NCBI GenBank assembly: GCA_964476825.1
Contig: CAYZCD010000002.1
Coordinates: 1 to 42,059 of the forward strand
Source of the DNA: an uncultured archaeon
GTDB taxonomy: Archaea > Aenigmatarchaeota > Aenigmatarchaeia > JACPZZ01
DNA length: 42,059 bases
Direction: 5' to 3'
Shown here: positions 1 through 42,059 of the stretch, one piece after another
How positions within the stretch are numbered: position 1 is the stretch's first letter
How the letters are laid out: each line of letters starts with the position of its first letter
Program-made: the position numbers and the translations under genes
The notes under the pieces: model-generated
The model's database searches: none
Told to the model about the DNA's origin: nothing
What the model saw: the letters and a program-made list of their open reading frames with translations, nothing else

Positions 1-22
1 AAAACAAAAGGCAAGTGTTTTT

Positions 23-1156
23 ATGCCGGAATACGTTTTCAGGTACGCCGATCCCTTTCTGGATGTAGCCAACAGCAAAGACAGTTACATAATAGCGAAA
101 AATGGGAGAAAATATCTCGATTTCCTGATGGGCTGGTGCGTTGGGAATGCGGGCTGGAACAAAAAAACTATTACCGATTCTATAAAAAAATTCAAAGGCC
201 CAACATACGTCAGCCCCACTTACAACTACGATAGATGGGAAAAACTCGGCAAGAAGCTTGTGTCCATAACAGGCCTTGATGCAACTTGTTTCCGCGCGAC
301 CGGCGGGACTGAAGCTGTCGAGCTCGCGCTAAAAATTTCCAAGGCCTACAACAGGAGAAAAAATTTCATAGCTTTCAAAAATGCGTATCACGGACAATCG
401 TTTGCGTGCATGGCCTTAGTCGGATTGCATGAAAACAAATTCGGGCCATATCCGGACAATTATCTCAGGATAAACCCGCTTTCCATAGTTAACTGGGACA
501 AATTAACCGAGTCCGTTGTGAACAACATAAAAAAGAAAAAAGTATGCGCTTTCATATCCGAACCTATTATATGCAACCTCGGAGTTGTCGTGCCACCGAA
601 ATCTTTTTTCCAATCTGTGCGCGAGGTGTGCGACGAGACTGATACCGTAATGATACTCGACGAAGTGACGAACGGATTCGGGCGCACGGGAGAATGGTTC
701 GGTTTCCAAAACTATGATATTAAACCGGACATCATAACCGTAGCGAAAGGGTTCAGTTCAGGCTATGCACCCATTGGCGCTGCGGTAGCAGATGCAAAAA
801 TTGCTGAATCAATGCGTTTTGATTTCAGCAATTATTCAACTTTCGGATGGCAGCCTTTGGCCGTAGAAACTGCCGTTGCAAACATAAACTATATAGAAAA
901 GAACAAGCTCGTCGCACGGGCGAAAAAAAGCGGCGAATATTTGATGAAAAATCTTTCGGAATTTTCTAACCCGTCTGGCAAGGGCTTGTGCATAGGTTTC
1001 TGGGTAAAAAATGTAAATGTCAAAAAGAAATGCCGCGATGAAGGGCTTCTTCTCGATGCGTTCCTTTTCCGGGCCGTTTTATTTCCGGCATTGGATGTAA
1101 CTAAACAAGAAATGGACAGGGCCGTAGAAATAATAAAAAATAATTCCAGATTTTGA
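23..1156 (+). CDS. class III (PLP-dependent) aminotransferase
   Basis: 377-aa ORF. Class-III signatures are visible in the translation: GGTEAVELALK, DEVTNGFGRTGEWFG, and PDIITVAKG with the presumed PLP lysine. Confidence 0.8.
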   Translation: MPEYVFRYADPFLDVANSKDSYIIAKNGRKYLDFLMGWCVGNAGWNKKTITDSIKKFKGPTYVSPTYNYDRWEKLGKKLVSITGLDATCFRATGGTEAVELALKISKAYNRRKNFIAFKNAYHGQSFACMALVGLHENKFGPYPDNYLRINPLSIVNWDKLTESVVNNIKKKKVCAFISEPIICNLGVVVPPKSFFQSVREVCDETDTVMILDEVTNGFGRTGEWFGFQNYDIKPDIITVAKGFSSGYAPIGAAVADAKIAESMRFDFSNYSTFGWQPLAVETAVANINYIEKNKLVARAKKSGEYLMKNLSEFSNPSGKGLCIGFWVKNVNVKKKCRDEGLLLDAFLFRAVLFPALDVTKQEMDRAVEIIKNNSRF

Positions 1157-1167
1157 GATGTGGTCGG

Positions 1168-1443
1168 ATGGCGGAAAAAAACTTACTGAAGAAGATAGAC
1201 AGGATAAATGAAAGAAACCGCAGGGTAGAAGCTGATAAATCATGGGAAACAAGCAAGACGAGGCGTTTTATCATAACCGTGTCCACATACGTAACAATCA
1301 GCATTTTTCTTTTTTACATAAAAGCCCCGGATCCGTTTATCGCCTCAATTGTTCCGACCGTTGGTTATTTACTGTCCACGCTGACGATGCCGATTTTAAA
1401 AAGAATGTGGCTGGATAAAATCTATAAAAGAGCACCAAGGTGA
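1168..1443 (+). CDS. small membrane protein, unknown function
   Basis: The track ORF 1153..1443 starts at TTG; the first ATG in frame is at 1168 (MAEKN). Basic N-terminus followed by two hydrophobic segments. Confidence 0.4.
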   Translation: MAEKNLLKKIDRINERNRRVEADKSWETSKTRRFIITVSTYVTISIFLFYIKAPDPFIASIVPTVGYLLSTLTMPILKRMWLDKIYKRAPR

Positions 1444-1447
1444 TAAT

Positions 1448-2077
1448 TTGGACAAAAAACAAACCTTAAAAGAAATTCGAGAACGGGTAAAATCCAATTG
1501 TGCCAACGATTCCACCGGCCACGACTGGAACCACATAAATCGCGTAAGACAGAATGCGATTAAGATTGCTAAAACAGAAGGCGGAGATATTTTCATAATT
1601 GAATTGGCTGCGTTGCTTCATGATGTGGAAGACTGGAAAAGCACAAACGCGGGGAGCGGCCTTGTAAATAAATTATTAAAAGATGTCAATATTGACGAAG
1701 AAAGTTCGAAAAAAATCAACGATATAATCTCAAAAATATCTTTCAAAGGTGTTAACCACGACGATAAAATGGATACAGTTGAAGGTAAAATAGTACAGGA
1801 CGCGGACAGGTTAGACGCACTGGGTGCCACGGGTATAATCAGAAGCGTATTGTACGGCGCGTCGAATGGTATTCCTCTTTATGATCCTTTGATAAAGCCA
1901 GACCCAAACGCATCGGCGGAAAAGATAAAAAGATCCACAACAATAAACCATTTCTACGAGAAACTGCTTTTGTTAAAAGACAGGATGAACACAGCCACGG
2001 CGAAACGAATGGCGGTTGAAAAGCACGCTTTTATGGAGCTTTTCCTAAAGCAGTTTTACAGGGAGTGGGAAACGTGA
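1448..2077 (+). CDS. HD-domain phosphohydrolase
   Basis: HDWNHINRV, LLHDVED and DADRLDALG motifs typical of the HD superfamily. TTG start in the track. Confidence 0.75.
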   Translation: MDKKQTLKEIRERVKSNCANDSTGHDWNHINRVRQNAIKIAKTEGGDIFIIELAALLHDVEDWKSTNAGSGLVNKLLKDVNIDEESSKKINDIISKISFKGVNHDDKMDTVEGKIVQDADRLDALGATGIIRSVLYGASNGIPLYDPLIKPDPNASAEKIKRSTTINHFYEKLLLLKDRMNTATAKRMAVEKHAFMELFLKQFYREWET

Positions 2078-2616
2078 AAATTATTTGCCTCGTGGGAATG
2101 CCGGGCGCCGGTAAGGGCGAGATTAACAAGATACTCGAATCTGAAAAAATACCGGTAGTAGTTATGAGCTCTATTGTCCGGGAAGAGGTTAAAAAACGCA
2201 ATCTTGAACTAAACATTAAGAACCTCGACAACGTTGCCGTCGACCTGAGAGAAAAATTCGGCAAAGATGTGGTTGCGAAGCGAACTGCTGAAAAGATAAA
2301 AAAAATAAAATCGGATATAGTTTGCGTCGACGGTTTGCGCAATATGGAAGAAATAACCCCGCTAAAAGATGCGGGCGATGTTTATATCATTTCCGTCTCC
2401 GCGCCCGAGGAAATGCGCTTTGAGAGGCTTCTGAAACGAAAAGAGCAAAGGGACCCGAAAAATATCGAAGAGTTTAAATGGCGCGAACAAAAGCAAATCG
2501 GTTTAGGCATTTCCAAGGTCGTTGAAGCGGCCAATTATGATATAACTAATGACGGCGACCTGCAAAGTTTGCGTGATAAGATAATTAAAATTTTAACAGA
2601 CATACGTCATGTTTGA
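2065..2616 (+). CDS. P-loop nucleotide kinase (archaeal UPF0200/CoaE-like)
   Basis: Walker A motif GMPGAGKG close to the N-terminus and about 180 aa, as in the small archaeal kinases. The true start may be GTG at 2074. Overlaps the upstream gene by 13 nt. Confidence 0.6.
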   Translation: MGNVKIICLVGMPGAGKGEINKILESEKIPVVVMSSIVREEVKKRNLELNIKNLDNVAVDLREKFGKDVVAKRTAEKIKKIKSDIVCVDGLRNMEEITPLKDAGDVYIISVSAPEEMRFERLLKRKEQRDPKNIEEFKWREQKQIGLGISKVVEAANYDITNDGDLQSLRDKIIKILTDIRHV

Positions 2617-3102
2617 AACCAGATCCCCGCTTATTCCGAATTTGTTTTTGAAACGCAAAGTCAACGCGGCCATATCGCTTGGGCGGGCGTCTATCTCCTG
2701 CAGATTATAACCGTCCGAGAAAAGCAGCTTTGCAGTGTATACGCCGTCGCTGATTGAATCTATTTTTGCGTAAACTAGGTTGACCCTGAAGGCGTCCAAG
2801 GTTTCAAAAAACAGGTCATGGGTCAATGGGCGGGCGAATCTTTCCTTGGTTAAACCCTCCTCCACAGAGAACGCCTGGTCGTTTGTTATCCCCATTTTTA
2901 TCCCGTCACATCCTTTGGAGAAATATAAAATGGGATTAGGCTCGTATTTCATGTCTATACCGTCCAATTCCACGGTATTATTAGCGAATTCGTACACTAT
3001 TTTGCTGGCTGTGTATGACTTGGCTAAAAACGCTGCCAATGCCACGATCACAAAAACTGCAATAAACGCGTTTTTGTTGCGTTTCTTCTTCAATAACGGC
3101 AT
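2593..3102 (-). CDS. bifunctional nuclease (BFN/DUF151) with N-terminal membrane anchor
   Basis: RPLTHDLF and DARPSDMAAL motifs characteristic of DUF151 nucleases. Hydrophobic N-terminal helix. GGAGG about 15 nt upstream of the ATG. Confidence 0.7.
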   Translation of the reverse strand: MPLLKKKRNKNAFIAVFVIVALAAFLAKSYTASKIVYEFANNTVELDGIDMKYEPNPILYFSKGCDGIKMGITNDQAFSVEEGLTKERFARPLTHDLFFETLDAFRVNLVYAKIDSISDGVYTAKLLFSDGYNLQEIDARPSDMAALTLRFKNKFGISGDLVSNMTYVC

Positions 3103-3169
3103 AACAATAAAATAGCCTCCGGAGAGATATTAATAAACTTTCCTCTAGAAAAGAAACAAGTAGAGAACT

Positions 3170-3200
3170 GAAGCATACCGATACAGCATACGGATGCTTC
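3170..3200. repeat. tRNA-associated hairpin family, copy H1
   Basis: GAAGCAT(A)CCG / CGGATGCTTC gives 10 bp with one bulge. Loop is ATACAGCATA. 5' flank AACT, 3' flank TAGCT, then 5 nt before tRNA-Thr. Confidence 0.8.
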
Positions 3201-3210
3201 TAGCTGTAAA

Positions 3211-3284
3211 GCCTCCGTAGCTCAATTCGGCAGAGCGAGTGCTTTGTAAGCACTAGGTTGCGGGTTCAAATCCCACCGGAGGCT
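3211..3284 (+). tRNA. tRNA-Thr (anticodon TGT)
   Basis: Hand fold: acceptor GCCTCCG/CGGAGGC, D stem GCTC/GAGC, anticodon stem AGTGC/GCACT, loop TTTGTAA. T arm is GCGGG-TTCAAAT-CCCAC with one C.A mismatch. Discriminator T, no CCA encoded. Confidence 0.85.
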
Positions 3285-3296
3285 AAAAAATAGTTT

Positions 3297-3920
3297 CTAT
3301 TCAAGTACACGGAGTTCTTCACCCATCATACTTGTAGGAAATGCGTCGTCGATAACCAGACCATTGCTTCCCATCAAACTGGCTATCATGAACTTTGGCA
3401 TGTAACTAACGATCGCAATTGATTTCAACGACTCCTCTGCTTCCAGAATTCCTGATTTAGGAACTTCAAACATACCAGAAACGTTAGCAAAAAGATCTGT
3501 ATCTGTGGGGAATTCGTTCGGACTAGTAATTTTATAATAAATTATTCCATCGGGAGTCATATAGAACGGCAAAACTCTTGGTTTGGCTCTGGTGTTTACT
3601 TGTTTAAGTCTTTGTAGTTCTGCCATATACTGACTCCTAGAATTGATTCTACCCTCTCTTATAGAACCAACCAACTCACCTACGCCCAACTGATTCATAT
3701 AATCTTGTAGGGAACCGTCTATCCAATTGCTAACTTCTACATCCACACCTAAGAGTAATTCCTTTTCACCATCAGGTGTCAGCGTTTTTCTTCCTTTAGA
3801 ATATGTTTTAACCACCCTTGCTGAACCGTGATAACCGCTATCGCTAATCGGAAAGTTACCGCCTGCTATTTTGATCAATCCTACAAGACCGTCGAAGTCT
3901 CCTTTGGGCATCCTGTACAT
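3297..3920 (-). CDS. hypothetical protein
   Basis: 207-aa ORF with no motif I recognise. Visibly more AT-rich than its neighbours and directly adjacent to tRNA-Thr. Confidence 0.5.
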   Translation of the reverse strand: MYRMPKGDFDGLVGLIKIAGGNFPISDSGYHGSARVVKTYSKGRKTLTPDGEKELLLGVDVEVSNWIDGSLQDYMNQLGVGELVGSIREGRINSRSQYMAELQRLKQVNTRAKPRVLPFYMTPDGIIYYKITSPNEFPTDTDLFANVSGMFEVPKSGILEAEESLKSIAIVSYMPKFMIASLMGSNGLVIDDAFPTSMMGEELRVLE

Positions 3921-4059
3921 AAATTCACTTTGTGGCTATAGAAACTGTAAATATATAAATGCTGTATCCACGAGTTGAATAAAAAGCAAAATTTCGTTTT
4001 ACTTGTTACAACCGACCTGACCGTTACGGTTATTTAAACATTACCCGATTTATTATTCA

Positions 4060-4365
4060 GTGATTGACATGGACGCAGTTTATTTCATTCCGAGGGACAA
4101 GTTTCAGGATGTGGAAAACGCATTGCTGAAAGACGATGTTCTATCGAGACAATCGCTGACGTTCAGGAATGCGGCCATTTTCGGATCCAAAGAGGATGTC
4201 GTGTGCGTGAAGATATCCGGATCAGACGAAGCGATGGAAAAGGCGAAAGAACTTGTGGGCGACAAAGGTAAACTAATCGAAGGCAAGGAAAAAGAAAAAA
4301 TTTTAAAACAGATTACCGAAGAAGAGGATGCCGTCGCGCAGGGCTTCGGAAGCATTTTCGAGTGA
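4060..4365 (+). CDS. small acidic protein with a ribosomal-stalk-like C-terminal tail
   Basis: 101-aa ORF with a GTG start in the track; ATG at 4069. The C-terminus is EEEDAVAQGFGSIFE. The stop overlaps the start of the next gene. Confidence 0.5.
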   Translation: MIDMDAVYFIPRDKFQDVENALLKDDVLSRQSLTFRNAAIFGSKEDVVCVKISGSDEAMEKAKELVGDKGKLIEGKEKEKILKQITEEEDAVAQGFGSIFE

Positions 4366-5369
4366 TATTTTTGAGGCGTTTGAAAAGGCTGTGGGATATA
4401 ATCAACGACAAAAATATCAAGATCGACTCAATTTTTCTGCCTAACGTGCCGGACGAAAATTTTTATTATCTAACCGGCTTGCAAGGCCCGTTCGAAGGGT
4501 GTTTTGCCATGCTTGACAAAAACGGCATGGAAATGGCTGTTTCGGAATTGGACTACGAAAATGCCAAAAAACAGGGCGTAAAGAAACCAAAACTAATAAC
4601 GAAACGCTCTGAAAAAATTGAAATGATAAAAAATTATGCGCCCAACGGCAGGTTGGGAGTCATCGCGAACAAACTTCCGTATCTGACCGGCAAACGGCTC
4701 GAATCTTTTGGGTTGAAGTTAATTGACGTGTCACAGTGTTTTGAAGATTGCAGAATGATAAAAGACGGCGACGAGATAAAACTGATAAAAACTGCAATCA
4801 ACGTAAGCAAAAACGCGCTTGAAGAATCAACCGGCGGTATGGCGATTGAAAATGACCTAGCCGTCAAAATCGAGACAGCTATCCGCGCAAAGGGATGCGA
4901 TATAGCCTTTCCGACAATATGCGCCGCGGACAAAAACTCCGCGTTGCCGCATTATACGACCGGGTTCCGAAAAATAAGCCAAATGGTTCTAATTGATTTC
5001 GGCGCGCGTTACAAAGGATATTGCGCTGATATCACCAGGTGCGTTTTCAAAAAGAAAAACGGTTGGTTTGCAAAAACAGAAAGTAATGTGATGAAGGCTT
5101 ATGGCAAATGTGTAGCGATAGCCAATGACAACGGAACGGGCGAGGATATGCAAAAAGCTGCGCAATCCGTCCTAGGTAAAGGGTTTATACATTCCATAGG
5201 GCATTTTCTCGGGCGCGACGTGCATGAAAATTCACTGAGTAATTTTAAGCGATCTTTTGAACCGGGCATGGTTTTCACAATAGAGCCGGGTTTTTATGAC
5301 GTGAAACGCGGCGGTGTCAGGTTCGAAAACGATTTTTTAATGACGAAGAACGGGTTAAAAGAACTCTAG
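4362..5369 (+). CDS. M24-family Xaa-Pro aminopeptidase
   Basis: Pita-bread metal-ligand context: DFGARYKGYCADITR, HSIGHFLGRDVHE, FTIEPGFY, RFENDF. Confidence 0.8.
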   Translation: MIFLRRLKRLWDIINDKNIKIDSIFLPNVPDENFYYLTGLQGPFEGCFAMLDKNGMEMAVSELDYENAKKQGVKKPKLITKRSEKIEMIKNYAPNGRLGVIANKLPYLTGKRLESFGLKLIDVSQCFEDCRMIKDGDEIKLIKTAINVSKNALEESTGGMAIENDLAVKIETAIRAKGCDIAFPTICAADKNSALPHYTTGFRKISQMVLIDFGARYKGYCADITRCVFKKKNGWFAKTESNVMKAYGKCVAIANDNGTGEDMQKAAQSVLGKGFIHSIGHFLGRDVHENSLSNFKRSFEPGMVFTIEPGFYDVKRGGVRFENDFLMTKNGLKEL

Positions 5370-5926
5370 AGCTTTTTCAGCCCGTCCCACCAAGATGTCG
5401 GGTCCATTTTTTCCAGCCTGTTGGCGAGATTTTTTGCGCTTTTTGTTTTCATCGCATTTTTGGCGTTCTTCATCCAGTCTGCCGTAGAATTAAAACCGAG
5501 CTCTTTATATTCCCTCGCCTGCACGAAAAGCTCGAGAAGGTCGGCGTCTTTTGCTATTATTGCTTCCCTGGTTTCCTTTTCGTCGTACTCCTCGACGATT
5601 TTAAGAAATTCGTTTTTGAATATACCCGACAAAATGTCTTCCGCGGCACGCCGTTCGCCCTTGTCTTCTATGTAGCGGTCGTTAACGCGGTTTACATCGC
5701 CCGTTCGTGTTTCCGCGAAATCGTGAAGCAAACACATCTTCACGACCTTGTTTTCATCAACGTTTTCCATTTTTGCAAGGACAATCCCTATCAAAGAAGC
5801 TCGCCAGGAATGTTCGGCAACGCTTTCTGCGTTTTTAACCCCCGCAAAAGACCATCCGCTGCGCGGCAACCGCTTCAGTTGGCCGGCCTCGAAAATCAGT
5901 TTTGACAGGCGTTCCAAATTATCCAT
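5366..5926 (-). CDS. HD-domain hydrolase (YfbR-like 5'-deoxynucleotidase family)
   Basis: VAEHSWR, LLHDFAETRTGD and KDADLLE motifs. Confidence 0.7.
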   Translation of the reverse strand: MDNLERLSKLIFEAGQLKRLPRSGWSFAGVKNAESVAEHSWRASLIGIVLAKMENVDENKVVKMCLLHDFAETRTGDVNRVNDRYIEDKGERRAAEDILSGIFKNEFLKIVEEYDEKETREAIIAKDADLLELFVQAREYKELGFNSTADWMKNAKNAMKTKSAKNLANRLEKMDPTSWWDGLKKL

Positions 5927-5996
5927 AAATTTAAAACACCTTCCCGGTTATTAAGCGTTACACCGAGCATTAAAATTTAACCTCCGAACTTAGTTC

Positions 5997-6620
5997 ATGA
6001 ATGATTGGGAAAAATTAAACAGAATAAAAGCAATTCTTTTCAATTCTTTCAGAGGTTCGTTGGAAAGCAGCCCGGTTGAACTCAAAAGAAATCATGGTAA
6101 ATTGTTTGACACGCTGCACAGCAAACTCGTCAGGAGCTGGGCCAGTCTCGAAAATCAGATGAGGCCAGACTTCATACCGATGGCAAGAGGGATTCTATAC
6201 GAGGTTCTTTTTTACTGTTCTTGCATGCGATTGAGAAGTTTTTTCATTTACAACAGCATGAAGTACAAGTTCGAAATATTCCCGTTTTATGACCTGAGCC
6301 CGAAAAGTGCCTCCAATGACGTCACGGATATGGGTTATATAAAGCCGGATTTTTTTTTTATTTATAGGGGAGACGGATTTTTTCCTCCGATGCTTGTGGA
6401 TGTGAAATCTTCCGAGAGGCCAGATAAACAAATATGGAAACAGGCTCGGCTGTCGATTAAACACGGTTTTCTGTATCAGATCGCATACCCAAAAACCAAA
6501 TATCCAAAATGCCTCGCCGATTGGAACATAAGGAACGTGTGTCCGCACTGCGGAAAGTTGAACGAGCTCACTTACTGCAAAGGATGCTACAATTACATAT
6601 TTTCCGATTTCGATAATTGA
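5997..6620 (+). CDS. putative PD-(D/E)xK nuclease with C-terminal zinc ribbon
   Basis: KPDFFF ... VDVKS fits the PD...(D/E)xK spacing. The C-terminus has CPHC ... CKGC. Ends 1 nt before a tRNA 3' fragment. Confidence 0.4.
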   Translation: MNDWEKLNRIKAILFNSFRGSLESSPVELKRNHGKLFDTLHSKLVRSWASLENQMRPDFIPMARGILYEVLFYCSCMRLRSFFIYNSMKYKFEIFPFYDLSPKSASNDVTDMGYIKPDFFFIYRGDGFFPPMLVDVKSSERPDKQIWKQARLSIKHGFLYQIAYPKTKYPKCLADWNIRNVCPHCGKLNELTYCKGCYNYIFSDFDN

Positions 6621-6621
6621 A

Positions 6622-6650
6622 TGCGGCCACCGGGATTCGAACCCGTGGTA
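6622..6650 (-). pseudogene. tRNA 3' fragment (T arm plus acceptor 3' strand)
   Basis: The minus strand reads CCACGGG-TTCGAAT-CCCGG-TGGCCGC-A. No anticodon arm can be folded from the AT-rich sequence upstream of it. Confidence 0.6.
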
Positions 6651-6679
6651 ATTATTAAATATATTTACCAAAGATTATC

Positions 6680-7423
6680 ATGGAAAGACTTACCATCAGG
6701 CAGAAAGATATAATAAATAAATTATATGATTCTGGTAAAAGCCTCAACTACTTAGCAACTCTGCTGGGCAAATCCAAAACTACGATTTATTACCATGCCC
6801 GTAAAAATTTCGGCACAAGAATGAAACCGATCGTGTTTAATATCAAGTCAAAAAAAGATTTTGGAGAATTTATCGGGGCGTTCGCAGGCGACGGGGGGTT
6901 TTATCTGGATAAAAAATATAGATATTTGATAAATTTTTATCTTTCCTCCAATGAAACAGCCTACGCCGAACATATTTCTAGAATTATCGGTGATACATTT
7001 GGTAAAAAACCAAACATTTTGTTGTACAGAAAAGTGAATATGATCAGAATAAGAGTGATGGGTAAGAGTATCCATGAAATTTTAAAAACTTATTTGTATT
7101 GGGGCAAAAATAAAACTCTTACCATCCGCCTGAGAAGAGCTTCGATGAAAATGGGAAACAACTTTTTGAAGGGGGTCGCCACCGGATTGATTGCGACCGA
7201 CGGATCTGTATACGTACCTAGAAAATGGATCTCTTTTGCTACAATTTCTAAAACATTATGCCTGCAACTTTCGGCGATTTTAAAGAAATTTGGTATAGGC
7301 AGCGCAATTTATCCGTCAAAATATAATGGAAAAAAGACTTTATACCAGCTACGTATAAAGGGTAAAAACAACCTAACAAATTTTGAGAAAAGGGTAGGTT
7401 TTAAAGAGCATCGTATGAAATAA
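6680..7423 (+). CDS. double-motif LAGLIDADG homing endonuclease with N-terminal HTH
   Basis: FIGAFAGDGGF and LKGVATGLIATDGSV are two LAGLIDADG motifs. HTH-like N-terminus. Very AT-rich gene. TATA-like TTAAATATATTTA lies 12-27 nt upstream of the ATG. Confidence 0.85.
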   Translation: MERLTIRQKDIINKLYDSGKSLNYLATLLGKSKTTIYYHARKNFGTRMKPIVFNIKSKKDFGEFIGAFAGDGGFYLDKKYRYLINFYLSSNETAYAEHISRIIGDTFGKKPNILLYRKVNMIRIRVMGKSIHEILKTYLYWGKNKTLTIRLRRASMKMGNNFLKGVATGLIATDGSVYVPRKWISFATISKTLCLQLSAILKKFGIGSAIYPSKYNGKKTLYQLRIKGKNNLTNFEKRVGFKEHRMK

Positions 7424-7443
7424 AAATTAGAGGTTATTCTGTA

Positions 7444-7516
7444 GCACCAGTAGTATAGCCTGGTAGGACATGAGCTTCCCAAGCTTATAGCCCGGGTTCA
7501 AATCCCGGCTGGTGCA
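7444..7516 (+). tRNA. tRNA-Gly (anticodon CCC)
   Basis: Acceptor GCACCAG/CTGGTGC, anticodon stem TGAGC/GCTTA, loop TTCCCAA, T arm CCGGG-TTCAAAT-CCCGG, discriminator A. No intron. Confidence 0.85.
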
Positions 7517-7531
7517 TTAGACCATGGCCGC
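7515..7531 (-). pseudogene. tRNA 5' fragment (acceptor 5' strand to D loop)
   Basis: The minus strand reads GCGGCCA-TG-GTCT-AATG. GCGGCCA is the exact complement of the TGGCCGC strand at 6623-6629. Overlaps the tRNA-Gly 3' end by 2 nt. Confidence 0.6.
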
Positions 7532-7573
7532 GCGGTTTTTATCAATGAGCCATTTAGATTAATATTGTTAGTT

Positions 7574-7714
7574 ATGGATTACCGCAAGATATTTTGTTTG
7601 GTGGGAGCCCATAAATGGGGAGTCAAAATCATACACCCAGCCATCGGTTCAAACGTGGCGGATTATTCTCAGGCGTGTAAAATGTGCGGAAAAACGAAAA
7701 GATGGGTTGAATGA
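7574..7714 (+). CDS. possible 46-aa zinc-ribbon-like peptide
   Basis: ATG at 7574 gives MDYRKIFCLVGAHKWG...CKMCGKTKRWVE, below the cutoff of the ORF track. Contains a Cys/His pair plus CxxC. Confidence 0.25.
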   Translation: MDYRKIFCLVGAHKWGVKIIHPAIGSNVADYSQACKMCGKTKRWVE

Positions 7715-7757
7715 GGGCCAAGACAAATTTATATTAGCCCAAACTGAATGTTATTAT

Positions 7758-8216
7758 ATGGTCTGGTTTGTAAGAAAGAAACTCGATGCGGCGCCAATTG
7801 AACCAAGCCTATCTATGGAAAGTGAACAGGTTTTGATGACGCCAGAACCGATGCCGAAGCCGGTGGTTGAAACGCCTGCGATGCGAGAAGCCCCACTGTT
7901 TATCAAAGTCGACCGTTACAAGGAAATGCTTTCTTATTTCGGAGCCTTGAAAAACGACATAGAGACGTTGCGGCAGTTAAGCTCGGTTTTAAACAGCACC
8001 CAGGAAATGTTCATGGAAACGAACAAAGCGATAAGTTCTACTCTGGAAAGAACGGATAAGATATTGGAATCGCTGGACTCGGAAATGGGGCGCCCGGCCG
8101 GTTTGAACATAAACATGGACGCAGAGGCCAAGCGGGCGGAAATGAAGGTTTCTTTAAACGAACTGAAAAACCAGCTCGAAAAGCTGAAAAGCGAAGTAAA
8201 GGCTATTTCTGCCTAA
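7758..8216 (+). CDS. coiled-coil protein, unknown function
   Basis: The track ORF starts at TTG 7707. The first ATG is at 7758, preceded by AAATTTATATTA 14-25 nt upstream. The C-terminal half has heptad-like repeats. Confidence 0.55.
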   Translation: MVWFVRKKLDAAPIEPSLSMESEQVLMTPEPMPKPVVETPAMREAPLFIKVDRYKEMLSYFGALKNDIETLRQLSSVLNSTQEMFMETNKAISSTLERTDKILESLDSEMGRPAGLNINMDAEAKRAEMKVSLNELKNQLEKLKSEVKAISA

Positions 8217-8256
8217 GCTATTAATATTTCTGAACAAAACAGATTCTAAGTAAACT

Positions 8257-8288
8257 GAATCATACCGATACAAAATACGGTATGATTT
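8257..8288. repeat. tRNA-associated hairpin family, copy H2
   Basis: GAATCATACCG / CGGTATGATTT gives 10 bp plus one G.T pair. Loop is ATACAAAATA. 5' flank AACT, and the 3' flank TAGTT abuts tRNA-Leu directly. A collapsed CTGAAC..GATTCTAAGT relic lies at 8230-8251. Confidence 0.8.
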
Positions 8289-8324
8289 TAGTTGCGGGGG
8301 TAGCCAAGCCCGGTCAAGGAACCA

Positions 8325-8348
8325 GAAGCATATCTGCTGATATGCTTC
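8325..8348. repeat. hairpin family copy H3, inside the tRNA-Leu D-loop intron
   Basis: GAAGCATAT / ATATGCTTC is 9 bp perfect, with loop CTGCTG. Enclosed by AACC (8320-8323) and GGTT (8354-8357). Confidence 0.7.
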
Positions 8349-8400
8349 AGTCGGTTCGACTTGAGTGATGAGGTTAAGCAAACTGGCGCAACAACAAACT

Positions 8401-8421
8401 GACACATACATGGTATGTGTC
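8401..8421. repeat. hairpin family copy H4, inside the tRNA-Leu D-loop intron
   Basis: CT-GACACATAC / GTATGTGTC-TGGTT is 9 bp with loop ATG. The flanks mirror the family CTGA...T(A/G)GTT pattern. Confidence 0.6.
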
Positions 8422-8638
8422 TGGTTGCAATGCGTCTGTCTGAACAACCAATGACTAGAGGCGTCAGACTCAAGTAAGCTTTCCCAGAAAGAAAGCCTAA
8501 GCAAAGAAGGGAAATCTGATCTCCTAGCGAGTTCGTCGGTTCAAATCCGGCCCCCCGCACTTTCTTTTCACTAAAAAAGCCATATTTAAACCTTGCAGAA
8601 ACTCATTATTCATACAAACTTTTTGAAAACGTGGTTTC

Positions 8639-9724
8639 ATGAAAGCGTACTTAGGTTATTCGGTTGTCGGCGTGTTCGCGTTTGACCCAGCCGGGACGCT
8701 ATTGGACAAGGAGTTTTTCAAGAAAGACGCGAAGCAGATTTCCATCAGATTAAACAAGGCCAAAAGCGAATTCCTGGACGAAGAGCTTGCATTGCTTAGA
8801 AGGCTCACAAAAAAAGGCGCAAACGAATTTTTCGGGGCATACCCAAAATCCGGCGAGTTCCGGATCAACCGCGATTCCGGGTCACTGGGCGAAAACAATG
8901 CAAAAGGCGTTTTTCGTGAAATTGCGCTGAGGGACAAGTGGGTTGTTTCACAGGCTGAACTAAACAAAATACTATCTGGCGTCGGGGCTGAGAGTTCCAA
9001 AGAAGAACTGCGCAACGTCGACAAGGACAAAATAGGAATGCGGGTTGTAGGCATGATAGACGAATTGAACAGGAACATAAACACGCTTTCAGAACATTTA
9101 CGCGAATGGTACGGGCTGTACTTCCCTGAAATTAACGGGCTGCTGAGGGACAATGAAAAATTCTCGGTTTTTGTGGCGGATAAAACACTGCGCGGAAATT
9201 TTGAACGCGACGGGAGAAAATTGGATATAGAAACCGCGGGTATGGAATTCGATGAGAATGATCTGGAAAGCGTAAAACAGGCGGGCCTCACACTAAAGCA
9301 AATGTATTTTGAGCGCAAGAACCTGGAAAATTATCTTGAAATATTGGGCAAAAAAATAATGCCGAATACGTCCGCTGTTGCCGGTGCGCTTCTCGCTTTC
9401 CGCCTAGTGTCGCAGGCAGGCGGGCTGGATAAACTTGTAAAACTGCCGTCGTCCACAATACAATTACTGGGTGCCGAAAAAGCTTTATTCAGGTTCTTAA
9501 AAAAGCAGGGCAAAGCCCCCAAACACGGCATAATTTTCTACCATCCGGCTGTAATTTCAGCGCCGATACCAATACGCGGAAAAATAGCACGCATCGTTGC
9601 GGCTAAAATAACCATGGCCGCCAGGGTCGATTTCTATTCCGGCAACGACAAAAGCGCAGCTATGAAAGAAGAGCTGAACCGCGTGGTAAACAACGCGTTA
9701 ACTCATTTCAAGGAAAGCGGTTGA
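8639..9724 (+). CDS. nop5: Nop5 (Nop56/58) C/D box sRNP core protein
   Basis: NOP-domain signature GAEKALFRFLK...PKHGIIFYHP. Sits immediately upstream of fibrillarin, as in most archaea. Confidence 0.9.
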   Translation: MKAYLGYSVVGVFAFDPAGTLLDKEFFKKDAKQISIRLNKAKSEFLDEELALLRRLTKKGANEFFGAYPKSGEFRINRDSGSLGENNAKGVFREIALRDKWVVSQAELNKILSGVGAESSKEELRNVDKDKIGMRVVGMIDELNRNINTLSEHLREWYGLYFPEINGLLRDNEKFSVFVADKTLRGNFERDGRKLDIETAGMEFDENDLESVKQAGLTLKQMYFERKNLENYLEILGKKIMPNTSAVAGALLAFRLVSQAGGLDKLVKLPSSTIQLLGAEKALFRFLKKQGKAPKHGIIFYHPAVISAPIPIRGKIARIVAAKITMAARVDFYSGNDKSAAMKEELNRVVNNALTHFKESG

Positions 9725-9727
9725 TCC

Positions 9728-10384
9728 ATGAAGTTGAAGGAAATTTTTCCGGGAGTCTTCCGTATAGACGGCCAGCTGGCTACAAAAAACCTGGTTAGTG
9801 GAAGGTCGTATTCAGAAAAAATAATAAACGTCAACGGCGAAGAATACAGAACCTGGAACCCGGAAAAATCCAAGGCCGCGGCCGCGATTTCGAAGGGAAT
9901 AAAAAATTTTCCGATAAACAAAGGCTCAAAAATCCTATACCTCGGAATAGCGCAAGGACAGACAGCTTCGTATTTTTCCGACATAATAGGCAACGACGGA
10001 ATAATTTATGGAGTTGAATTTTCAGCGCGTGCTGTTAGCGATCTTGTAATCGCATGCGGAAAAAGGGAAAATATAGTCTCCATAAAAGCAGACGCGCGCA
10101 AGCCCGAGGATTATTCATGGGTCGAAAAAGTCGACGTAGTCTATGAAGACGTCGCGGATTCCGAGCAGGCGGCGATATTGCTAAGGAATGTTGACGCTTT
10201 CCTAAAGAAAAACGGATATGCGATGATTGCGATAAAAGCAAGAAGCATAGACGTCACAAAAAACCCGTCTAAAATTTTCCAGGAATCCCTGTCCATGATA
10301 AAGGAAAAAATGGAAATATTGGACTATGTGACGCTGGACCCGTTTGAAGTCGATCACGCATTTATAGTGTGCAGGCCAAGGTGA
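9728..10384 (+). CDS. flpA: fibrillarin-like rRNA/tRNA 2'-O-methyltransferase
   Basis: GSKILYLGIAQGQTASYFSDIIG is the SAM-binding motif. Length and gene order with nop5 fit. Confidence 0.9.
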   Translation: MKLKEIFPGVFRIDGQLATKNLVSGRSYSEKIINVNGEEYRTWNPEKSKAAAAISKGIKNFPINKGSKILYLGIAQGQTASYFSDIIGNDGIIYGVEFSARAVSDLVIACGKRENIVSIKADARKPEDYSWVEKVDVVYEDVADSEQAAILLRNVDAFLKKNGYAMIAIKARSIDVTKNPSKIFQESLSMIKEKMEILDYVTLDPFEVDHAFIVCRPR

Positions 10385-10388
10385 TAAA

Positions 10389-11183
10389 ATGAAACTGCTC
10401 GCGTTTTTGATGGCGGGTCTCCTATTAATTCCGTATTCTTCTGCGAGTTATATCACCATCAACTCACAATTAACAGACATATTTGCCAGCGAAAATTCGG
10501 CGCCGGTGAAATCCACGGTTTCCAATTCCGGCGACGAGCCCGCGTTCTCCGTCCAAACTTCGTTCAAAACCCCAGACGGGATAATGTTTCCCACACTATT
10601 TGAAGCGAAGCTGGGCCCGGGCGCCCAGGCTGATAATTTTTTTAGCGCAAACATAACCGGGATCAAACCCGGCAAATATCCTATCGTAACCGTTACGGAA
10701 TATTCGGATGCGAACAATTACCCGTTTTCCGCTATTTCTTCCCTGTTCTTAACCTACAAACAACGGACATCTTCGAACGTTAACGGTGTTATAGAGGACG
10801 TTCAAATACCAAAAGGCGGAAAATCGGAGGCGCGGATAAAAATTGCCAACAGCGGTTCGGTTGGACGAAACGCAAATATAACGATATTCCTGCCGAAGGA
10901 ATTGTTCGCGTCTTCTTACACCGCAGATGTGAAATTAAAACCCGCAGAACAAAAAACCGTCGGGATAGAAATATCTTCGCTTTCCGCCTTGCCTGGGAGC
11001 ACTTACACAGTTTTGGCTTCGATGGAATACGAAGATTCGGGATTACATTATTCTTCGTTTGCGCGCGGGCTTGCCACAATTTCCAAGGATGAAGGCATAT
11101 TTTCTAATACTGCAATTGCAGCTTCAATTTTCCTGCTTTTCGCCTTAATCCTGCTCAAGAACCGAAAACTGAAAAAAAGATGA
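10389..11183 (+). CDS. secreted CARDB-like surface protein with C-terminal TM anchor
   Basis: Sec-type signal MKLLAFLMAGLLLIPYSSAS. Repeated xVxNSGxxxA strand motifs. C-terminal hydrophobic helix followed by KNRKLKKR. Confidence 0.6.
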   Translation: MKLLAFLMAGLLLIPYSSASYITINSQLTDIFASENSAPVKSTVSNSGDEPAFSVQTSFKTPDGIMFPTLFEAKLGPGAQADNFFSANITGIKPGKYPIVTVTEYSDANNYPFSAISSLFLTYKQRTSSNVNGVIEDVQIPKGGKSEARIKIANSGSVGRNANITIFLPKELFASSYTADVKLKPAEQKTVGIEISSLSALPGSTYTVLASMEYEDSGLHYSSFARGLATISKDEGIFSNTAIAASIFLLFALILLKNRKLKKR

Positions 11184-11187
11184 TCCC

Positions 11188-13281
11188 ATGAGGAAGGATT
11201 TTTTTATCGGAATAGCCACATTTGCCGTAATATTTTCTTTCCTGTTCACACATTTTAAACCCGACTTGGTTTTTTCAGATACAACCATCACCGGAGGCGA
11301 TACGGGGTCGCACAATTACCTTTTTTATTACATGAAAAGCAGCCTTCTGCCAAAACTGGAATTAACGGGCTGGAGCCCGGACTGGTATTTGGGATTTCCA
11401 ATATTCCAGTTTTATTTTCCCATTCCGTATGCTTTAGGTTCCATACTTTCCAATTTTGTACACGCTAACATTGCAGTGAAAATAATCACACTCCTGGGAA
11501 CTTTCATGCTGCCCGCCGCCGCGTATTTTGCGATGAAGGCGCTGGAATTCGAGGAGCCGGCCCCGTGCATCGCCGCTTTCCTTTCCCTCATTTTCCTTTT
11601 CATCGAATCCAATTCGGTTTGGGGAGGCAACATACCCAGCACGCTTTCGGGCGAGTTTGCGTACAGCATCAGCTTTGCCATGGCATTTTTCTTTATCCCA
11701 TCGGTATACGCCTCGCTTTCGAAGGGGAAATACGAGATTAAAAATTCCTTGCTGTTTTCCCTTGTTGTTTTAACCCACGTTTACACAGCAATATTCTCGG
11801 TCGCAGCCTCTTTCCTGGCACTAATGTGCGCCGATAAAACTAAAACGAAAGAAAGTGTTTTAGTTCTTACGAAAACTTACCTGGTGTCCGCATTTCTGGT
11901 CGGTTTCTGGGCTCTTCCGCTCGTTAACGACATACACTTCAAGACAGACTTCGGTTACAGATGGACGATAGAAAGCATGTCCACCATATTCCCGGCGATT
12001 TATTTCCCTATAATTATATTTTCCATTCTAGGAATAAAAAACGGCGCAACCAAAAAAGATGCGCGGGTCCTGTTCTTAATTTACACCATGTTATTAGCCG
12101 CGATTCTATACCTGGCTTCGCAGTTCATCGGGCTTGTTGATGTAAGATTCCTCCCCTTCCTGCAATTCGCCGGAGTATTATTGGGCGCGTACGGATTTTC
12201 CCAAATCATTAAAAAAATCAAACCGCAGGGCGCAGGCGTGATAATTGCAGGGCTCCTGACAATATTGTGGGTCAACAACAGCATTTCCTACATAGACGGG
12301 TGGATAGACTGGAATTACAGCGGGTTTGAATCGAAGAACTCGTGGACGCAGTTCAGTGAAATAAATGATTTTCTTAAAAATCTACCTTACGGCAGGATGT
12401 TCCACGAATATTCGCCGTCGCATTCAAAATTCGGCACGCCGCGAGCCTTTGAGCTGTTGCCGATGTTTACAGGCAAGCCCGTAATAGAAGGATTGACCAT
12501 AGAATCCGGTTTATTGGCTCCGTTTACGTTTTACCTGCAGTCCGAGCTTTCCGAATCCCCCACGTGTCCGATTCCGGGATTAAAATGCTCATATTTTGAC
12601 GCAATAAACGGCACGGAACACCTGAAATTGTTCGGTATAAAGTATGTGATAGCCACGTCGGACAAATTAAAAAATTCGCTGGATGGCATAGCACAATACC
12701 AAAAATTAAAATATTTTGGTGACATATCCGTGTACGAATTGGGCGGCACGAGTTATGCGTCCGTGCCTAAATACGAACCTGTGGCCGTGATAACCAACGA
12801 CTGGCGCAACGCTTCCATGTCATGGTTCAAAAACACTGATATGCTCGATGTGCCGCTGGTCTTCGTTGGAGAGCGGGACAAAAGGTTTTCCCAGACGATT
12901 TACGGCTATGATCCGCTTAAAATAAAAAAAATCCCGGCGGAAAACAACTGTTCAGTAAACGAAACTTTTGGGAACGAAAGCCTTAAAATAAATACTTCGT
13001 GCGTTGGAAAGCCATTGCTGGTTAAGATTCCGTATTTTCCGGACTGGTCTGTCATTGGCGCGGATAAAATTTATCTCGCATCCCCCGGATTCATGCTTAT
13101 TTTTCCGCTGCAGCCGGAAGTAGAATTAAAATATGGTTCTACAACGAACTTGGTTGGAAACGCGCTTACAATATCCGGGCTGGTTTTCACCGGAGTATAT
13201 TTATTTTCTCCCGTATTTAGAAAAAAGTTTCAACACTATGGCAACGGCAAGCATGTTAGCAAGCATAGAAGGTATGTTTAG
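11188..13281 (+). CDS. large polytopic membrane protein, possibly a GT-C-type glycosyltransferase
   Basis: 697 aa with more than 10 predicted TM segments in the N-terminal two thirds and a soluble C-terminal domain. Lies next to a GT2 gene. Function is inferred from architecture only. Confidence 0.4.
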   Translation: MRKDFFIGIATFAVIFSFLFTHFKPDLVFSDTTITGGDTGSHNYLFYYMKSSLLPKLELTGWSPDWYLGFPIFQFYFPIPYALGSILSNFVHANIAVKIITLLGTFMLPAAAYFAMKALEFEEPAPCIAAFLSLIFLFIESNSVWGGNIPSTLSGEFAYSISFAMAFFFIPSVYASLSKGKYEIKNSLLFSLVVLTHVYTAIFSVAASFLALMCADKTKTKESVLVLTKTYLVSAFLVGFWALPLVNDIHFKTDFGYRWTIESMSTIFPAIYFPIIIFSILGIKNGATKKDARVLFLIYTMLLAAILYLASQFIGLVDVRFLPFLQFAGVLLGAYGFSQIIKKIKPQGAGVIIAGLLTILWVNNSISYIDGWIDWNYSGFESKNSWTQFSEINDFLKNLPYGRMFHEYSPSHSKFGTPRAFELLPMFTGKPVIEGLTIESGLLAPFTFYLQSELSESPTCPIPGLKCSYFDAINGTEHLKLFGIKYVIATSDKLKNSLDGIAQYQKLKYFGDISVYELGGTSYASVPKYEPVAVITNDWRNASMSWFKNTDMLDVPLVFVGERDKRFSQTIYGYDPLKIKKIPAENNCSVNETFGNESLKINTSCVGKPLLVKIPYFPDWSVIGADKIYLASPGFMLIFPLQPEVELKYGSTTNLVGNALTISGLVFTGVYLFSPVFRKKFQHYGNGKHVSKHRRYV

Positions 13282-13902
13282 GTAACTAAAGCTGGATTTT
13301 TTCACAACTTTCGGTTTTACAAAAACCTCCTTTATACTGGCGCCCCCGTTTTTCATCCTGTACAATATTTCCGCGTCGAATTCGAAACCCTTCCCTAAAA
13401 CGCGCCCGATTTTTTTTATCTCGCCGGATCGGAACAGTTTTAAACCCGCTTGCGTGTCGTCGAATTCCAATCCCAGCAAGGTTTTTGACATCTTGTTCCA
13501 CAATCTTCCGAAAAGTTTTTTCGGCAAGCTGCCTTCTACCTCGAAGAACTTTTTTCCTTTCCACTTGGACGCGATCACGCAGTCATGACCACGCAATTCA
13601 CGGATCAAAGTGGACAGGTCCGCGGGCCCGAATGCCCCGTCGGCGTCGGCGAACGCCACCAATTTTTTGGTCGCGTTTTTGACTCCTTCCATGACGGCAG
13701 CGCCTTTCCCAGACTTTCTCGGAAGGCGGATAACTTTTATTTTTTTGTTCGCTATTGATTTGGCTATTTCATAGGTTTCGTCTTCCGAACCGTCGTCGAC
13801 AACGATTATTTCGGCTTTTGGAAACTTACTAGAAAATTCCAAGACCGTTTTTTTAATCACCCCCGCTTCGTTGTGCGCAGGAATAATTATTGAAATTTCC
13901 AT
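13201..13902 (-). CDS. family 2 glycosyltransferase (dolichyl-phosphate sugar synthase-like)
   Basis: ISIIIPAHNE, VVDDGSEDET and ADADG motifs, plus a C-terminal TM helix. Confidence 0.8.
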   Translation of the reverse strand: MEISIIIPAHNEAGVIKKTVLEFSSKFPKAEIIVVDDGSEDETYEIAKSIANKKIKVIRLPRKSGKGAAVMEGVKNATKKLVAFADADGAFGPADLSTLIRELRGHDCVIASKWKGKKFFEVEGSLPKKLFGRLWNKMSKTLLGLEFDDTQAGLKLFRSGEIKKIGRVLGKGFEFDAEILYRMKNGGASIKEVFVKPKVVKKSSFSYLNIPSMLANMLAVAIVLKLFSKYGRK

Positions 13903-13906
13903 CCAC

Positions 13907-15046
13907 TCACTTCTTCGCCGGGGCGGGATATCTGGTGTTATTGTTTATGAGTGCGTTCTTGAACGCCACCCAATCGCTTTTGCGTATAGATGCTGCGGCG
14001 GCCTGCGGGTGCCCGCCTCCGCGCGCGTCTTTCAGTCCTGCGATGCTCGCCTTTACCAAACCGCTTAGATCGGCGGTGCGCTGGTTTCTTAAACTGCATC
14101 CGATGCGGTCTTCCGATTCACGGCAAACAACCACTGTCATACGCTGGAATTTGTCTGATATTATCGACGCAACGACGGATTCGATGCGCTTGTCCGTTTT
14201 TATGCTGTAGATTGCTATGTTTGCAGCCGGGTTTAATTCGGAATCTTTTTCGAAATTTTTCACGAATCGGTCTATAATTGCCTGCATTTCCGCATGCCAT
14301 TCCTTCAATGTTTGTGCGGATAGGAACGCGTCGACATTGATCGCACGGTCCATCACAATTCTGGCCGTTTCTATCCCGTTGTCGTCAGAAGCTTTCGCAG
14401 ACATGATATATTCGGAAGCTTTGCCGTACTTAGTTTGCGAAAAATCTTTCTGCGTTGATGCGACTCTTCCGTAAATTGACGAGAAATCTTTGACTAAATC
14501 CTGGCAATTGTCGATTCCATGATCGCCTATGGTTCCTATTAAAGAAATCCAAGAATAATCTTTAGCAAGTTCGGCGCTTATTTTTCCGGCTATCTTGTGC
14601 ATGATATACGACGCAGGCAGGTAAGCTGTTGCGTCCGCGAAGCGGGTGTTTACGTGGGTTATATCCAGCATGTTCAAATCCATTGACGCGGGATGGTGGT
14701 CTATCACGATAATTTTTGTCCCGTACTTTTGTTTTATCATAACCAACGGGTTTGCGTCCTGGTCGACGGCCATATCCACGAATACGAGGTAATCCGGCTG
14801 CAGTTCGGATAGCGAGCGCATTAACGCGGGAGTAACGGCGGGCGTGCCGGGGTCGCATGGAATTGTTTTGACGGACCCGCATCCTATATGCTTCAGTATC
14901 TTCGACGCCATTACAGCGGAGCAGACCCCGTCGGAATCGCGATGGTATACAACTACGACCAAGGCGTTTTTCCTCATTTGTTTCAGCCAATTGGCAGCTT
15001 CAACGTACAACGAATCGAGTGTTTTCACAATAACCACATACTCCAT
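13907..15046 (-). CDS. DHH-family phosphoesterase (RecJ/NrnA-like)
   Basis: HRDSDGVCS, IVIDHHP and GGGHPQAAAA motifs. The track ORF extends to 15103, but the ATG at 15046 avoids overlap with the IleRS 3' end. Confidence 0.75.
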   Translation of the reverse strand: MEYVVIVKTLDSLYVEAANWLKQMRKNALVVVVYHRDSDGVCSAVMASKILKHIGCGSVKTIPCDPGTPAVTPALMRSLSELQPDYLVFVDMAVDQDANPLVMIKQKYGTKIIVIDHHPASMDLNMLDITHVNTRFADATAYLPASYIMHKIAGKISAELAKDYSWISLIGTIGDHGIDNCQDLVKDFSSIYGRVASTQKDFSQTKYGKASEYIMSAKASDDNGIETARIVMDRAINVDAFLSAQTLKEWHAEMQAIIDRFVKNFEKDSELNPAANIAIYSIKTDKRIESVVASIISDKFQRMTVVVCRESEDRIGCSLRNQRTADLSGLVKASIAGLKDARGGGHPQAAAASIRKSDWVAFKNALINNNTRYPAPAKK

Positions 15047-15074
15047 TAGGAAAATCAATTCATATATTCTTTTT

Positions 15075-17927
15075 CTAAGGCTTAACCATGTCGAACCCGA
15101 CAAATATTTTTACGCCTTCGAATTCCAATGTCTCCGGGTTGCCGTACTCCGCATATTCTATCCCCGATGCACCCACGGATTTTTTTACGCTGTTTTCCCA
15201 TTTCCTCAAAGACCTTTCGGTTTTTGCATCGGACCGGATAAACAATGAAATGCTTTCGCCCACGTCCAATTTTTTGTCTTTTCTCATTGTCTGGATTTTG
15301 CGTATCAATTCCATTACCATGCTTTCCTCCAAAAGTTCGGCGTCCATATGCACGTCGAGATATATTTTTGTGTCTTGAACGGATTTTGATTCCATGTTTT
15401 CCTGCGGGTGAGGAGAAAATAACAATTCTTTAACGTTTCCTGAGTTCTTTATCACATCCACCGCGCCTTCGGATATGCCGCTCTTTTTCACCGAACCGCT
15501 TTCTTGTATAACTACCCTTCTAAGAGGCCAGCGCAACCTGACGCTGTTCTCCTGCCTCAGCGCGTTTATCGCTTCAACTACTGAACGGGCGAACTCCATT
15601 TCATCCTCTACACTGGAACTCGTATCCACACCTGATTCCGGCCAATCTTCCAGGTGTACGGATTCTTTTTTGCCTGAGGTGGACTGGTAAATTGTTTCCG
15701 AAATGAACGGGCATACCGGAGCTAATATCAGCACGAGCTTGTCAAACACGTAATACATTGTGTAGAACGCGGCGTTTTTATCCCCGCCTTCGTAAGAGGG
15801 CCATGTACGATCCCGGATTAAACGGATATACCAACGGCTCAAATCTTTCAATACAAAATCGCGCATTAGGCGCACGGACTCCGATGCATTATACGACTCG
15901 TTGCTTTTTTTGCATGCTGTGACCACGCTATTTATCCTGGATATTATCCATTCGTCCTCGAAATTTAATTTATCCGGCCTAGGGACTTTCTTGCAATACG
16001 ACTCCATGAACGAAAAACTGTTCCACAGCGTGTTTAGTATATTCATCGATTCTTTGATCGAATCCATGTTAAACGCGAAATCTTCGCCTGCAGGGAGGCC
16101 TAACAGATACAACCGCAGCGCGTCCCGGCCGTATTTTTCTATGACCTCTTCGGGCGTTATTACATTTCCTTTCGACTTGGACATTTTTGCGCCCTTCAAA
16201 TCCAATACCTTGCCGTGCAACAACACGTTTTTGAAAGGGGTTTTTCCGAACGTAATCATGCTTGTTATTATCTGGGAATTCCACCAGCCGCGGAACTGGT
16301 CGGGCCCTTCGATGTTGAGGTCGGCAGGCCAATTTTCGTTGAATTTCTTTTCCTCCGAAGGAAAACCTATAGAAGCCCATGACGCAACGCCGGAGTCAAA
16401 CCAGACGTCAAGGACGTCGGGTATGCGCTTCATTTTGTCCCCGCATTTGCAGCTGAAAAATACGCTATCTATGTACGGGCGGTGCAAATCCCCGATATTA
16501 ACGCCAAGCTCTTTTGAAGAACCGACGACGCGCACGCTGCCGCATTTTTCGCACTCCCATATTGGAAGCGGGATTCCCCAATACCTCTGGCGGGATATCG
16601 GCCAATCGGACAATGTGTTTAACCAGCTGCCGAAATTATTTGAAGCGAATTGCGGGAACCAGTTGACTTTTTTATTTTCCTCGATTAGCTTTTCACGTAT
16701 AGCGCTCACGCGGAAAAACCATTGCGGTACTGCGATGAATAACAGGGAGGAATCGCAGCGCCAGCATTTCGGGTATTCATGCGTTGTCGGCTCGACCGCC
16801 AACAACGCATTCCTTTCACGGAGTTTTTCTATAATTTCCTTGTCAGCGTCCTTGGCAAATTTTCCTTCAAGCCAGCCCGCTTCCGCCTTGAATTTGCCGC
16901 CCATTGTAAGCGGGGATAAGACGGGTAGGTTGTGCTTAACTCCAACGAGAAAATCTTCCTTGCCGTGGCCGGGGGCCATGTGGACCAATCCCGTGCCTTC
17001 TTCCAATGTCACATGTTGATCGGACGGCACGACACGGCCGGTTATGTTTTTCTGCAAAGGCAAGTCCTTTAACGGGTTTTCATATTCCATGCCGACCAAT
17101 TGGTCGCCTTTGATGGTTCCGATAATTTCAAAATATTCTGTTTTTCCAACAAGAACTTTTTCGGCGAGCTCTTTTGCGAGGATTAATACGTCCTTGCCGG
17201 ATTTCGCGCGTACGTAGTCGTAATTCGGATTTACCATGATTCCTGTGTTTGAAGGCAATGTCCACGGGGTCGTCGTCCAGATTAACAGGCTGTCGTTGCT
17301 GTTTTTCACCTTGAATTTTACATAAACCGAGTTATCGCGTACTTCTTTGTGTTCTATTTCGTTAAACGCCACAGCGGTTTCGCAGTGCGGGCATACGTGG
17401 ACCGGGTAGGAGCCTTTGTACAGCAGCCCGTTCTCAAAACCTTTTTTGAAAGTGAACCAGGCGCCTTCGATGTAGCTTTTGTCCAGTGTGAGGTACGGGT
17501 TGTCCCAGTCCATCCACACGCCCAAATTTTTGAATTGCTCGTTCATTATCCCTATGAACCTGGTCGCGAATTTTTTGCATTCCCCGTTGAATTTCTCTAT
17601 CCCGAATTTTTCTATGTCCGACTTCGTCCTAAAGTTAAGCTCTTTTTCTATTTTGTTTTCTATCGGCAGGCCGTGCGTGTCATATCCCGGCTGCATCGAC
17701 ACATTATACCCGGACATGCTGAAAAACCGTATGAAAAAATCCTTCAGCGTTTTGTTCATGGCCGTCCCGAGATGTATCGAGCCTGTCGCGTATGGCGGCC
17801 CGTCCAGGAAATAATATTTTTTTGCGCCCTTCCTGTTTGAGGCGTACTTGCTGAAAATATCGGATTTCTTCCACGAACCCATTATCTGCTTTTCCAATTC
17901 CAGCGGATTGTAGGACCCTCTTTTCAT
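15075..17927 (-). CDS. ileS: isoleucyl-tRNA synthetase
   Basis: PPYATGSIHLGT (HIGH region), KMSKSKGN, WTTTPWTLPSN and ISRQRYWGIPLPIW are diagnostic for IleRS among the class Ia enzymes. Confidence 0.9.
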   Translation of the reverse strand: MKRGSYNPLELEKQIMGSWKKSDIFSKYASNRKGAKKYYFLDGPPYATGSIHLGTAMNKTLKDFFIRFFSMSGYNVSMQPGYDTHGLPIENKIEKELNFRTKSDIEKFGIEKFNGECKKFATRFIGIMNEQFKNLGVWMDWDNPYLTLDKSYIEGAWFTFKKGFENGLLYKGSYPVHVCPHCETAVAFNEIEHKEVRDNSVYVKFKVKNSNDSLLIWTTTPWTLPSNTGIMVNPNYDYVRAKSGKDVLILAKELAEKVLVGKTEYFEIIGTIKGDQLVGMEYENPLKDLPLQKNITGRVVPSDQHVTLEEGTGLVHMAPGHGKEDFLVGVKHNLPVLSPLTMGGKFKAEAGWLEGKFAKDADKEIIEKLRERNALLAVEPTTHEYPKCWRCDSSLLFIAVPQWFFRVSAIREKLIEENKKVNWFPQFASNNFGSWLNTLSDWPISRQRYWGIPLPIWECEKCGSVRVVGSSKELGVNIGDLHRPYIDSVFFSCKCGDKMKRIPDVLDVWFDSGVASWASIGFPSEEKKFNENWPADLNIEGPDQFRGWWNSQIITSMITFGKTPFKNVLLHGKVLDLKGAKMSKSKGNVITPEEVIEKYGRDALRLYLLGLPAGEDFAFNMDSIKESMNILNTLWNSFSFMESYCKKVPRPDKLNFEDEWIISRINSVVTACKKSNESYNASESVRLMRDFVLKDLSRWYIRLIRDRTWPSYEGGDKNAAFYTMYYVFDKLVLILAPVCPFISETIYQSTSGKKESVHLEDWPESGVDTSSSVEDEMEFARSVVEAINALRQENSVRLRWPLRRVVIQESGSVKKSGISEGAVDVIKNSGNVKELLFSPHPQENMESKSVQDTKIYLDVHMDAELLEESMVMELIRKIQTMRKDKKLDVGESISLFIRSDAKTERSLRKWENSVKKSVGASGIEYAEYGNPETLEFEGVKIFVGFDMVKP

Positions 17928-17960
17928 GCGCGACCACCCAATGAATAAAATAAATGGGCT

Positions 17961-17986
17961 GAATTTAGATTAATCTTTGATGATTC
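17961..17986. repeat. degenerate hairpin family copy (non-tRNA context)
   Basis: CT-GAAT..AGAT / ATCT..ATTC-GACT: outer and inner 4-bp helices separated by an internal loop. Located in the ileS / PIN-ATPase divergent spacer. Confidence 0.35.
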
Positions 17987-18010
17987 GACTAAAAACAGGA
18001 TTCATCGGCT

Positions 18011-18037
18011 GAAGCGTACCGGAAAGCGGTTTGGCTT
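18011..18037. repeat. degenerate hairpin family copy (non-tRNA context)
   Basis: CT-GAAGCGTACCG, loop GAAAG, CGGTTTGGCTT-GTAAA. About 9 pairs with a mismatch and a bulge. Same 5' arm type as H1 and the same GTAAA trailer as H1. Confidence 0.5.
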
Positions 18038-18079
18038 GTAAAATATAAATATAGCGGAAAACATGACTTCTCTGATAGC

Positions 18080-19879
18080 ATGAAAAAATGGGTTCCGGAC
18101 ACCTCTGTCCTGATTAACGGCAAACTTGCAAACCTCGTAGAAACAAACCAGGTGGAGGGCGAGGTAATTATTCCCGTGACTGTCATAGATGAATTGCAAG
18201 CCCAGGCCTCGCGAGGAAGGGACATAGGTTTTCAAGGTTTAGAGCAATTAAAGGCTGTCCGCTTGATGGCAGAAAGCGGAAAAAAGATAAAGCTAGCTTA
18301 CACCGGACGCAGGCCGACCATGGAAGAAATAATGATGGCCAAGAAAGGGCGTTTAGATGCGTTAATACGCGACGTCGCCAAAGAAAACGCCGCGACTCTG
18401 ATAACTGCGGATTATGTGCAAGCTCTCGTGGCCGAGGCGGAGGGTGTTTCGGTCATGTACATACAGAATGTGCGGTCGACGAGCCCCATTAAACTGGAAG
18501 ATTTTTTCGATGAAAACACCTCTTCTGTGCACCTGAAAGTCGATGTGCTTCCCGTAGCCAAAAAAGGAAAGCCGGGGGAAGTCAAACTGGTAAAAATACG
18601 CGACACACCCATGAAGGAGGAGGAGATAGAATCGATAATCAAAGAAATACTGGACCGCGTAAGGCACGAAAAAAACGCTTTCATCGAAATGGGTTCTGCG
18701 GGCGCGATGGTAATACAATTCGGCAAGTACAGGATCGCAATAGCACGCAGGCCGTTCAGCGACGGGTTAGAGCTGACAGCCGTGAGGCCAATAACCAAGC
18801 TCGTGCTTTCGGACTATAAACTTTCCGAAAAACTAATGACACGCCTAAAAGAGCGCGCGGAAGGCGTAATCATATGCGGGCCCCCCGGTTCCGGAAAATC
18901 CACTTTCGCGGCATCGGTGGCAGAATATTACCTGTCGCTTGACAAGATTGTAAAAACCATTGAGAACCCGAGGGATCTGCAAGTTCCTCCGGAAATAACC
19001 CAATACGGCGCGCTTGACGGGAACATGGAAAAAACCGCTGACATATTGTTGCTGGTGAGACCGGATTATACGATTTACGACGAGGTGCGCAAGACGAAAG
19101 ACTTTGAACTGTTCGCGGACATGCGAATGGCGGGAGTCGGAATGGTCGGCGTTGTTCATGCATCTAATGCGATCGATTCCGTGCAAAGGTTCATAGGCAG
19201 GATAGAAATGGGCATGATAACCAGTGTTCTTGACACGATAATATTCCTGAAGGGCGGGGAGATAAAAAAAGTTTATGAACTGGAACTTCTCGTGCGCGTC
19301 CCGACGGGCATGATGGAAGCGGACTTGGCGCGCCCGCTGATCGAGGTCCGTGATTTTGAAACCGGCAAGTGCGAGTATGAAATATACACATACGGAGAGG
19401 AAAATGTGGTTGTCCCTGTGAATGAAACCAGCAAAGAACAGCCCGTCAGAAAACTGGCCAAGGAAAGGATACTGCAGGAGATAAGGAAATTCGACCCGCA
19501 GGCCGACGCTGAGATAGTGAGCGATAACAAGGCAATAGTCCGCGTGGATAATGAAATGGTTCCGCACATCATAGGGAAAGAGGGAAAAACTGTGATGGAG
19601 CTCGAGAAGAAGCTTGGCATATCCATCGACATCGAGCCTTTAGCGAAGAATATGGGAAAACTTGTTTCCCATTCCATATCCGAATCGGGCGCATACCTTA
19701 ACATAGGATTTGACACCAGATTATCGGGCAAGGCTGTCTCCGTTTACGTGGATGACGAATTCTTATTATCCGCAACGGTAGGCTCGAAAGACGTAATAAA
19801 AGTTTCCAAAGAATCCGACATCGGCTCCGCTCTGATTCGCGCGCTCGTAAACAGGAAAAAAATAAAATGTTACATGTAA
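18080..19879 (+). CDS. PIN-domain / PilT-like ATPase / KH-domain protein
   Basis: N-terminal PIN-like acidic residues, Walker A GPPGSGKST, and a C-terminal KH-like IIGKEGKTVMELEKKLG. Confidence 0.8.
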   Translation: MKKWVPDTSVLINGKLANLVETNQVEGEVIIPVTVIDELQAQASRGRDIGFQGLEQLKAVRLMAESGKKIKLAYTGRRPTMEEIMMAKKGRLDALIRDVAKENAATLITADYVQALVAEAEGVSVMYIQNVRSTSPIKLEDFFDENTSSVHLKVDVLPVAKKGKPGEVKLVKIRDTPMKEEEIESIIKEILDRVRHEKNAFIEMGSAGAMVIQFGKYRIAIARRPFSDGLELTAVRPITKLVLSDYKLSEKLMTRLKERAEGVIICGPPGSGKSTFAASVAEYYLSLDKIVKTIENPRDLQVPPEITQYGALDGNMEKTADILLLVRPDYTIYDEVRKTKDFELFADMRMAGVGMVGVVHASNAIDSVQRFIGRIEMGMITSVLDTIIFLKGGEIKKVYELELLVRVPTGMMEADLARPLIEVRDFETGKCEYEIYTYGEENVVVPVNETSKEQPVRKLAKERILQEIRKFDPQADAEIVSDNKAIVRVDNEMVPHIIGKEGKTVMELEKKLGISIDIEPLAKNMGKLVSHSISESGAYLNIGFDTRLSGKAVSVYVDDEFLLSATVGSKDVIKVSKESDIGSALIRALVNRKKIKCYM

Positions 19880-19936
19880 TTTTTATTCTGCCTTTCTAAA
19901 TTGTCGTTTTATTAGGGTTTCCGACGAAATAATATC

Positions 19937-20461
19937 ATGATAGAAGGCCTGAAGAAAAAACAATTTGTCCCGGTTTCAAGGATAATAATCATTGCGGCGA
20001 TAGTGGCCATGGTCATACTGGTCGGCAACGGTGTGACAGGATTTACAACTTCCCTGATAAAACTCCAGGAGGCTGCGGCAAACTCGACCCGTACGGCGGC
20101 CATGCTGCAAGACTTGCAAAAGCAAGCTGGAGAGTGCACGAACACGCTTAACTCGACGTCCCAGTTGTTTAATTCCTGCCGGATAGAACTGGAAAACAAA
20201 AAAACCGAAAACTCCAAGCTTTCAATCGAGACCTCCACGCAGGAAAAAAACATAACAATTTACGTGAATACGATAACAACCCTGCAGCGCGAGTTACAAA
20301 GACTAACGAGCCTGTCGGACAGCATGGCAGTCAGCATCTGCTGTCTCAGGCGCTATGTGCTGGAAGACAATTCACTGAGATACTATTACATCCAGGACAA
20401 CAAAACTTTCTGCGTAAGCCAACCTGAAGGATTGTTAAGCACGAAAGAGTTCTACTGCTGA
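19937..20461 (+). CDS. membrane-anchored coiled-coil protein
   Basis: N-terminal TM helix IIIIAAIVAMVILV, then a coiled-coil segment and a Cys-containing C-terminus. No recognised domain. Confidence 0.5.
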   Translation: MIEGLKKKQFVPVSRIIIIAAIVAMVILVGNGVTGFTTSLIKLQEAAANSTRTAAMLQDLQKQAGECTNTLNSTSQLFNSCRIELENKKTENSKLSIETSTQEKNITIYVNTITTLQRELQRLTSLSDSMAVSICCLRRYVLEDNSLRYYYIQDNKTFCVSQPEGLLSTKEFYC

Positions 20462-20498
20462 GGAAAAAATTAGTATTTAACCTCACGCTCTATAGCTA

Positions 20499-20529
20499 GA
20501 AACATATGCATACCAATAGCACATATTTC
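20499..20529. repeat. tRNA-associated hairpin family, copy H5
   Basis: CTA-GAAACATATGC / GCACATATTTC-AGT has 9 of 11 positions paired. Loop is ATACCAATA. Confidence 0.6.
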
Positions 20530-20541
20530 AGTCAGTAGCTG

Positions 20542-20572
20542 AAAACAGTCACATACAAGATGTGACTGTTTT
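20542..20572. repeat. tRNA-associated hairpin family, copy H6
   Basis: CTG-AAAACAGTCACAT / ATGTGACTGTTTT-AGTT is 13 bp perfect with loop ACAAG. Lies 7 nt before tRNA-Arg. Confidence 0.8.
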
Positions 20573-20583
20573 AGTTTACCTGT

Positions 20584-20696
20584 GGGTCCGTAGCTCAGCC
20601 TGGACAGAGCAGCAGCCTCCTATCCGTGAGAAAACCTATACGGTTGTATTGCGGCGAGATAGTTGAAGGTCGCGGGTTCAAATCCCGTCGGATCCG
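20584..20696 (+). tRNA. tRNA-Arg (anticodon CCT) with canonical 38-nt intron
   Basis: Acceptor GGGTCCG/CGGATCC, which includes a G3.T70 pair, and D stem GCTC/GAGC. BHB: GCAGC|CTCC|TAT|CCGT paired with GCGG|CGAG|ATA|GTTGA. Intron is 20623-20660. T arm GCGGG-TTCAAAT-CCCGT, discriminator G. Confidence 0.7.
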
Positions 20697-20748
20697 TTAA
20701 TTGATTGATATATACGCTGCTGGTATGCTCATATGCCGGCCGGTAACT

Positions 20749-20777
20749 GAAACGTGTGCATAGCAGTTAGGCGCATG
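20749..20777. repeat. degenerate hairpin family copy downstream of tRNA-Arg
   Basis: AACT-GAAACGTGTGC, loop ATAGCAGTTAG, GCGCATG. Seven pairs including two G.T. The mirror-image AACT flank faces the tRNA. Confidence 0.4.
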
Positions 20778-20787
20778 CCAAAAGCGC

Positions 20788-23700
20788 ATGATTTTAACTT
20801 TGGCGGGCTACACCATATTATATATCGTAAAAATGGCAAATCTTACTTTAATGAAACACGCCAAAAACGCACTCCGGTGCCTGACGATAATTTTAACCAT
20901 GGCCGGCATGGGCCTGTATGCCAGCGGTTATGTATGGAGTTCTTCGATCCTGGAATTTAACATCACTTCCGAAGCGTACTACGCCAATTGGACCCAGCCG
21001 GACTGGGTTGACCCGTACGCTTTTAACATCAGTTTAGGGTACCTTTACACGAGCATGCCGGGTGTGGCCTGGACCTTATTAAATGTGACAAACAACAGTT
21101 TAATTCGCACTTCGGCCTCGGACTTTGCCGATATGATACTGATCAACAATACCCTATTATCCAACCAGGTAAATGTCAGCAACAATTCCTACGCAAACTT
21201 CACAATACGCTTCAACGCATCGCTGCTGAAACCCGGGCGCTATACAGGAAATTTGACATTGGCCAACGCGACCAACGCGAACGCGGGAATAAACAATGTT
21301 ACAATAAGGCTGGATGTGCCGCTCACCACGAACCAGACTTTTGCGCGCTCGAACAGTTTCTTCGGGAATTTAAGCGTTCTAAACAGCTTTGATGTGTTCT
21401 TTTTCAATTCCACTTCTACAAGCGGATTTTACGCCAACGTCAACAGCAGCTTAGTAGACCTTTTACTTTTTGACTCGGGCAACAATTTGGTGGGGTTGAA
21501 CAACACAAACTCGACATCGGGAAATAAAACTTTGCTATACGCATTCCCCGCGTACAACGATTTTTACCAGTTGAAAATCTTTTACAACTCATCGAACGCG
21601 TCTAAATACATACCTTACAACGGGATAATCGAATTTTCATACATCAACGCCAGCCAAAGCTTCCTCAATTTCCTGGTCAACGCGACGCCCGACGCGACGG
21701 CTGCGACAAGGGTGACGTTCAACTTAAACAATACCGGCCAGGTCAATTATTCCGCATTAACCGAGACTGAAAAGATATACAAACTCGACATATTTGTTAA
21801 CCTGCAAAATTCGACAAACATAACTATACCGGTCGCGGGCCATTACGTTTCCATTGACACAACGATAGAATGGAACAACGCGTCCGCAGACTTCAACCTG
21901 ACTGTATACAACTCGTCCGCAATTTCCGTTTCGAACCAAAGCAAAAGGACTGACATGTTCAACGTCGCGGGGCTCGGTTTTAACAGGATATTTTCACGTT
22001 CCACGGCGGACGTGAACGAATTTAACAAAAGCTGGACCGTGTCTGTAACCGGGGATAAATTGGTTTACTACAACCTCACTGTAAAAATAAACATCGGCGA
22101 CAGCTGGTTAAACAGCTCTTTCGGCAATTACACAAGGACTTATGTGTTAAATGCAACCCAAAACGGCACGTCAATAAATTTCAACGTCACGGTTCCCGCA
22201 CTGTCCACGGACGGAATCTACAACGGCACAATAACTTTCTTTGAGGGCGGGGGACATTACATGGCCGTGCCTTTCGGAATAAACGTGACCGAACCCATGC
22301 TGGTTGTGAATAACACTTTATCCGGACTGTTGCTGTACATAATCGATAACGTCGGGACGAACAAAACCCTTGATTACACGCTAACGATAAACAATACCGG
22401 AGCGTTTTCGCTTACGCTAAACGACTACAATTCGACTTCGCTGAACAGTTCGGGAGGGAATTTCATTTACTTCAACTATTCGTTTGATAACCCCGTGTCT
22501 GCCAGGGGTTCAACGCTGCTTAAAATCAGGATCAACGAAACCACGCTGACAGCCTCAACAGGAGAATCGGTTTATCTGGGCTGGATAAAATTAAATTCTA
22601 CCAGCGCGCACCCGTACAAGGATTTCCTCGTAAACATAACGTTAAACCTTACCGACAAATTAAATGTTTTGGTCAGCAATGTTGCCAACCAGACTGACAA
22701 AAGCGTGTGGATAAACCCGATAAACAAGACTGAAAACTATTCAACAATTCCCAGCAGCAATCCTGTATTTATCAACGTCACCGTCAATGTGACTTACCAA
22801 AACGGGACTTTTGTTAACATATTGAACGCTACGAACTTTACCGTGTGGCTGCAAAACGAATTTCCATATGAAGGGTCAAATTACACAATCAATTTCACCG
22901 GCGCAAATGTGGCCAATGTTATACGCGCAAATCCGACGCTAAACAATTATGTGCTTAACGTTTCGATACCTTCTAACATTTCCGGCGGCAATTATTCCGT
23001 GTATGCGACAGCTTATGATTCTTCAACGGGACCGAGGAACGGCGGCACAGCGAAATTTAATTATCTTTACGTGAACAGCAGCGCCCTAGTCATCGACGTG
23101 TACAATGGGACTCACGACAACGACGATTTCACGAACATCGGTTCAAGGGACATATTCGTCAACGTGACCAACGTGGGCGGGGGCGCAATTTTCAACGCCT
23201 CACTGTCGCTGAGTTTGTCCGGGTCTTGTTCGGCGGTAACGAGCGGATACACCGCCGATTACGAACTGGGCAATATTTCCGGATTCAGCCGTTACACAAA
23301 CAGTTCGGCCACATGGAAAATAGAGATAGCTTCAAACTCAACGTGCACAGCAACTATCGTCGGCAGGGGCCCGTCGGGCGTTTGGGTGTTAAATGACACA
23401 CTGGTTTTCATTTACACAGGCACCGTAATATCTTCCGGCAACAACCCTTCGAATACAGGAGGGGGCGGGTCGGGAAATTCACTCTCATTAACAGTCGCGA
23501 CGGGCGATTCCATATATTTCAAAGGCGGTCCTGTCTCGTTTAATTTCAGCGTCTCTTCGGGCGGGTCGGCCGTGAACGGTGCGAATGTAAAATATAATAT
23601 TACAAATCCCGCGGGCGCCAAAGTTGCCGAAGGTTCTTGTTCGACCAGTTCGGGCAAATGCGACGGTTCGTACAATTCAGACCCGAATGCCATAGGGACG

Positions 23701-24633
23701 TTCACAATATCCGCAACCGCAACAATGAACGGCTACACTCCAGACAACAAGAAAAAAACATTCGAAGTCCAGGGCTACAACGCCACCATAACCACGTACA
23801 CAAAAACAATTTATATTCTCCAGGGGAGTTCAAATTCAACTGCTACAACTGTTAAAAATACAGGCGTGTTTAACGGCACAATGACGCTCTCAATAAAAGA
23901 TATTGACGCGTCCTGGTGGAAAGTAAATCCCGACAAGACAGCGTTAAGCGCAGGACAAACTGCCAGTTTCGACGTAAGTTTCAGCGCGCCCGACAACGCG
24001 GTGGTCAAAAATTATACGGCAAAATATTCCGTAACTGCAGACACGGAAATAAAAAGCGAATATTTTTACCTGGTTGTCACGCCGACAGAAAAAACCAAGT
24101 CCGAAATAACTGCGACGATCCTGAATTACACGGAATCGCTGAATGGCCTGATGACCCGGCTGAACGTAACGATGTTCCCGGCTTTCAACAGCACGGAACT
24201 TAAAATAGCTTCGGACAAGCTTAACCTTGCTTACTCTCTCCTTTCACAGGCCAACGAGTCTGCGTACAAAGGCGATTACGTGAAGGCCAACGAACTGGCG
24301 ATACAATCGAAAGGCCTTCTGGATTCCGCGGAAACTTTAATAAAAGCCGCAGAAACCGGACAAGGCGGCAAAAAATTTGAAAACGTGCTCGTTGTCGCCG
24401 GGGTTGTGGCAGGCGTAATATTCGCCGGGCTGCTGGGTTACATGCTGCTGCCTGAACCGGGATATTCCGCATCAAAAGGCTATACGATACCCGAACAGGC
24501 CGGATCTGCGGGCGCGGTGAAACAAAAATTCAAAAAAATAGAAAATATTATACAGGAAATTGTTGACAAGCTTAGGGAGCTTATCCAAAAAATTTCGGGA
24601 AAAAAGGGCGAAGAGTACAAGGTTGTTAGTTAG
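20788..24633 (+). CDS. large N-glycosylated surface (S-layer-like) protein with C-terminal TM anchor
   Basis: 1281 aa. Signal-like segment MKHAKNALRCLTIILTMAGMGLYASG, so the start may be 20833 or 20851. About 80 N-x-S/T sequons by hand count. C-terminal helix VLVVAGVVAGVIFAGLLGYMLL plus a charged tail. Confidence 0.7.
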   Translation: MILTLAGYTILYIVKMANLTLMKHAKNALRCLTIILTMAGMGLYASGYVWSSSILEFNITSEAYYANWTQPDWVDPYAFNISLGYLYTSMPGVAWTLLNVTNNSLIRTSASDFADMILINNTLLSNQVNVSNNSYANFTIRFNASLLKPGRYTGNLTLANATNANAGINNVTIRLDVPLTTNQTFARSNSFFGNLSVLNSFDVFFFNSTSTSGFYANVNSSLVDLLLFDSGNNLVGLNNTNSTSGNKTLLYAFPAYNDFYQLKIFYNSSNASKYIPYNGIIEFSYINASQSFLNFLVNATPDATAATRVTFNLNNTGQVNYSALTETEKIYKLDIFVNLQNSTNITIPVAGHYVSIDTTIEWNNASADFNLTVYNSSAISVSNQSKRTDMFNVAGLGFNRIFSRSTADVNEFNKSWTVSVTGDKLVYYNLTVKINIGDSWLNSSFGNYTRTYVLNATQNGTSINFNVTVPALSTDGIYNGTITFFEGGGHYMAVPFGINVTEPMLVVNNTLSGLLLYIIDNVGTNKTLDYTLTINNTGAFSLTLNDYNSTSLNSSGGNFIYFNYSFDNPVSARGSTLLKIRINETTLTASTGESVYLGWIKLNSTSAHPYKDFLVNITLNLTDKLNVLVSNVANQTDKSVWINPINKTENYSTIPSSNPVFINVTVNVTYQNGTFVNILNATNFTVWLQNEFPYEGSNYTINFTGANVANVIRANPTLNNYVLNVSIPSNISGGNYSVYATAYDSSTGPRNGGTAKFNYLYVNSSALVIDVYNGTHDNDDFTNIGSRDIFVNVTNVGGGAIFNASLSLSLSGSCSAVTSGYTADYELGNISGFSRYTNSSATWKIEIASNSTCTATIVGRGPSGVWVLNDTLVFIYTGTVISSGNNPSNTGGGGSGNSLSLTVATGDSIYFKGGPVSFNFSVSSGGSAVNGANVKYNITNPAGAKVAEGSCSTSSGKCDGSYNSDPNAIGTFTISATATMNGYTPDNKKKTFEVQGYNATITTYTKTIYILQGSSNSTATTVKNTGVFNGTMTLSIKDIDASWWKVNPDKTALSAGQTASFDVSFSAPDNAVVKNYTAKYSVTADTEIKSEYFYLVVTPTEKTKSEITATILNYTESLNGLMTRLNVTMFPAFNSTELKIASDKLNLAYSLLSQANESAYKGDYVKANELAIQSKGLLDSAETLIKAAETGQGGKKFENVLVVAGVVAGVIFAGLLGYMLLPEPGYSASKGYTIPEQAGSAGAVKQKFKKIENIIQEIVDKLRELIQKISGKKGEEYKVVS

Positions 24634-24643
24634 AAAATTCGGG

Positions 24644-24661
24644 TTAGGGGCCCCGCCCTAA
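24644..24661. terminator. stem-loop just after the S-layer gene stop
   Basis: TTAGGG-GCCCCG-CCCTAA forms a 6-bp stem, 10 nt after the stop codon. Confidence 0.3.
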
Positions 24662-24681
24662 AAATACCTCAAAATAGCCGC

Positions 24682-24712
24682 TTTTTGTGCAAGTGGCATT
24701 TCTGCACAAAAA
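24682..24712. terminator. 10-bp perfect hairpin between convergent genes
   Basis: TTTTTGTGCA / TGCACAAAAA with an 11-nt loop. T/A runs at both ends, so it could act on either strand. Confidence 0.4.
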
Positions 24713-24773
24713 TTCAAGTTGAATTATAGGTTCGAACTCAAGTAAACTTGGAAATTTTTCAAGTTAACTCTTT

Positions 24774-25571
24774 CTAGTCAGTGGATGTCCAACCATTGAA
24801 CCAAACCTTTGATACATCGCTGTATTTTTGAAATTCGCACATCCACTTAGCCTCTTTCCCATTTTCTACGTAAACCAACGCAGAAGAAGGCAGTGTTGTC
24901 CAAACAGTTGGCGCATAACCTATAATATCAAACTGGTTTAGAAAGTCCTCGATTTCACTTTCCGAATATGATTGCTTAAAATCTACGATGACTTCGCCCG
25001 GGAGAATCCATTCAGGACTTTTTATGTCGATGCAATTACCATCTGGAAACTTCAGGGGTCTTAGTCTACTATCTTTCAAATCGATGGAAGGTAGTCTAAA
25101 TTTTTTGCCTTCGGAAGTGAATTCCAGACCAATCAGACCAGTCCCAATGCTCGTTTTTACACAATTGTTGCTCAAAACTGGATACCAGTTTCCTGATGTA
25201 AACGAATTGGGAGATATAATATTTTTACTAGTTCCGTTCCAGCCGCGGCATTCGCATATGGGAGGATACGCCTCCCAATTTCTAAACTTTGTTAGATGGT
25301 AAACTGTAAATGGAGCACAGTCCCCAAGCCTTTCATACCAGAATGTTTTATCGCTCCCGCTGTTGTTGAATTTTATTACAATCGGCTCTCCAAAATTATA
25401 TTCCAGTTTGTCAGTGCTTATGGGAAGCACGGTCTCGGATGCCGTCAAAAACTCCTTTTTCACAGTTTCGTCATTTTTCCCAAAAGTCGAAACCCAAAAC
25501 AACGTTACAACAATGATAGCAACTATGACAAATAATCCAACAAAAACATAATGTTTTCTTTTGAGCGTCAT
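24774..25571 (-). CDS. membrane-anchored extracellular protein, unknown function
   Basis: 265 aa. N-terminal anchor VFVGLFVIVAIIVVTLFWV. Cys-containing ectodomain. AT-rich. Confidence 0.55.
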   Translation of the reverse strand: MTLKRKHYVFVGLFVIVAIIVVTLFWVSTFGKNDETVKKEFLTASETVLPISTDKLEYNFGEPIVIKFNNSGSDKTFWYERLGDCAPFTVYHLTKFRNWEAYPPICECRGWNGTSKNIISPNSFTSGNWYPVLSNNCVKTSIGTGLIGLEFTSEGKKFRLPSIDLKDSRLRPLKFPDGNCIDIKSPEWILPGEVIVDFKQSYSESEIEDFLNQFDIIGYAPTVWTTLPSSALVYVENGKEAKWMCEFQKYSDVSKVWFNGWTSTD

Positions 25572-25842
25572 TAATTATTAATTCCGTCTCGGACGTATAA
25601 ATTAACTGATATTTAATTCGTGCATCTCTTGAATCAGCACGCAGATATTGTGACACAAAATTTTACACATTATCTCATTGACCTGCGCAGGAAAAAAGTT
25701 CCTCGAAACCTCTCTGTGTGACATGAAGATGATTGAATTTTTGTGCACCTAACCGACTATTTGTGAAGGAACGACTTTTAGGGCAAAGCCGGATCAGGGG
25801 AAACGTACATTAATCCAAACGTACAATTCTTAGCGGTCTTAC

Positions 25843-26193
25843 ATGGCAAAAAAATCTTATTTTGTGTACAAGGACAGCCTGACAGGAAAGATAAAGCGGA
25901 CCCTGGACGACCAAATTCCGCAAAAAATTTTGCTGGAAAAAATAAAAAACGTTAACGTGGAAAACCTGATAAAGGGCCCTGTAAGCGAGGCCAAAAAGCA
26001 GATGCTGACTTTTGTGACCACGGCATTTTCGCTTACCGCGGCGTTGTTCTGGAACGACGCGATCAAGGCCATGATAACCAATTACATACCCAAAGAGGGC
26101 GGCTGGCCTTACCTCATGCTGGCAGCTGTGATTGTAACAATAATAGCGGTCACTGTGACATGGTTAATTTCCACGACCATAGAAAAAAGATAA
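25843..26193 (+). CDS. small two-TM membrane protein
   Basis: 116 aa. Hydrophobic segments FVTTAFSLTAALFW and YLMLAAVIVTIIAVTVTWLI. Confidence 0.5.
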   Translation: MAKKSYFVYKDSLTGKIKRTLDDQIPQKILLEKIKNVNVENLIKGPVSEAKKQMLTFVTTAFSLTAALFWNDAIKAMITNYIPKEGGWPYLMLAAVIVTIIAVTVTWLISTTIEKR

Positions 26194-26213
26194 TTTCCAC
26201 TAAAAATAATAAA

Positions 26214-26642
26214 TTACGTGGCTGTGTGCACGCCAAGCATTTTCTCGATGTGTTTCAAGGGCCGAAGGATGAAAAGTATGACCGCTGCGGACAGTATCGC
26301 TATTTCATAGTCTCCCATGCCCACCAATACGCCGACCGCTGCGACGCTCCAAACATCCGCGGCTGTTGTGAGGCCGCGTTTCTCTCCGCGCTTTGATTGG
26401 AATATTATCCCGCCTCCGAGAAATCCTATGCCCGTGATTATGCCGGGCAGGACACGGGAAAAATCCGCGAAACTGCCGGAACTAAGGCTGATGATAGTGA
26501 AAAGACAAGCGCCCAGTGAAACCAGTGCCTGAGTCCTTGTTCCTGCCGGGCTGTTGCTCAAACTCCTTTCTAACCCGATTACAATTCCCAGAAAAGCGGA
26601 TAGCATGATCTTAATTACAACAGTGTAATCCATCATTACCAT
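26214..26642 (-). CDS. mgtC: MgtC/SapB family membrane protein
   Basis: GLERS...GTRT...GIITGIGFLGGGIIF pattern, and the length is typical of MgtC-family proteins. Confidence 0.75.
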   Translation of the reverse strand: MVMMDYTVVIKIMLSAFLGIVIGLERSLSNSPAGTRTQALVSLGACLFTIISLSSGSFADFSRVLPGIITGIGFLGGGIIFQSKRGEKRGLTTAADVWSVAAVGVLVGMGDYEIAILSAAVILFILRPLKHIEKMLGVHTAT

Positions 26643-26755
26643 AATTTATTTTGAATTTCTTCCGTTAAATATTCTCTGGCAGGCGGGCAATATCTTAAAT
26701 ATACTGCCGCACATCTGCTATTGACGAGCTTATATTGAACTTAATTTGTGATTGA

Positions 26756-27544
26756 ATGCCGAACGCTGAACTGTTTGCCCTGGGGGCCATAGCCGGTTTT
26801 ACCATTTACCTTGGGCTGCCATTGGCTTTCATGAATGCGACAGCGCGCATGAAAGGCATATTAAATTCCATGGCGGCCGGGATACTCATCTTCCTGCTTG
26901 TCGACATTATGCACGATGCGATGAATATTTCTGAAAAACCGATGCTCAATTTTTTAGGCGGGAGCGCCCAGCTTGCTGAAGGCTCGATACTTCCGGCAGT
27001 CCTGTTCGCGGGATTTTCCGCCGGGCTTTTGGGGTTGGTATGGTTTGAGGCCAAATACCTCTGGACGGTCAAAAACAAAAATATCGGCGAACGGCGCGCA
27101 AAGCGTTTAGCGATGATGATCGCGGCGGGCATAGGGCTGCACAATTTTTCCGAGGGGCTTGCGATAGGGCAGAGTTACAGCAGCGGCGCGATGAGCCTTG
27201 CGATAACACTGGCCGTCGGGTTTGGGTTGCATAACATGACCGAAGGGTTCGGGATCGCAGCGCCGCTAAGCGGTTTCAAGGTCAACAAAAGCTACATAAT
27301 CCTCCTCGGTTTAATCGGCGGTGGGCCAACTTTCCTAGGAGCGATTATCGGAAGTTTTTGGATTTCTCAGGCCGCGAGCGTGTTTTTCCTTTCTATGTCG
27401 GGCGGCGCGATCGTATATGTAATCAAAGAAATGCTTTACCACGGAAAAATCGCCGGGGAAGGGTTCAACAATATGTTCGCACTGGTAGCCGGATTCATGC
27501 TGGGGTTCCTGACTTTGGTTATGGTCCACTACGGAACAGGTTAA
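26756..27544 (+). CDS. ZIP-family divalent metal transporter
   Basis: Duplicated GLHNFSEGLAIG / GLHNMTEGFGIA motifs and about 8 TM segments. Confidence 0.8.
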   Translation: MPNAELFALGAIAGFTIYLGLPLAFMNATARMKGILNSMAAGILIFLLVDIMHDAMNISEKPMLNFLGGSAQLAEGSILPAVLFAGFSAGLLGLVWFEAKYLWTVKNKNIGERRAKRLAMMIAAGIGLHNFSEGLAIGQSYSSGAMSLAITLAVGFGLHNMTEGFGIAAPLSGFKVNKSYIILLGLIGGGPTFLGAIIGSFWISQAASVFFLSMSGGAIVYVIKEMLYHGKIAGEGFNNMFALVAGFMLGFLTLVMVHYGTG

Positions 27545-27546
27545 CG

Positions 27547-29403
27547 TCACATTTTTTCCAGCGCGTCGACGCCTATCAGGCCCAAACTTTTTCCAAGCAC
27601 ATTTGCGAAAGCGCGCACCAGATTCAGCCTGAACGTTTTCAAAGGCTCTTCTGCATGAAGCACCGGCGAGTCCTGGTAAAATTTGTTGAACAGCGAACAA
27701 AGATTAAAAGCGTAGCGGCAAATTTCCTGCGGCGACAAAGTTTCCACGGACTTTTCAACGATGACGGGAAAGTTCATAAGGTTTTTTATTATCTCGGATT
27801 CCGTGTCCGTTATTGATCCGGCCGGTTTTAACTTCGGGATTTTGCCGGCCTTTTCCAGTATTTTCAACGACCTTGCATATGCGTATTGCAGGTAAGGCGC
27901 TGTATTCCCGTCGAGGCGCAAAGATTCTTCCGTATCAAAAGTTATCGTGTTTTCGCGGTCTATCTTGACCATTTCGTATCTTAGTGCGGAGCGGGCTATT
28001 TTTCGGGCGGTCTCAATCAACCATTTTTCCGGGGCGCCGCCGTTGCGCTTTTTGGTTTCCTCGTAGGCTTTTTTTTCCAGAATGTTTAACACGTCATCCA
28101 CGTTTATGAAAAGCCCCTTGCGCCCGGACATGTTTATCGCCGCATCGGCGTCAAATCCGAGCTGCTGCGCCGCGTTTTTGCTCAATGTGACGACGCCGTA
28201 ATCGTAATGGTTGTAATCCACTTTTTTACCTGCGAGCATTTCGAGCGCCGCAGCTACAACATCCTGCGCGTATGACTGGCGCACGTCGACTATTGCTATG
28301 GTTTTTTCTGCGTTGCCGAATTTTTTGGCAGGTTTGCCTTTGCCTGAAGTCATCCATGTCCTGCTGCCTTTTGAAAATAATTTGTAGTTGAATTTGTCCC
28401 TGACCATCCCGTGTTTCCACATTGCATAAGCGATGTCCTTGCCCGTGTATAACACTGTACCGTCGGAACGCGAGAGTATTTTATCACCGCTTTCCAGTTT
28501 CGAGAATTCCGGCCTGTCCGATAATTTTAACAGCCAGCAGCCTTTGTTTTTTCCGTCGGCTGCATTGTAAACTAAACCCGCATTTTTCAACGCTTCGAAA
28601 GCCTCATCCCACATATTGGAGCGCAATACTGCCGTCTCCGAAACTAAAAGGTCAAAACTTATCCCCATGCGCGCTAAAGTTTCAAGCTGGGCGCGCAATA
28701 TTTTTTCAACAACACTATCCGCAATTTCCGATGTGGCATTGTTGCCTTTTTCTATCTCGCGTATTATTTCCCCGCGCTTCAATTGCAGCTCTGGGCTTGT
28801 CTCATAAATTTTGTTGACACGCACGTAAACCTCGTTCCCGCAGTATTGGTCGAATTTCAATTTTGTTTCCACGGGTATGTTTAGGAATTTAAAACCTACC
28901 ATAATATCCGCAAGCTGCGAACCGCTGTCGTCTATGTAATTTATTTCCTGTACGCGGTGGCCGGCGAATTTTAACATCCTCACAAGCGCGTCGCCTAGGC
29001 ACGAATTTCTTATGTGGCCCACATGAAGCGCCTTGTTGGGATTCACGGACGTGTGCTCTACTATGACGTTTTTGCCCTTTCGCGCAGTTTTGCCGTAATT
29101 TTTTCCCGCGGTTTCTTTGATTACCTCATTAGCAAGTTTAGCCCTGTTAAAGAAGAAATTTATGTAGCCCGCCCTTGCTTCTATGCGCTCTATTATGGAA
29201 TTTTCCGGAATTTTGACTGAAGCGGCCATTTGTTCCGCGATCTTCACCGGGGACATTTTACGCTCACGGGCAAGGTTAAAGCATATGGTAGAGGCTATAT
29301 CCCCAAAGGAAGGGTCGCGCGGCGCCTCAAGCGTGCTTTCTATGTTTTCCAGTTGGATCAGTTTTCGTATCTCGGAGTAAATTTTGAGCATGCTCAGCCT
29401 CAC
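27547..29403 (-). CDS. argS: arginyl-tRNA synthetase
   Basis: HTSVNPNKALHVGHIRNSCLGDAL (HIGH region) and MSGRKG. The DALR-type C-terminal domain ends in Met, as ArgRS typically does. Confidence 0.9.
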   Translation of the reverse strand: MRLSMLKIYSEIRKLIQLENIESTLEAPRDPSFGDIASTICFNLARERKMSPVKIAEQMAASVKIPENSIIERIEARAGYINFFFNRAKLANEVIKETAGKNYGKTARKGKNVIVEHTSVNPNKALHVGHIRNSCLGDALVRMLKFAGHRVQEINYIDDSGSQLADIMVGFKFLNIPVETKLKFDQYCGNEVYVRVNKIYETSPELQLKRGEIIREIEKGNNATSEIADSVVEKILRAQLETLARMGISFDLLVSETAVLRSNMWDEAFEALKNAGLVYNAADGKNKGCWLLKLSDRPEFSKLESGDKILSRSDGTVLYTGKDIAYAMWKHGMVRDKFNYKLFSKGSRTWMTSGKGKPAKKFGNAEKTIAIVDVRQSYAQDVVAAALEMLAGKKVDYNHYDYGVVTLSKNAAQQLGFDADAAINMSGRKGLFINVDDVLNILEKKAYEETKKRNGGAPEKWLIETARKIARSALRYEMVKIDRENTITFDTEESLRLDGNTAPYLQYAYARSLKILEKAGKIPKLKPAGSITDTESEIIKNLMNFPVIVEKSVETLSPQEICRYAFNLCSLFNKFYQDSPVLHAEEPLKTFRLNLVRAFANVLGKSLGLIGVDALEKM

Positions 29404-29455
29404 TAGAGTAAATTAACTGTGTTGACTGTTAAATTTAGCTTTAGAATGAGTTAAG

Positions 29456-29881
29456 CTATTTCGGGAACTTGCGCCCGCGTATAACTTCGTTCCTTTCCAC
29501 TTCTTTTATGCCGAAAGCGCTTGACAAAAACGCGATCGCCTTGTCAGAATCGAAGTGGTTGCACGAATAAACGTCGGCTGTTAAATACCCTTTCTCCGGG
29601 TAGGTGTGTATGCTTATGTGGGATTCGGCGATCATTACGAAACCGCTGACACCCCAATCTTCGGGTTTTTTGTCCCCGTCATAAGGTATCACGTAAGGCG
29701 TTGTTATTTTTTTCATGCCTATAACTGCAGGAAGCTTATCCAGAACTCTGAAAACAGTTGCTACATCGCCCAACCTAGCACTGTCACAGCCGTAGCCGTC
29801 AAGCGTCAAATGCAAACCGTAAGCGCTTTGCACCGCCAGCTTTGAGGTTTTCCCAACGAGTGGAACATTTTTTTGATTCAT
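29456..29881 (-). CDS. pyruvoyl-dependent S-adenosylmethionine decarboxylase proenzyme (SpeH type)
   Basis: The self-cleavage context AESHISIHTYPE and the roughly 140-aa size fit. A paralogous arginine decarboxylase cannot be excluded. Confidence 0.8.
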   Translation of the reverse strand: MNQKNVPLVGKTSKLAVQSAYGLHLTLDGYGCDSARLGDVATVFRVLDKLPAVIGMKKITTPYVIPYDGDKKPEDWGVSGFVMIAESHISIHTYPEKGYLTADVYSCNHFDSDKAIAFLSSAFGIKEVERNEVIRGRKFPK

Positions 29882-29954
29882 TTTCTTTTCTGCTCTACCA
29901 ATTATGTAATACTAATTTAAATATTATTATTGCGTCGCTTCCTTTTAAGTTTTT

Positions 29955-30941
29955 TTATTTCACAAACTCGGCGCTGAGAGTTTTTTGAGGCTCCAGATTA
30001 ACGTCCAGTTTGTCCAGCAACTCGCAAACTTTACACACACTGCCGGAACAGGGCTCGCCGCAGGTTTCGCATTCACTTATCTCCGGCAGTCCGCTTCTTG
30101 CAGAGGTCTCGCGTAGAACGGGCAGCATGGCGTCAAATGTGCGCAGGAAAGAGAATTTTGTGCCGGAATGTTTTGCTTCAACGTCATTTAGGAAATCGCG
30201 GACTTCGAAACGGATCCCAGACACGTACGGGCACTCTCCCCAGTAATTGCCGGCTTTTGTTATCAGAGCGTACAAAGCGACCTCTTTTTCCGGGATGTCG
30301 CGCAGCGGCTTGATACGCGGGACGAATTTGTCGTTTTTTACCATCGCAGGGTTCGGTCCCATGCGCGCGAGCCGTTTCAAATCCCCTTTAAGATAGTTTA
30401 TCAAAACCGCCTGCGCCTCGTCGTCCATGTTGTGGCCTGTGCAGACTTTTGTTGCGCCAAGTTCGCGAGAGGCGCGGTTGAGCAGGTAACGGCGGAAAAC
30501 CCCGCAAAAAGTGCAGGAGTTGAGGTTTTTCGTCCCGTTTGCGCGGGCGGCCATCACGTCGTCGATGCTTTTTCCTAGGTTATTTTTAAAACCAACTATG
30601 TAATGGTCGACGCCCAGCCTTTTCGTCAATTCCTTGGTCACTTCCAGGCTCTTGTCGCGGTAATGTTCGATGCCTTCGTCAATGCTAACCGCGATGATCT
30701 TGATGTCGGGCCTTTCGCCGAATATTTTTTTCATCAAAGCCAAAGACACGGAAGAATCCTTACCCCCGCTTAAACCGACAACTATGACGTCATTTTTTCC
30801 AACCAGGCTGTGTTCCCTGATAGTCCGTTTGACGCGCTTTTCAAACTGTTCTTTAAAACAGGGCGCGCAATAAGATTTGCCTTCATACTTGCGGGTGTAA
30901 ATCGCTTTTGCGCCGCAGGAGCAGTTAACCACCGGAAACAA
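29955..30941 (-). CDS. PP-loop tRNA 2-thiolation protein (TtuA/NcsA family)
   Basis: PP-loop SGGKDS. CxxC pairs at the N-terminus (CSCG..CAPC) and C-terminus (CETCGEPC..CKVC). A central CTFC is also present. Confidence 0.8.
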   Translation of the reverse strand: MFPVVNCSCGAKAIYTRKYEGKSYCAPCFKEQFEKRVKRTIREHSLVGKNDVIVVGLSGGKDSSVSLALMKKIFGERPDIKIIAVSIDEGIEHYRDKSLEVTKELTKRLGVDHYIVGFKNNLGKSIDDVMAARANGTKNLNSCTFCGVFRRYLLNRASRELGATKVCTGHNMDDEAQAVLINYLKGDLKRLARMGPNPAMVKNDKFVPRIKPLRDIPEKEVALYALITKAGNYWGECPYVSGIRFEVRDFLNDVEAKHSGTKFSFLRTFDAMLPVLRETSARSGLPEISECETCGEPCSGSVCKVCELLDKLDVNLEPQKTLSAEFVK

Positions 30942-31122
30942 CCTTCAGAATTTCAACATAATCGTTTTCTTTTATCTGCGAGTCGTCGGGCACTATTTCG
31001 TTGTTTACGGAAACTAAAACAATCTCGGGGTTTATTTTCAACTCTTTTAATATTTCCAAGACTGTTTTCGAGCTTGTTTCCATCTCTTTGGCATCTTCCA
31101 ACCAGGCGATCTTGATCTTCAT
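30925..31122 (-). CDS. ThiS/MoaD/SAMP-type ubiquitin-like sulfur carrier
   Basis: 65 aa from MKIKIAW to a C-terminal VVSGG diglycine. Overlaps the thiolase start by 17 nt. The longer track ORF to 31386 runs antisense through tRNA-Ser and is rejected. Confidence 0.75.
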   Translation of the reverse strand: MKIKIAWLEDAKEMETSSKTVLEILKELKINPEIVLVSVNNEIVPDDSQIKENDYVEILKVVSGG

Positions 31123-31178
31123 GGCGTCACTAATAAGATAAACAGATTTAAATAAAACTACGGGCAAGGTTAACGAAA

Positions 31179-31278
31179 GCCGAGGTCGCATAATCTGGTG
31201 GTGCACTGGTCTCGAATTTAGATGGAACAGAAAACCAGCGGGCGCAAGCCTATAAGGGTTCAAATCCCTTCCTCGGCG
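31179..31278 (+). tRNA. tRNA-Ser (anticodon CGA) with 16-nt intron
   Basis: Acceptor GCCGAGG/CCTCGGC, anticodon stem CTGGT/ACCAG, loop CTCGAA|intron 31217-31232|A. Long variable arm CGGGCGCAAGCCTAT. T arm AAGGG-TTCAAAT-CCCTT, discriminator G. TATA-like ATTTAAATAAAA at -33 to -22. Confidence 0.75.
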
Positions 31279-31291
31279 TTTAACTTTTTTA

Positions 31292-32818
31292 TTATTTTTC
31301 GTAGAATCTCGGGCCAATTGCTGTGTATTTGCCCAGCTCCTTGTCCAAATCTTGCATGCTGGAAACCCCCTTTGCCACCCGGCCAAGAAAAACGCGGCCT
31401 TGGGCCGACGAGTCGCGTATTAATTTCAAAACGTCCCTGTAAACACTCCCGCGATTCATTCCATACTCCGCTATCGTTTTCATTACACCGTAAAAATTTC
31501 TTATCGCGGTTTCATCCCCGGCCAACGCATTGCGCGCGGCTACCATTCCGTCCTCGAATGCTTTTGCTTTGCCGACTACTGCAACCATTCCGGGATCTTC
31601 CTTGTAAAGGTCCGCGGCGGCTTCTACCGCTTTTGAATAACCCGTTGGCCGTGTTTGGCCTTCCGGCTCATCAAGTTCGCCGGTGTCAACATAGTCTGAC
31701 AGTACTTCCGTGATTTTTTTCCTGTCAGACCCTGACCGGTTCAGCGATTTCTGAAATTCGACGACATCTGCGACGTCGCCGCAGTGAATTTTATCAAGCG
31801 CTTTGTAGAAAACCTGCGGAAGCGTGTCGAACGTAATCCCATTCTTAACTATGCGGATAAAATCGTCGGCCAGCGCTCTTCTTTGCGCGGCCGCAGGAAT
31901 TGCGGTTTCTGAATCAACATCAAGCACGCGCATCAAATATGATACCGCCGGTTCGGCCATGCCCGTCGGGAGCGTTTTCGTCGAATCCTTCAAACGGCTT
32001 AGATAATACGCGGCGTTTTTCACTGCCGGTATTGCGGGCACAATTCTTGCTGGCTTATGCTGTGGTAATCTTGGAGAAGGCGCTACAACAGGTTCGCGCG
32101 ATTCTCGTTTTCGATGAGCCGGCTGCGGAACAGTATTAGTTTGGACTTGCATCGCGGGCGGGTTCCCATGGTTTGTTGGTGGAAAACCCGATCTTAATCT
32201 TTGCAATTCCTCGGCCAAAAAGTTTGTAAGGTATGCATCGTTTCCGGCTTTGATTAATTTTTCTACGCTAACTACAAATCTTTCAAAATCAGACAGGTGT
32301 TCCGCATTATAACCCGAATTTCCGGCCGGAGCTGCTCCAAGTATTTTGACCCCAAGCGAGCGTACCGTTTCCTGTATTCCCGCAGGCAGGTTTCTGATTG
32401 AAGAGTCCAAAAGGTTTGCGTAAGCCACGTCAGCCGGAAGTTTCGTTTCTGTGCGCGTTGTTTGCGCGGGTTTCCTATCTGCATCGGTTGTTGATGGAAC
32501 TCTTCCTGTGTCGGCTTGGGGCTTGTGAGAAACCGACCACTTCACCCACGAATCTTCCCATCCACCGCTATCATTTTCTCCGTTGTTTTGTTCGATCAGA
32601 AGTGAAATTATTTCCGGCGGTAAACTGCCGCTCACCGGGTGTTCGCTGTTTTGTCCTGCCGGTTCCGTCGAAACAACCACATCAGAATTATTCCCATCGT
32701 CTAACGCCTCGCCGACCTGTTCAAGAAAACGACGCACTGCGGGGTGCAATCTGGCCTGTGCAACGTGGGCCGCGGTAAAAAGTTCCTTTTCCAGACCTCC
32801 CACACCCGGCTTGGACAT
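31292..32818 (-). CDS. hypothetical protein (GC-richer island gene 2)
   Basis: 508-aa ORF with no recognisable motif. Low-complexity Pro/Thr/Gln-rich middle region. Composition differs from the surrounding genes. Confidence 0.5.
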   Translation of the reverse strand: MSKPGVGGLEKELFTAAHVAQARLHPAVRRFLEQVGEALDDGNNSDVVVSTEPAGQNSEHPVSGSLPPEIISLLIEQNNGENDSGGWEDSWVKWSVSHKPQADTGRVPSTTDADRKPAQTTRTETKLPADVAYANLLDSSIRNLPAGIQETVRSLGVKILGAAPAGNSGYNAEHLSDFERFVVSVEKLIKAGNDAYLTNFLAEELQRLRSGFPPTNHGNPPAMQVQTNTVPQPAHRKRESREPVVAPSPRLPQHKPARIVPAIPAVKNAAYYLSRLKDSTKTLPTGMAEPAVSYLMRVLDVDSETAIPAAAQRRALADDFIRIVKNGITFDTLPQVFYKALDKIHCGDVADVVEFQKSLNRSGSDRKKITEVLSDYVDTGELDEPEGQTRPTGYSKAVEAAADLYKEDPGMVAVVGKAKAFEDGMVAARNALAGDETAIRNFYGVMKTIAEYGMNRGSVYRDVLKLIRDSSAQGRVFLGRVAKGVSSMQDLDKELGKYTAIGPRFYEK

Positions 32819-32852
32819 GCTTGTTTTTGGTTTGCAAATCTTTTATGCCCGA

Positions 32853-33575
32853 TCATGCGGCTTTTCCGGCTATCGACGAGTCATAATGCAACACGTGTAT
32901 ATTGCCAGGTTTCCAATCGTCGGTTTTTTCCACAATTATTTTTCCGCGCCCGCCGACGGCACGATAACCCGGCATTGTTATGTGGCCGGACTTAAACTGG
33001 GATAACATAGTCCTAACTCTTCCTGTAGCGTACCCGTGCAATCCCGGATAAATATCTGTGTAATCCAACTCTCCTTTTCCCTCCATTCCTGCGAGGTATG
33101 AACCTAAGGCTGATCTTAAATCTTCCGAGTGGTTCACAGGCCGACGATTATTTCTCAAATCTTCCAGATGTTTCCTCCCGTCGTCCGTCACTTCAAGCTT
33201 GCCCGGCTGGCTGGATATGTATCCGTGATTTCTTGCGCTGGCGATGACTGCGTACAATTGTTGCACGGTTCCGCCGACATAAACAACCACGTCCTTGTTT
33301 TCCGAATTTGGATGCTGCGAAACATAATACAGAAACCTGTCAATTTTTGACCCCGGCTTCCAGCCGTTTGAATTGGCGGAACCGTCGGCTGTCGCCAGTA
33401 TTTTATCTGTTCCGCCAGGAGATTCGCGCGCGCGAATCATCCCTTCAACCTGTTCGATGTGCTTATGCACGGCCCACGGGATAGACGCTGTGGGATCCTT
33501 TTCCATGGCACCGTACAATTCGTCCAACGAGGCCCTGAGGCTTTTGATGGTCTGGTCGGAAGGTGTGTTTACCAT
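32853..33575 (-). CDS. hypothetical protein, possibly with winged-helix segments (GC-richer island gene 1)
   Basis: 240-aa ORF. Segment LYAVIASARNHGYISSQPGKLEVTDDGRKHLEDL resembles a wHTH recognition helix plus wing, judged by eye only. Confidence 0.45.
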   Translation of the reverse strand: MVNTPSDQTIKSLRASLDELYGAMEKDPTASIPWAVHKHIEQVEGMIRARESPGGTDKILATADGSANSNGWKPGSKIDRFLYYVSQHPNSENKDVVVYVGGTVQQLYAVIASARNHGYISSQPGKLEVTDDGRKHLEDLRNNRRPVNHSEDLRSALGSYLAGMEGKGELDYTDIYPGLHGYATGRVRTMLSQFKSGHITMPGYRAVGGRGKIIVEKTDDWKPGNIHVLHYDSSIAGKAA

Positions 33576-33602
33576 GATAAAAATTGATACCGAAAAGATT
33601 AA

Positions 33603-33623
33603 AAACCGAAAACGACGCGGTTT
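33603..33623 (-). terminator. hairpin plus T-run after the isomerase-like gene
   Basis: The minus strand reads AAACCG-CGTCGTTTT-CGGTTT followed by TT, beginning 20 nt after the stop at 33643. Confidence 0.35.
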
Positions 33624-33642
33624 GCGGGTTTTCCAGATTAAT

Positions 33643-34476
33643 TTATTCCCAAAATTCCTTGATTATTTCCTCGGATATCCGCGTTATAACGCGCTCCGGC
33701 ACGAAAATTTCCATCGAAATGGTCTTGTCATATTTTATTCTTTTTAATTCTTTCACGGTCTTGCGGAAATCTATTGACGCGATTCCGATCGGCAGGTGTT
33801 CGTCCATTTTGCCGTGGTTGTCGTGCATATGTATGTGCTGTATGCGTTTACCGAATTTTTTGATGTGATTCGAAACAGATTTCATGCCTCCGCCGATGAA
33901 TGCATGACCGATGTCCAAGTTGACTGCTAAACCGTCAACTTCTGAAATTATTTTTTCAAAATCCCTGATCGATGACATTTCTGTCGTGTTTTCCAGCATC
34001 ACGGCCATCGAATCGCCGGCATAGTCCACGAGTTTCTTCATGTTTTCGATGTAATTTGACACAACTTCCTTAAGCAAGCCGCGGTCGGACAGCATCATGC
34101 TCTGGGAATGGGCGTGGAAAGTTATTTTTTGCACGTTAATTTTCTTTCCCGCGTCTATGATTTTTTTGCACTCTTCCAGCCAAGCGCTGCGCACGATTTC
34201 GTGCGGACTTCCCAGGTCTATCCACCACGCAGCGTGCCCGAGTGTGAACATGTTGTGTTTCTTAACCATCTTATTTATTTTACCGGCCATGTTCGCTATT
34301 ATTTTCGGCGACCCTTCCGGCTCCTCAATCCCGACTTCGACGAAATCAAAATTAAGAGACGCGATTTCCCGTATTTCCTGCATCAAGTCCAGTGAGGGGT
34401 TTGTAGTCGTGCCGAATTTCGGCAGGCCAGACTGATTTAAACGCGTCTTAGATACGTTTCTGTCTGTCTCTACCAT
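33643..34476 (-). CDS. xylose-isomerase-like TIM-barrel protein (sugar phosphate isomerase/epimerase family)
   Basis: Spacing of conserved His/Asp/Glu metal ligands: FHAH, MLENT, DIGHAF, HIHMHDN. Confidence 0.65.
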   Translation of the reverse strand: MVETDRNVSKTRLNQSGLPKFGTTTNPSLDLMQEIREIASLNFDFVEVGIEEPEGSPKIIANMAGKINKMVKKHNMFTLGHAAWWIDLGSPHEIVRSAWLEECKKIIDAGKKINVQKITFHAHSQSMMLSDRGLLKEVVSNYIENMKKLVDYAGDSMAVMLENTTEMSSIRDFEKIISEVDGLAVNLDIGHAFIGGGMKSVSNHIKKFGKRIQHIHMHDNHGKMDEHLPIGIASIDFRKTVKELKRIKYDKTISMEIFVPERVITRISEEIIKEFWE

Positions 34477-34522
34477 GGAATTAGTTCTCCTGAAGCCAAT
34501 TTAAATAGGAGTCGTGGATAAC

Positions 34523-34573
34523 AGACATAGATACTGTTGCTGACTGACTCACATCTATGATATGCGTCTAGTT
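34523..34573. repeat. expanded/degenerate hairpin family copy H7
   Basis: AGAC-ATAGAT ... ATCTAT-(GATATGC)-GTCT-AGTT. The arms resemble GAAGCATA..TATGCTTC-TAGTT but carry a 20-nt loop insertion. Six nt separate it from tRNA-Val(CAC). TATA-like AATTTAAATA at 34498-34507. Confidence 0.45.
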
Positions 34574-34579
34574 AAAAAC

Positions 34580-34693
34580 GGGTCCATTGTCTAACGGTAG
34601 GACGCCACCCTCACATGACCTTTTAAAAAGAGTGCTCAGCCAAAGAACGGTTTGGGATCGGTGGAGACGAGAGTTCAATTCTCTCTGGACCCA
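34580..34693 (+). tRNA. tRNA-Val (anticodon CAC) with canonical 43-nt intron
   Basis: Acceptor GGGTCCA/TGGACCC. BHB: CCACC|CTCA|CAT|GACC paired with GGTT|TGGG|ATC|GGTGG. Intron is 34616-34658. T arm GAGAG-TTCAATT-CTCTC, discriminator A. Confidence 0.85.
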
Positions 34694-34703
34694 CTAATAA
34701 ACT

Positions 34704-34735
34704 GAATCAGATTCTTTTTAGTATGAATCTGCTTC
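34704..34735. repeat. tRNA-associated hairpin family, copy H8 (inverted loop type)
   Basis: AACT-GAATCAGATTC / GAATCTGCTTC-TAGTT has 10 of 11 positions paired. Loop is TTTTTAGTAT. Begins 10 nt after tRNA-Val(CAC). Confidence 0.75.
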
Positions 34736-34747
34736 TAGTTATCGCCT

Positions 34748-34779
34748 GAAGCGAATGGTATTTAGCATCCATCTGTTTC
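34748..34779. repeat. tRNA-associated hairpin family, copy H9 (inverted loop type)
   Basis: CT-GAAGCGAATGG / CCATCTGTTTC-TAGCT has 8 Watson-Crick pairs, 2 G.T pairs and 1 mismatch. Loop is TATTTAGCAT. Confidence 0.65.
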
Positions 34780-34808
34780 TAGCTACAAATGCATGCCCAC
34801 TAAAAAAA

Positions 34809-35300
34809 TTATAACTTACTGGACAAGCTCATTTTCGACGAGGCTATTTCCTCGCCGGTTTCGGCATCGATAACTGTTGAAATTACGTTAAAGTTTTTCA
34901 GGAATATGTTAACCTGCCATGTCGGCCCGGTTTCGGCGCGCGCGTTCGTGGACGTACGTAAAACTGAAACCACGCGCGAAATGGATTCGTTCGGGGCTTT
35001 CGACAGGCACTTTTTCATGGCATCCTCCGGGTTCAATGAAGCTTTGTTTATTTTCAATGCCATTATTTCCGTGTCTTTCATGGGCGGCGACAGGCCGGAA
35101 AACTCCATGTTGTCCCCGGCTACGTTGAACGATGCTATCTCGTTCTTCTCCCGATTGTAGAAATTTACGACCGCAGAATTGGCCTTTGATTCCAGCGAGC
35201 CGGTAACAAGCATAACGGACGAAAAGAAATATTTTTCCTTGGCCAGCTCTGAGACCCGCCGGCTGGATTCTACAAGGCTTTTAATCTTTTGTATATCCAT
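34809..35300 (-). CDS. hypothetical protein (two PepSY-like repeats?)
   Basis: 163-aa ORF. The repeated ...ISTVIDAETGEEI-type ending suggests a PepSY-like fold, but this is weak. Confidence 0.45.
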   Translation of the reverse strand: MDIQKIKSLVESSRRVSELAKEKYFFSSVMLVTGSLESKANSAVVNFYNREKNEIASFNVAGDNMEFSGLSPPMKDTEIMALKINKASLNPEDAMKKCLSKAPNESISRVVSVLRTSTNARAETGPTWQVNIFLKNFNVISTVIDAETGEEIASSKMSLSSKL

Positions 35301-35340
35301 TTAGACCTACGAACTAATAATTCAAGCGTAGAAGATAAAT

Positions 35341-35371
35341 AAAGCAGACACAGTTGTTATGTGTCTGCTTT
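35341..35371. repeat. tRNA-associated hairpin family, copy H10
   Basis: AAAGCAGACACA / TGTGTCTGCTTT-GAGTT is 12 bp perfect with loop GTTGTTA. Confidence 0.7.
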
Positions 35372-35390
35372 GAGTTGCTCAAAGTAGGCT

Positions 35391-35421
35391 GAAGCATGTG
35401 CGTACGAATGGCACATGCTTC
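35391..35421. repeat. tRNA-associated hairpin family, copy H11
   Basis: CT-GAAGCATGTGC / GCACATGCTTC-CAGTT is 11 bp perfect with loop GTACGAATG. Five nt (AAAAC) separate it from tRNA-Val(TAC). Confidence 0.85.
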
Positions 35422-35431
35422 CAGTTAAAAC

Positions 35432-35504
35432 GGGCCTATGGTCTAGTGGTTAGGACGTCGCGTTTACACCGCGAAGACCGCCGGTTCGAATCCGGCTGGG
35501 CCCA
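35432..35504 (+). tRNA. tRNA-Val (anticodon TAC)
   Basis: Acceptor GGGCCTA/TGGGCCC, D stem GTCT/GGAC, anticodon stem TCGCG/CGCGA, loop TTTACAC, T arm GCCGG-TTCGAAT-CCGGC, discriminator A. No intron. Confidence 0.9.
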
Positions 35505-35513
35505 CTGTAACTA

Positions 35514-35545
35514 GAAACAGGCGCTATTTAGTATGCGCCTGTTTC
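35514..35545. repeat. tRNA-associated hairpin family, copy H12 (inverted orientation)
   Basis: AACTA-GAAACAGGCGC / GCGCCTGTTTC is 11 bp perfect with loop TATTTAGTAT. The TAGTT flank is on the minus strand and faces the 3' end of tRNA-Val(TAC). Confidence 0.85.
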
Positions 35546-35582
35546 GGCTTACCACTCGGCTGAAATAGATGAATAGCAGCTA

Positions 35583-35613
35583 GAAGCATATGCGTACAAA
35601 CAGCATATGCTTC
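35583..35613. repeat. tRNA-associated hairpin family, copy H13
   Basis: CTA-GAAGCATATGC / GCATATGCTTC-TAG-TT is 11 bp perfect, or 14 bp with the CTA/TAG flanks. Loop is GTACAAACA. Four nt separate it from tRNA-Ala. Confidence 0.85.
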
Positions 35614-35622
35614 TAGTTACGA

Positions 35623-35746
35623 GGGCCGGTAGATCAACGGTAGATCGCCACATTGGCATAAGCTTTTCCAAAAAGCTTAACCAAAAGAGGATGGTAAAGA
35701 CTTACCAAATTTGTGGAGGCTTCGGGTTCGAATCCCGACCGGTCCA
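35623..35746 (+). tRNA. tRNA-Ala (anticodon GGC) with canonical 52-nt intron
   Basis: Acceptor GGGCCGG/CCGGTCC with G3.T70. Anticodon stem CCACA/TGTGG, loop TTGGCA|intron 35659-35710|T. Central helix TTGG/CCAA with 3' bulge ATT. T arm TCGGG-TTCGAAT-CCCGA, discriminator A. Confidence 0.85.
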
Positions 35747-35793
35747 AATAAACAAAAATTAAACTGATAAAACTACGTTAACAATTCTAAATT

Positions 35794-35828
35794 GCCCGAT
35801 GAAGACACCCAATGGGCGAACTGAGGGC
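35794..35828 (+). ncRNA. candidate K-turn (C/D-box-like) mini RNA
   Basis: GCCC-g-ATGAAGA-CACCCAATGGGCGAA-CTGA-GGGC. It has a terminal 4-bp stem, a C-like box matching 6 of 7 positions of RUGAUGA, a D box CTGA, an inner CCC/GGG hairpin, and then a T7 run at 35833-35839. Confidence 0.3.
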
Positions 35829-35899
35829 GCCATTTTTTTGCGATTGCCGGCAAACAATGTTTTATTAAGAGTTTTGGATAAAAACTATTCAGTGGTTAA

Positions 35900-37075
35900 A
35901 TGGAAAGTTTTGCGGTTTTGCTTGTAGCTGCTGTGTTGTTCCTCGGGTTCCTGTTTTTGGGAACATACGCGATGGATGCCCAATACAACAGCGGGTTTTG
36001 GGGCGGACTTTTCGGCTCGCCTGCTAAAAAAGCTTCGGTGGTCAGGATTGATTTGACGTCATTCCCGCAATTTTTTATCGGGTTTACGAAAGAGGACAAA
36101 GCACGTGCCGTCAGTTACGATGATTTTGCGCTCGGGTCCGAATCGTCGATGAATATCAAAAATGTTTTGTCGCAGGACATATCAAACGGCCTGTTTTCCA
36201 ACAGCGGGCTTTCGTTAGATGTCAATCTTGAACAAGCCACAGTCAACGAGGCCGTTGGCGCAACATTAGCATTCGAAATTGCGGATACGAACAATTACGG
36301 CAACCTTGTGGTTGCATGGAACGGCAAAGAATATTATAATGACAAAGCCCCCACTGGCAAGATCTCGTTAAAACTACCGAAAGGGTCGCTGAAAAATGCA
36401 AATAAACTGGAAATAAAATCTACCGGCCCGGGCGCAAGGTTCTGGGCAGACTCCATATATTCGCTGAAAAACATTAAACTGGACGTGCTGACAGTTTCAA
36501 AGAGAACGCTTTTCTTTGATGTGTTTCCCGAGGAAATTTCAACGTGGAGTTCGGGCGTACTTAATTTCCGGCGCTCTGATTATTCGTCACAAAACGGCGT
36601 GATAAAAGCCTACGTGAATGGAAAATTAGTTTACAACAGATTTCCCAACGAGGCGGATAAAATAGAAATAGGCCCCAATGACATAAGGTCCGGAAGCAAT
36701 ACGGTAAGTTTGGAATCTTCAGGCGGAGCATTCAACCTAAAAAACGTTTTCATGAACATATTCTTATGGAAAAACAGGACATCCGGCATAACCAACTCTT
36801 TTGTCTTGGACGAAAGCGATGTGATGCTGTTAAATAAAACCGGATATAGCGGAGTCATAGACATAAGCCTGGGCGAGATCCTGAAAGCCGCTCCTTTGGA
36901 AATAAGATTTTCCGGGAACAGGACGGCCAAATCGATATTCATTACGGAATTGAAAGACCACGTTACCGCGACTTTTGGTGAAGACCAAGTTGTGGCGGGA
37001 AACAACACGATGACATTCGCAACTGACGGTTCAATGAGGATAGCTTCGGTTGACGTTTTCATCCAGGGTCGATAG
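35900..37075 (+). CDS. membrane-anchored secreted protein, unknown function
   Basis: 391 aa. N-terminal hydrophobic segment FAVLLVAAVLFLGFLFLG. Beta-rich ectodomain. Followed 2 nt later by the next ORF. Confidence 0.55.
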   Translation: MESFAVLLVAAVLFLGFLFLGTYAMDAQYNSGFWGGLFGSPAKKASVVRIDLTSFPQFFIGFTKEDKARAVSYDDFALGSESSMNIKNVLSQDISNGLFSNSGLSLDVNLEQATVNEAVGATLAFEIADTNNYGNLVVAWNGKEYYNDKAPTGKISLKLPKGSLKNANKLEIKSTGPGARFWADSIYSLKNIKLDVLTVSKRTLFFDVFPEEISTWSSGVLNFRRSDYSSQNGVIKAYVNGKLVYNRFPNEADKIEIGPNDIRSGSNTVSLESSGGAFNLKNVFMNIFLWKNRTSGITNSFVLDESDVMLLNKTGYSGVIDISLGEILKAAPLEIRFSGNRTAKSIFITELKDHVTATFGEDQVVAGNNTMTFATDGSMRIASVDVFIQGR

Positions 37076-37077
37076 AA

Positions 37078-38427
37078 TTGGTCACGAAAGAAGAGCTGAT
37101 AGAAAAATTCCGCGCGAAGCAGAACCCGGAAAACCGCACGGAACCCGCACCGGCAGAGAGCCCGTGGAAAAAAATTTTGTTCCATTTCGCGCTCACAGTG
37201 GTTTATTTCATAACCATTTCATATTTCAAGTTCTGGACGTTCGGGCTTTTCTGGATAATTATTTTTGTGCTGATAGGGCTGTGGATATTTTCATTGAATG
37301 TGCCCGGCGTCACGGAACTGGTCATGTGGTCGGTCATGATCGTGGTTCTGTTCGGCGGCGTGCTGTGGGTGTTTACATTAAGCCCGTGGCGTGCCACGAT
37401 AAGCACGCAGGTTAACGTTTTTATGACAGGCTTCAATAAAATTTCAGCTACCATAGACGATTACAAAGTCGGGCTTGATTGCATGTTCAACCCCGGGCTG
37501 GAAAGATGTTTAAAAACCCCGGAAGCCGGTACGACGCAAAGCTCGAGGAAAGGCCTGGAAATAACAACCCTATCCTCCGAGTCGTCGGTAAGTGTCGGCA
37601 AAACCGCAAGGCTGTTTGCCGCTATAAGAAACGACGGCGAATCCGACGCGACCGTGAGATCTGCGCGAATGTACGGCGGGGAAGGCAGGACGTTCATGAT
37701 GGCCAGCGCGCCAGTGTGTTCGGGATGCGCACTAGGCATAACGAATGAAAAAATAATCCCTAATTCCAGGCGGGATTTGACCGCGGACCTGATTATACCG
37801 TGTGAAAAAACATCCTCATTCCCATTCAGCTTGAACGTGGAATACGGGTACAAAGTTTCCGCATCAATGCCCGTCGATGTTTTGAACTCAAAAGAATACG
37901 ACAACAAAATCGCGTCGAAAGAAGTTTTCCTTTCACAGCCGTCAGCAAGTTCGTCGAGCGGGCCTGTCATAGCAAGCATAGTCATAGGCATTGAAGGATA
38001 CCAGCCGATAAAGGGCGGGACAAAAAACATACTGTTTGCAAAATTAACAAACCTCGGACCCGGTTCTTTCAAACTGGATAACGCAAAAGTTTCCGTGCAG
38101 CCGGAAACACAATTCAGCGTCAGCAACTGCAAAGCCAACGGGGCGGCGGTCGGAAAGGATATAACAAACCTGATCGATCCGTCGAACAGATATTATTCGA
38201 CGGAAAAATTTGTTTCGCTTAGCTGCGATATGAATGTCTCAGATGTGGACGGCCAAAAAAGATTTGTCGCAACCGTTGATGCGGAATACCTTTACAACAC
38301 TACAAAGACTTCAGAGATGAGCGTGGACCCGGCCGGCTATGAAGATTGCAGCTCGTCATCAAAAACTACGGCAAGTTCGACAACAACTTCTACAACGTTG
38401 CCTCTTTCTGTGCCGCCAACGCCGTAA
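37078..38427 (+). CDS. polytopic membrane protein with CARDB-like ectodomains and a Ser/Thr-rich tail
   Basis: TTG start. Three or four TM helices, then LFAAIRNDGESDATV and LFAKLTNLGPGSFKL strand motifs. C-terminus is SSSSKTTASSTTTSTTLPLSVPPTP. Confidence 0.55.
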   Translation: MVTKEELIEKFRAKQNPENRTEPAPAESPWKKILFHFALTVVYFITISYFKFWTFGLFWIIIFVLIGLWIFSLNVPGVTELVMWSVMIVVLFGGVLWVFTLSPWRATISTQVNVFMTGFNKISATIDDYKVGLDCMFNPGLERCLKTPEAGTTQSSRKGLEITTLSSESSVSVGKTARLFAAIRNDGESDATVRSARMYGGEGRTFMMASAPVCSGCALGITNEKIIPNSRRDLTADLIIPCEKTSSFPFSLNVEYGYKVSASMPVDVLNSKEYDNKIASKEVFLSQPSASSSSGPVIASIVIGIEGYQPIKGGTKNILFAKLTNLGPGSFKLDNAKVSVQPETQFSVSNCKANGAAVGKDITNLIDPSNRYYSTEKFVSLSCDMNVSDVDGQKRFVATVDAEYLYNTTKTSEMSVDPAGYEDCSSSSKTTASSTTTSTTLPLSVPPTP

Positions 38428-38438
38428 CTATGACTGGC

Positions 38439-38472
38439 CTGAAACATACGCTAGACAGTTAGAAGCATACCG
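38439..38472. repeat. hairpin-family arm fragments (no complementary arms)
   Basis: CT-GAAACATACG-CTAGACAGTTA-GAAGCATACCG contains two 5'-arm-like units. The second is identical to the H1 arm. Located between convergent genes. Confidence 0.4.
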
Positions 38473-38477
38473 GAGAG

Positions 38478-39278
38478 TTACGCCAACACGGACAATCTCA
38501 ACGTGTCGCGCAAACCGGGCGCTAGACCAAGGACGAGCACAAGTATTTTGAAGAACGTCCTGAGATTCTTGTCACGGATTTCATTGTCAAAAGAATAAAG
38601 CACGAAACCTATTACCAACAGTTTTAACGGGTACATCACAATTGGCCCGAACATTCCCATCAAAAACGTCGGAAGGAAATGCTGCTCCCTGTAGCCGAAA
38701 AAAGCTATGGAAACGAACGTCGAAGATGCGTCGAGCATGTGGGCGGCCAGCACAGAAATGTTTTCATTTGTCAATATCTTTGGAAGCATTTTGCGGACGG
38801 AATATACAACGGACGTGGAAATTGCGAAGCCCAGCACAATGTAAGCCAAACCCTGTACGTTTTGCGCCCTGGAAAGGATGAATAATATTATCAGCGAAGA
38901 GGGCGCCAGCGTTATGGCCGTCAGGATTTTCCAATATTTTATTTTCCAATGTTTCTGTACAAACAGTGAAAACGGCAGCAGAACCAGAAACAAGACGTAC
39001 ATTATACCCTGTATCAAGGGCGTCACGAGAAAGCTGCTTACAATTATTTTCATGTCGTCCAGCACGTGCATACTGGCCGCAAATACAGCAAACGATGAGA
39101 AGGATAAAGCGAACTTCGCGTCCATGTCCACCTTATTTTTGAGCAATTTTACGTATACGATGTAAGTCCCGATGAAAAGAAGCGTGGCATATGTAACCGT
39201 GTTTATTACATTATATTCCCCAGTCCGGTTGGCCAGAGGATAAATGAAATACGTGCCGACGATGTCCCCGAAGTCCAT
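38478..39278 (-). CDS. polytopic membrane protein (DUF63-like)
   Basis: 266 aa with about 7 hydrophobic helices. The resemblance to archaeal DUF63 proteins is from memory only. Confidence 0.5.
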   Translation of the reverse strand: MDFGDIVGTYFIYPLANRTGEYNVINTVTYATLLFIGTYIVYVKLLKNKVDMDAKFALSFSSFAVFAASMHVLDDMKIIVSSFLVTPLIQGIMYVLFLVLLPFSLFVQKHWKIKYWKILTAITLAPSSLIILFILSRAQNVQGLAYIVLGFAISTSVVYSVRKMLPKILTNENISVLAAHMLDASSTFVSIAFFGYREQHFLPTFLMGMFGPIVMYPLKLLVIGFVLYSFDNEIRDKNLRTFFKILVLVLGLAPGLRDTLRLSVLA

Positions 39279-39307
39279 AATTTATATTTCGAACTCAAAG
39301 TTATATC

Positions 39308-40171
39308 ATGAAATTCGGATTAATCCTGTCGCTGATTGCTATCACGGTCATAGTATCCGGCTGTACGGACTCGAACAACGGCGGGCAGCCGACGACAAAA
39401 AACAATGAAATCGTAATACTCGAAAACGTTGAGGCTGTACCGAACGAAATAAAACCCGAAAGAAATTTCGCGGTCAGCGGATTCGCTACGAATAAGGCCA
39501 TATCCAAAACGGGCAACGTGCAAATTTCGCTTGCGGATTATTGTTCGTCGGTTTTTGACGCCAGCAAGACGTCGTGCGCGTTGACGCAGTCAAACGGATA
39601 TTCCCCGTGCGTTTTTGACCTCAACCTGGACGCGAGCAAAAAATTCCAGTGGGATTTCAAGGCTCCGCCCGCGAGCCGCACAGCCGGACAGAATTTTGAT
39701 TGCAACATAATTGTCAAGACAAATTACTCTTACACTAGCCACGGTTCTGCGGGTGTGATACTGGCCAATGATGCGGAGATAGCTTCGCGCGAAAACGGGC
39801 CCGTGCCGGTAACTGGCGACGGGCCGGTTAAAATTTACATCACGATAGATTCTTCGCAGCCGATAGGCAAAGGCGAAACATTCGATGTCAAAATGATTTT
39901 AAAAAACGAAGGTGAAGGCGAGCTCGAGGGCGCAATATTAAAAGGAAATTTCAAGTATGCGGCTCCGCAGGACTTTGCGGGAGTTTGCGACATACCTCAA
40001 GAAATAATCATGACAAAAACTTCAAAAGAATCCGACCCGATCTATTGCACTTTCACTACACCGAACTTGCTACCGCCGCGCGTGACAAAATACATAACTG
40101 CCGATGTCGGATATTCATACAAATTTACAACCACATTGCCCGTGAAACTGCAGGTAACGAAGCAGTCTTAA
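39308..40171 (+). CDS. lipobox-type secreted CARDB-like protein
   Basis: MKFGLILSLIAITVIVSGCTD has a lipobox-like SGC. Strand motif DVKMILKNEGEGELEGA. Confidence 0.6.
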   Translation: MKFGLILSLIAITVIVSGCTDSNNGGQPTTKNNEIVILENVEAVPNEIKPERNFAVSGFATNKAISKTGNVQISLADYCSSVFDASKTSCALTQSNGYSPCVFDLNLDASKKFQWDFKAPPASRTAGQNFDCNIIVKTNYSYTSHGSAGVILANDAEIASRENGPVPVTGDGPVKIYITIDSSQPIGKGETFDVKMILKNEGEGELEGAILKGNFKYAAPQDFAGVCDIPQEIIMTKTSKESDPIYCTFTTPNLLPPRVTKYITADVGYSYKFTTTLPVKLQVTKQS

Positions 40172-40225
40172 GGTTTAAATAAGTAAGAGCGGAATCATTA
40201 TAATACGGATAATTTGGTGCAATAA

Positions 40226-41608
40226 ATGAAATTAGCTATACTTGGTATTGTTTTGGCTGTGATAGTTTCCGGGTGTACAGGCGCGGGCGATTCGGGCGGC
40301 ACCAGCACGGGCGGTTCGGTTGCTATAAAATCATTCTCTGCTGATGAGACGAGTTTACAGGGAAATGACAGGACAACTCTTTCGACGGAAATTGTAAACA
40401 CTGGAGACTCAAAAGCCACTTCGGTGAAAATACAATTGCTTGATCTTGATACTGCATGCGCGACGTCATCGTGCGAATCAACCGATACCCAGTGGGGAAT
40501 GTCAAGCGGAAAAATCAGCGATACTGTCGCGGATTTGAGGATAAACACGCCGGGCGAAGAGGCGATACCGAAACAATACAACTGGCGCGTGCAGGCTCCG
40601 AAATTGCCGGCCAATTTGCCGCAAACATACCAAGCTAAAGCCAGAGTCTCGTTTGGATATTCCACAACAGCTTTAAAACAGATAAAAATTGTCACACTAA
40701 GCGAATACCAGAGGTTAAAAACGAACGGACAAACGCTGCCTGTTACAACGTCGCAGCCGTCGAACGGGCCTTTGAAAATTGACGTGAGGGTAAATGAACC
40801 GGTCAGAATTGAAGACGCTTCCACGAGTTTCATACTTGTCATTGAAGTAACAAACTTGGCTGGCGGGACCACGTTCCTCGCGGACAATCCCAACGATGTG
40901 TCGAAATGGAATTTAGCCAACCTGAAATTGACTTTGCCGTCGGGGTTAGCCATGGTCGATACGAGCGGCGATTGCGCAGCTGTTACGAACAGCGTTACGA
41001 TTGAACTTTCCAAAGGAAAGATGTACAAAATGGCTTGCGAAGTCAAGACCACAGCAAACATACCCGTTTCCGTGGACAAGACAGTTAATGTTAAAGCTGA
41101 TTACGGGTATTTCGTTGATTTGAGCCTTGCAACTCCGATAACAGTCACAGGAAAAGCCAATTATGTCGCGCCTTCCGGCGGCGGCGCACCGGGGCAAACC
41201 GGCGGATCGTCTGGGCAACCTCCTGCACCGTCGTCGGGTGGTGCCGGGTCGGACAACGAGGCTCCGGCTGCAGTAGCAAGCACAACATTCACCGTAACGG
41301 GGCAAAAAGACCCGAACACTGCAGGCCAGTTCCTGCTTACGGGACAGTTCTTCCAGCCGTCGGACAACAAGGGAGTCACAGCTTTCGATATTATTGTGGA
41401 CAAAACACAGCCTACAGCAGATTGCGGCAACTGCGCAAGCTTAGCAAGGATAACCGCGCCAGCCACCAAGAATACTGGCGATTTGATAACATTCGGGCCC
41501 GTTTCACTTGACCAGCAATCGACATATTACGTCGTTGTCCGCGCAAAAGACGCCGCGGGCAACATAGGACCTGTGGTATCCAAGTCCATACAAACTGGAC
41601 AATATTAA
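40226..41608 (+). CDS. lipobox-type secreted CARDB-like protein, paralog of 39308..40171
   Basis: MKLAILGIVLAVIVSGCTG. Strand motifs LSTEIVNTGDSKATSVKIQLLD and LVIEVTNLAGG. Gly/Ser/Pro linker GGGAPGQTGGSSGQPPAPSSGGAGS followed by a C-terminal beta domain. Confidence 0.65.
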   Translation: MKLAILGIVLAVIVSGCTGAGDSGGTSTGGSVAIKSFSADETSLQGNDRTTLSTEIVNTGDSKATSVKIQLLDLDTACATSSCESTDTQWGMSSGKISDTVADLRINTPGEEAIPKQYNWRVQAPKLPANLPQTYQAKARVSFGYSTTALKQIKIVTLSEYQRLKTNGQTLPVTTSQPSNGPLKIDVRVNEPVRIEDASTSFILVIEVTNLAGGTTFLADNPNDVSKWNLANLKLTLPSGLAMVDTSGDCAAVTNSVTIELSKGKMYKMACEVKTTANIPVSVDKTVNVKADYGYFVDLSLATPITVTGKANYVAPSGGGAPGQTGGSSGQPPAPSSGGAGSDNEAPAAVASTTFTVTGQKDPNTAGQFLLTGQFFQPSDNKGVTAFDIIVDKTQPTADCGNCASLARITAPATKNTGDLITFGPVSLDQQSTYYVVVRAKDAAGNIGPVVSKSIQTGQY

Positions 41609-41663
41609 ATAAAATTTATTTTTCCGGGTTTGCCAATTCTCCCAAACCGAGTTTTGCATTTTT

Positions 41664-42059
41664 TCAGCCGAATAACGGCACACCATAAACACCGTCGTAA
41701 CCTGGCTTAAATTTCAATTTTCCTTCCCGCGACAACATTATCGCATCCACTATTTTTTCGTGCGTAACTGTCTTTAATCGTTCCCGGGGTACATTCATCA
41801 ATACGTTTAACTCCGTGCCGAAATTTGAAATTATTTTGTCGTGCTCCTCCATTACTTTTTTCGAATACAACGCTTTAACACCGGTCACGTGCGAGATTAT
41901 TTCGTATAACGGCAATAATGTCTTAAACGGAATCGCATTTTTGGGAACAAAACCAATTGGTCGGTCGGCTAATTGCTCAACACGACTAAGAACGCCGATT
42001 GTTAATTTCTTCTTGCATCGCGGGCAGATGCCGTTTAATTTCTTCGTCTCCGACGGCTC
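41664..42059 (-). CDS. C-terminal part of a larger protein with a CxxC zinc motif (possibly EndoQ/PHP-associated family), truncated by the window edge
   Basis: The frame stays open to the window end: ...GICPRCKKKLTIGVLSRVEQLADRPIGFVPKNAIPFKTLLPLYEIISHVTG...KPGYDGVYGVPLFG. The M in the track is a TTG, so an internal Leu. Family assignment is from memory. Confidence 0.4.
   Translation of the reverse strand, partial: EPSETKKLNGICPRCKKKLTIGVLSRVEQLADRPIGFVPKNAIPFKTLLPLYEIISHVTGVKALYSKKVMEEHDKIISNFGTELNVLMNVPRERLKTVTHEKIVDAIMLSREGKLKFKPGYDGVYGVPLFG

What the first reader, a model, noticed from the sequence alone, without database searches (positions are those of the whole stretch)
6622..7531. Two halves of a minus-strand tRNA lie ~870 bp apart, flanking a LAGLIDADG endonuclease gene and an intact opposite-strand tRNA-Gly
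On the minus strand, 7531-7515 reads GCGGCCA-TG-GTCT-AATG, which is the acceptor 5' strand through the D loop. 6650-6622 reads CCACGGG-TTCGAAT-CCCGG-TGGCCGC-A, which is the T arm, acceptor 3' strand and discriminator. The two acceptor strands are perfectly complementary over 7 of 7 positions.

Between them, on the plus strand, lie a very AT-rich double-motif LAGLIDADG gene with its own TATA-like box, and a complete tRNA-Gly(CCC). The 3' end of that tRNA overlaps the 5' fragment by 2 nt. I cannot find an anticodon arm for the split tRNA.

The break is in the D loop, the same region as the large tRNA-Leu intron.

Possible readings:
- A homing-endonuclease cassette inserted into, and partly replaced, a tRNA gene while bringing a substitute tRNA.
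- A highly unusual giant-intron or split tRNA.
Basis: partly seen in the sequence, partly recalled or inferred. Interest (0 to 1): 0.75.

Follow-up and report, generated by a model that had tools for sequence, protein, structure and literature searches.

The report
Endonuclease cassette replaced a tRNA gene
The two tRNA pieces are the leftover ends of this archaeon's own tRNA-Gly(CCC) gene, whose middle was replaced by a horizontally moving cassette carrying a LAGLIDADG homing endonuclease and a spare tRNA-Gly(CCC); related cassettes sit in broken tRNA genes of many other DPANN archaea and, in one case tested here, brought a new intron into the tRNA.

Summary
The window comes from a Candidatus Aenigmarchaeota (DPANN) chromosome.

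Seven relatives carry an intact minus-strand tRNA-Gly(CCC) gene with an intron at this locus. In the nearest relative, L008, both flanks align right up to the junctions. In the window, 869 bp (6646-7514) replace the 63 bp that hold tRNA positions about 18-49 plus the intron. The insert consists of a TATA-like box, an HTH+LAGLIDADG endonuclease gene and an intronless, inverted tRNA-Gly(CCC).

The split-tRNA and giant-intron readings are rejected. There is no anticodon arm, a working isoacceptor lies between the pieces, and the pieces decay or disappear in relatives.

The unit running from fragment to fragment is mobile. Against a distant relative (L001) it is 87.6% identical with dS 0.58, while the flanking genes are 67-72% identical with dS from 1.6 to saturated. 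Sister genomes of both carriers have the intact gene.

The same logic recurs in about 25 distant homologue loci. An orphan tRNA 3' module, broken at the 5' edge of the T stem, lies upstream of the endonuclease gene, and an intact tRNA lies just downstream.

A second empty-site test, on tRNA-Glu(CUC), shows that the cassette delivered a replacement 3' module carrying a T-loop intron.

Endonuclease activity and its target site are inferred, not shown.

The parts
6622..6646 (-). Orphan 3' module of the resident tRNA-Gly(CCC) gene: discriminator A, 3' acceptor strand TGGCCGC and the T arm. Homology with the intact gene ends at 6645, which is tRNA position 50.
   Evidence: Identical to L016 5025-5048 and 2 mismatches from L008 5671-5694. 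The blastn match with L008 ends at 6645. It has 0 mismatches with L001, although dS in the adjacent ORF is 0.58.
6647..6679 (+). Left end of the cassette: an AT-rich leader with a TATA-like box (about 6651-6666) directly abutting the T-stem stub. This is the presumed promoter of the endonuclease gene.
   Evidence: There is 1 mismatch in 58 nt (6622-6679) against L001. The same pairing of a T-stem stub with a TTTATATA-like box is seen in L027, L028, L029, L031, L035, L043, L044 and L046. Promoter function is inferred.
6680..7423 (+). Free-standing homing-endonuclease gene of 247 aa: an N-terminal HTH_38 domain plus a double-motif LAGLIDADG domain (GAFAGDGG and GLIATDGS).
   Evidence: Pfam. Both motifs and their acidic residues are conserved in homologues of 37-86% identity. 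The AF2 model is low confidence (pLDDT 57.7) but has a 2x alpha-beta-beta-alpha-beta-beta-alpha topology. Foldseek top hits are all LAGLIDADG enzymes (7qsu E 7e-9, PI-PfuI, I-DmoI). dN/dS against L001 is 0.12.
7444..7516 (+). Spare, intronless tRNA-Gly(CCC) carried by the cassette, inverted relative to the gene it replaced. The D stem has a C12-to-A change at 7455.
   Evidence: ARAGORN. Rfam 58 bits, against 66 bits for the L001 copy, which has GTCT.
7515..7531 (-). Orphan 5' stub of the resident tRNA-Gly(CCC) gene (positions 1-17: acceptor strand, U8, G9, the D-stem 5' strand and the start of the D loop). It is joined to the spare tRNA through a 2-nt TG microhomology.
   Evidence: Identical to L016 5117-5133. 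The blastn match with L008 resumes at 7515. The same junction is seen in L001 and L013.
7532..7575 (-). Retained upstream (promoter) region of the gutted minus-strand tRNA gene.
   Evidence: It is colinear and near-identical with the region upstream of the intact tRNA in L008. It is part of the 91% match 7515-8263. Whether it still has promoter activity was not tested.

Best explanation
The two fragments are relics of the organism's own tRNA-Gly(CCC) gene. That gene lay on the minus strand and had an intron at position 37/38. Its interior (positions about 18-49 plus the intron, 63 bp in the nearest relative) was replaced by an 869-bp selfish cassette. The cassette consists of a TATA-like promoter, a free-standing HTH+LAGLIDADG homing-endonuclease gene, and a complete intronless tRNA-Gly(CCC) that takes over decoding.

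Shown:
- the replacement, its exact junctions and its neutrality for the tRNA set;
- horizontal spread of the whole unit from stub to stub;
- purifying selection on the endonuclease gene;
- recurrence of the same design in many tRNA genes of other DPANN archaea.

Inferred:
- The enzyme cuts endonuclease-free alleles of the tRNA gene near the 5' edge of the T stem (position about 48/49).
- The break is repaired by copying the cassette from an incoming endonuclease-positive allele, with the retained tRNA ends and flanks serving as homology.
- The spare tRNA escapes cutting because its sequence around that site differs. In other family members the escape would come from an intron interrupting the site.
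- Once the cassette is fixed, the endonuclease gene and the stubs decay, while the spare tRNA is kept.
For: 1. Empty-site alleles.
- The intact minus-strand tRNA-Gly(CCC) gene, with 33-58-nt introns at 37/38, is present in L008, L016, L012, L018 and L021. It is also present in L010 and L011, where the intron lies in the anticodon stem.
- The window aligns with L008 up to 6645 and again from 7515. L008 positions 5695-5757 are the missing part.

2. Horizontal transfer.
- Window 6621-7532 matches L001 9942-10853 at 87.6% identity, and the match ends at the outer ends of the stubs. Flanking genes are 67-72% identical.
- Amino-acid identity is 86% for the endonuclease, against 51-72% for M24, HD, ORF169 and Nop5.
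- dS is 0.58 for the endonuclease, against 1.6 to saturated for the flanking genes.
- The sisters of both carriers (L008 and L016 for the window; L021 for L001, whose flanks are 80-83% identical to L001's) have the intact gene.

3. The endonuclease looks functional.
- Both catalytic motifs are kept.
- dN/dS is 0.12.
- The predicted fold is LAGLIDADG.

4. Decay series.
- L013 keeps the plus-strand tRNA and the 5' stub with the same junction, but has no endonuclease gene. L009 keeps only the plus-strand tRNA.

5. Family-wide pattern.
- 24 of 27 assessable homologue loci have a tRNA gene within about 150 nt downstream of the endonuclease gene.
- 11 loci have a clear orphan 3' module broken at the T-stem edge upstream of the gene.
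- L024 and L025 show 3' stub A, endonuclease gene, whole tRNA-Gly(CCC) B, then the 5' part of A.

6. Second empty-site test.
- L028 carries the endonuclease gene. L048 and L051 lack it and have an intronless tRNA-Glu(CUC).
- The orphan in L028 is the resident 3' module, still attached to its old flank.
- The in-use 3' module, which has a T-loop intron, came with the cassette.
Against: - No cleavage activity or target site has been demonstrated.
- The spare tRNA's 3' half differs from resident alleles at only about 2-6 positions around 48/49, so its immunity is unexplained.
- The stubs are only 17 and 25 nt long. The left flanks of the window and L001 are unrelated genes (ORF207 versus an epimerase), so the homology available for repair is very short.
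- The inverted orientation of the spare tRNA has no mechanistic explanation.
- The DNA transfer route between DPANN cells is unknown. No relatives were found on IMG/VR viral contigs.
- The structural model is of low confidence (pLDDT 57.7).
Confidence: 0.82

Rival explanations
1. A functional split or giant-intron tRNA. The two pieces would be transcribed from the minus strand and joined, in cis across an 865-nt intron or in trans with a third piece encoded elsewhere, as in Nanoarchaeum or Caldivirga.
For: - The acceptor complementarity is 7/7 and the upstream promoter region is retained.
- The organism does carry tRNAs with large and non-canonical introns, for example tRNA-Leu at 8294-8559.
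- The 3' stub is perfectly conserved between the window and L001.
Against: - There is no D-stem 3' strand, anticodon arm or variable loop anywhere between the pieces.
- An intact tRNA with the same anticodon sits between them.
- Relatives show the uninterrupted gene at the same place.
- The 5' stub has 3 changes in L001, including one in the D stem.
- L013 keeps only one stub and L009 keeps none.
Confidence: 0.02
2. Remnant of integrase-mediated integration. A virus or plasmid would have integrated into the tRNA gene and then been largely deleted, with the endonuclease gene a passenger that played no part.
For: - Archaeal integrative elements target tRNA genes, carry a copy of part of the tRNA and leave fragments (established knowledge; Caldiarchaeum case, PMC3293823).
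- The left flank of the tRNA is variable among relatives: ORF207, an epimerase or another gene.
Against: - No integrase or recombinase lies in or next to the 869-bp insert.
- The stubs are not direct-repeat duplicates of a segment of an intact gene.
- The only protein gene that recurs beside orphan tRNA modules in about 25 independent loci, in tRNAs of several identities, is this endonuclease. It is always in the same orientation and 33-159 nt from the T-stem stub.
Confidence: 0.06
3. Vertical inheritance. The cassette would be ancient in this clade and simply better conserved than its neighbours, and the intact genes in sister genomes would be the result of loss.
For: - The cassette tRNA and the endonuclease gene are under purifying selection (dN/dS 0.12).
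- The junction on the 5' stub is identical in the window, L001 and L013, which suggests a single origin for the chimera.
Against: - Synonymous divergence of the endonuclease gene (0.58) is far below that of every flanking gene (1.6 to saturated).
- A deleted interior with a lineage-specific intron cannot be regenerated by loss of the cassette.
- Carriers are nested among non-carriers in two separate sub-clades.
Confidence: 0.05
4. The LAGLIDADG protein is a domesticated DNA-binding factor, like WhiA, or a maturase that acts on the neighbouring tRNA gene or its transcript. On this view it is not a mobility nuclease, and the cassette spreads by ordinary recombination.
For: - The protein has an extra HTH domain. 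WhiA structures are among the Foldseek hits.
- Selection on the protein is purifying.
- The protein is always adjacent to a tRNA gene.
Against: - Both LAGLIDADG acidic residues are conserved across 30-86% identity. From my own knowledge, not tested here, WhiA lacks these residues.
- The presence/absence polymorphism, the horizontal transfer and the target gene broken at a fixed position are the signature of homing.
Confidence: 0.1

Closest known systems
Free-standing homing endonucleases with 'intronless homing' or localized marker exclusion in T4-like phages (SegB in the tRNA gene cluster, SegF, MobE)
   Same: - The endonuclease gene is not inside an intron or intein.
- It lies next to or within tRNA genes.
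- It spreads by replacing the endonuclease-free allele together with adjacent sequence.
- Its presence or absence varies among relatives.
(PMC2988022, PMC2790892 and PMC13096335 were listed; the details come from my own knowledge.)
   Different: - The enzymes here are LAGLIDADG with an HTH domain, not GIY-YIG or HNH.
- The hosts are archaeal chromosomes, not phages.
- The target gene is physically gutted and a spare copy, or a spare 3' module, is supplied by the cassette.
- Stubs of the target remain.
tRNA gene disruption by a mobile element in Caldiarchaeum subterraneum (Sugahara et al. 2012, PMC3293823)
   Same: - Alleles differ within related archaeal genomes.
- A tRNA fragment lies next to an inserted element.
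- A replacement tRNA gene carries an extra intron.
- That paper proposes that mobile elements drive intron gain and the scattering of tRNA fragments.
   Different: - That element is 1.8 kb and encodes a DNA recombinase, with pNOB8-like composition.
- Here the only gene is a LAGLIDADG endonuclease.
- Here the junction is fixed at the T-stem edge across many tRNA identities.
Integrase-type viruses and plasmids that integrate into archaeal tRNA genes (SSV- and pNOB8-type)
   Same: The element carries a copy of part of the tRNA, so the gene stays functional, and a displaced partial copy remains. This matches the type-1 loci such as L028.
   Different: - There is no tyrosine recombinase.
- The cassette is under 1 kb.
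- In the window the whole tRNA is replaced and inverted.
LAGLIDADG endonucleases encoded in archaeal bulge-helix-bulge introns and inteins (I-DmoI, I-Tsp061I, PI-PfuI)
   Same: - The fold family is the same.
- NCBIfam hits are to intein-containing proteins.
- The hosts are archaeal.
- The element disrupts its own target site.
   Different: - The ORF is not inside a spliced element.
- It lies antisense to the broken tRNA and has its own promoter.
- Harmlessness comes from a spare gene, not from splicing.
Split and tri-split tRNA genes (Nanoarchaeum equitans, Caldivirga maquilingensis; PMC3218864, PMC4033280)
   Same: tRNA gene pieces with complementary acceptor strands lie apart in an archaeal genome.
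   Different: The pieces here do not add up to a tRNA, have no complementary leaders and are decaying relics.
'Fractured genes' with a free-standing endonuclease between the gene halves (Dassa et al. 2009, PMC2677866)
   Same: A free-standing homing-endonuclease gene sits between two parts of the gene it invaded (abstract).
   Different: There the halves are rejoined by split inteins at the protein level. Here the broken gene is dead and a substitute is supplied.

Membership tests
LAGLIDADG homing endonuclease (protein family) | Two LAGLIDADG motifs, each with a conserved acidic residue | tested here: met
   GAFAGDGG (D71) and GLIATDGS (D174). Both are conserved in P0002-P0004, with E in one sequence. 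Pfam LAGLIDADG_3 scores 8e-17.
LAGLIDADG homing endonuclease (protein family) | Pseudo-dimeric alpha-beta-beta-alpha-beta-beta-alpha fold | tested here: met
   The secondary-structure order in the AF2 model fits. Foldseek hits are to I-DmoI, PI-PfuI, PI-SceI and the TliVMA endonuclease. Model confidence is low (pLDDT 57.7).
LAGLIDADG homing endonuclease (protein family) | Site-specific double-strand cleavage of a long target | not testable with these tools
   This needs biochemistry.
Free-standing homing-endonuclease cassette (homing without an intron or intein) | Presence/absence polymorphism at the same locus in related genomes, with precise junctions | tested here: met
   The window and L001 carry the cassette. 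L008, L016, L012, L018, L021, L010 and L011 have the intact gene. A second case is L028 against L048 and L051.
Free-standing homing-endonuclease cassette (homing without an intron or intein) | The cassette is more similar between genomes than its flanks (horizontal spread) | tested here: met
   87.6% against 67-72% nucleotide identity. dS is 0.58 against 1.6 to saturated.
Free-standing homing-endonuclease cassette (homing without an intron or intein) | The endonuclease is not part of a spliced element | tested here: met
   The ORF is antisense to the broken tRNA. The exons do not reconstitute a tRNA. The ORF has its own TATA-like box.
Free-standing homing-endonuclease cassette (homing without an intron or intein) | The enzyme cuts the cassette-free allele, and the cassette-bearing allele is immune | not testable with these tools
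   This is inferred only from the conserved junction at the T-stem edge, and from the introns or substitutions near it in the cassette-linked tRNAs.
Split or trans-spliced archaeal tRNA | The pieces together encode a complete cloverleaf including the anticodon | tested here: not met
   Positions about 18-49 are absent. There is no minus-strand tRNA hit at E<=10. Comparison with the intact gene shows what is missing.
Split or trans-spliced archaeal tRNA | The pieces are conserved as functional units in relatives | tested here: not met
   The 5' stub has 3 of 17 bases changed in L001. There is one stub in L013 and none in L009.
Bulge-helix-bulge intron carrying an endonuclease ORF (I-DmoI type) | Removing the insert restores a contiguous functional RNA | tested here: not met
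   Joining 7515 to 6646 gives a 42-nt RNA without an anticodon arm.
Integrase-mediated tRNA-gene integration | A tyrosine or serine recombinase gene in the element | tested here: not met
   The only ORF with a family hit in 6646-7514 is the LAGLIDADG gene.
Integrase-mediated tRNA-gene integration | A direct-repeat duplicate of a tRNA segment at the two ends of the element | tested here: not met
   In the window the two stubs are different parts of one tRNA. In type-1 loci such as L028 the T-arm module is duplicated, which resembles att duplication.

The most novel reading that the evidence does not exclude
These HTH-LAGLIDADG cassettes may be a general, previously undescribed driver of tRNA gene disruption and non-canonical intron gain in DPANN archaea.

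The proposed mechanism is as follows. The enzyme recognises the variable-loop/T-arm region of a tRNA gene and inserts at position about 48/49. The cassette supplies a replacement 3' module or a whole tRNA. The target site in that replacement is broken by a bulge-helix-bulge intron in the T loop, the T stem or the variable region. The intron thus acts as the immunity determinant and spreads with the endonuclease.

Supporting observations:
- The replacement 3' module in L028 carries a T-loop intron that is absent from the cassette-free alleles L048 and L051.
- 8 distinct cassette-linked tRNAs have inserts within or next to the T arm.
- The T-loop inserts share a hairpin whose stem sequence differs between loci while remaining paired, and an exon UUCA / intron UGAA pairing (plus reading of the sequences).

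This would be a concrete mechanism behind the Randau-Soll idea that tRNA gene fragmentation is tied to mobile elements.
Probability: 0.45. Interest if true: 0.85.

Novelty: new variant of a known kind. Interest (0 to 1): 0.7.

Why it matters
How archaeal tRNA genes acquire odd introns, fragments and splits is a long-standing open question. The only mechanistic model with population evidence involves a recombinase-bearing element (PMC3293823).

Here a different agent, a free-standing LAGLIDADG homing endonuclease, is caught with both filled and empty alleles in two different tRNA genes. It guts one gene and supplies a spare. It replaces the 3' module of the other with an intron-bearing copy.

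This gives directly testable predictions:
- cleavage at the T-stem edge of cassette-free alleles;
- immunity of the intron-bearing or spare alleles.

It also explains orphan tRNA fragments that confuse annotation of DPANN genomes. In addition, it points to a natural set of nucleases that may target conserved tRNA gene sequences.

Tried and rejected
- ARAGORN and Rfam at gathering threshold find no minus-strand tRNA at the site. A permissive Rfam scan (E<=10) gave only spurious plastid-UTR hits on the T-arm stub.
- An exact look-up of the window's endonuclease protein found nothing on record.
- A sequence search of the PDB gave nothing significant.
- A scan of IMG/VR viral contigs with the endonuclease alignment found no relatives.
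- The AF2 model was of low confidence and was used only for topology and fold family.
- The idea that the plus-strand tRNA is an inverted copy of the resident gene was rejected. Its acceptor stem (GCACCAG) and D arm differ, and it has no intron.
- A simple co-conversion reading of the acceptor-stem types could not be sustained. The window has GCGGCCA/TGGCCGC, its nearest relative has GCGGTTA/TAACCGC, and L001 is mixed. L021, the sister of L001, is of the GCGGCCA type. I leave it as "mosaic ends, unexplained".
- L049 and L050, which are HerA relatives of L028, have no tRNA downstream because synteny is broken there, so they were uninformative.
- Six of the literature searches found no description of LAGLIDADG cassettes in archaeal tRNA genes. 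The library lacks most subscription journals, so absence is not proof.
Full report
**What is in the window**

The window is a piece of an archaeal chromosome. It carries tRNAs with 37/38 introns and a Nop5-fibrillarin operon. Homologues of the neighbouring ORF169 are all from Candidatus Aenigmarchaeota groundwater genomes.

- The minus strand 7531-7515 is GCGGCCA-TG-GTCT-AATG.
- The minus strand 6646-6622 is ACGGG-TTCGAAT-CCCGG-TGGCCGC-A.
- The acceptor strands pair 7/7.
- Each piece is unique in the window and not expected by chance.

Between the pieces lie two genes.
- A 247-aa ORF at 6680-7423(+) has Pfam HTH_38 and LAGLIDADG_3 domains.
- tRNA-Gly(CCC) lies at 7444-7516(+). Its last two bases overlap the 5' piece.

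No anticodon arm for the minus-strand pieces exists. No minus-strand tRNA is found even at a permissive threshold.

**The uninterrupted gene in relatives**

I used ORF169, the gene next to the 5' piece, as a handle and fetched syntenic loci from eight species-representative genomes. Three more came from look-ups of exact proteins.

Seven relatives carry an intact minus-strand tRNA-Gly(CCC) gene at this place.
- L008, L016, L012, L018 and L021 have 33-58-nt introns at position 37/38 (Rfam 52-58 bits; ARAGORN with introns; sequences).
- L010 and L011 have, by my reading, a roughly 20-nt intron inside the anticodon stem.

The acceptor stems covary among these genes: GCGGCCA/TGGCCGC or GCGGTTA/TAACCGC. 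The gene in L016 has ends identical to both window pieces.

In L008 (ORF169 96% identical, Nop5 91%) both flanks are colinear with the window right up to the junctions.
- Window 4051-6645 aligns with L008 3088-5694 (81%).
- Window 7515-8263 aligns with L008 5758-6506 (91%).

So window 6646-7514 (869 bp) replaces L008 5695-5757 (63 bp). That stretch is tRNA positions about 18-49 plus the intron.

The gutted gene and the tRNA in the insert have the same anticodon. The insertion therefore costs the cell no decoding capacity.

**The split or giant-intron tRNA reading is rejected**

- The two stubs cannot make a tRNA.
- A distant relative, L001, has the same architecture, but its 5' stub has drifted to GCGGTTATGGCCTAATG.
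- L013 keeps the plus-strand tRNA followed by the 5' stub at the same TG-microhomology junction. It has no endonuclease gene and no 3' stub.
- L009 keeps only the plus-strand tRNA.

This is the decay series expected for relics and for a homing-endonuclease gene after fixation.

**The unit is mobile**

The evidence comes from comparing the window with L001.
- Flanking genes are 67-72% identical in DNA. Window 6621-7532 matches L001 9942-10853 at 87.6%. The match begins and ends at the outer ends of the two stubs.
- At the protein level the endonuclease is 86% identical. M24 peptidase is 61%, HD 72%, ORF169 51% and Nop5 70%.
- Synonymous divergence is 0.58 for the endonuclease gene. It is 1.6, 2.9 or saturated for the four flanking genes.
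- The closest relatives of each carrier have the intact gene: L008 and L016 for the window, and L021 for L001 (its flanks are 80-83% identical to L001's).

A deleted interior with a lineage-specific intron cannot reappear by loss of the cassette. So at least one horizontal transfer of the stub-to-stub unit is required.

The endonuclease gene is under purifying selection (dN/dS 0.12). Both LAGLIDADG acidic residues are conserved.

A low-confidence AF2 model (pLDDT 57.7) shows the expected arrangement of an HTH followed by two alpha-beta-beta-alpha-beta-beta-alpha units. By Foldseek it matches only LAGLIDADG proteins, including the TliVMA intein endonuclease, PI-PfuI, I-DmoI, PI-SceI and WhiA.

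The 58 nt from the 3' stub to the start codon differ at one base between the window and L001. That is far fewer differences than the synonymous divergence predicts. Possible reasons are promoter function, or repeated resetting of this arm by recombination with conserved resident tRNA genes. I cannot tell which.

**The same design elsewhere**

A scan of metagenome contigs with an alignment of four endonucleases returned 26 loci with homologues of 30-42% identity. These add to L006 and L007.

In 24 of 27 loci with enough sequence, a tRNA gene lies within about 150 nt downstream of the endonuclease gene, on either strand. The tRNAs are Gly(CCC), Gly(UCC), Gly(GCC), Glu(CUC), Pro(UGG), Pro(GGG), His and Asn.

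In 11 distinct loci an orphan minus-strand 3' module (T arm, 3' acceptor strand and discriminator) lies 33-159 nt upstream of the start codon.
- It is broken at the 5' edge of the T stem.
- In most of these loci a TATA-like box abuts it directly.
- The loci are the window, L001, L024, L025, L027, L028, L035, L039, L041, L043 and L044.
- Degenerate traces are seen in L029, L031/L033, L038 and L046.

L024 and L025 show the window's logic with the spare in the other orientation. The order is 3' stub of tRNA-Gly(CCC) A, endonuclease gene, complete tRNA-Gly(CCC) B, then the 5' part of A up to its anticodon loop.

**A second empty-site test**

In L028 the endonuclease gene is followed by a minus-strand tRNA-Glu(CUC) whose T loop holds a roughly 17-nt insert. 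An orphan intronless T-arm module precedes the gene.

I used the neighbouring HerA-like gene to find relatives. This gave cassette-free loci L048 (HerA 94% identical) and L051/L052 (81%), each with an intronless tRNA-Glu(CUC).
- L028 3825-3765 matches L051 4596-4656.
- L028 2967-2905, which is the orphan plus its flank, matches L051 4646-4706.

Three conclusions follow.
- The orphan is the resident 3' module, still joined to its old downstream flank.
- The 5' two-thirds of the working tRNA is resident.
- The working 3' module, with a different T stem and the T-loop insert, arrived with the cassette.

The insertion point is again the 5' edge of the T stem.

Eight distinct cassette-linked tRNAs have inserts in the T loop, the T stem or the variable region next to it: L007, L027, L028, L029, L031/L033, L035, L041 and L043.

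The T-loop inserts share a hairpin followed by TGAAAT. The hairpin stem sequence differs between loci but remains paired. The pre-tRNAs fold as cloverleaves with the T stem closed around the insert. By reading, exon UUCA can pair with intron UGAA to give a 4-bp helix between two short bulges, which is a bulge-helix-bulge-like motif. Splicing itself is inferred.

**Mechanism**

Shown:
- the replacement;
- its junctions;
- horizontal spread;
- selection on the protein;
- recurrence of the design;
- delivery of an intron-bearing module in one case.

Inferred:
- The enzyme cuts cassette-free tRNA genes around position 48/49.
- Repair copies the cassette from an incoming allele, with the tRNA ends and flanks as homology.
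- The cassette-linked tRNA is immune because the site is altered or interrupted.
- After fixation the endonuclease gene and stubs decay.

Weak points:
- No activity data exist.
- The homology arms are very short (17 and 25 nt), and the left flanks of the window and L001 are unrelated.
- The spare tRNA's 3' half is close to resident sequences.
- The inversion of the spare in the window type is unexplained.
- The transfer route is unknown, and there are no relatives on viral contigs.

**Comparison with known systems**

- In logic, the closest are free-standing phage endonucleases that spread by intronless homing, including SegB in the T4 tRNA cluster.
- In effect, the closest are mobile elements that integrate into archaeal tRNA genes while supplying a replacement part. 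The Caldiarchaeum tRNA-Thr case is one, where a recombinase element left a fragment and a tRNA with an extra intron (PMC3293823).
- The protein belongs to the LAGLIDADG family known from archaeal introns and inteins. Here, however, it is not inside a spliced element.

I found no description of such cassettes in archaeal tRNA genes in the searchable literature. That library is incomplete.

I rate the finding a new variant of a known kind.

Noticed in passing
window 8294-8559 (+): A tRNA-Leu(CAA) gene that neither ARAGORN nor Rfam at gathering threshold reports. By reading it has three exons: GCGGGGGTAGCCAAGCCCGGTCAA, then an intron of about 142 nt in the D loop, then GGCGTCAGACTCAAG, then an intron of about 39 nt at 37/38, then ATCTGATCTCCTAGCGAGTTCGTCGGTTCAAATCCGGCCCCCCGCA. 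The same gene, with a differently sized first intron, is in L001 at about 11698-11905.
   Followed up: partly
window 5997-6620 (+): ORF207 ends 1 nt before the tRNA 3' stub. It is present only in the window and L008. Other relatives have an epimerase or another gene at this position, so the 3' flank of this tRNA gene is a variable spot. There are no Pfam or NCBIfam hits. By eye it has a PD-(D/E)xK-like 'LVDVKS' motif and a C-terminal CxxC...CxxC, so it could be another nuclease.
   Followed up: partly
window 7455 (+): The spare tRNA-Gly(CCC) has A at position 12 (D stem GTAT...GGAC), which breaks a pair that is intact (GTCT) in L001. Rfam scores are 58 against 66 bits. This may be slight degeneration of the only tRNA-Gly(CCC) seen in the window.
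   Followed up: no
window 20584-20696, 31179-31278, 34580-34693, 35623-35746 (+): Four more tRNA genes with 37/38 introns of about 30-55 nt. Rfam finds them and default ARAGORN does not.
   Followed up: no
window 7565-7714 (+): A small ORF of 49 aa with a CKMCGK motif lies between the 5' stub and ORF169. The region is conserved in L008 but absent in L001. No family hits.
   Followed up: no
L010 5889-5799 and L011 5921-5831 (-): The resident tRNA-Gly(CCC) of these relatives appears to carry its intron inside the anticodon stem (about position 29/30) instead of at 37/38. ARAGORN miscalls it as Leu(tag) or as a stop-anticodon tRNA.
   Followed up: partly
L001 18481-20774 (-): The isoleucyl-tRNA synthetase of this relative carries an intein (Pfam Intein_splicing). 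This is another selfish element in the same genomes.
   Followed up: no
L007, L029, L031, L043 (tRNAs next to the endonuclease gene): Besides T-loop inserts, these tRNAs have 15-20 extra nucleotides in the variable region immediately 5' of the T stem, and some have D-loop inserts. This amounts to up to three non-canonical introns in one tRNA.
   Followed up: partly

Follow-up and report, generated by a model that had tools for sequence, protein, structure and literature searches.

Can a tRNA intron situated outside the anticodon loop have a function of its own? A tiny archaeon from groundwater, a member of the Aenigmatarchaeota (DPANN), raises this question through its tRNA-Leu(CAA) gene, found in a stretch of 42,059 nt that as a whole is referred to here as the window. 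The gene is interrupted twice, in the D loop and beside the anticodon. Archaeal tRNA introns are mostly regarded as functionless or as a protection against integrating elements. The guide carried by the tRNA-Trp intron was termed 'a unique example' in a 2014 review (PMC4090602), and one tRNA-Met intron guide has been suggested in Nanoarchaeum equitans (PMC3491384). Self-targeting guides have so far been described only in introns beside the anticodon; the D-loop location is new here. The main point of the locus is the complementarity of the D-loop intron to the anticodon loop together with the adjacent kink-turn, to which the initial annotation had assigned no function. We consider it probable that this is a functional tRNA-Leu(CAA) gene with two protein-spliced introns, in which a guide lodged in the D-loop intron directs the 2'-O-methylation of C34.

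Results

Exons and integrity of the tRNA-Leu(CAA) gene

The gene spans 266 nt (8294-8559; this and all features below are on the forward strand), as established from a reading by hand and from ARAGORN run on the spliced form. Exon 1 (8294-8317) contains the 5' strands of the acceptor and D stems and the D loop up to GGUCAA. Exon 2 (8459-8474) supplies A21, the D-stem 3' strand GGC, G26, the 5' strand of the anticodon stem and the loop residues C32-G37, with the anticodon CAA at 8471-8473 and hence C34 at 8471. Exon 3 (8514-8559) comprises A38, the 3' strand of the anticodon stem, the variable arm, the T arm, the acceptor 3' strand and the discriminator A at 8559; CCA is not encoded. The three exons sum to 86 nt and, when joined, give a tRNA with canonical stems and conserved positions. 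Neither ARAGORN nor Rfam makes a tRNA call on the unspliced sequence 8294-8559, and Rfam at permissive E-values returns over the locus only a weak snoRNA-like match (15 bits, E = 3.6). Once approximately 8318-8458 and 8475-8513 are removed, a class II tRNA-Leu(CAA) is called by ARAGORN, in agreement with the initial annotation, which had read here a 266-nt gene with a D-loop intron and a canonical 39-nt intron. The latter (8475-8513, position 37/38) has a relaxed bulge-helix-bulge with a 3-bp CUC/GGG helix. It contains no guide module, is present in five of the seven species of the genus, that of the window included, and was lost from the other two (G001 and G004).

Orthologues are found in six congeners, which makes seven species with that of the window; their exons are near-invariant and their introns have diverged, and the variable arm exhibits compensatory changes (CUC/GAG vs CCC/GGG). 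UUG is the commonest leucine codon of the genome (28.7%). An intact tRNA-Leu(CAA) elsewhere, which had been named initially as a finding that would speak against the gene, was sought in the 82%-complete assembly and no second copy was found there. A 'Leu(caa)' that ARAGORN reports on contig 10 was rejected as such a copy, since it belongs to a Pro(CGG)-like tRNA whose sequence contains a gap filled with Ns.

Splice junction of the D-loop intron

The D-loop intron, 141 nt in length (8318-8458), lies at about position 20b/21, and an intron is present at the same site in all seven species, with lengths of 141, 100, 101, 69, 39, 39 and 37 nt. The site is also used, with the same geometry, in tRNA-Leu genes of other families and in the Leu(CAG) genes of congeners. 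The exon strand GGUC (8312-8315) of the splice helix H pairs with GACU (8453-8456) over 4 bp, and the 5' cut is predicted after A8317. In this 4-bp core, 27 of the 28 cells pair over the seven species, the changes being wobble-compatible, and the helix GGUC/GAYN with its 3-nt 3' bulge is kept in every one of them; in the window this bulge is AGA (8457-8459). The strict hBHBh' motif is not found at this intron, as the 5' site lies in a loop or beside a local hairpin and the inner helix h' is missing. The ends were set by the rule that each strand is cleaved two nucleotides 3' of the 4-bp helix. The intronless Leu(CAG) of congener G003 shows a mature D loop, GGUCAAAGGCG, that matches the one of the spliced Leu(CAA), and the rule and this intronless gene together place the intron at 8318-8458. 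Because the 5' site lies in a loop, these cut sites are ones that we infer and that no strict motif dictates. A splice helix shifted by one (5 bp, GUCA/UGAC) was rejected: mature D loops would then vary among the species and would no longer agree with the intronless Leu(CAG).

The junction thus described fits the bulge-helix-loop, a relaxed type of splice motif (PMC5829648), and not the strict one. The relaxed arrangement that had been suggested at first sight is consequently retained, with a 4-bp helix, a 3-nt bulge on the 3' side and a loop on the 5' side. The proposed helix GGUCA/UGACU (8312-8316 with 8452-8456) is present and kept in the seven species, and the length of about 141 nt stands, the end having been refined from about 8459 to 8458 by the cleavage rule and the intronless Leu(CAG). 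Of the two 3-nt unpaired flanks initially described, the 3' bulge is confirmed and the 5' one is replaced by a loop.

A predicted guide module in the D-loop intron

The complementarity between ACUUGAG (8359-8365) and CUCAAGU (8469-8475) that had been pointed out initially is real, and its CUUGAG core is invariant in all seven species, although a 7-nt match within a stretch of 266 nt is by itself not unusual. The complete antisense element, ACUUGAGU (8359-8366), pairs with 8468-8475, which corresponds to A31-G37 and the first base of the 37/38 intron. It is followed by a D'-like box, AUGA (8368-8371), forming the non-bulged strand of a kink-turn, whose GA is invariant and whose first two bases are AU, CA or AG. 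The fifth nucleotide upstream of this box, G8363, pairs with C34 (8471), and positions 2-8 upstream of the box pair with the target in 7/7 species. The canonical stem of the kink-turn (8372-8449) is formed by GGUU (8372-8375) and AACC (8446-8449), which close a 70-nt expansion, and compensatory changes affect three of its positions over the seven species (G-C/U-A, U-A/C-G, U-A/G-C). On its 3' side lies a C'-like box, AAUGACU (8450-8456), consisting of the 3-nt bulge AAU, the sheared-pair GA (8453-8454) and CU. The intron strand of splice helix H (8453-8456) falls within this box, whose NNU-GA is likewise invariant. The seven orthologues share the template GGUY-AAN-(insert)-CUUGAG-UG-NNGA-stem...stem-NNU-GA-NN-NNA-GGC, in which neither the CUUGAG core nor its spacing to the GA box has changed. 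As these seven examples come from a single genus they are not independent of each other, and the independent evidence consists of the stem covariation and of the parallels in other tRNAs and families described below.

We propose that the core of the D-loop intron is a minimal guide of the box C/D type with a single kink-turn, a prediction drawn from this anatomy. It departs from the usual form in several respects. Archaeal box C/D RNAs normally carry C/D plus C'/D' motifs, and efficient methylation in vitro is reported to need both, whereas a search of this intron for a second box pair leaves only one pair that is conserved. The kink-turn boxes are off consensus throughout the genus (AUGA, CAGA or AGGA vs CUGA; AAUGACU or AAUGAUC vs RUGAUGA). 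The duplex of guide and target measures 7-8 bp, against 10-12 nt for usual box C/D guides (PMC7994747). Five pre-tRNAs were folded, and the minimum-free-energy structure of three of them (G000, which is the window genome, G004 and G003) contains the guide-target helix; in the guide-paired fold the normal anticodon stem and D stem cannot form.

Other readings of the same letters were tried. A two-box C/D sRNA with C = GUGAUGA (8365-8371), D = CUGA (8440-8443) and an inner CUGA (8399-8402) was rejected, having neither a terminal stem nor a C' box. The CUGA motifs of the 70-nt expansion are without partner boxes and are missing from the short orthologues. No rRNA target exists for the 12-mers that precede them, whose one exact complement lies antisense in a protein gene. 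A kink-turn of opposite sense, using the first GA of UGAUGA, was also rejected, congener G003 having GC at that place.

Length of the D-loop intron

The conserved core of the intron is only 37-39 nt long, and in the three short orthologues the kink-turn stem-loop has an interior of 4 nt. Immediately behind its 5' splice site the window gene has a 41-nt hairpin element (8318-8358; stems 8319-8323/8353-8357 and 8325-8334/8339-8348), which is unique to this genome. All congeners lack it, among them G005, whose locus is otherwise 92% identical to that of the window, and it resembles a family of repeated hairpins that occur near, and in the introns of, other tRNA genes. The 70-nt expansion includes a second hairpin (8401-8421), a member of a repeated family with copies elsewhere in the genome. 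The length of 141 nt is a secondary by-product of hairpin repeats inserted after the 5' splice site and inside the kink-turn stem-loop. It exceeds the 11-129 nt quoted for archaeal tRNA introns in a 2014 review (PMC4090602), in an intron that carries a functional-looking module; other tRNA genes of this genome are equally long. The view that length is what sets the intron apart, taken in the initial annotation, was thus abandoned.

Register and recurrence of the module

Of the 18 intron-bearing tRNAs of this genome, 4 have the same module in the same register: Leu(CAA) in its D loop, and tRNA-Met, Lys(UUU) and Trp in their 37/38 introns. The spacer measures 2 nt in each, so that the fifth position upstream of the box faces nucleotide 34. 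Shuffled sequences contained 0.089 modules on average and two at most, none of 5000 shuffles reaching three; this register test was framed after the pattern had been seen, the fifth-nucleotide rule being prior knowledge. Module and register recur within the genus in Leu(UAA), and in other Aenigmatarchaeota families in introns of both Leu(CAA) and Leu(UAA). Perfect CUGA and AUGAUG boxes are found in some of the related modules, and the stem of the Met, Lys, Trp and Leu(UAA) modules is followed by (A/U/G)AUGA. The intron positions seen are the D loop, 30/31 and 37/38, and among 371 genomes of the class the D-loop placement is confined to this genus. Apparent D-loop guides outside it (G297 and G280) were found to be chance matches inside protein genes.

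Pattern scans were less selective. A loose motif gave 304 matches over the whole genome, mostly due to chance. A first scan of public genome contigs retrieved the six congeners only, and a second, whose matches were mostly bacterial palindromes, yielded one tRNA-Leu(CAA) from the Undinarchaeota, whose 37/38 intron contains the module; public metagenomes gave no tRNA-Leu locus among the matches listed. In Pyrococcus, position 34 is targeted by box C/D sRNAs in tRNA-Leu(CAA), Leu(UAA), Met and Trp; for Trp, the guide is located in the intron of this same tRNA (PMC7994747). The target set predicted here matches these position-34 targets.

Processing machinery

L7Ae, Nop5, fibrillarin, RtcB and EndA are all encoded in the genome, RtcB as two pieces at contig ends. 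The gene nop5 (8639-9724; Pfam Nop, E = 1.2e-49), for the Nop5/56-type core protein of box C/D RNPs, starts 79 nt downstream of tRNA-Leu(CAA), and is followed by the gene for fibrillarin, the 2'-O-methyltransferase of these RNPs (9728-10384; Pfam Fibrillarin, E = 1.4e-79). The only EndA found (contig 32; Pfam tRNA_int_endo, E = 6e-27, plus an N-terminal domain) is a single-unit, alpha4-like protein of ~205 aa. Between its catalytic Tyr and His it has, at KIKRGPKEA, a Lys-rich insert of six residues, which aligns without gaps to the alpha subunit of Nanoarchaeum equitans and at whose place ARMAN-2 also has an insert. Several DPANN lineages rich in disrupted tRNA genes have alpha4-type EndAs in which a loop termed L3 has been described (PMC5829648), and from the position of the insert we infer that it is probably this loop.

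The expectation that the D-loop intron calls for an endonuclease of broad specificity is upheld. The enzyme types suggested for it, those of the Thermoproteales or the epsilon2 form of ARMAN, are not what the genome encodes: the EndA found is neither (alpha-beta)2 nor epsilon2, and typing it, as had been recommended, revealed instead an alpha4-like form with a Nanoarchaeum/ARMAN-type insert.

Discussion

The proposed pathway starts from the transcribed precursor. L7Ae would bind the kink-turn, either within the pre-tRNA or, after excision of the intron, in trans, and Nop5 and fibrillarin would then assemble on it. The antisense element would pair with A31-G37 of the anticodon loop, and C34, which faces the fifth guide position upstream of the box, would be 2'-O-methylated by fibrillarin. 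The RNA would next have to refold from the guide fold into the bulge-helix-loop, because the kink-turn GA (8453-8454) is also part of the splice helix GGUC 8312-8315 / GACU 8453-8456; guide-paired and splicing folds are reportedly mutually exclusive in Haloferax volcanii pre-tRNA-Trp as well. The single-unit EndA could then cut after A8317, after G8458 and at the 37/38 intron, and RtcB would join the exons into the 86-nt tRNA.

It is conceivable, though in our view rather unlikely, that the kink-turn and the antisense element are structural only, aiding the folding of the pre-tRNA or presenting the D-loop site to EndA, with no involvement of fibrillarin and C34 left unmethylated. Such a role would be in keeping with the single kink-turn and its degenerate boxes, with the short duplex of 7-8 bp and with the overlap between the kink-turn GA and the splice helix, by which the two elements are physically coupled. 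However, the 2-nt spacer that sets nucleotide 34 at the fifth position is invariant in four tRNA species, many families and three intron sites; a role in structure alone would not call for this register, which speaks against such a role. The tRNAs concerned are moreover those with position-34 C/D targets in Pyrococcus (PMC7994747), and the same-site D-loop introns of Leu(CAG) and of other families seem to be spliced without any module.

The module might also have come from a guide-bearing anticodon-loop intron which, itself or as a copy, transposed into an older D-loop intron and is now drifting there without function. Other families, and Leu(UAA) of the same genus, do have it in an anticodon-loop intron; the D-loop intron site predates the genus and the D'-like box has drifted from CUGA. 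Nevertheless, the antisense core, the spacer, both GAs and the bulge U are invariant in seven species while the intron interiors and the 37/38 introns have diverged or been lost, the stem is upheld by compensatory changes and these pre-tRNAs contain no other guide for C34, which makes an inert relic very unlikely. That hairpin elements broke an old tRNA-Leu, leaving no mature tRNA and UUG to be read by tRNA-Leu(UAA), is scarcely credible, despite the failure of standard finders, the mobile-looking hairpins inside the gene and an assembly 82% complete from which another copy could be missing, given that exons and splice geometry are conserved in seven species with compensatory changes in the variable arm, that the hairpin insert is wholly intronic, that UUG is the most frequent Leu codon and that many other essential tRNAs of the genome are split likewise.

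The reading of the module as a C34 guide has its closest precedent in the euryarchaeal pre-tRNA-Trp, which has a box C/D guide nested in its 37/38 intron (Haloferax volcanii; Pyrococcus sR50; as cited in PMC7994747 and PMC4090602). In that system, and by prediction in Leu(CAA), a tRNA intron combines an L7Ae-type kink-turn with an antisense to its own anticodon loop, C34 faces the fifth position upstream of a D-type box, and the intron may act in cis or, excised, in trans. Unlike the Trp guide, the one predicted for Leu(CAA) is found ~45-110 nt upstream of its target, in a D-loop intron and not in an anticodon-loop intron; it has one kink-turn, degenerate boxes and one guide, none being directed at U39, its elements are ordered as guide, D-type box, stem-loop and C-type box, and its target is tRNA-Leu(CAA). 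Among DPANN, a stable C/D-like RNA is known from the 66-nt intron of the Nanoarchaeum equitans elongator tRNA-Met (Randau 2012, PMC3491384), again a guide-like RNA in a tRNA intron, and the tRNA-Met intron of the present genome (contig 17) has the same kind of module. The N. equitans intron is at the canonical position, unlike the D-loop intron, and PMC3491384 includes neither a D-loop nor a tRNA-Leu case. The box C/D sRNAs of Pyrococcus share with our prediction the target nucleotide, the tRNA species and the enzyme system, but they are free-standing and have two box pairs, whereas the Leu(CAA) guide is part of the precursor of its own target.

With respect to splicing, non-canonical archaeal tRNA introns have relaxed BHB motifs (HBh', hBH, BHL), and EndAs with specificity loops are known from Thermoproteales, N. 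equitans and ARMAN-2 (PMC5829648, PMC3239211, PMC3488258). The present intron resembles them in lying outside the anticodon loop and in having a 4-bp helix, one proper bulge and one loop. Its EndA shares the extra Lys-rich loop with those of Nanoarchaeum and ARMAN, and differs from (alpha-beta)2 or epsilon2 enzymes in appearing to be of the single-unit alpha4-like type. In yeast, the C34 of pre-tRNA-Leu(CAA) undergoes an intron-dependent modification by Trm4 (PMC4090602). The tRNA species, the nucleotide and the requirement for an intron, which is predicted in our case, are the same. The yeast system differs in its protein-only recognition of an anticodon-intron helix, with no kink-turn, guide RNP or D-loop intron, and the product of Trm4 is a base methylation.

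We lean towards the more general notion that a self-targeting guide need not adjoin its target: the guide for C34 would be lodged in the D-loop intron, and the anticodon-loop intron, lost in two species, would be dispensable. If this is true, it would be the first case in which a tRNA intron that does not interrupt the anticodon loop has its own function, and guide modules would be able to move between introns. It would also provide a selective reason for the keeping of non-canonical introns in DPANN, the D-loop intron being kept in every species of the genus, and would add tRNA-Leu(CAA) to the list of tRNAs with a predicted intron guide. A working D-loop guide would separate this function from the anticodon-loop position and would imply that the guide acts at long range in cis, or else in trans, on a precursor that is largely unfolded. 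The core of 37-39 nt with its single kink-turn would then be a natural minimal substrate, indicating how few parts a box C/D RNP needs. Since essential tRNA genes of these genomes are missed by standard finders, the apparent loss of tRNAs in DPANN is inflated. A bolder proposition is that the adjacency to nop5 and fibrillarin would reflect a coupling between the guide-bearing tRNA and the genes of the RNP; the order tRNA-Leu(CAA), nop5, fibrillarin is kept in the six congeners and in two genomes of other families, G029 (family f2) and G059 (family f15).

A tRNA-Leu(CAA) gene interrupted in its D loop

The sequence of 8294-8559 on the forward strand agrees with the reading in the initial annotation, and a class II tRNA-Leu(CAA) is called by ARAGORN once ~8318-8458 in the D loop and 8475-8513 at position 37/38 are taken out. 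The unspliced interval gives no tRNA call with ARAGORN, with Rfam at the gathering score or with Rfam at E values up to 10. A second tRNA-Leu(CAA) was not found in the assembly (0.8 Mb, 45% G+C, 82% complete; the window is its contig 2), in which UUG is the commonest leucine codon (28.7%); an ARAGORN 'Leu(caa)' on contig 10 proved to be a Pro(CGG)-like gene. The gene and its neighbours are kept together in each of the genus's six other members (MAGs of Candidatus Aenigmatarchaeota from groundwater), the exons being near-invariant and the changes in the variable arm compensatory. All seven species carry a D-loop intron at the same site, of 141 nt in the source genome and of 100, 101, 69, 39, 39 and 37 nt in its congeners, while the 37/38 intron is found in five and absent in two. 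In one congener the T arm too is interrupted, by a third intron (L006; G006 contig 7, minus strand).

The helix at the D-loop junction is formed by GGUC (8312-8315) and GACU (8453-8456), which pair in 27 of 28 cells over the seven species with wobble-compatible changes. Because archaeal EndA cleaves in a bulge-helix-bulge motif, two nucleotides 3' of a 4-bp helix on each strand, the cuts are predicted to fall after A8317 and after G8458. The D loop resulting from these cuts, GGUCAAAGGCG, is also found in genes that lack introns, namely the tRNA-Leu(CAG) of the congener G003 and Leu genes of other members of the class. At the 3' splice site there is a proper 3-nt bulge (AG/A, cut between G and A) adjoining the D stem, and the 5' site falls in a loop, so the relaxed BHB-like arrangement proposed initially is borne out, and it matches the bulge-helix-loop form described previously (PMC5829648). 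Among other families and congeners, genes for tRNA-Leu(CAA), Leu(UAA) and Leu(CAG) have introns at this site with the same geometry, down to 14-17 nt in length, which makes the intron site older than the genus.

A conserved putative guide module for C34

The constant part of the D-loop intron across the genus is a module of 37-39 nt. It comprises an antisense element, ACUUGAGU (8359-8366), complementary to A31-G37, followed by the D-type box AUGA (8368-8371), whose final GA is invariant. A Watson-Crick stem comes next (8372-8375/8446-8449), in which three positions show compensatory double changes; on its 3' side a 3-nt bulge with U as the last base (8450-8452) leads to another invariant GA (8453-8454). 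The complementarity to the anticodon loop that had been noticed earlier is thus real, its core being kept in the genus, and all seven genes follow the template GGUY-AAN-(0-1 nt; 41 nt in the source genome)-CUUGAG-UG-NNGA-stem...stem-NNU-GA-NN-NNA-GGC. We interpret the module, from its sequence, as a kink-turn signature with the D-type strand 5' and the C-type strand 3', i.e. in the order of a C'/D' motif. Counted upstream from the D-type box, the fifth position pairs with C34 (8471), which the well-established box C/D rule would make the target nucleotide (PMC7994747). Of five pre-tRNAs folded, three include the guide-target helix in their minimum-free-energy structure.

When this register (antisense, 2-nt spacer, NUGA, stem, NAUGA) was searched in the source genome and spacers of 0 to 8 were compared, the module was found in 4 of 18 intron-bearing tRNAs, Leu(CAA) included, and at none of the other spacers; shuffled controls gave a mean of 0.089 and never reached 3 in 5000 trials. 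The remaining cases are tRNA-Met(CAU) (contig 17:14995-15107), tRNA-Lys(UUU) (contig 19:3368-3528, minus strand) and tRNA-Trp(CCA) (contig 29:9071-9236, minus strand), each with the single-kink-turn module in its 37/38 intron and an AUGA or CUGA box whose fifth upstream position falls on nucleotide 34. The window holds four further intron-bearing tRNA genes, Arg(CCU) (20584-20696), Ser(CGA) (31179-31278), Val(CAC) (34580-34693) and Ala(GGC) (35623-35746), all without a guide module in the register for position 34.

Within the genus, tRNA-Leu(UAA) keeps the module in its 37/38 intron with a perfect CUGA. In other Aenigmatarchaeota families the module of tRNA-Leu(CAA) and Leu(UAA) is found at 37/38 or in an intron located on the anticodon loop's 5' side, in some cases with consensus CUGA and AUGAUG boxes, and one Undinarchaeota tRNA-Leu(CAA) also has it; tRNA-Leu(UAG), Leu(GAG) and Leu(CAG) of the families and congeners compared do not. 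A survey of 371 genomes of the class returned 51 pattern matches versus ~8 for a reversed control, the guide directly following GGUYAA in the six congeners only. Two apparent D-loop guides outside the genus were chance matches within protein genes. At loci L011, L020 and L320-L323, from other families, the Leu(CAA) guide intron is inserted at about position 30/31 to 32/33, and some of these genes have an additional short D-loop intron that lacks a guide. In the 5'-side introns of several families the guide precedes its target, as it does in the D-loop placement.

Guide and splicing machinery

The source genome encodes L7Ae (contig 37), Nop5 (8639-9724), fibrillarin (9728-10384) and RtcB. Its EndA (contig 32; L001 1474-2133, minus strand) is a single unit of ~205 aa with both domains, and it is the only one found, no beta-type subunit having been detected in the 82%-complete assembly. 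The enzyme can be aligned over its full length with the M. jannaschii EndA, a homotetramer, except for a 6-residue Lys-rich insert that lies between its catalytic Tyr and His (insert sequence KIKRGPKEA) and aligns gap-free to the N. equitans alpha subunit; an insert of equal length occupies this position in ARMAN-2. The observation in the initial annotation is confirmed, and its interpretation, which invoked a broad-specificity endonuclease as in Thermoproteales or of the ARMAN epsilon2 type, is supported in part: splicing at the relaxed D-loop site would require broad specificity, but the EndA found appears to be alpha4-like and of neither type. From its position, the insert would correspond to the 'L3' loop, reported from several DPANN lineages in which many tRNA genes are disrupted and EndA is of the alpha4 type (PMC5829648).

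In the pathway we propose, guide pairing would come first in the precursor, and L7Ae, Nop5 and fibrillarin would assemble on its single kink-turn and methylate C34. G8453-U8456 would then leave the kink-turn to pair with G8312-C8315, after which EndA and RtcB could take out both introns. It is equally possible that the excised D-loop intron acts in trans, as reported for pre-tRNA-Trp (PMC7994747). The weak points of the proposed C34 methylation are that there is only a single kink-turn, that the boxes are degenerate and that the guide-target duplex measures 7-8 bp; in addition, the seven D-loop cases are related by common descent.

Pyrococcus box C/D sRNAs target position 34 of tRNA-Leu(CAA), Leu(UAA), Met and Trp, the Trp guide sitting within the intron of its own tRNA, and guidance of Cm34 and Um39 by the tRNA-Trp intron was demonstrated in Haloferax extracts (PMC7994747). 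The Trp intron is termed 'a unique example' in a review that puts intron lengths at 11-129 nt (PMC4090602). In the literature covered, which is incomplete, we found no guide described for an intron outside the anticodon loop, the D loop included. On good comparative evidence, we regard the locus as a probable new arrangement of the self-targeting intron guide, a device already known. Its contributions are the D-loop placement of the guide, evidence that the module occupies different introns from one lineage to another, and two species in which the anticodon-loop intron has been lost.

The genes for nop5 and fibrillarin, the protein core of the box C/D RNP, lie directly downstream of the guide-bearing tRNA (8639-10384). 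nop5 starts 79 nt after it and, as read directly from the sequence, appears to be served by a TATA-like element of its own. The order coiled-coil ORF (7707-8216), tRNA-Leu(CAA), nop5, fibrillarin is kept in all six congeners and in G029 and G059, of families f2 and f15; the tRNA-nop5-fibrillarin order is not kept in several other families compared, and the upstream ORF-tRNA pair alone is retained in several more. We treat this gene order as a curiosity and do not count it as evidence.

Intron length and repeated hairpins

Length is nothing unusual in this genome, which has pre-tRNAs of 295, 238 and 173 nt. Only the source genome has the 41-nt hairpin at 8318-8358, whose insertion point is exactly behind the 5' splice site; it is missing from G005, the congener that otherwise shows 92% identity to the window across the locus. 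A further ~66 nt stem from an expansion of the kink-turn stem-loop, partly common to three congeners, within which lies a hairpin (8401-8421) with copies elsewhere in the genome. These two and a hairpin with an A/T-rich loop just upstream of the gene (8258-8289) belong to one repeated family. Similar hairpins are found in the tRNA-Trp and tRNA-Ser introns of the source genome; in G006, related hairpins make up most of the tRNA-Leu(CAG) D-loop intron, and another lies in the T-arm intron of L006, a gene of three introns and 224 nt.

ARAGORN reports only 28 tRNA genes in the source genome, some of them mislabelled, such as a Leu(CAG) with an intron in or beside the D arm that is called Val (contig 1:6080-6216). 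Other heavily split genes are an Asn(GUU) with a D-loop intron and others (contig 42:2034-2206, minus strand), a Ser(GGA) of 238 nt (contig 27:10585-10822, minus strand) and a class II gene of 295 nt (contig 18:9654-9948) with a Ser-type acceptor stem, several introns and one possible loop reading CUUAGAA.

Follow-up and report, generated by a model that had tools for sequence, protein, structure and literature searches.

The tRNA-Leu(CAA) gene and its predicted splice frame

The window considered here, 42,059 nucleotides from an uncultured archaeon of the Aenigmatarchaeota (genome G000, 0.8 Mb), includes a disrupted tRNA-Leu(CAA) gene followed by the genes for the methylation-guide proteins Nop5 and fibrillarin. 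The tRNA gene was missed by both ARAGORN and the Rfam tRNA models and was located with an acceptor plus T-arm script. Its parts and neighbors are arranged as follows.

8294-8317, + strand: exon 1, tRNA positions 1-21, ending GGTCAA (read from the sequence)
8318-8458, + strand: intron 1, 141 nt, in the D-loop between tRNA positions 21 and 22
8459-8474, + strand: exon 2, tRNA positions 22-37, with the anticodon CAA at 8471-8473
8475-8513, + strand: intron 2, 39 nt, at the canonical 37/38 site (read from the sequence)
8514-8559, + strand: exon 3, tRNA positions 38-73 (sequence; acceptor plus T-arm search)
8639-9724, + strand: nop5, directly downstream of tRNA-Leu(CAA) (Pfam Nop, 1e-49)
9728-10384, + strand: fibrillarin gene, after nop5 (Pfam Fibrillarin, 1e-79)

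The spliced exons (24 + 16 + 46 nt) are predicted to form an 86-nt class II tRNA-Leu. Comparison was made with other genomes of the same taxonomic family (G001 to G007; the compared genomes are 65-91% complete), and the tRNA-Leu/nop5 neighborhood is kept in all seven genomes of the genus. Six orthologs of the tRNA-Leu(CAA) gene were used, those of G001 to G006, each of which adjoins nop5; alignment A1 holds six aligned tRNA-Leu(CAA) genes, and that of G006 was compared outside it. The single-gene tree of Nop5 resolves only the pair of G000 and G005 (support 100/100; Nop5 identity 90.5%), with G005 as the sister and closest relative of G000.

Intron 1 is framed by a predicted bulge-helix-bulge, in which a 4-bp helix (GGTC 8312-8315 with GACT 8453-8456) is bordered by two 3-nt bulges on opposite strands, AAG at 8316-8318 and AGA at 8457-8459, with the splice sites lying in the bulges. 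The frame keeps the same register in all seven genes, the partner strand of the helix varying among GACU, GAUC, and GACA, and in silico it yields a mature junction of GGTCAA joined to AGGCG (GGTTAA to AGGCG in G006). The D-arm predicted after splicing is the same as that of the intronless tRNA-Leu(CAG) of G003, GGTCAAAGGCG. Another register, GUCA/UGAC, was dropped in favor of GGUC/GACU, since mature D-loops would then differ between species. For the tRNA-Leu(CAG) gene of G000, none of five registers gave a canonical bulge-helix-bulge, and its motif appears to be a relaxed one. The genome has a single splicing endonuclease gene, whose 219-aa product includes N-terminal and catalytic domains.

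The hairpins of intron 1 and their repeat family

Two hairpins, H3 and H4, lie inside intron 1 at 8325-8348 and 8401-8421, as a first-pass annotation had reported and as the sequence confirms. They and their surroundings, including a third hairpin in the 5' leader, are resolved into the following elements; R1 is the covariance model described below.

8249-8297, + strand: family copy in the 5' leader of tRNA-Leu(CAA), CTGA-ATCATACCG / CGGTATGAT-TTTAGTT (R1 54.2 bits, E 2e-13)
8318-8358, - strand: H3 unit, a 41-nt insertion at the predicted exon 1/intron junction, GGAACC-A-GAAGCATATC-TGCT-GATATGCTTC-AGTC-GGTTCG
8325-8348: H3 hairpin, GAAGCATATC 8325-8334, loop TGCT, GATATGCTTC 8339-8348
8383-8438, + strand: half-arms of an older short-form copy, CTGGCGCA 8383-8390 and TGCGTCTG 8431-8438, enclosing H4
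8393-8430, + strand, core 8401-8421: H4, a short-form family copy, AACT-GACACATAC-ATG-GTATGTGTC-T-GGTT

The H3 stem comprises 10 perfect pairs, one above the earlier listing, and is flanked by an outer helix, GAACC 8319-8323 with GGTTC 8353-8357. In H4 the arms GACACATAC (8401-8409) and GTATGTGTC (8413-8421) enclose the loop ATG, and AACT (8397-8400) and T-GGTT (8422-8426) lie at the flanks. Bare hairpins of 9-10 bp are not rare, shuffled sequence yielding over half the number found in the real genome, so it is membership in the family that carries the argument. The seed of R1 consisted of 28 further copies and excluded both H3 and H4; in a filter-free scan of the window it matched H3 at full length (8316-8356, minus strand, 35.7 bits, E 5.7e-8) and H4 at 8393-8430 (plus strand, 27.1 bits, E 1.9e-5). 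The link that had been proposed between the intron hairpins and those flanking tRNA genes is thus upheld, and all belong to one repeat family. The GAAGCAT arm of H3 also forms inverted pairs upstream of tRNA-Thr (3170/3200), tRNA-Val-TAC (35391/35421), and tRNA-Ala (35583/35613); the word occurs 13 times in the window against 5.6 expected, and 13 or more occurrences were reached in 0 of 100 shuffles.

The family consensus is about 44 nt long, AACT-GAAGCAT...ATGCTTC-T-AGTT, and folds as a hairpin in which a single base bulges out close to the foot; a short form also exists. H4 (AACT-GACAC...GTGTC-T-GGTT) has the conserved AACT/AGTT-type foot with its one bulged base, and near-identical copies of H4 occur in G000 at C8:17515 and C25:2526. 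In H3 (AACC-A-GAAGC...GCTTC-AGTC) the foot is degenerate, the outer helix GAACC/GGTTC taking its place, and a search for a donor of H3 found no second copy within 3 mismatches across seven genomes.

About 60 family loci are detected by R1 in G000: tRNA leaders account for 20, trailers for 5, and the introns of four tRNAs for another 5, while 4 belong to the RNase P RNA gene (in or at it) and the remainder lie elsewhere. Copies occur in both orientations, and some are nested inside one another. The leader copy of tRNA-Leu(CAA) ends 2 nt before the gene; in the orthologous leader, G005 has three copies, nested, and G001 and G004 have none. Nesting like that of H4 is seen in this G005 leader and also in the tRNA-Trp intron of G006. 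Intron 2 of tRNA-Leu(CAA) has no family copy in G000 and is itself missing from G001 and G004. The family was seen in all seven other genomes of the taxonomic family, with a single match among 53 other genomes of the class.

Stepwise growth around a conserved intron core

The orthologs of the D-loop intron form a graded series. In G001, G003, and G006 the intron lies at the same site, measures 37-38 nt, and has no family hairpin, R1 finding nothing in any of the three. The intron of G004 contains one family hairpin (a weak R1 match), CTGACGCATACatgGTATGCGTCTG, which the older half-arms CTGGCGCA and TGCGTCTG together match; in G005 and G002, H4 is nested between those half-arms (R1 27.1 and 27.5 bits, respectively). 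The 41-nt H3 block is found only in G000 among the tRNA-Leu(CAA) genes compared and is lacking from all six orthologs, G005 included. Its boundaries are unambiguous in A1, and no target-site duplication is seen when the filled site of G000 is set against the empty site of G005, GGTCAA^ACTTGAG.

Because the series includes hairpin-free introns, the intron must predate its hairpins, and it can do without them. The first-pass annotation had raised the possibility that the intron arose by insertion of the element; for tRNA-Leu(CAA) this is not supported, given the three hairpin-free introns at the same site and G005, which is without exactly the 41 nt of H3. In the comparison of orthologous tRNA-Leu genes that it had suggested, a related intron core is shared throughout and the hairpins are absent from three genomes. 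A hairpin-free ancestral intron is the parsimonious reading for this gene. As the Nop5 tree resolves only G000 and G005, the order of the older insertions is read from sequence similarity. The growth from 37 to about 68, 100, and finally 141 nt provides a concrete, dated case of archaeal tRNA intron enlargement. The splice frame appears unharmed by H3: in predicted folds, forcing the frame costs 6.9 kcal/mol in G000 versus 5.6-8.0 in the orthologs.

The conserved core has the features of a putative methylation guide directed at the anticodon of its own tRNA.

8359-8367, + strand: antisense "guide" ACTTGAGTG, pairing with A31-G37 and the first base of intron 2 (8468-8475)
8368-8371, + strand: D'-like box AUGA, of which only GA at 8370-8371 is invariant
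8372-8449, + strand: kink-turn C-stem, GGTT 8372-8375 with AACC 8446-8449, predicted in folds, with all variable material at its tip
8450-8454, + strand: AAU bulge plus GA, the bulged (C'-like) kink-turn strand, overlapping the splice helix strand GACT 8453-8456

All six A1 genes share CTTGAGTG without change, and G006 has it too. The guide forms a perfect 8-nt complement (8359-8366 with 8468-8475) that the minimum-energy folds of all orthologs show as paired, and C34 (8471) pairs within it with G8363, the fifth base upstream of AUGA (N+5), which is where box C/D guides place their target. At the sequence level the elements of a kink-turn (GA 8370-8371, stem, AAU, GA 8453-8454) are found in seven genomes; in the alignment the ATGA of the C'-like strand is invariant across orthologs, and the C-stem covaries between them (GGTT/AACC, GGCG/CGCC, GGCGA/TCGCC, GTTTGC/GCAAAC). 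The same layout of guide, stem, and NAU-GA puts nucleotide 34 at N+5 in the introns of tRNA-Trp, tRNA-Met, and tRNA-Lys(UUU), where it is conserved across the genus; the Lys layout is present in G007 as well.

Rather than two box pairs (C/D plus C'/D'), the minimal 37-nt intron holds one recognizable kink-turn, and an Rfam scan returned no matching family (best snoR127, E = 3). A classical box C/D sRNA, with GTGATGA 8365-8371 as box C and CTGA at 8399 or 8441 as box D, was considered and rejected: the spacings are wrong, the guides vary by species, CTGA is merely the foot of the repeat itself, and the conserved bases fit a single kink-turn instead. Two features count against the guide reading: only one kink-turn is present, and its GA overlaps the splice helix, so that kink-turn and helix can form only in turn. 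Should that reading nevertheless hold, a D-loop intron can direct methylation of an anticodon about 100 nt downstream, which would extend intron-borne guides past tRNA-Trp and the canonical intron site.

Origin of the hairpins and relation to known systems

We think it probable that H3 and H4 are late copies of a lineage-specific palindromic repeat, added successively, as passengers, to an older guide-bearing D-loop intron. That intron, of about 37 nt, would have combined a bulge-helix-bulge frame (GGUC/GACU with 3-nt bulges) with a self-targeting guide, the antisense stretch CUUGAGUG lying beside a single kink-turn (GA, stem, NAU-GA). The guide may recruit L7Ae, Nop5, and fibrillarin, leading to 2'-O-methylation of wobble C34 before splicing. 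Such an intron would offer just two harmless spots: the few bases that lead from the 5' splice site to the guide, and the end of the kink-turn stem. H3 would have lodged in the former, and H4, nested in an older copy, at the latter. Folding on themselves, the hairpins would leave the frame intact and be discarded with the intron, presumably neutral passengers and not signals. The repeat itself may spread via a DNA-level copy process that favors hairpin loops and the spacers of stable-RNA genes. A small palindrome would then have lodged repeatedly in two spare spots of a functional intron, with filled and empty sites kept in sister genomes.

It is rather unlikely, though the best of the alternatives, that the hairpins are working RNA parts, serving as the inner helix of a relaxed bulge-helix-bulge or as a leader landmark for the alpha-type endonuclease or RNase P. 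The predicted 5' splice junction is precisely where H3 lies, its outer helix GAACC/GGTTC taking the place expected for an inner helix of the splice motif and beginning right after the 5' bulge in the frame-constrained fold; in tRNA-Trp of four species a family hairpin likewise comes after the 5' splice site, and in tRNA-Leu(CAG) one is the sole inner helix, so that a structural role in splicing may exist. Leader copies of about 15 genes end 1-4 nt ahead of tRNA +1, a tighter spacing than simple junk would predict, which counts against the passenger reading. Moreover, the single endonuclease of G000 is a 219-aa unit, and DPANN endonucleases with extra loops are associated with disrupted tRNA genes (PMC5829648). 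Against such a role, and against the processing or recognition module common to leaders and introns that the first-pass annotation had envisaged, hairpins come and go between close relatives in both places, being absent from the intron of G001, G003, and G006 and from the leader of G001 and G004. Copies are found in either orientation and nested, and they also occupy trailers, the RNase P RNA gene, and about 30 other places; their arms are near-identical between unlinked loci, a mark of copying and not of local structural selection. The introns of G000, whose examination for the motif was another suggestion of that annotation, contain five copies in four tRNAs, but about 15 of the 20 intron-bearing tRNA genes carry none.

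Two further ideas seem improbable. The hairpins might be RNA-level travelers that exploit tRNA processing, with ligation into cut precursors followed by copying of the product into DNA; H3 coincides with the predicted cut of the endonuclease, leader copies stop next to the site of RNase P cleavage, and nearly all tolerated copy positions are transcribed, processed parts of stable RNAs. Were this so, it would be a new route for making and enlarging archaeal introns, with tRNA-Leu(CAG) as the case of creation. We put equally little faith in the palindromes acting as DNA, as binding sites or promoter elements for tRNA transcription with strays in introns. Their fixed spacing to tRNA +1, A/T-rich loops about 21-30 nt upstream, and perfect palindromy, suited to dimeric DNA binders, would fit this idea, but orthologous leaders do without the hairpin, hairpin-less tRNA genes have ordinary TATA-like boxes, some hairpin-bearing genes have an AT-rich box further upstream, and no promoter logic accounts for copies in introns, trailers, and the RNase P RNA gene.

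Least probable of all is creation of the D-loop intron by an element inserting into an intact tRNA-Leu gene, for although in G000, G005, and G002 the 51-nt tRNA-Leu(CAG) intron consists in essence of one family hairpin with the 4 nt AGGC directly repeated at its sides, and G003 tRNA-Leu(CAG) is without an intron, the tRNA-Leu(CAA) intron has no family copy in three genomes and a conserved core unrelated to the repeat, G004 has at the same tRNA-Leu(CAG) site an intron whose hairpin is unrelated, and AGGC may be only D-stem sequence read twice. The tRNA-Leu(CAG) intron consists of little beyond a splice frame and one family hairpin, and for that gene gain through the element is possible.

What is new here is the stepwise growth of the intron and a putative guide inside a D-loop intron. 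With hairpins as passengers on an older core, old functional core and recent parasitic filler each appear to make up part of the unusual long introns seen in DPANN tRNA genes, a division relevant to the dispute about the ancient or derived status of disrupted tRNA genes. The orthologs at this locus also provide naturally graded substrates with which to gauge what a minimal alpha-type splicing endonuclease tolerates.

Among known repeats, the family resembles REP/BIME elements (REPINs, mobilized by the RAYT Y1 transposase; PMC3733652, PMC3184786) in being a short imperfect palindrome with tens of copies in non-coding spacers, found in both orientations, in clusters and nests, within a narrow lineage. 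Unlike REPINs, it has an archaeal host, a foot of AACT/AGTT with a bulged base (consensus AACT(A)G...C(T)AGTT) in place of the GTAG/CGTC tag, and copies within tRNA introns and the RNase P RNA gene. A RAYT-like mobilizer was considered and rejected: Y1 transposases occur in two relatives only, G004 and G006, where they are flanked by unrelated hairpins, AGCCCTATCA and CCCCGCACT, and no Y1_Tnp was found in G000, G001, G002, G003, G005, or G007 (genomes 65-91% complete). No cognate transposase or other mobilizing enzyme for the repeat was identified in the genomes compared. Like MITEs, the repeat is small, non-autonomous, multi-copy, and intergenic; unlike them, it shows no target-site duplication at H3, no terminal inverted repeats apart from the hairpin, and no parent insertion sequence.

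For the introns, a parallel is tRNA intron gain and "intron transposition" in Thermoproteales and Caldiarchaeum (PMC4090602; PMC3293823), where related sequence likewise occurs in introns of different tRNAs, is present or absent in close relatives, and has been given a mobile-DNA account. There, whole introns or a recombinase-bearing element are shared, whereas here only the hairpin module is shared, and the frame and core are older and unrelated.

The core, in turn, is comparable to the intronic box C/D guide of euryarchaeal pre-tRNA-Trp and to the C/D-like RNA of the Nanoarchaeum equitans tRNA-Met intron (PMC2584109, PMC3491384), which also combine an antisense stretch with a kink-turn box pair aimed at their own C34; in those introns, as predicted here, the guide pairing is incompatible with the splice motif, and methylation therefore has to come before splicing. 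In Haloferax volcanii, Cm34 is intron-guided in tRNA-Trp and sRNA-guided in tRNA-Met (PMC2584109), and in Pyrococcus a C/D guide for C34 of tRNA-Leu(CAA) has been predicted (PMC7668247). Classical archaeal guides have two kink-turns. The intron described here differs from the pre-tRNA-Trp and Nanoarchaeum guides in its target, tRNA-Leu(CAA), in its place in a D-loop far from the anticodon, in its single kink-turn with the order guide, D'-like box, stem, C'-like box, and in having its stem tip and 5' spacer colonized by repeats.

A palindromic repeat family in tRNA genes

The tRNA-Leu(CAA) gene was detected neither by ARAGORN nor by Rfam, and a search with the acceptor and T-arm placed it, 266 nt long, at 8294-8559 of the window, which is contig C2 of a 0.8 Mb genome (G000; 53 contigs, 83% complete). 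Its Nop5 protein shares 73-91% identity with proteins from groundwater MAGs that carry the label Candidatus Aenigmatarchaeota (a DPANN lineage).

Parts of the tRNA-Leu(CAA) gene (window positions)
8294-8317, exon 1, 3' end GGTCAA
8318-8458, intron 1, 141 nt, between positions 21 and 22
8459-8474, exon 2, anticodon CAA at 8471-8473
8475-8513, intron 2, 39 nt, at the canonical 37/38 site
8514-8559, exon 3

Each of the seven genomes of the genus has nop5 just downstream of this gene. Across 8294-10384, tRNA-Leu(CAA) with its putative methylation guide is followed directly by a nop5-fibrillarin pair, an arrangement kept in the same seven genomes.

The first-pass annotation had described two hairpins in intron 1 and related them to hairpins flanking other tRNA genes, and this observation is confirmed. 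H3 (8325-8348) is a perfect 10-bp stem and H4 (8401-8421) a perfect 9-bp stem, and the GAAGCAT arm does recur in inverted pairs 5' of tRNA-Thr, tRNA-Val(TAC) and tRNA-Ala (13 GAAGCAT words in the window, 5.6 expected). A bare hairpin of 9-10 bp is poor proof of anything: ten contigs hold 141, against 80 in shuffled sequence. Because hairpins alone are weak evidence, family membership was tested directly with a covariance model, R1, built from an alignment of 28 long-form copies elsewhere in the genome, with neither H3 nor H4 among the seeds. In a filter-free scan of the window, R1 matched H3 (8316-8356, minus strand, 35.7 bits, E 5.7e-8) and H4 (8393-8430, plus strand, 27.1 bits, E 1.9e-5).

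The family consensus is TAAACT-GAAGCATACCG-loop-CGGTATGCTTC-T-AGTT, its stem consisting of an AACT/AGTT foot with one bulged base and then an arm capped by GA...TC; a short form, AACT(A)GACACATAC-nnn-GTATGTGTC(T)AGTT, has the same foot. In G000, R1 detects about 60 loci. Twenty are in tRNA leaders, and for about 15 of these genes the model ends 1-4 nt short of +1; five are in tRNA trailers, four inside or adjoining the RNase P RNA gene and about 30 at other places. Five copies lie in introns of four tRNAs (two in Leu-CAA, one each in Leu-CAG, a Ser and Trp), with weaker look-alikes in Cys, elsewhere in the same Ser gene and in a further tRNA. About 15 of some 20 intron-bearing tRNA genes of G000 lack a family copy. 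All seven other genomes of the taxonomic family contain the repeat (7-85 R1 matches each), and 53 other genomes of the class gave one match in total. In the literature library searched, no paper was found on palindromic repeats within archaeal tRNA introns or on tRNA introns of Aenigmatarchaeota.

Given its copies in the RNase P RNA gene, the repeat colonises not only tRNA genes but also a ribozyme gene. That gene (C6:21069-21611, minus strand; locus L044, 1501-2043) is 543 nt long against a 288-position model, scores 75.6 bits, slightly below the gathering score, and has four large insertions, two with family hairpins visible in the alignment.

A mobilising enzyme was sought among Y1 transposases. 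None was found in G000 or five relatives (incomplete MAGs); G004 and G006 have Y1 genes 79% identical to each other, and these were rejected as mobilisers of the family because their flanking hairpins are unrelated to it. The two genes are of IS200 type (G004 C8, L084 2605-3075, for the former), with end hairpins of their own, AGCCCTATCA and CCCCGCACT. Another palindrome family, with TTGAGAAAAYC / ATTAGAAAACC hairpins, has scattered copies in G000 (C6:2100, C9:1777, C30:7917, C35:6328); in G006 (C5, L085 2815-2875 and 2904-3257) two of its copies lie directly 5' of the Y1 gene.

Order of insertion in intron 1

Orthologs of tRNA-Leu(CAA) upstream of nop5 were compared in the seven genomes of the genus, all incomplete MAGs. 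Every one has the same splice register, a helix of GGUC (GGUU in G006) with GACU, GAUC or GACA, a predicted cut after the second base of each 3-nt bulge, and one predicted mature D-loop, GGTCAA|AGGCG (GGTTAA|AGGCG in G006). This D-loop matches the D-arm of tRNA-Leu(CAG) in G003, an 86-nt gene that has no intron. Together, the single register, the common D-loop and the intronless match leave the predicted splice sites well constrained.

Intron 1 in the seven orthologs
G001, G003, G006: 37-38 nt, no family hairpin (R1 silent)
G004: about 68 nt, a single hairpin of the short form, CTGACGCATACatgGTATGCGTCTG, at 17 bits
G002, G005: 100 nt, H4 between half-arms CTGGCGCA...TGCGTCTG, which jointly match the G004 hairpin
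G000: 141 nt, H4 and half-arms as in G002 and G005, plus H3

In A1, an alignment of six of these genes, H3 is a clean 41-nt block (GGAACC...GGTTCG, 8318-8358) whose boundaries cannot be shifted and which shows no target duplication. Its absence from the sister genome G005 (Nop5 90.5% identical, pair support 100/100, tRNA-Leu(CAG) 100% identical) indicates that H3 entered on the G000 branch. The hairpin-free introns and the graded series show that the intron predates its hairpins, which are dispensable, and the annotation's proposal that the intron arose by insertion of the element is rejected for tRNA-Leu(CAA). R1 likewise finds no copy in the leader of this gene in G001 and G004. Copies are nested, one within the loop of another, three deep in the G005 leader (L002 1340-1476) and two deep in the G006 tRNA-Trp intron (L053), which suggests that hairpin loops may be a favoured landing site. 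The G006 gene (L005, about 1424-1520, minus strand) has an extra T-loop intron, found in no other ortholog, with a short-form hairpin, TTAGACTCATACcatGTATGAGTCAGTC.

The intron core and hairpin placement

The intron columns invariant in A1, CTTGAGTG, GA and ATGA, are present in G006 as well, and the stem between GA and ATGA covaries (GGTT/AACC, GGCG/CGCC, GGCGA/TCGCC, GTTTGC/GCAAAC). In a kink-turn of the box C/D kind, the non-bulged strand GA is followed by a C-stem, a 3-nt bulge and GA; the predicted core, GA, stem, N-A-U, G-A, has this layout. Upstream, the 8 nt of ACTTGAGT (8359-8366) are perfectly complementary to A31-G37 and the adjoining first base of intron 2, and in all orthologs the minimum-energy fold pairs this stretch with the anticodon loop. 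The fifth base upstream of box AUGA (8368-8371) is G8363, which pairs with C34. We consider it fairly probable that the core guides 2'-O-methylation of C34 in its own tRNA. Because the splice helix and the GA of the kink-turn (8453-8454) overlap, the guide state and the splice state must take turns, a situation known from pre-tRNA-Trp.

Spare sequence in the minimal intron amounts to 1-2 bases between splice site and guide and a 4-nt loop tipping the kink-turn stem. H3 fills the former site, and H4 with its older shell fills the latter. The Lys intron has lineage-specific insertions at the same stem tip, and in G004 also a family copy 5' of the guide. The energetic cost of imposing the splice frame is 6.9 kcal/mol for G000 and 5.6-8.0 for the orthologs, so H3 does not hinder formation of the frame. 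Selection on a compact functional intron would account for the exact placement, even for H3 falling right at the splice junction, and there would be no need for a splice-directed insertion mechanism.

Some weight attaches to a structural role in which the hairpin serves as inner helix in a relaxed splice motif: the outer helix of H3 begins directly after the 5' bulge, and in four species the corresponding place in tRNA-Trp is taken by a family hairpin. tRNA-Leu(CAG) (G000 C1:6080-6216 and loci L031-L036) speaks both ways. Its D-loop intron in G000, 51 nt at the same 21/22 site, is almost wholly one family hairpin, as in G005 and G002, with that hairpin as the whole inner helix and no canonical bulge-helix-bulge in any register of the G000 intron; yet G004 has an unrelated hairpin there, G006 an inverted family hairpin and G003 no intron. 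For this gene, the intron may have been born by insertion of the element. A DNA-level promoter role for the intron copies is unlikely.

Related devices and known guides

The guide proposed for the intron core has counterparts. Scanning all intron-bearing tRNAs for anticodon-loop complements returned Leu-CAA, Lys-UUU and Trp, and a tRNA-Met(CAU) device was spotted by eye in the output. All four have guide, NNGA, stem and NAU-GA, with nucleotide 34 at N+5. The Trp and Met modules are each kept in four genomes, the Lys module in seven, including the second genus.

tRNA genes of G000 with the device in a canonical intron
C17:14995-15107, tRNA-Met CAU
C19:3368-3528, minus strand, tRNA-Lys UUU
C29:9071-9236, minus strand, tRNA-Trp

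In Haloferax, the intron of tRNA-Trp guides formation of Cm34 in that tRNA, and a separate sRNA guides Cm34 formation in tRNA-Met (PMC2584109). The putative intronic tRNA-Met guide described here contrasts with the rule, stated for haloarchaea and Pyrococcus, that tRNA-Met guides are "always exonic" (PMC2584109), and the tRNA-Met intron of Nanoarchaeum contains a C/D-like RNA (PMC3491384). In Pyrococcus, C34 of tRNA-Leu(CAA) is the predicted target of a C/D guide (PMC7668247). Unlike the classical type of guide, which has two kink-turns, the putative guide of G000 intron 1 has one and sits in a D-loop intron.

Follow-up and report, generated by a model that had tools for sequence, protein, structure and literature searches.

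A 42-kb contig of a Candidatus Aenigmarchaeota (DPANN) archaeon, analyzed here over its whole length (the window), carries a family of short hairpins that we are slightly inclined to regard as clade-specific small palindromic DNA repeats, an archaeal analogue of the bacterial REP/REPIN sequences or a very small MITE. The family occurs in multiple copies in several Aenigmarchaeota genomes and is confined to noncoding DNA. Orthologous sites differ by the gain, loss, and exchange of copies, copies have inserted into one another's loops, and the stems of almost all copies remain perfectly Watson-Crick paired on both strands. An earlier note on this DNA had interpreted the hairpins as a selected RNA or DNA structure rather than a decaying repeat; taken as a whole, that interpretation is partly supported.

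As the note had described, the hairpins share a common frame, (A)ACT(A)GAAGC…GCTTC(T)AGTT, which is clear at 12 of the 14 listed sites and degenerate at the other 2 (Table 1). Across the family, the conserved base of the palindrome, (GTA)ACT(A)GAARCA (CTAGAAGC/GCTTCTAG), is followed by 4 to 5 variable self-complementary pairs and a 9- to 10-nt loop of the RTAC type, giving an element of about 35 to 50 bp. The element has conserved, symmetric ends and a single unpaired base near the foot. Its stems span 11 to 13 bp, or up to 16 to 18 bp counting flanks, with loops of 3 to 10 nt. Five of them are perfect, as claimed: 13 bp at 20542, 12 bp at 35341, and 11 bp at 35391, 35514, and 35583 (15 to 16 bp with flanks). 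Fold z-scores of the good copies ranged from -2.7 to -7.7, and the weak hairpins at 34523-34573 and 18011-18037 (z-scores of -1.3 and -1.1) are at best degenerate relics. The 3' flank of the copy at 35575 could pair with the 5' flank of that at 35506, closing the entire spacer.

Table 1. Hairpin copies and tRNA genes in the window
Feature	Position	Stem and loop	Model score (bits)	Fold z-score	Location and remarks
Hairpin	3162-3208	GAAGCAT(A)CCG / CGGATGCTTC, one bulge	47.8	-2.7	GCTTC end 10 nt upstream of tRNA-Thr +1
tRNA-Thr	3210				
tRNA-Gly	7444				No family copy
Hairpin	8249-8296	GAATCATACCG, loop ATACAAAATA	47.7	-6.2	AGTT flank directly against tRNA-Leu +1
tRNA-Leu(CAA)	8294-8560 (+)				Two introns, ~8320-8461 and 8475-8513
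Hairpin	8317-8356	Short loop (4 nt), CAGAAGCATATC-TGCT-GATATGCTTCAG	24.3		tRNA-Leu intron 1
Hairpin	8393-8429	Short loop (3 nt), CTGACACATAC-ATG-GTATGTGTCTGG	22.7		tRNA-Leu intron 1
Hairpin	18004-18040	Degenerate, doubtful		-1.1	Between divergent IleRS and PIN-ATPase genes; sole window copy away from tRNAs; missed by covariance model at E<=1
Hairpin	20491-20537	Imperfect, GAAACATATGC / GCACATATTTC	26.9		First of tandem pair 5' of tRNA-Arg
Hairpin	20534-20580	Perfect, 13 bp, AAAACAGTCACAT	51		Stem end 11 nt upstream of tRNA-Arg(CCT) +1
tRNA-Arg(CCT)	20583				
tRNA-Ser	31179				No family copy
Hairpin	34523-34573	Degenerate, doubtful; only GTCTAGTTAAAAAC flank kept		-1.3	tRNA-Val(CAC) leader; missed by covariance model
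tRNA-Val(CAC)	34580				
Hairpin	34696-34743	GAATCAGATTC, loop TTTTTAGTAT in reverse orientation	50		Begins 10 nt 3' of tRNA-Val(CAC)
Hairpin	34740-34787	Imperfect, GAAGCGAATGG / CCATCTGTTTC			Tandem with copy 34696-34743; 30 nt from stop of minus-strand ORF 34809-35300
Hairpin	35333-35379	Perfect, 12 bp, AAAGCAGACACA	45.3		Orthologous site: no copy in L001 or L004, other stem in L002
Hairpin	35383-35429	Perfect, 11 bp, GAAGCATGTGC	51		End 11 nt upstream of tRNA-Val(TAC) +1; stem same in L004, different in L002; no copy in L001
tRNA-Val(TAC)	35432				
Hairpin	35506-35553	Perfect, 11 bp, GAAACAGGCGC, reverse loop	51.5		Begins 9 nt 3' of tRNA-Val(TAC)
Hairpin	35575-35621	Perfect, 15-16 bp with flanks, AGCTAGAAGCATATGC	48.7	-7.7	End 10 nt upstream of tRNA-Ala(GGC) +1
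tRNA-Ala(GGC)	35623				

A covariance model was made from 10 of the 12 clear copies. When both strands of the 42 kb were searched, it recovered family sites only (3162, 8249, 8317, 8393, 20496, 20534, 34696, 35333, 35383, 35506, and 35575), with the site at 34740 overlapping a neighboring match, and it found about 25 further copies in three syntenic loci. The bare frame, GAAGC-N12-40-GCTTC, was observed 4 times versus 1.25 expected. In 103 kb of sequence not chosen for hairpins, selection on the frame alone yielded 15 cases in which all 6 of 6 inner stem positions were complementary, versus 0.01 expected by chance. The conserved base and flanks enclosing a variable complementary stem were borne out by double changes at 6 of the 11 stem pairs, with 98% of cells paired and a covariation score of 0.54 versus 0.18 in shuffles. 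The inner stems had also been said to differ completely. They are indeed complementary, with more than 25 stem types among family copies, but they obey the pattern GAA(G/A)CA(T/G)-RYNN and can be grouped into a small number of subtypes.

Covariation of this kind does not tell functional RNAs and palindromic repeats apart, since the sub-families of bacterial REP sequences have alternative complementary stem residues as well (PMC3733652). The manner in which the stems change argues against the RNA reading: we counted 78 double changes versus 3 one-sided or G·U intermediates. Among 94 frame-bearing candidates, for which up to 3 stem mismatches were permitted, 47 were perfect and 23 had 3 mismatches, the latter being mostly chance matches. 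G·T and A·C mismatches were equally common (23 and 24). Neither the G·T pair at the stem base nor the mismatches preferred the sense strand, and there was no excess of G·U. Both orientations of the hairpin are present, including beside tRNAs, and the orientations of loop and bulge are uncoupled. Copies are also stacked in tandem and found within the loops of other copies, forming two- and three-tier nests at at least 12 sites (fold z-scores of -5.8 to -8.8). The nesting, the variation at orthologous sites, and the use of both orientations likewise oppose the claim of a selected RNA structure. In an all-against-all BLAST of 16 loci, shared repeat units reached about 90 nt at most, and the ends did not recur in any longer element, which argues against the hairpins being the termini of a longer insertion sequence.

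A strict-pattern scan of 185,579 genomes placed about 16 matches in 5 Aenigmarchaeota species genomes; the remaining 46, longer palindromes or terminators, do not belong to the family. A hairpin-pattern scan of metagenomes, which matched bacterial terminators too, found the family on about 12 contigs; a metagenome scan with the tRNA-Val core gave no match. A viral or plasmid origin was rejected, as a complementary inner stem was found in 0 of 26 IMG/VR pattern matches and no viral contig carried the family. The window contains about 12 copies in its 42 kb, and a count over about 230 kb, chosen in part through the hairpins, gave some 60. The earlier note had named near-identical copies outside the window as contrary to its reading, and in part such copies exist: the 32-mer GAAGCATACCG-ATACAGTATA-CGGTATGCTTC recurs unchanged at nonhomologous loci in 4 species-level genomes and 3 metagenome contigs.

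Comparison of orthologous loci (designated L001, L002, and so on) revealed turnover. Upstream of tRNA-Val there are two copies in the window, two with different stems in L002, one in L004, and none in L001. After ArgRS, L004 and L037 have a copy, but L001, L002, and the window do not; after a DUF5654 gene, only L037 has one. One site orthologous between L034 and L052 holds nested pairs in each, made of different stem types. The "empty" leaders of L001 and L002 still hold the 5' half-frame ACTGAAAC, so that simple insertion fails as an explanation. Filled and empty orthologous sites define no exact insertion boundaries because the intergenic DNA between the compared species is saturated with changes.

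The noncoding share of the window is 7.6%, and the genome is 92% coding. Coding sequence holds no copy, an outcome with a chance of about 1e-14 for 14 uniformly placed copies. Six of the eight window tRNAs have an adjoining copy, in agreement with the earlier note, and its AGTT flank ends 0 to 6 nt upstream of position +1; tRNA-Gly, tRNA-Ser, and several orthologues have none. The claimed concentration at tRNAs held as a modest enrichment in the window, where a distance of 150 nt from a tRNA takes in 11 of the 12 extragenic copies but also 45% of all noncoding DNA (P ~0.001). It extended only in part to the relatives: across 12 of their loci, retrieved by means of the hairpin, no more than about 4 of 17 copies adjoin a tRNA, the remainder following stop codons of protein genes.

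Family copies also occur within tRNA introns. Intron 1 of tRNA-Leu(CAA) contains two short-loop hairpins (8325 and 8401), and this gene was overlooked by both Rfam and ARAGORN; spliced in silico, it was called by ARAGORN as a valid tRNA-Leu. A three-intron tRNA in the relatives also escaped standard tRNA finders. For tRNA-Ala and tRNA-Val(CAC), introns have been gained or lost between close relatives.

In the chief rival explanation, which we judge rather unlikely, with a real chance all the same of being correct, the hairpins serve as boundary elements at pre-tRNA and mRNA ends, cis-acting and under selection, in the form of RNA (or single-stranded DNA). Transcribed as part of pre-tRNA leaders and trailers and of mRNA 3' ends, they would delimit or shield those ends, keep tRNA folding undisturbed, or offer the conserved base to a sequence-specific protein for binding or cleavage, while the upper stem would drift freely provided that pairing persists. 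Their fixed position speaks for this explanation. In about 17 of 19 tRNA-upstream cases the proximal hairpin end is 9 to 14 nt away from tRNA +1, trailer copies begin 8 to 12 nt downstream of tRNA 3' ends, and copies away from tRNAs lie 4 to 31 nt downstream of stop codons. Conserved canonical TTTAAATA-type boxes sit 5' of the hairpins, which are thus predicted to lie inside transcribed leaders. Two clean compensatory changes separate the L004 hairpin after ArgRS from its L037 orthologue, and both the base and the entire 32-mer are conserved between species. The more distant L067 (51% protein identity), which has no GAAGC frame, keeps another hairpin about 8 nt 5' of tRNA-Val. The narrow tRNA distance, the conservation of the base across species, and the compensatory changes would fit a selected cis-acting function equally well.

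Several observations weigh against boundary elements. The stems show neither G·U enrichment nor strand-biased mismatches, and the two orientations occupy equivalent positions. Copies are dispensable at orthologous sites, 2 of the 8 window tRNAs have none, and copies are found in introns, in tandem stacks, and in nests of up to three tiers. Termination in Archaea does not require hairpins. Like intrinsic terminators, these are stable hairpins soon after a gene, but they have no U-tract and also occur 5' of tRNAs and within introns. Terminator-like sites numbered 2 versus 1.8 expected, and only one of them (minus strand) coincided with a family hairpin; a bacterial-type terminator was therefore rejected. 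Sequence inspection also disposed of two known RNA motifs. The 1-nt bulge does not make a bulge-helix-bulge splicing motif (3-nt bulge, 4-bp helix, 3-nt bulge), and the CUGA on the 5' side is without the RUGAUGA partner of a k-turn (C/D box).

It is very improbable that the hairpin is a portable archaeal promoter whose A/T-rich loop serves as the TATA box of leaderless tRNAs. The loop center does fall at -25 to -27 for the copies at 3170, 20542, 35391, and 35583 and for several orthologues. The hairpin-free tRNA-Ser at 31179 has a TTTAAATA box at -32 to -25, which indicates that near-leaderless tRNAs exist in this genome. However, the loops (GTACGAATG, GTACAAACA, and ATACAGCAT) do not resemble the genome's TTTAAATA boxes, which are already present 5' of the hairpins, and short-loop copies (AAG and AGCG) hold the same 11- to 13-nt spacing to the tRNA. 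It is thus the stem base, rather than the loop, that fixes the spacing, and a TATA box in the loop was rejected on the grounds of loop sequence and spacing. Moreover, most copies elsewhere follow stop codons, where the gene that comes next is served by a separate TATA box 3' of the hairpin.

Hardly any probability attaches to double-stranded palindromic operators for a dimeric DNA-binding protein or to attC-type recombination sites, despite the conserved symmetric ends, the unpaired base near the foot, and the many copies just past ORF stop codons, because a dimeric site needs no complementarity of its inner arms, yet more than 25 stem types pair within one lineage, and because the expected attributes of attC are missing. 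The resemblance to attC extends to a variable self-complementary center and to function as a folded single strand. In contrast, the neighbors here are housekeeping genes in conserved synteny (ArgRS, AP endonuclease, and MgtC) rather than a cassette array, no integrase was found in any of the loci examined, and there is no R'/R'' core: the flanks AGTTAAAAC, AGTTGTT, or AGTTACGA do not fit the GTTRRRY of attC (RYYYAAC / GTTRRRY). The attC sites are also longer than the archaeal hairpin element.

The palindromic repeats that we favor are best compared with the GTAG- and CGTC-tagged REP/BIME/REPIN sequences (PMC3733652 and PMC2817692). Both are extragenic multicopy palindromes; the bacterial ones are imperfect, measure 20 to 40 bp, and usually number more than 100 per genome, and all archaeal copies lie outside coding sequence. 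Both form sub-families through complementary stem changes, occur as singletons, dimers, and clusters in alternating orientation, insert within other palindromes (PMC3733652), and frequently lie just past stop codons. About one-third of the archaeal copies also have a unilateral GTA(A/G) near the foot. In 23 of 65 copies (35%), GTA[AG] stands no more than 4 nt away from the stem on one side or both, against a background of 2.5% per side, whereas more than 90% of REP members have a GTAG or CGTC tetranucleotide outside the stem at one end (PMC3733652). Unlike the REP tag, the archaeal tetranucleotide can itself pair. It was therefore rejected as a REP-type GTAG tag, being enriched but far from universal and partly accounted for by an extended palindrome (GTAACT...AGTTAC) or an upstream stop codon. 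The archaeal stems, in turn, are longer (11 to 18 bp) and A/T-richer, with 9- to 10-nt loops, and the element occupies tRNA leaders, trailers, and introns of a DPANN host.

MITEs, such as the Neisseria Correia elements and the IS200/IS605-derived archaeal PATEs, are likewise short, nonautonomous, and intergenic, have conserved inverted ends and a variable center, are present or absent among relatives, and can be cotranscribed and fold into RNA hairpins. The archaeal element is 3- to 10-fold smaller and palindromic throughout, and neither a target-site duplication nor a parent insertion sequence was seen for it. Mobile archaeal tRNA introns, known from intron transposition in Thermoproteales, are also small and structured, move from one tRNA gene to another, and are gained and lost in close relatives. 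In contrast, the hairpins have no bulge-helix-bulge frame of their own, and most copies lie outside exon-intron junctions. The earlier note knew of no described element with this frame, and our searches agree with it: Rfam returned tRNA matches only (gathering threshold for the whole window; E<=1 for 34400-35950), and a literature search retrieved no paper describing this hairpin element or any REP-like element in Archaea. A paper on RNase P (PMC12439589) has no bearing on leader hairpins.

Candidate enzymes were sought as well. No transposase or recombinase linked to the element was found among the window ORFs (Pfam), a scan for the HUH...Y motif in about 190 kb (less than about 10% of each genome) gave no match, and a partial TnpB-like ORF at the end of L004 lies away from any copy. 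Flank tables showed no consistent direct duplication, the filled/empty pairs being too diverged to define one. In the bacterial system the repeats flank a cognate RAYT (Y1 HUH transposase) gene; no RAYT or Y1 gene was found in the sequence scanned here. In a survey of Y1 transposases, the archaeal enzymes were of the IS200 type only, and the REP-associated RAYT classes were confined to bacteria (PMC6006769).

We infer that the palindrome spreads or is homogenized at the DNA level. One candidate route would be hairpin-dependent transposition by some enzyme; another, alternative or additional, would be conversion between copies together with templated repair within the hairpin. Copies would persist only in harmless places, which in a 92%-coding genome are short transcribed-then-discarded stretches or the DNA past stop codons, that is, tRNA 5' leaders, 3' trailers, tRNA introns, and 3' untranslated regions. 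Such a filter would account for the concentration around tRNAs and for the tight spacing, with the palindrome stopping roughly 5 nt short of the RNase P site and lying downstream of the promoter. Once transcribed, the hairpins may have the secondary effect of buffering transcript ends, and they may have been co-opted to mark them.

A bolder formulation, which we offer tentatively and regard as possible but doubtful, is that this is the first archaeal REP/REPIN-like mobile palindrome, one that targets processed RNA spacers (stopping some 5 nt short of the tRNA 5' end), tRNA trailers, and bulge-helix-bulge introns, nests within its own loop, and is moved or homogenized by an enzyme unrelated to the bacterial RAYTs, and/or a sequence-specific pre-tRNA/mRNA boundary hairpin co-opted by the DPANN host.

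Dense self-nesting palindromes in a 92%-coding DPANN genome mean that extremely reduced archaeal genomes still carry such repeats. The hairpins, together with multi-intron tRNAs, cause standard tRNA finders to overlook genes, as with tRNA-Leu here, and annotators should be warned accordingly. In practical terms, the family can serve as a strain or lineage marker for Aenigmarchaeota. It also constitutes a natural test of how much structure is tolerated in pre-tRNA leaders, trailers, and introns, and it poses the question of which enzyme moves or homogenizes palindromes.

All fourteen hairpin sites listed in the earlier note were read, and the observation was confirmed, including the five perfect stems of 11 to 13 bp. 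Most belong to one family, in which the frame (A)ACT(A)GAAGC…GCTTC(T)AGTT encloses a variable, complementary inner stem, but the copies at 34523 (z = -1.3) and 18011 (z = -1.1) are degenerate. Fold energies of good copies were 2.7 to 7.7 standard deviations below those of shuffled sequences, and a covariance model built from ten window copies matched only sites from that list across the whole window. Because searching with hairpins guarantees pairing, matches were also selected on the 5-nt frame alone. In 103 kb unselected for hairpins, 15 such matches had all six inner positions complementary, as opposed to 0.01 expected. Covariation statistics were computed on an alignment of 33 copies: 98% of its cells were paired, double changes occurred at 6 of 11 stem pairs, and the score of 0.54 exceeded those of shuffles (0.18) and of slid registers (0.09 at most).

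The 163-aa ORF at 34809-35300 has nine other homologues, several named Aenigmarchaeota by their sources. Through this ORF we obtained syntenic loci from five related genomes (L001, L002, L004, L068, and the more distant L067). A strict-pattern scan of 185,579 species genomes yielded 62 stretches, 16 of them in five Aenigmarchaeota MAGs; the others were unrelated longer palindromes or terminators in bacteria. About 12 further contigs carrying the family came from a metagenome scan, and no member was found in IMG/VR. Stems of the GAAGCATACCG type accounted for 24 of 61 copies, a near-identical high-copy subtype whose count is partly inflated by the search patterns. Separately, an unrelated palindrome recurs in Acidobacteriota, Chloroflexota, Bacillota, and other phyla (see the table), and another conserved hairpin (GAAGCATGCAGAACC...) in Sphingomonadaceae.

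The family had been interpreted as a selected structure and not a decaying repeat. The conserved frame with its covarying stem is real, but the copies behave like repeats: they nest, they differ between genomes at the same site, and four species genomes and three metagenome contigs share one identical 32-mer at loci that are not homologous. At 12 or more sites, the loop of an outer family hairpin contains an inner one that has an AACT...AGTT frame of its own, and one site shows three tiers; fold z-scores of nested hairpins ranged from -5.8 to -8.8. Upstream of tRNA-Val(TAC), the window and L002 each have two copies, L004 one, and L001 none, and the copies in L002 have other stems than those in the window and an inverted loop. 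The site 3' of ArgRS is occupied in two relatives, L004 and L037, and empty in three genomes; the DUF5654/MgtC convergent spacer has a hairpin in L037 only. One site bears a different combination of stems in each of two other relatives, L034 and L052.

Most stems by far were perfect: among frame-bearing candidates, 47 had no mismatch and 13 had one. One-sided changes and G·U states numbered 3, versus 78 double changes. G·T mismatches were as numerous as A·C mismatches, and a G·T pair recurring at the base of the stem lay once on the sense strand and three times on the antisense strand. Loop orientation (RTAC... versus ...GTAY) was independent of the side bearing the single unpaired base, and equivalent positions host both orientations. 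These features point to a palindrome preserved as DNA and fit less well with an RNA that evolves by way of wobble intermediates. The same stem covariation, described as "alternative complementary stem residues," is seen in bacterial REP families (repetitive extragenic palindromes), whose dimers likewise occur in both orientations and which also insert inside palindromes (PMC3733652). Thus, covariation alone is no argument for a functional RNA.

The window spans a whole contig (42,059 nt) of a DPANN archaeon, Candidatus Aenigmarchaeota. The contig has archaeal gene content (Nop5, fibrillarin, a PIN-ATPase-KH protein, a DHH/RecJ-like protein, IleRS, and ArgRS) and is 92% coding; 45% of the 3,186 nt that are neither CDS nor tRNA lie within 150 nt of a tRNA gene. 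All eight tRNA genes are on the positive strand. The proposed concentration around tRNAs holds only in part: the family is not tRNA specific, with only about 4 of 17 copies adjoining tRNAs in 12 loci fetched through the hairpin itself. In approximately 17 of 19 cases, the proximal hairpin ends 9 to 14 nt upstream of the first tRNA nucleotide (+1), which puts the end of its AGTT flank about 5 nt short of +1. Downstream copies begin 8 to 12 nt past tRNA 3' ends, and copies also occur within tRNA introns. Non-tRNA copies in those 12 loci lie 4 to 31 nt downstream of the stops of ordinary genes (e.g., ArgRS, AP endonuclease, DUF5654), often between convergent genes.

Canonical TTTAAATA-type boxes upstream of the hairpins place the latter most likely inside transcribed tRNA leaders. 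On the favored reading, with almost no spare DNA in the genome, insertions would persist only in harmless stretches, either transcribed segments that RNase P, tRNase Z, or the splicing endonuclease later removes, or the few bases from a stop codon to the next promoter. The narrow permitted window, from the transcription start to the last ~5 nt of the leader, would then produce the tight spacing. Alternatively, the spacing may reflect function or target choice: the 5' half-frame ACTGAAAC is still present in the "empty" leaders of L001 and L002, and L067 lacks the GAAGC frame yet has a different hairpin ~8 nt upstream of tRNA-Val. The tRNA-Val/tRNA-Ala spacer (35506-35622) is predicted to close on itself as a whole (z = -7.7), the 5' flank of its first hairpin (GTAACTAG) pairing with the 3' flank of the second (CTAGTTAC). 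If formed, this closure would bring the two tRNAs together.

Rfam detects seven of the eight window tRNAs, four of them intron bearing; tRNA-Leu(CAA) was unrecognized by Rfam and ARAGORN before in silico splicing. Its first intron follows the D-arm and holds a C/D box-like stretch (GTGATGA...CTGA, ~8365-8402). Introns differ among close relatives (window, L001, L002, and L004). LAGLIDADG ORFs at tRNA loci may be homing-endonuclease remnants. The distribution of a second hairpin family suggests that intron-like elements occur outside tRNA genes as well, and GCCCGATGAAGACACCCAATGGGCGAACTGAGGGCGC, which has no Rfam match, is probably a small C/D-box-type RNA.

Further elements noted and their locations
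Feature	Location	Strand	Description
tRNA-Leu(CAA)	8294-8560	+	Two introns: 142 nt, non-canonical; 39 nt, canonical; valid tRNA-Leu after in silico splicing
tRNA-Val(CAC)	34580-34694	+	Intron in window and L002, not in L001 or L004
tRNA-Ala(GGC)	35623-35746	+	Intron 52 nt in window and L004, 17 nt in L001, none in L002
Multi-intron tRNA	L001 2054-2267; L002 1048-1206; L004 2060-2280		Missed by Rfam, mis-typed by ARAGORN; one intron within T-loop, holding CTGACCGACACACAC hairpin
LAGLIDADG + HTH ORF	6680-7423	+	Ends 20 nt upstream of tRNA-Gly 7444
LAGLIDADG ORF	L001 12465-13100		Abuts intron-bearing tRNA
Second hairpin family, ...CTTTCTTT-N3-4-AAAGAAAG...	L002, L004, L067, L068 tRNA trailers; window introns, e.g., 35660-35710		~45 nt; as tRNA introns and free-standing just after tRNAs
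GCCCGATGAAGACACCCAATGGGCGAACTGAGGGCGC	~35795-35833		~40 nt; terminal stem, C-like and D (CTGA) boxes; kept in 6/6 related loci
Unrelated palindrome, CTGGAAGCATAAGTTTGCCG-N4-CGGCAAACTTATGCTTCCAG	L005, L006, L012, L013, L016, L017, L019, L044, L048, L050, L053, L055, L056, others		40 nt; bacterial contigs

The hairpin family has no Rfam match and no description in the literature searched, in agreement with the view that no described element has this frame. The closest system in behavior is REP/REPIN, but the family falls short on a defining feature: just 23 of 65 copies carry a unilateral tag of the GTAG type. Neither a RAYT gene (REP-associated transposase, another defining feature) nor any other mobilizing enzyme linked to the family was found among window ORFs or in a HUH...Y motif scan of ~190 kb; a survey of Y1 transposases lists only the IS200 type in Archaea (PMC6006769). 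In an all-against-all comparison of 16 loci, repeat units never exceeded ~90 nt, so the hairpins do not bound a larger insertion sequence. MITE, attC, and intrinsic-terminator readings each fail a defining test, as do bulge-helix-bulge and k-turn readings by sequence inspection. Overall, the observation in the earlier note is confirmed and its interpretation only partly supported. The hairpins are best seen as a new family of archaeal, REP-like palindromic repeats that nest in one another and may also act secondarily at the ends of transcripts.
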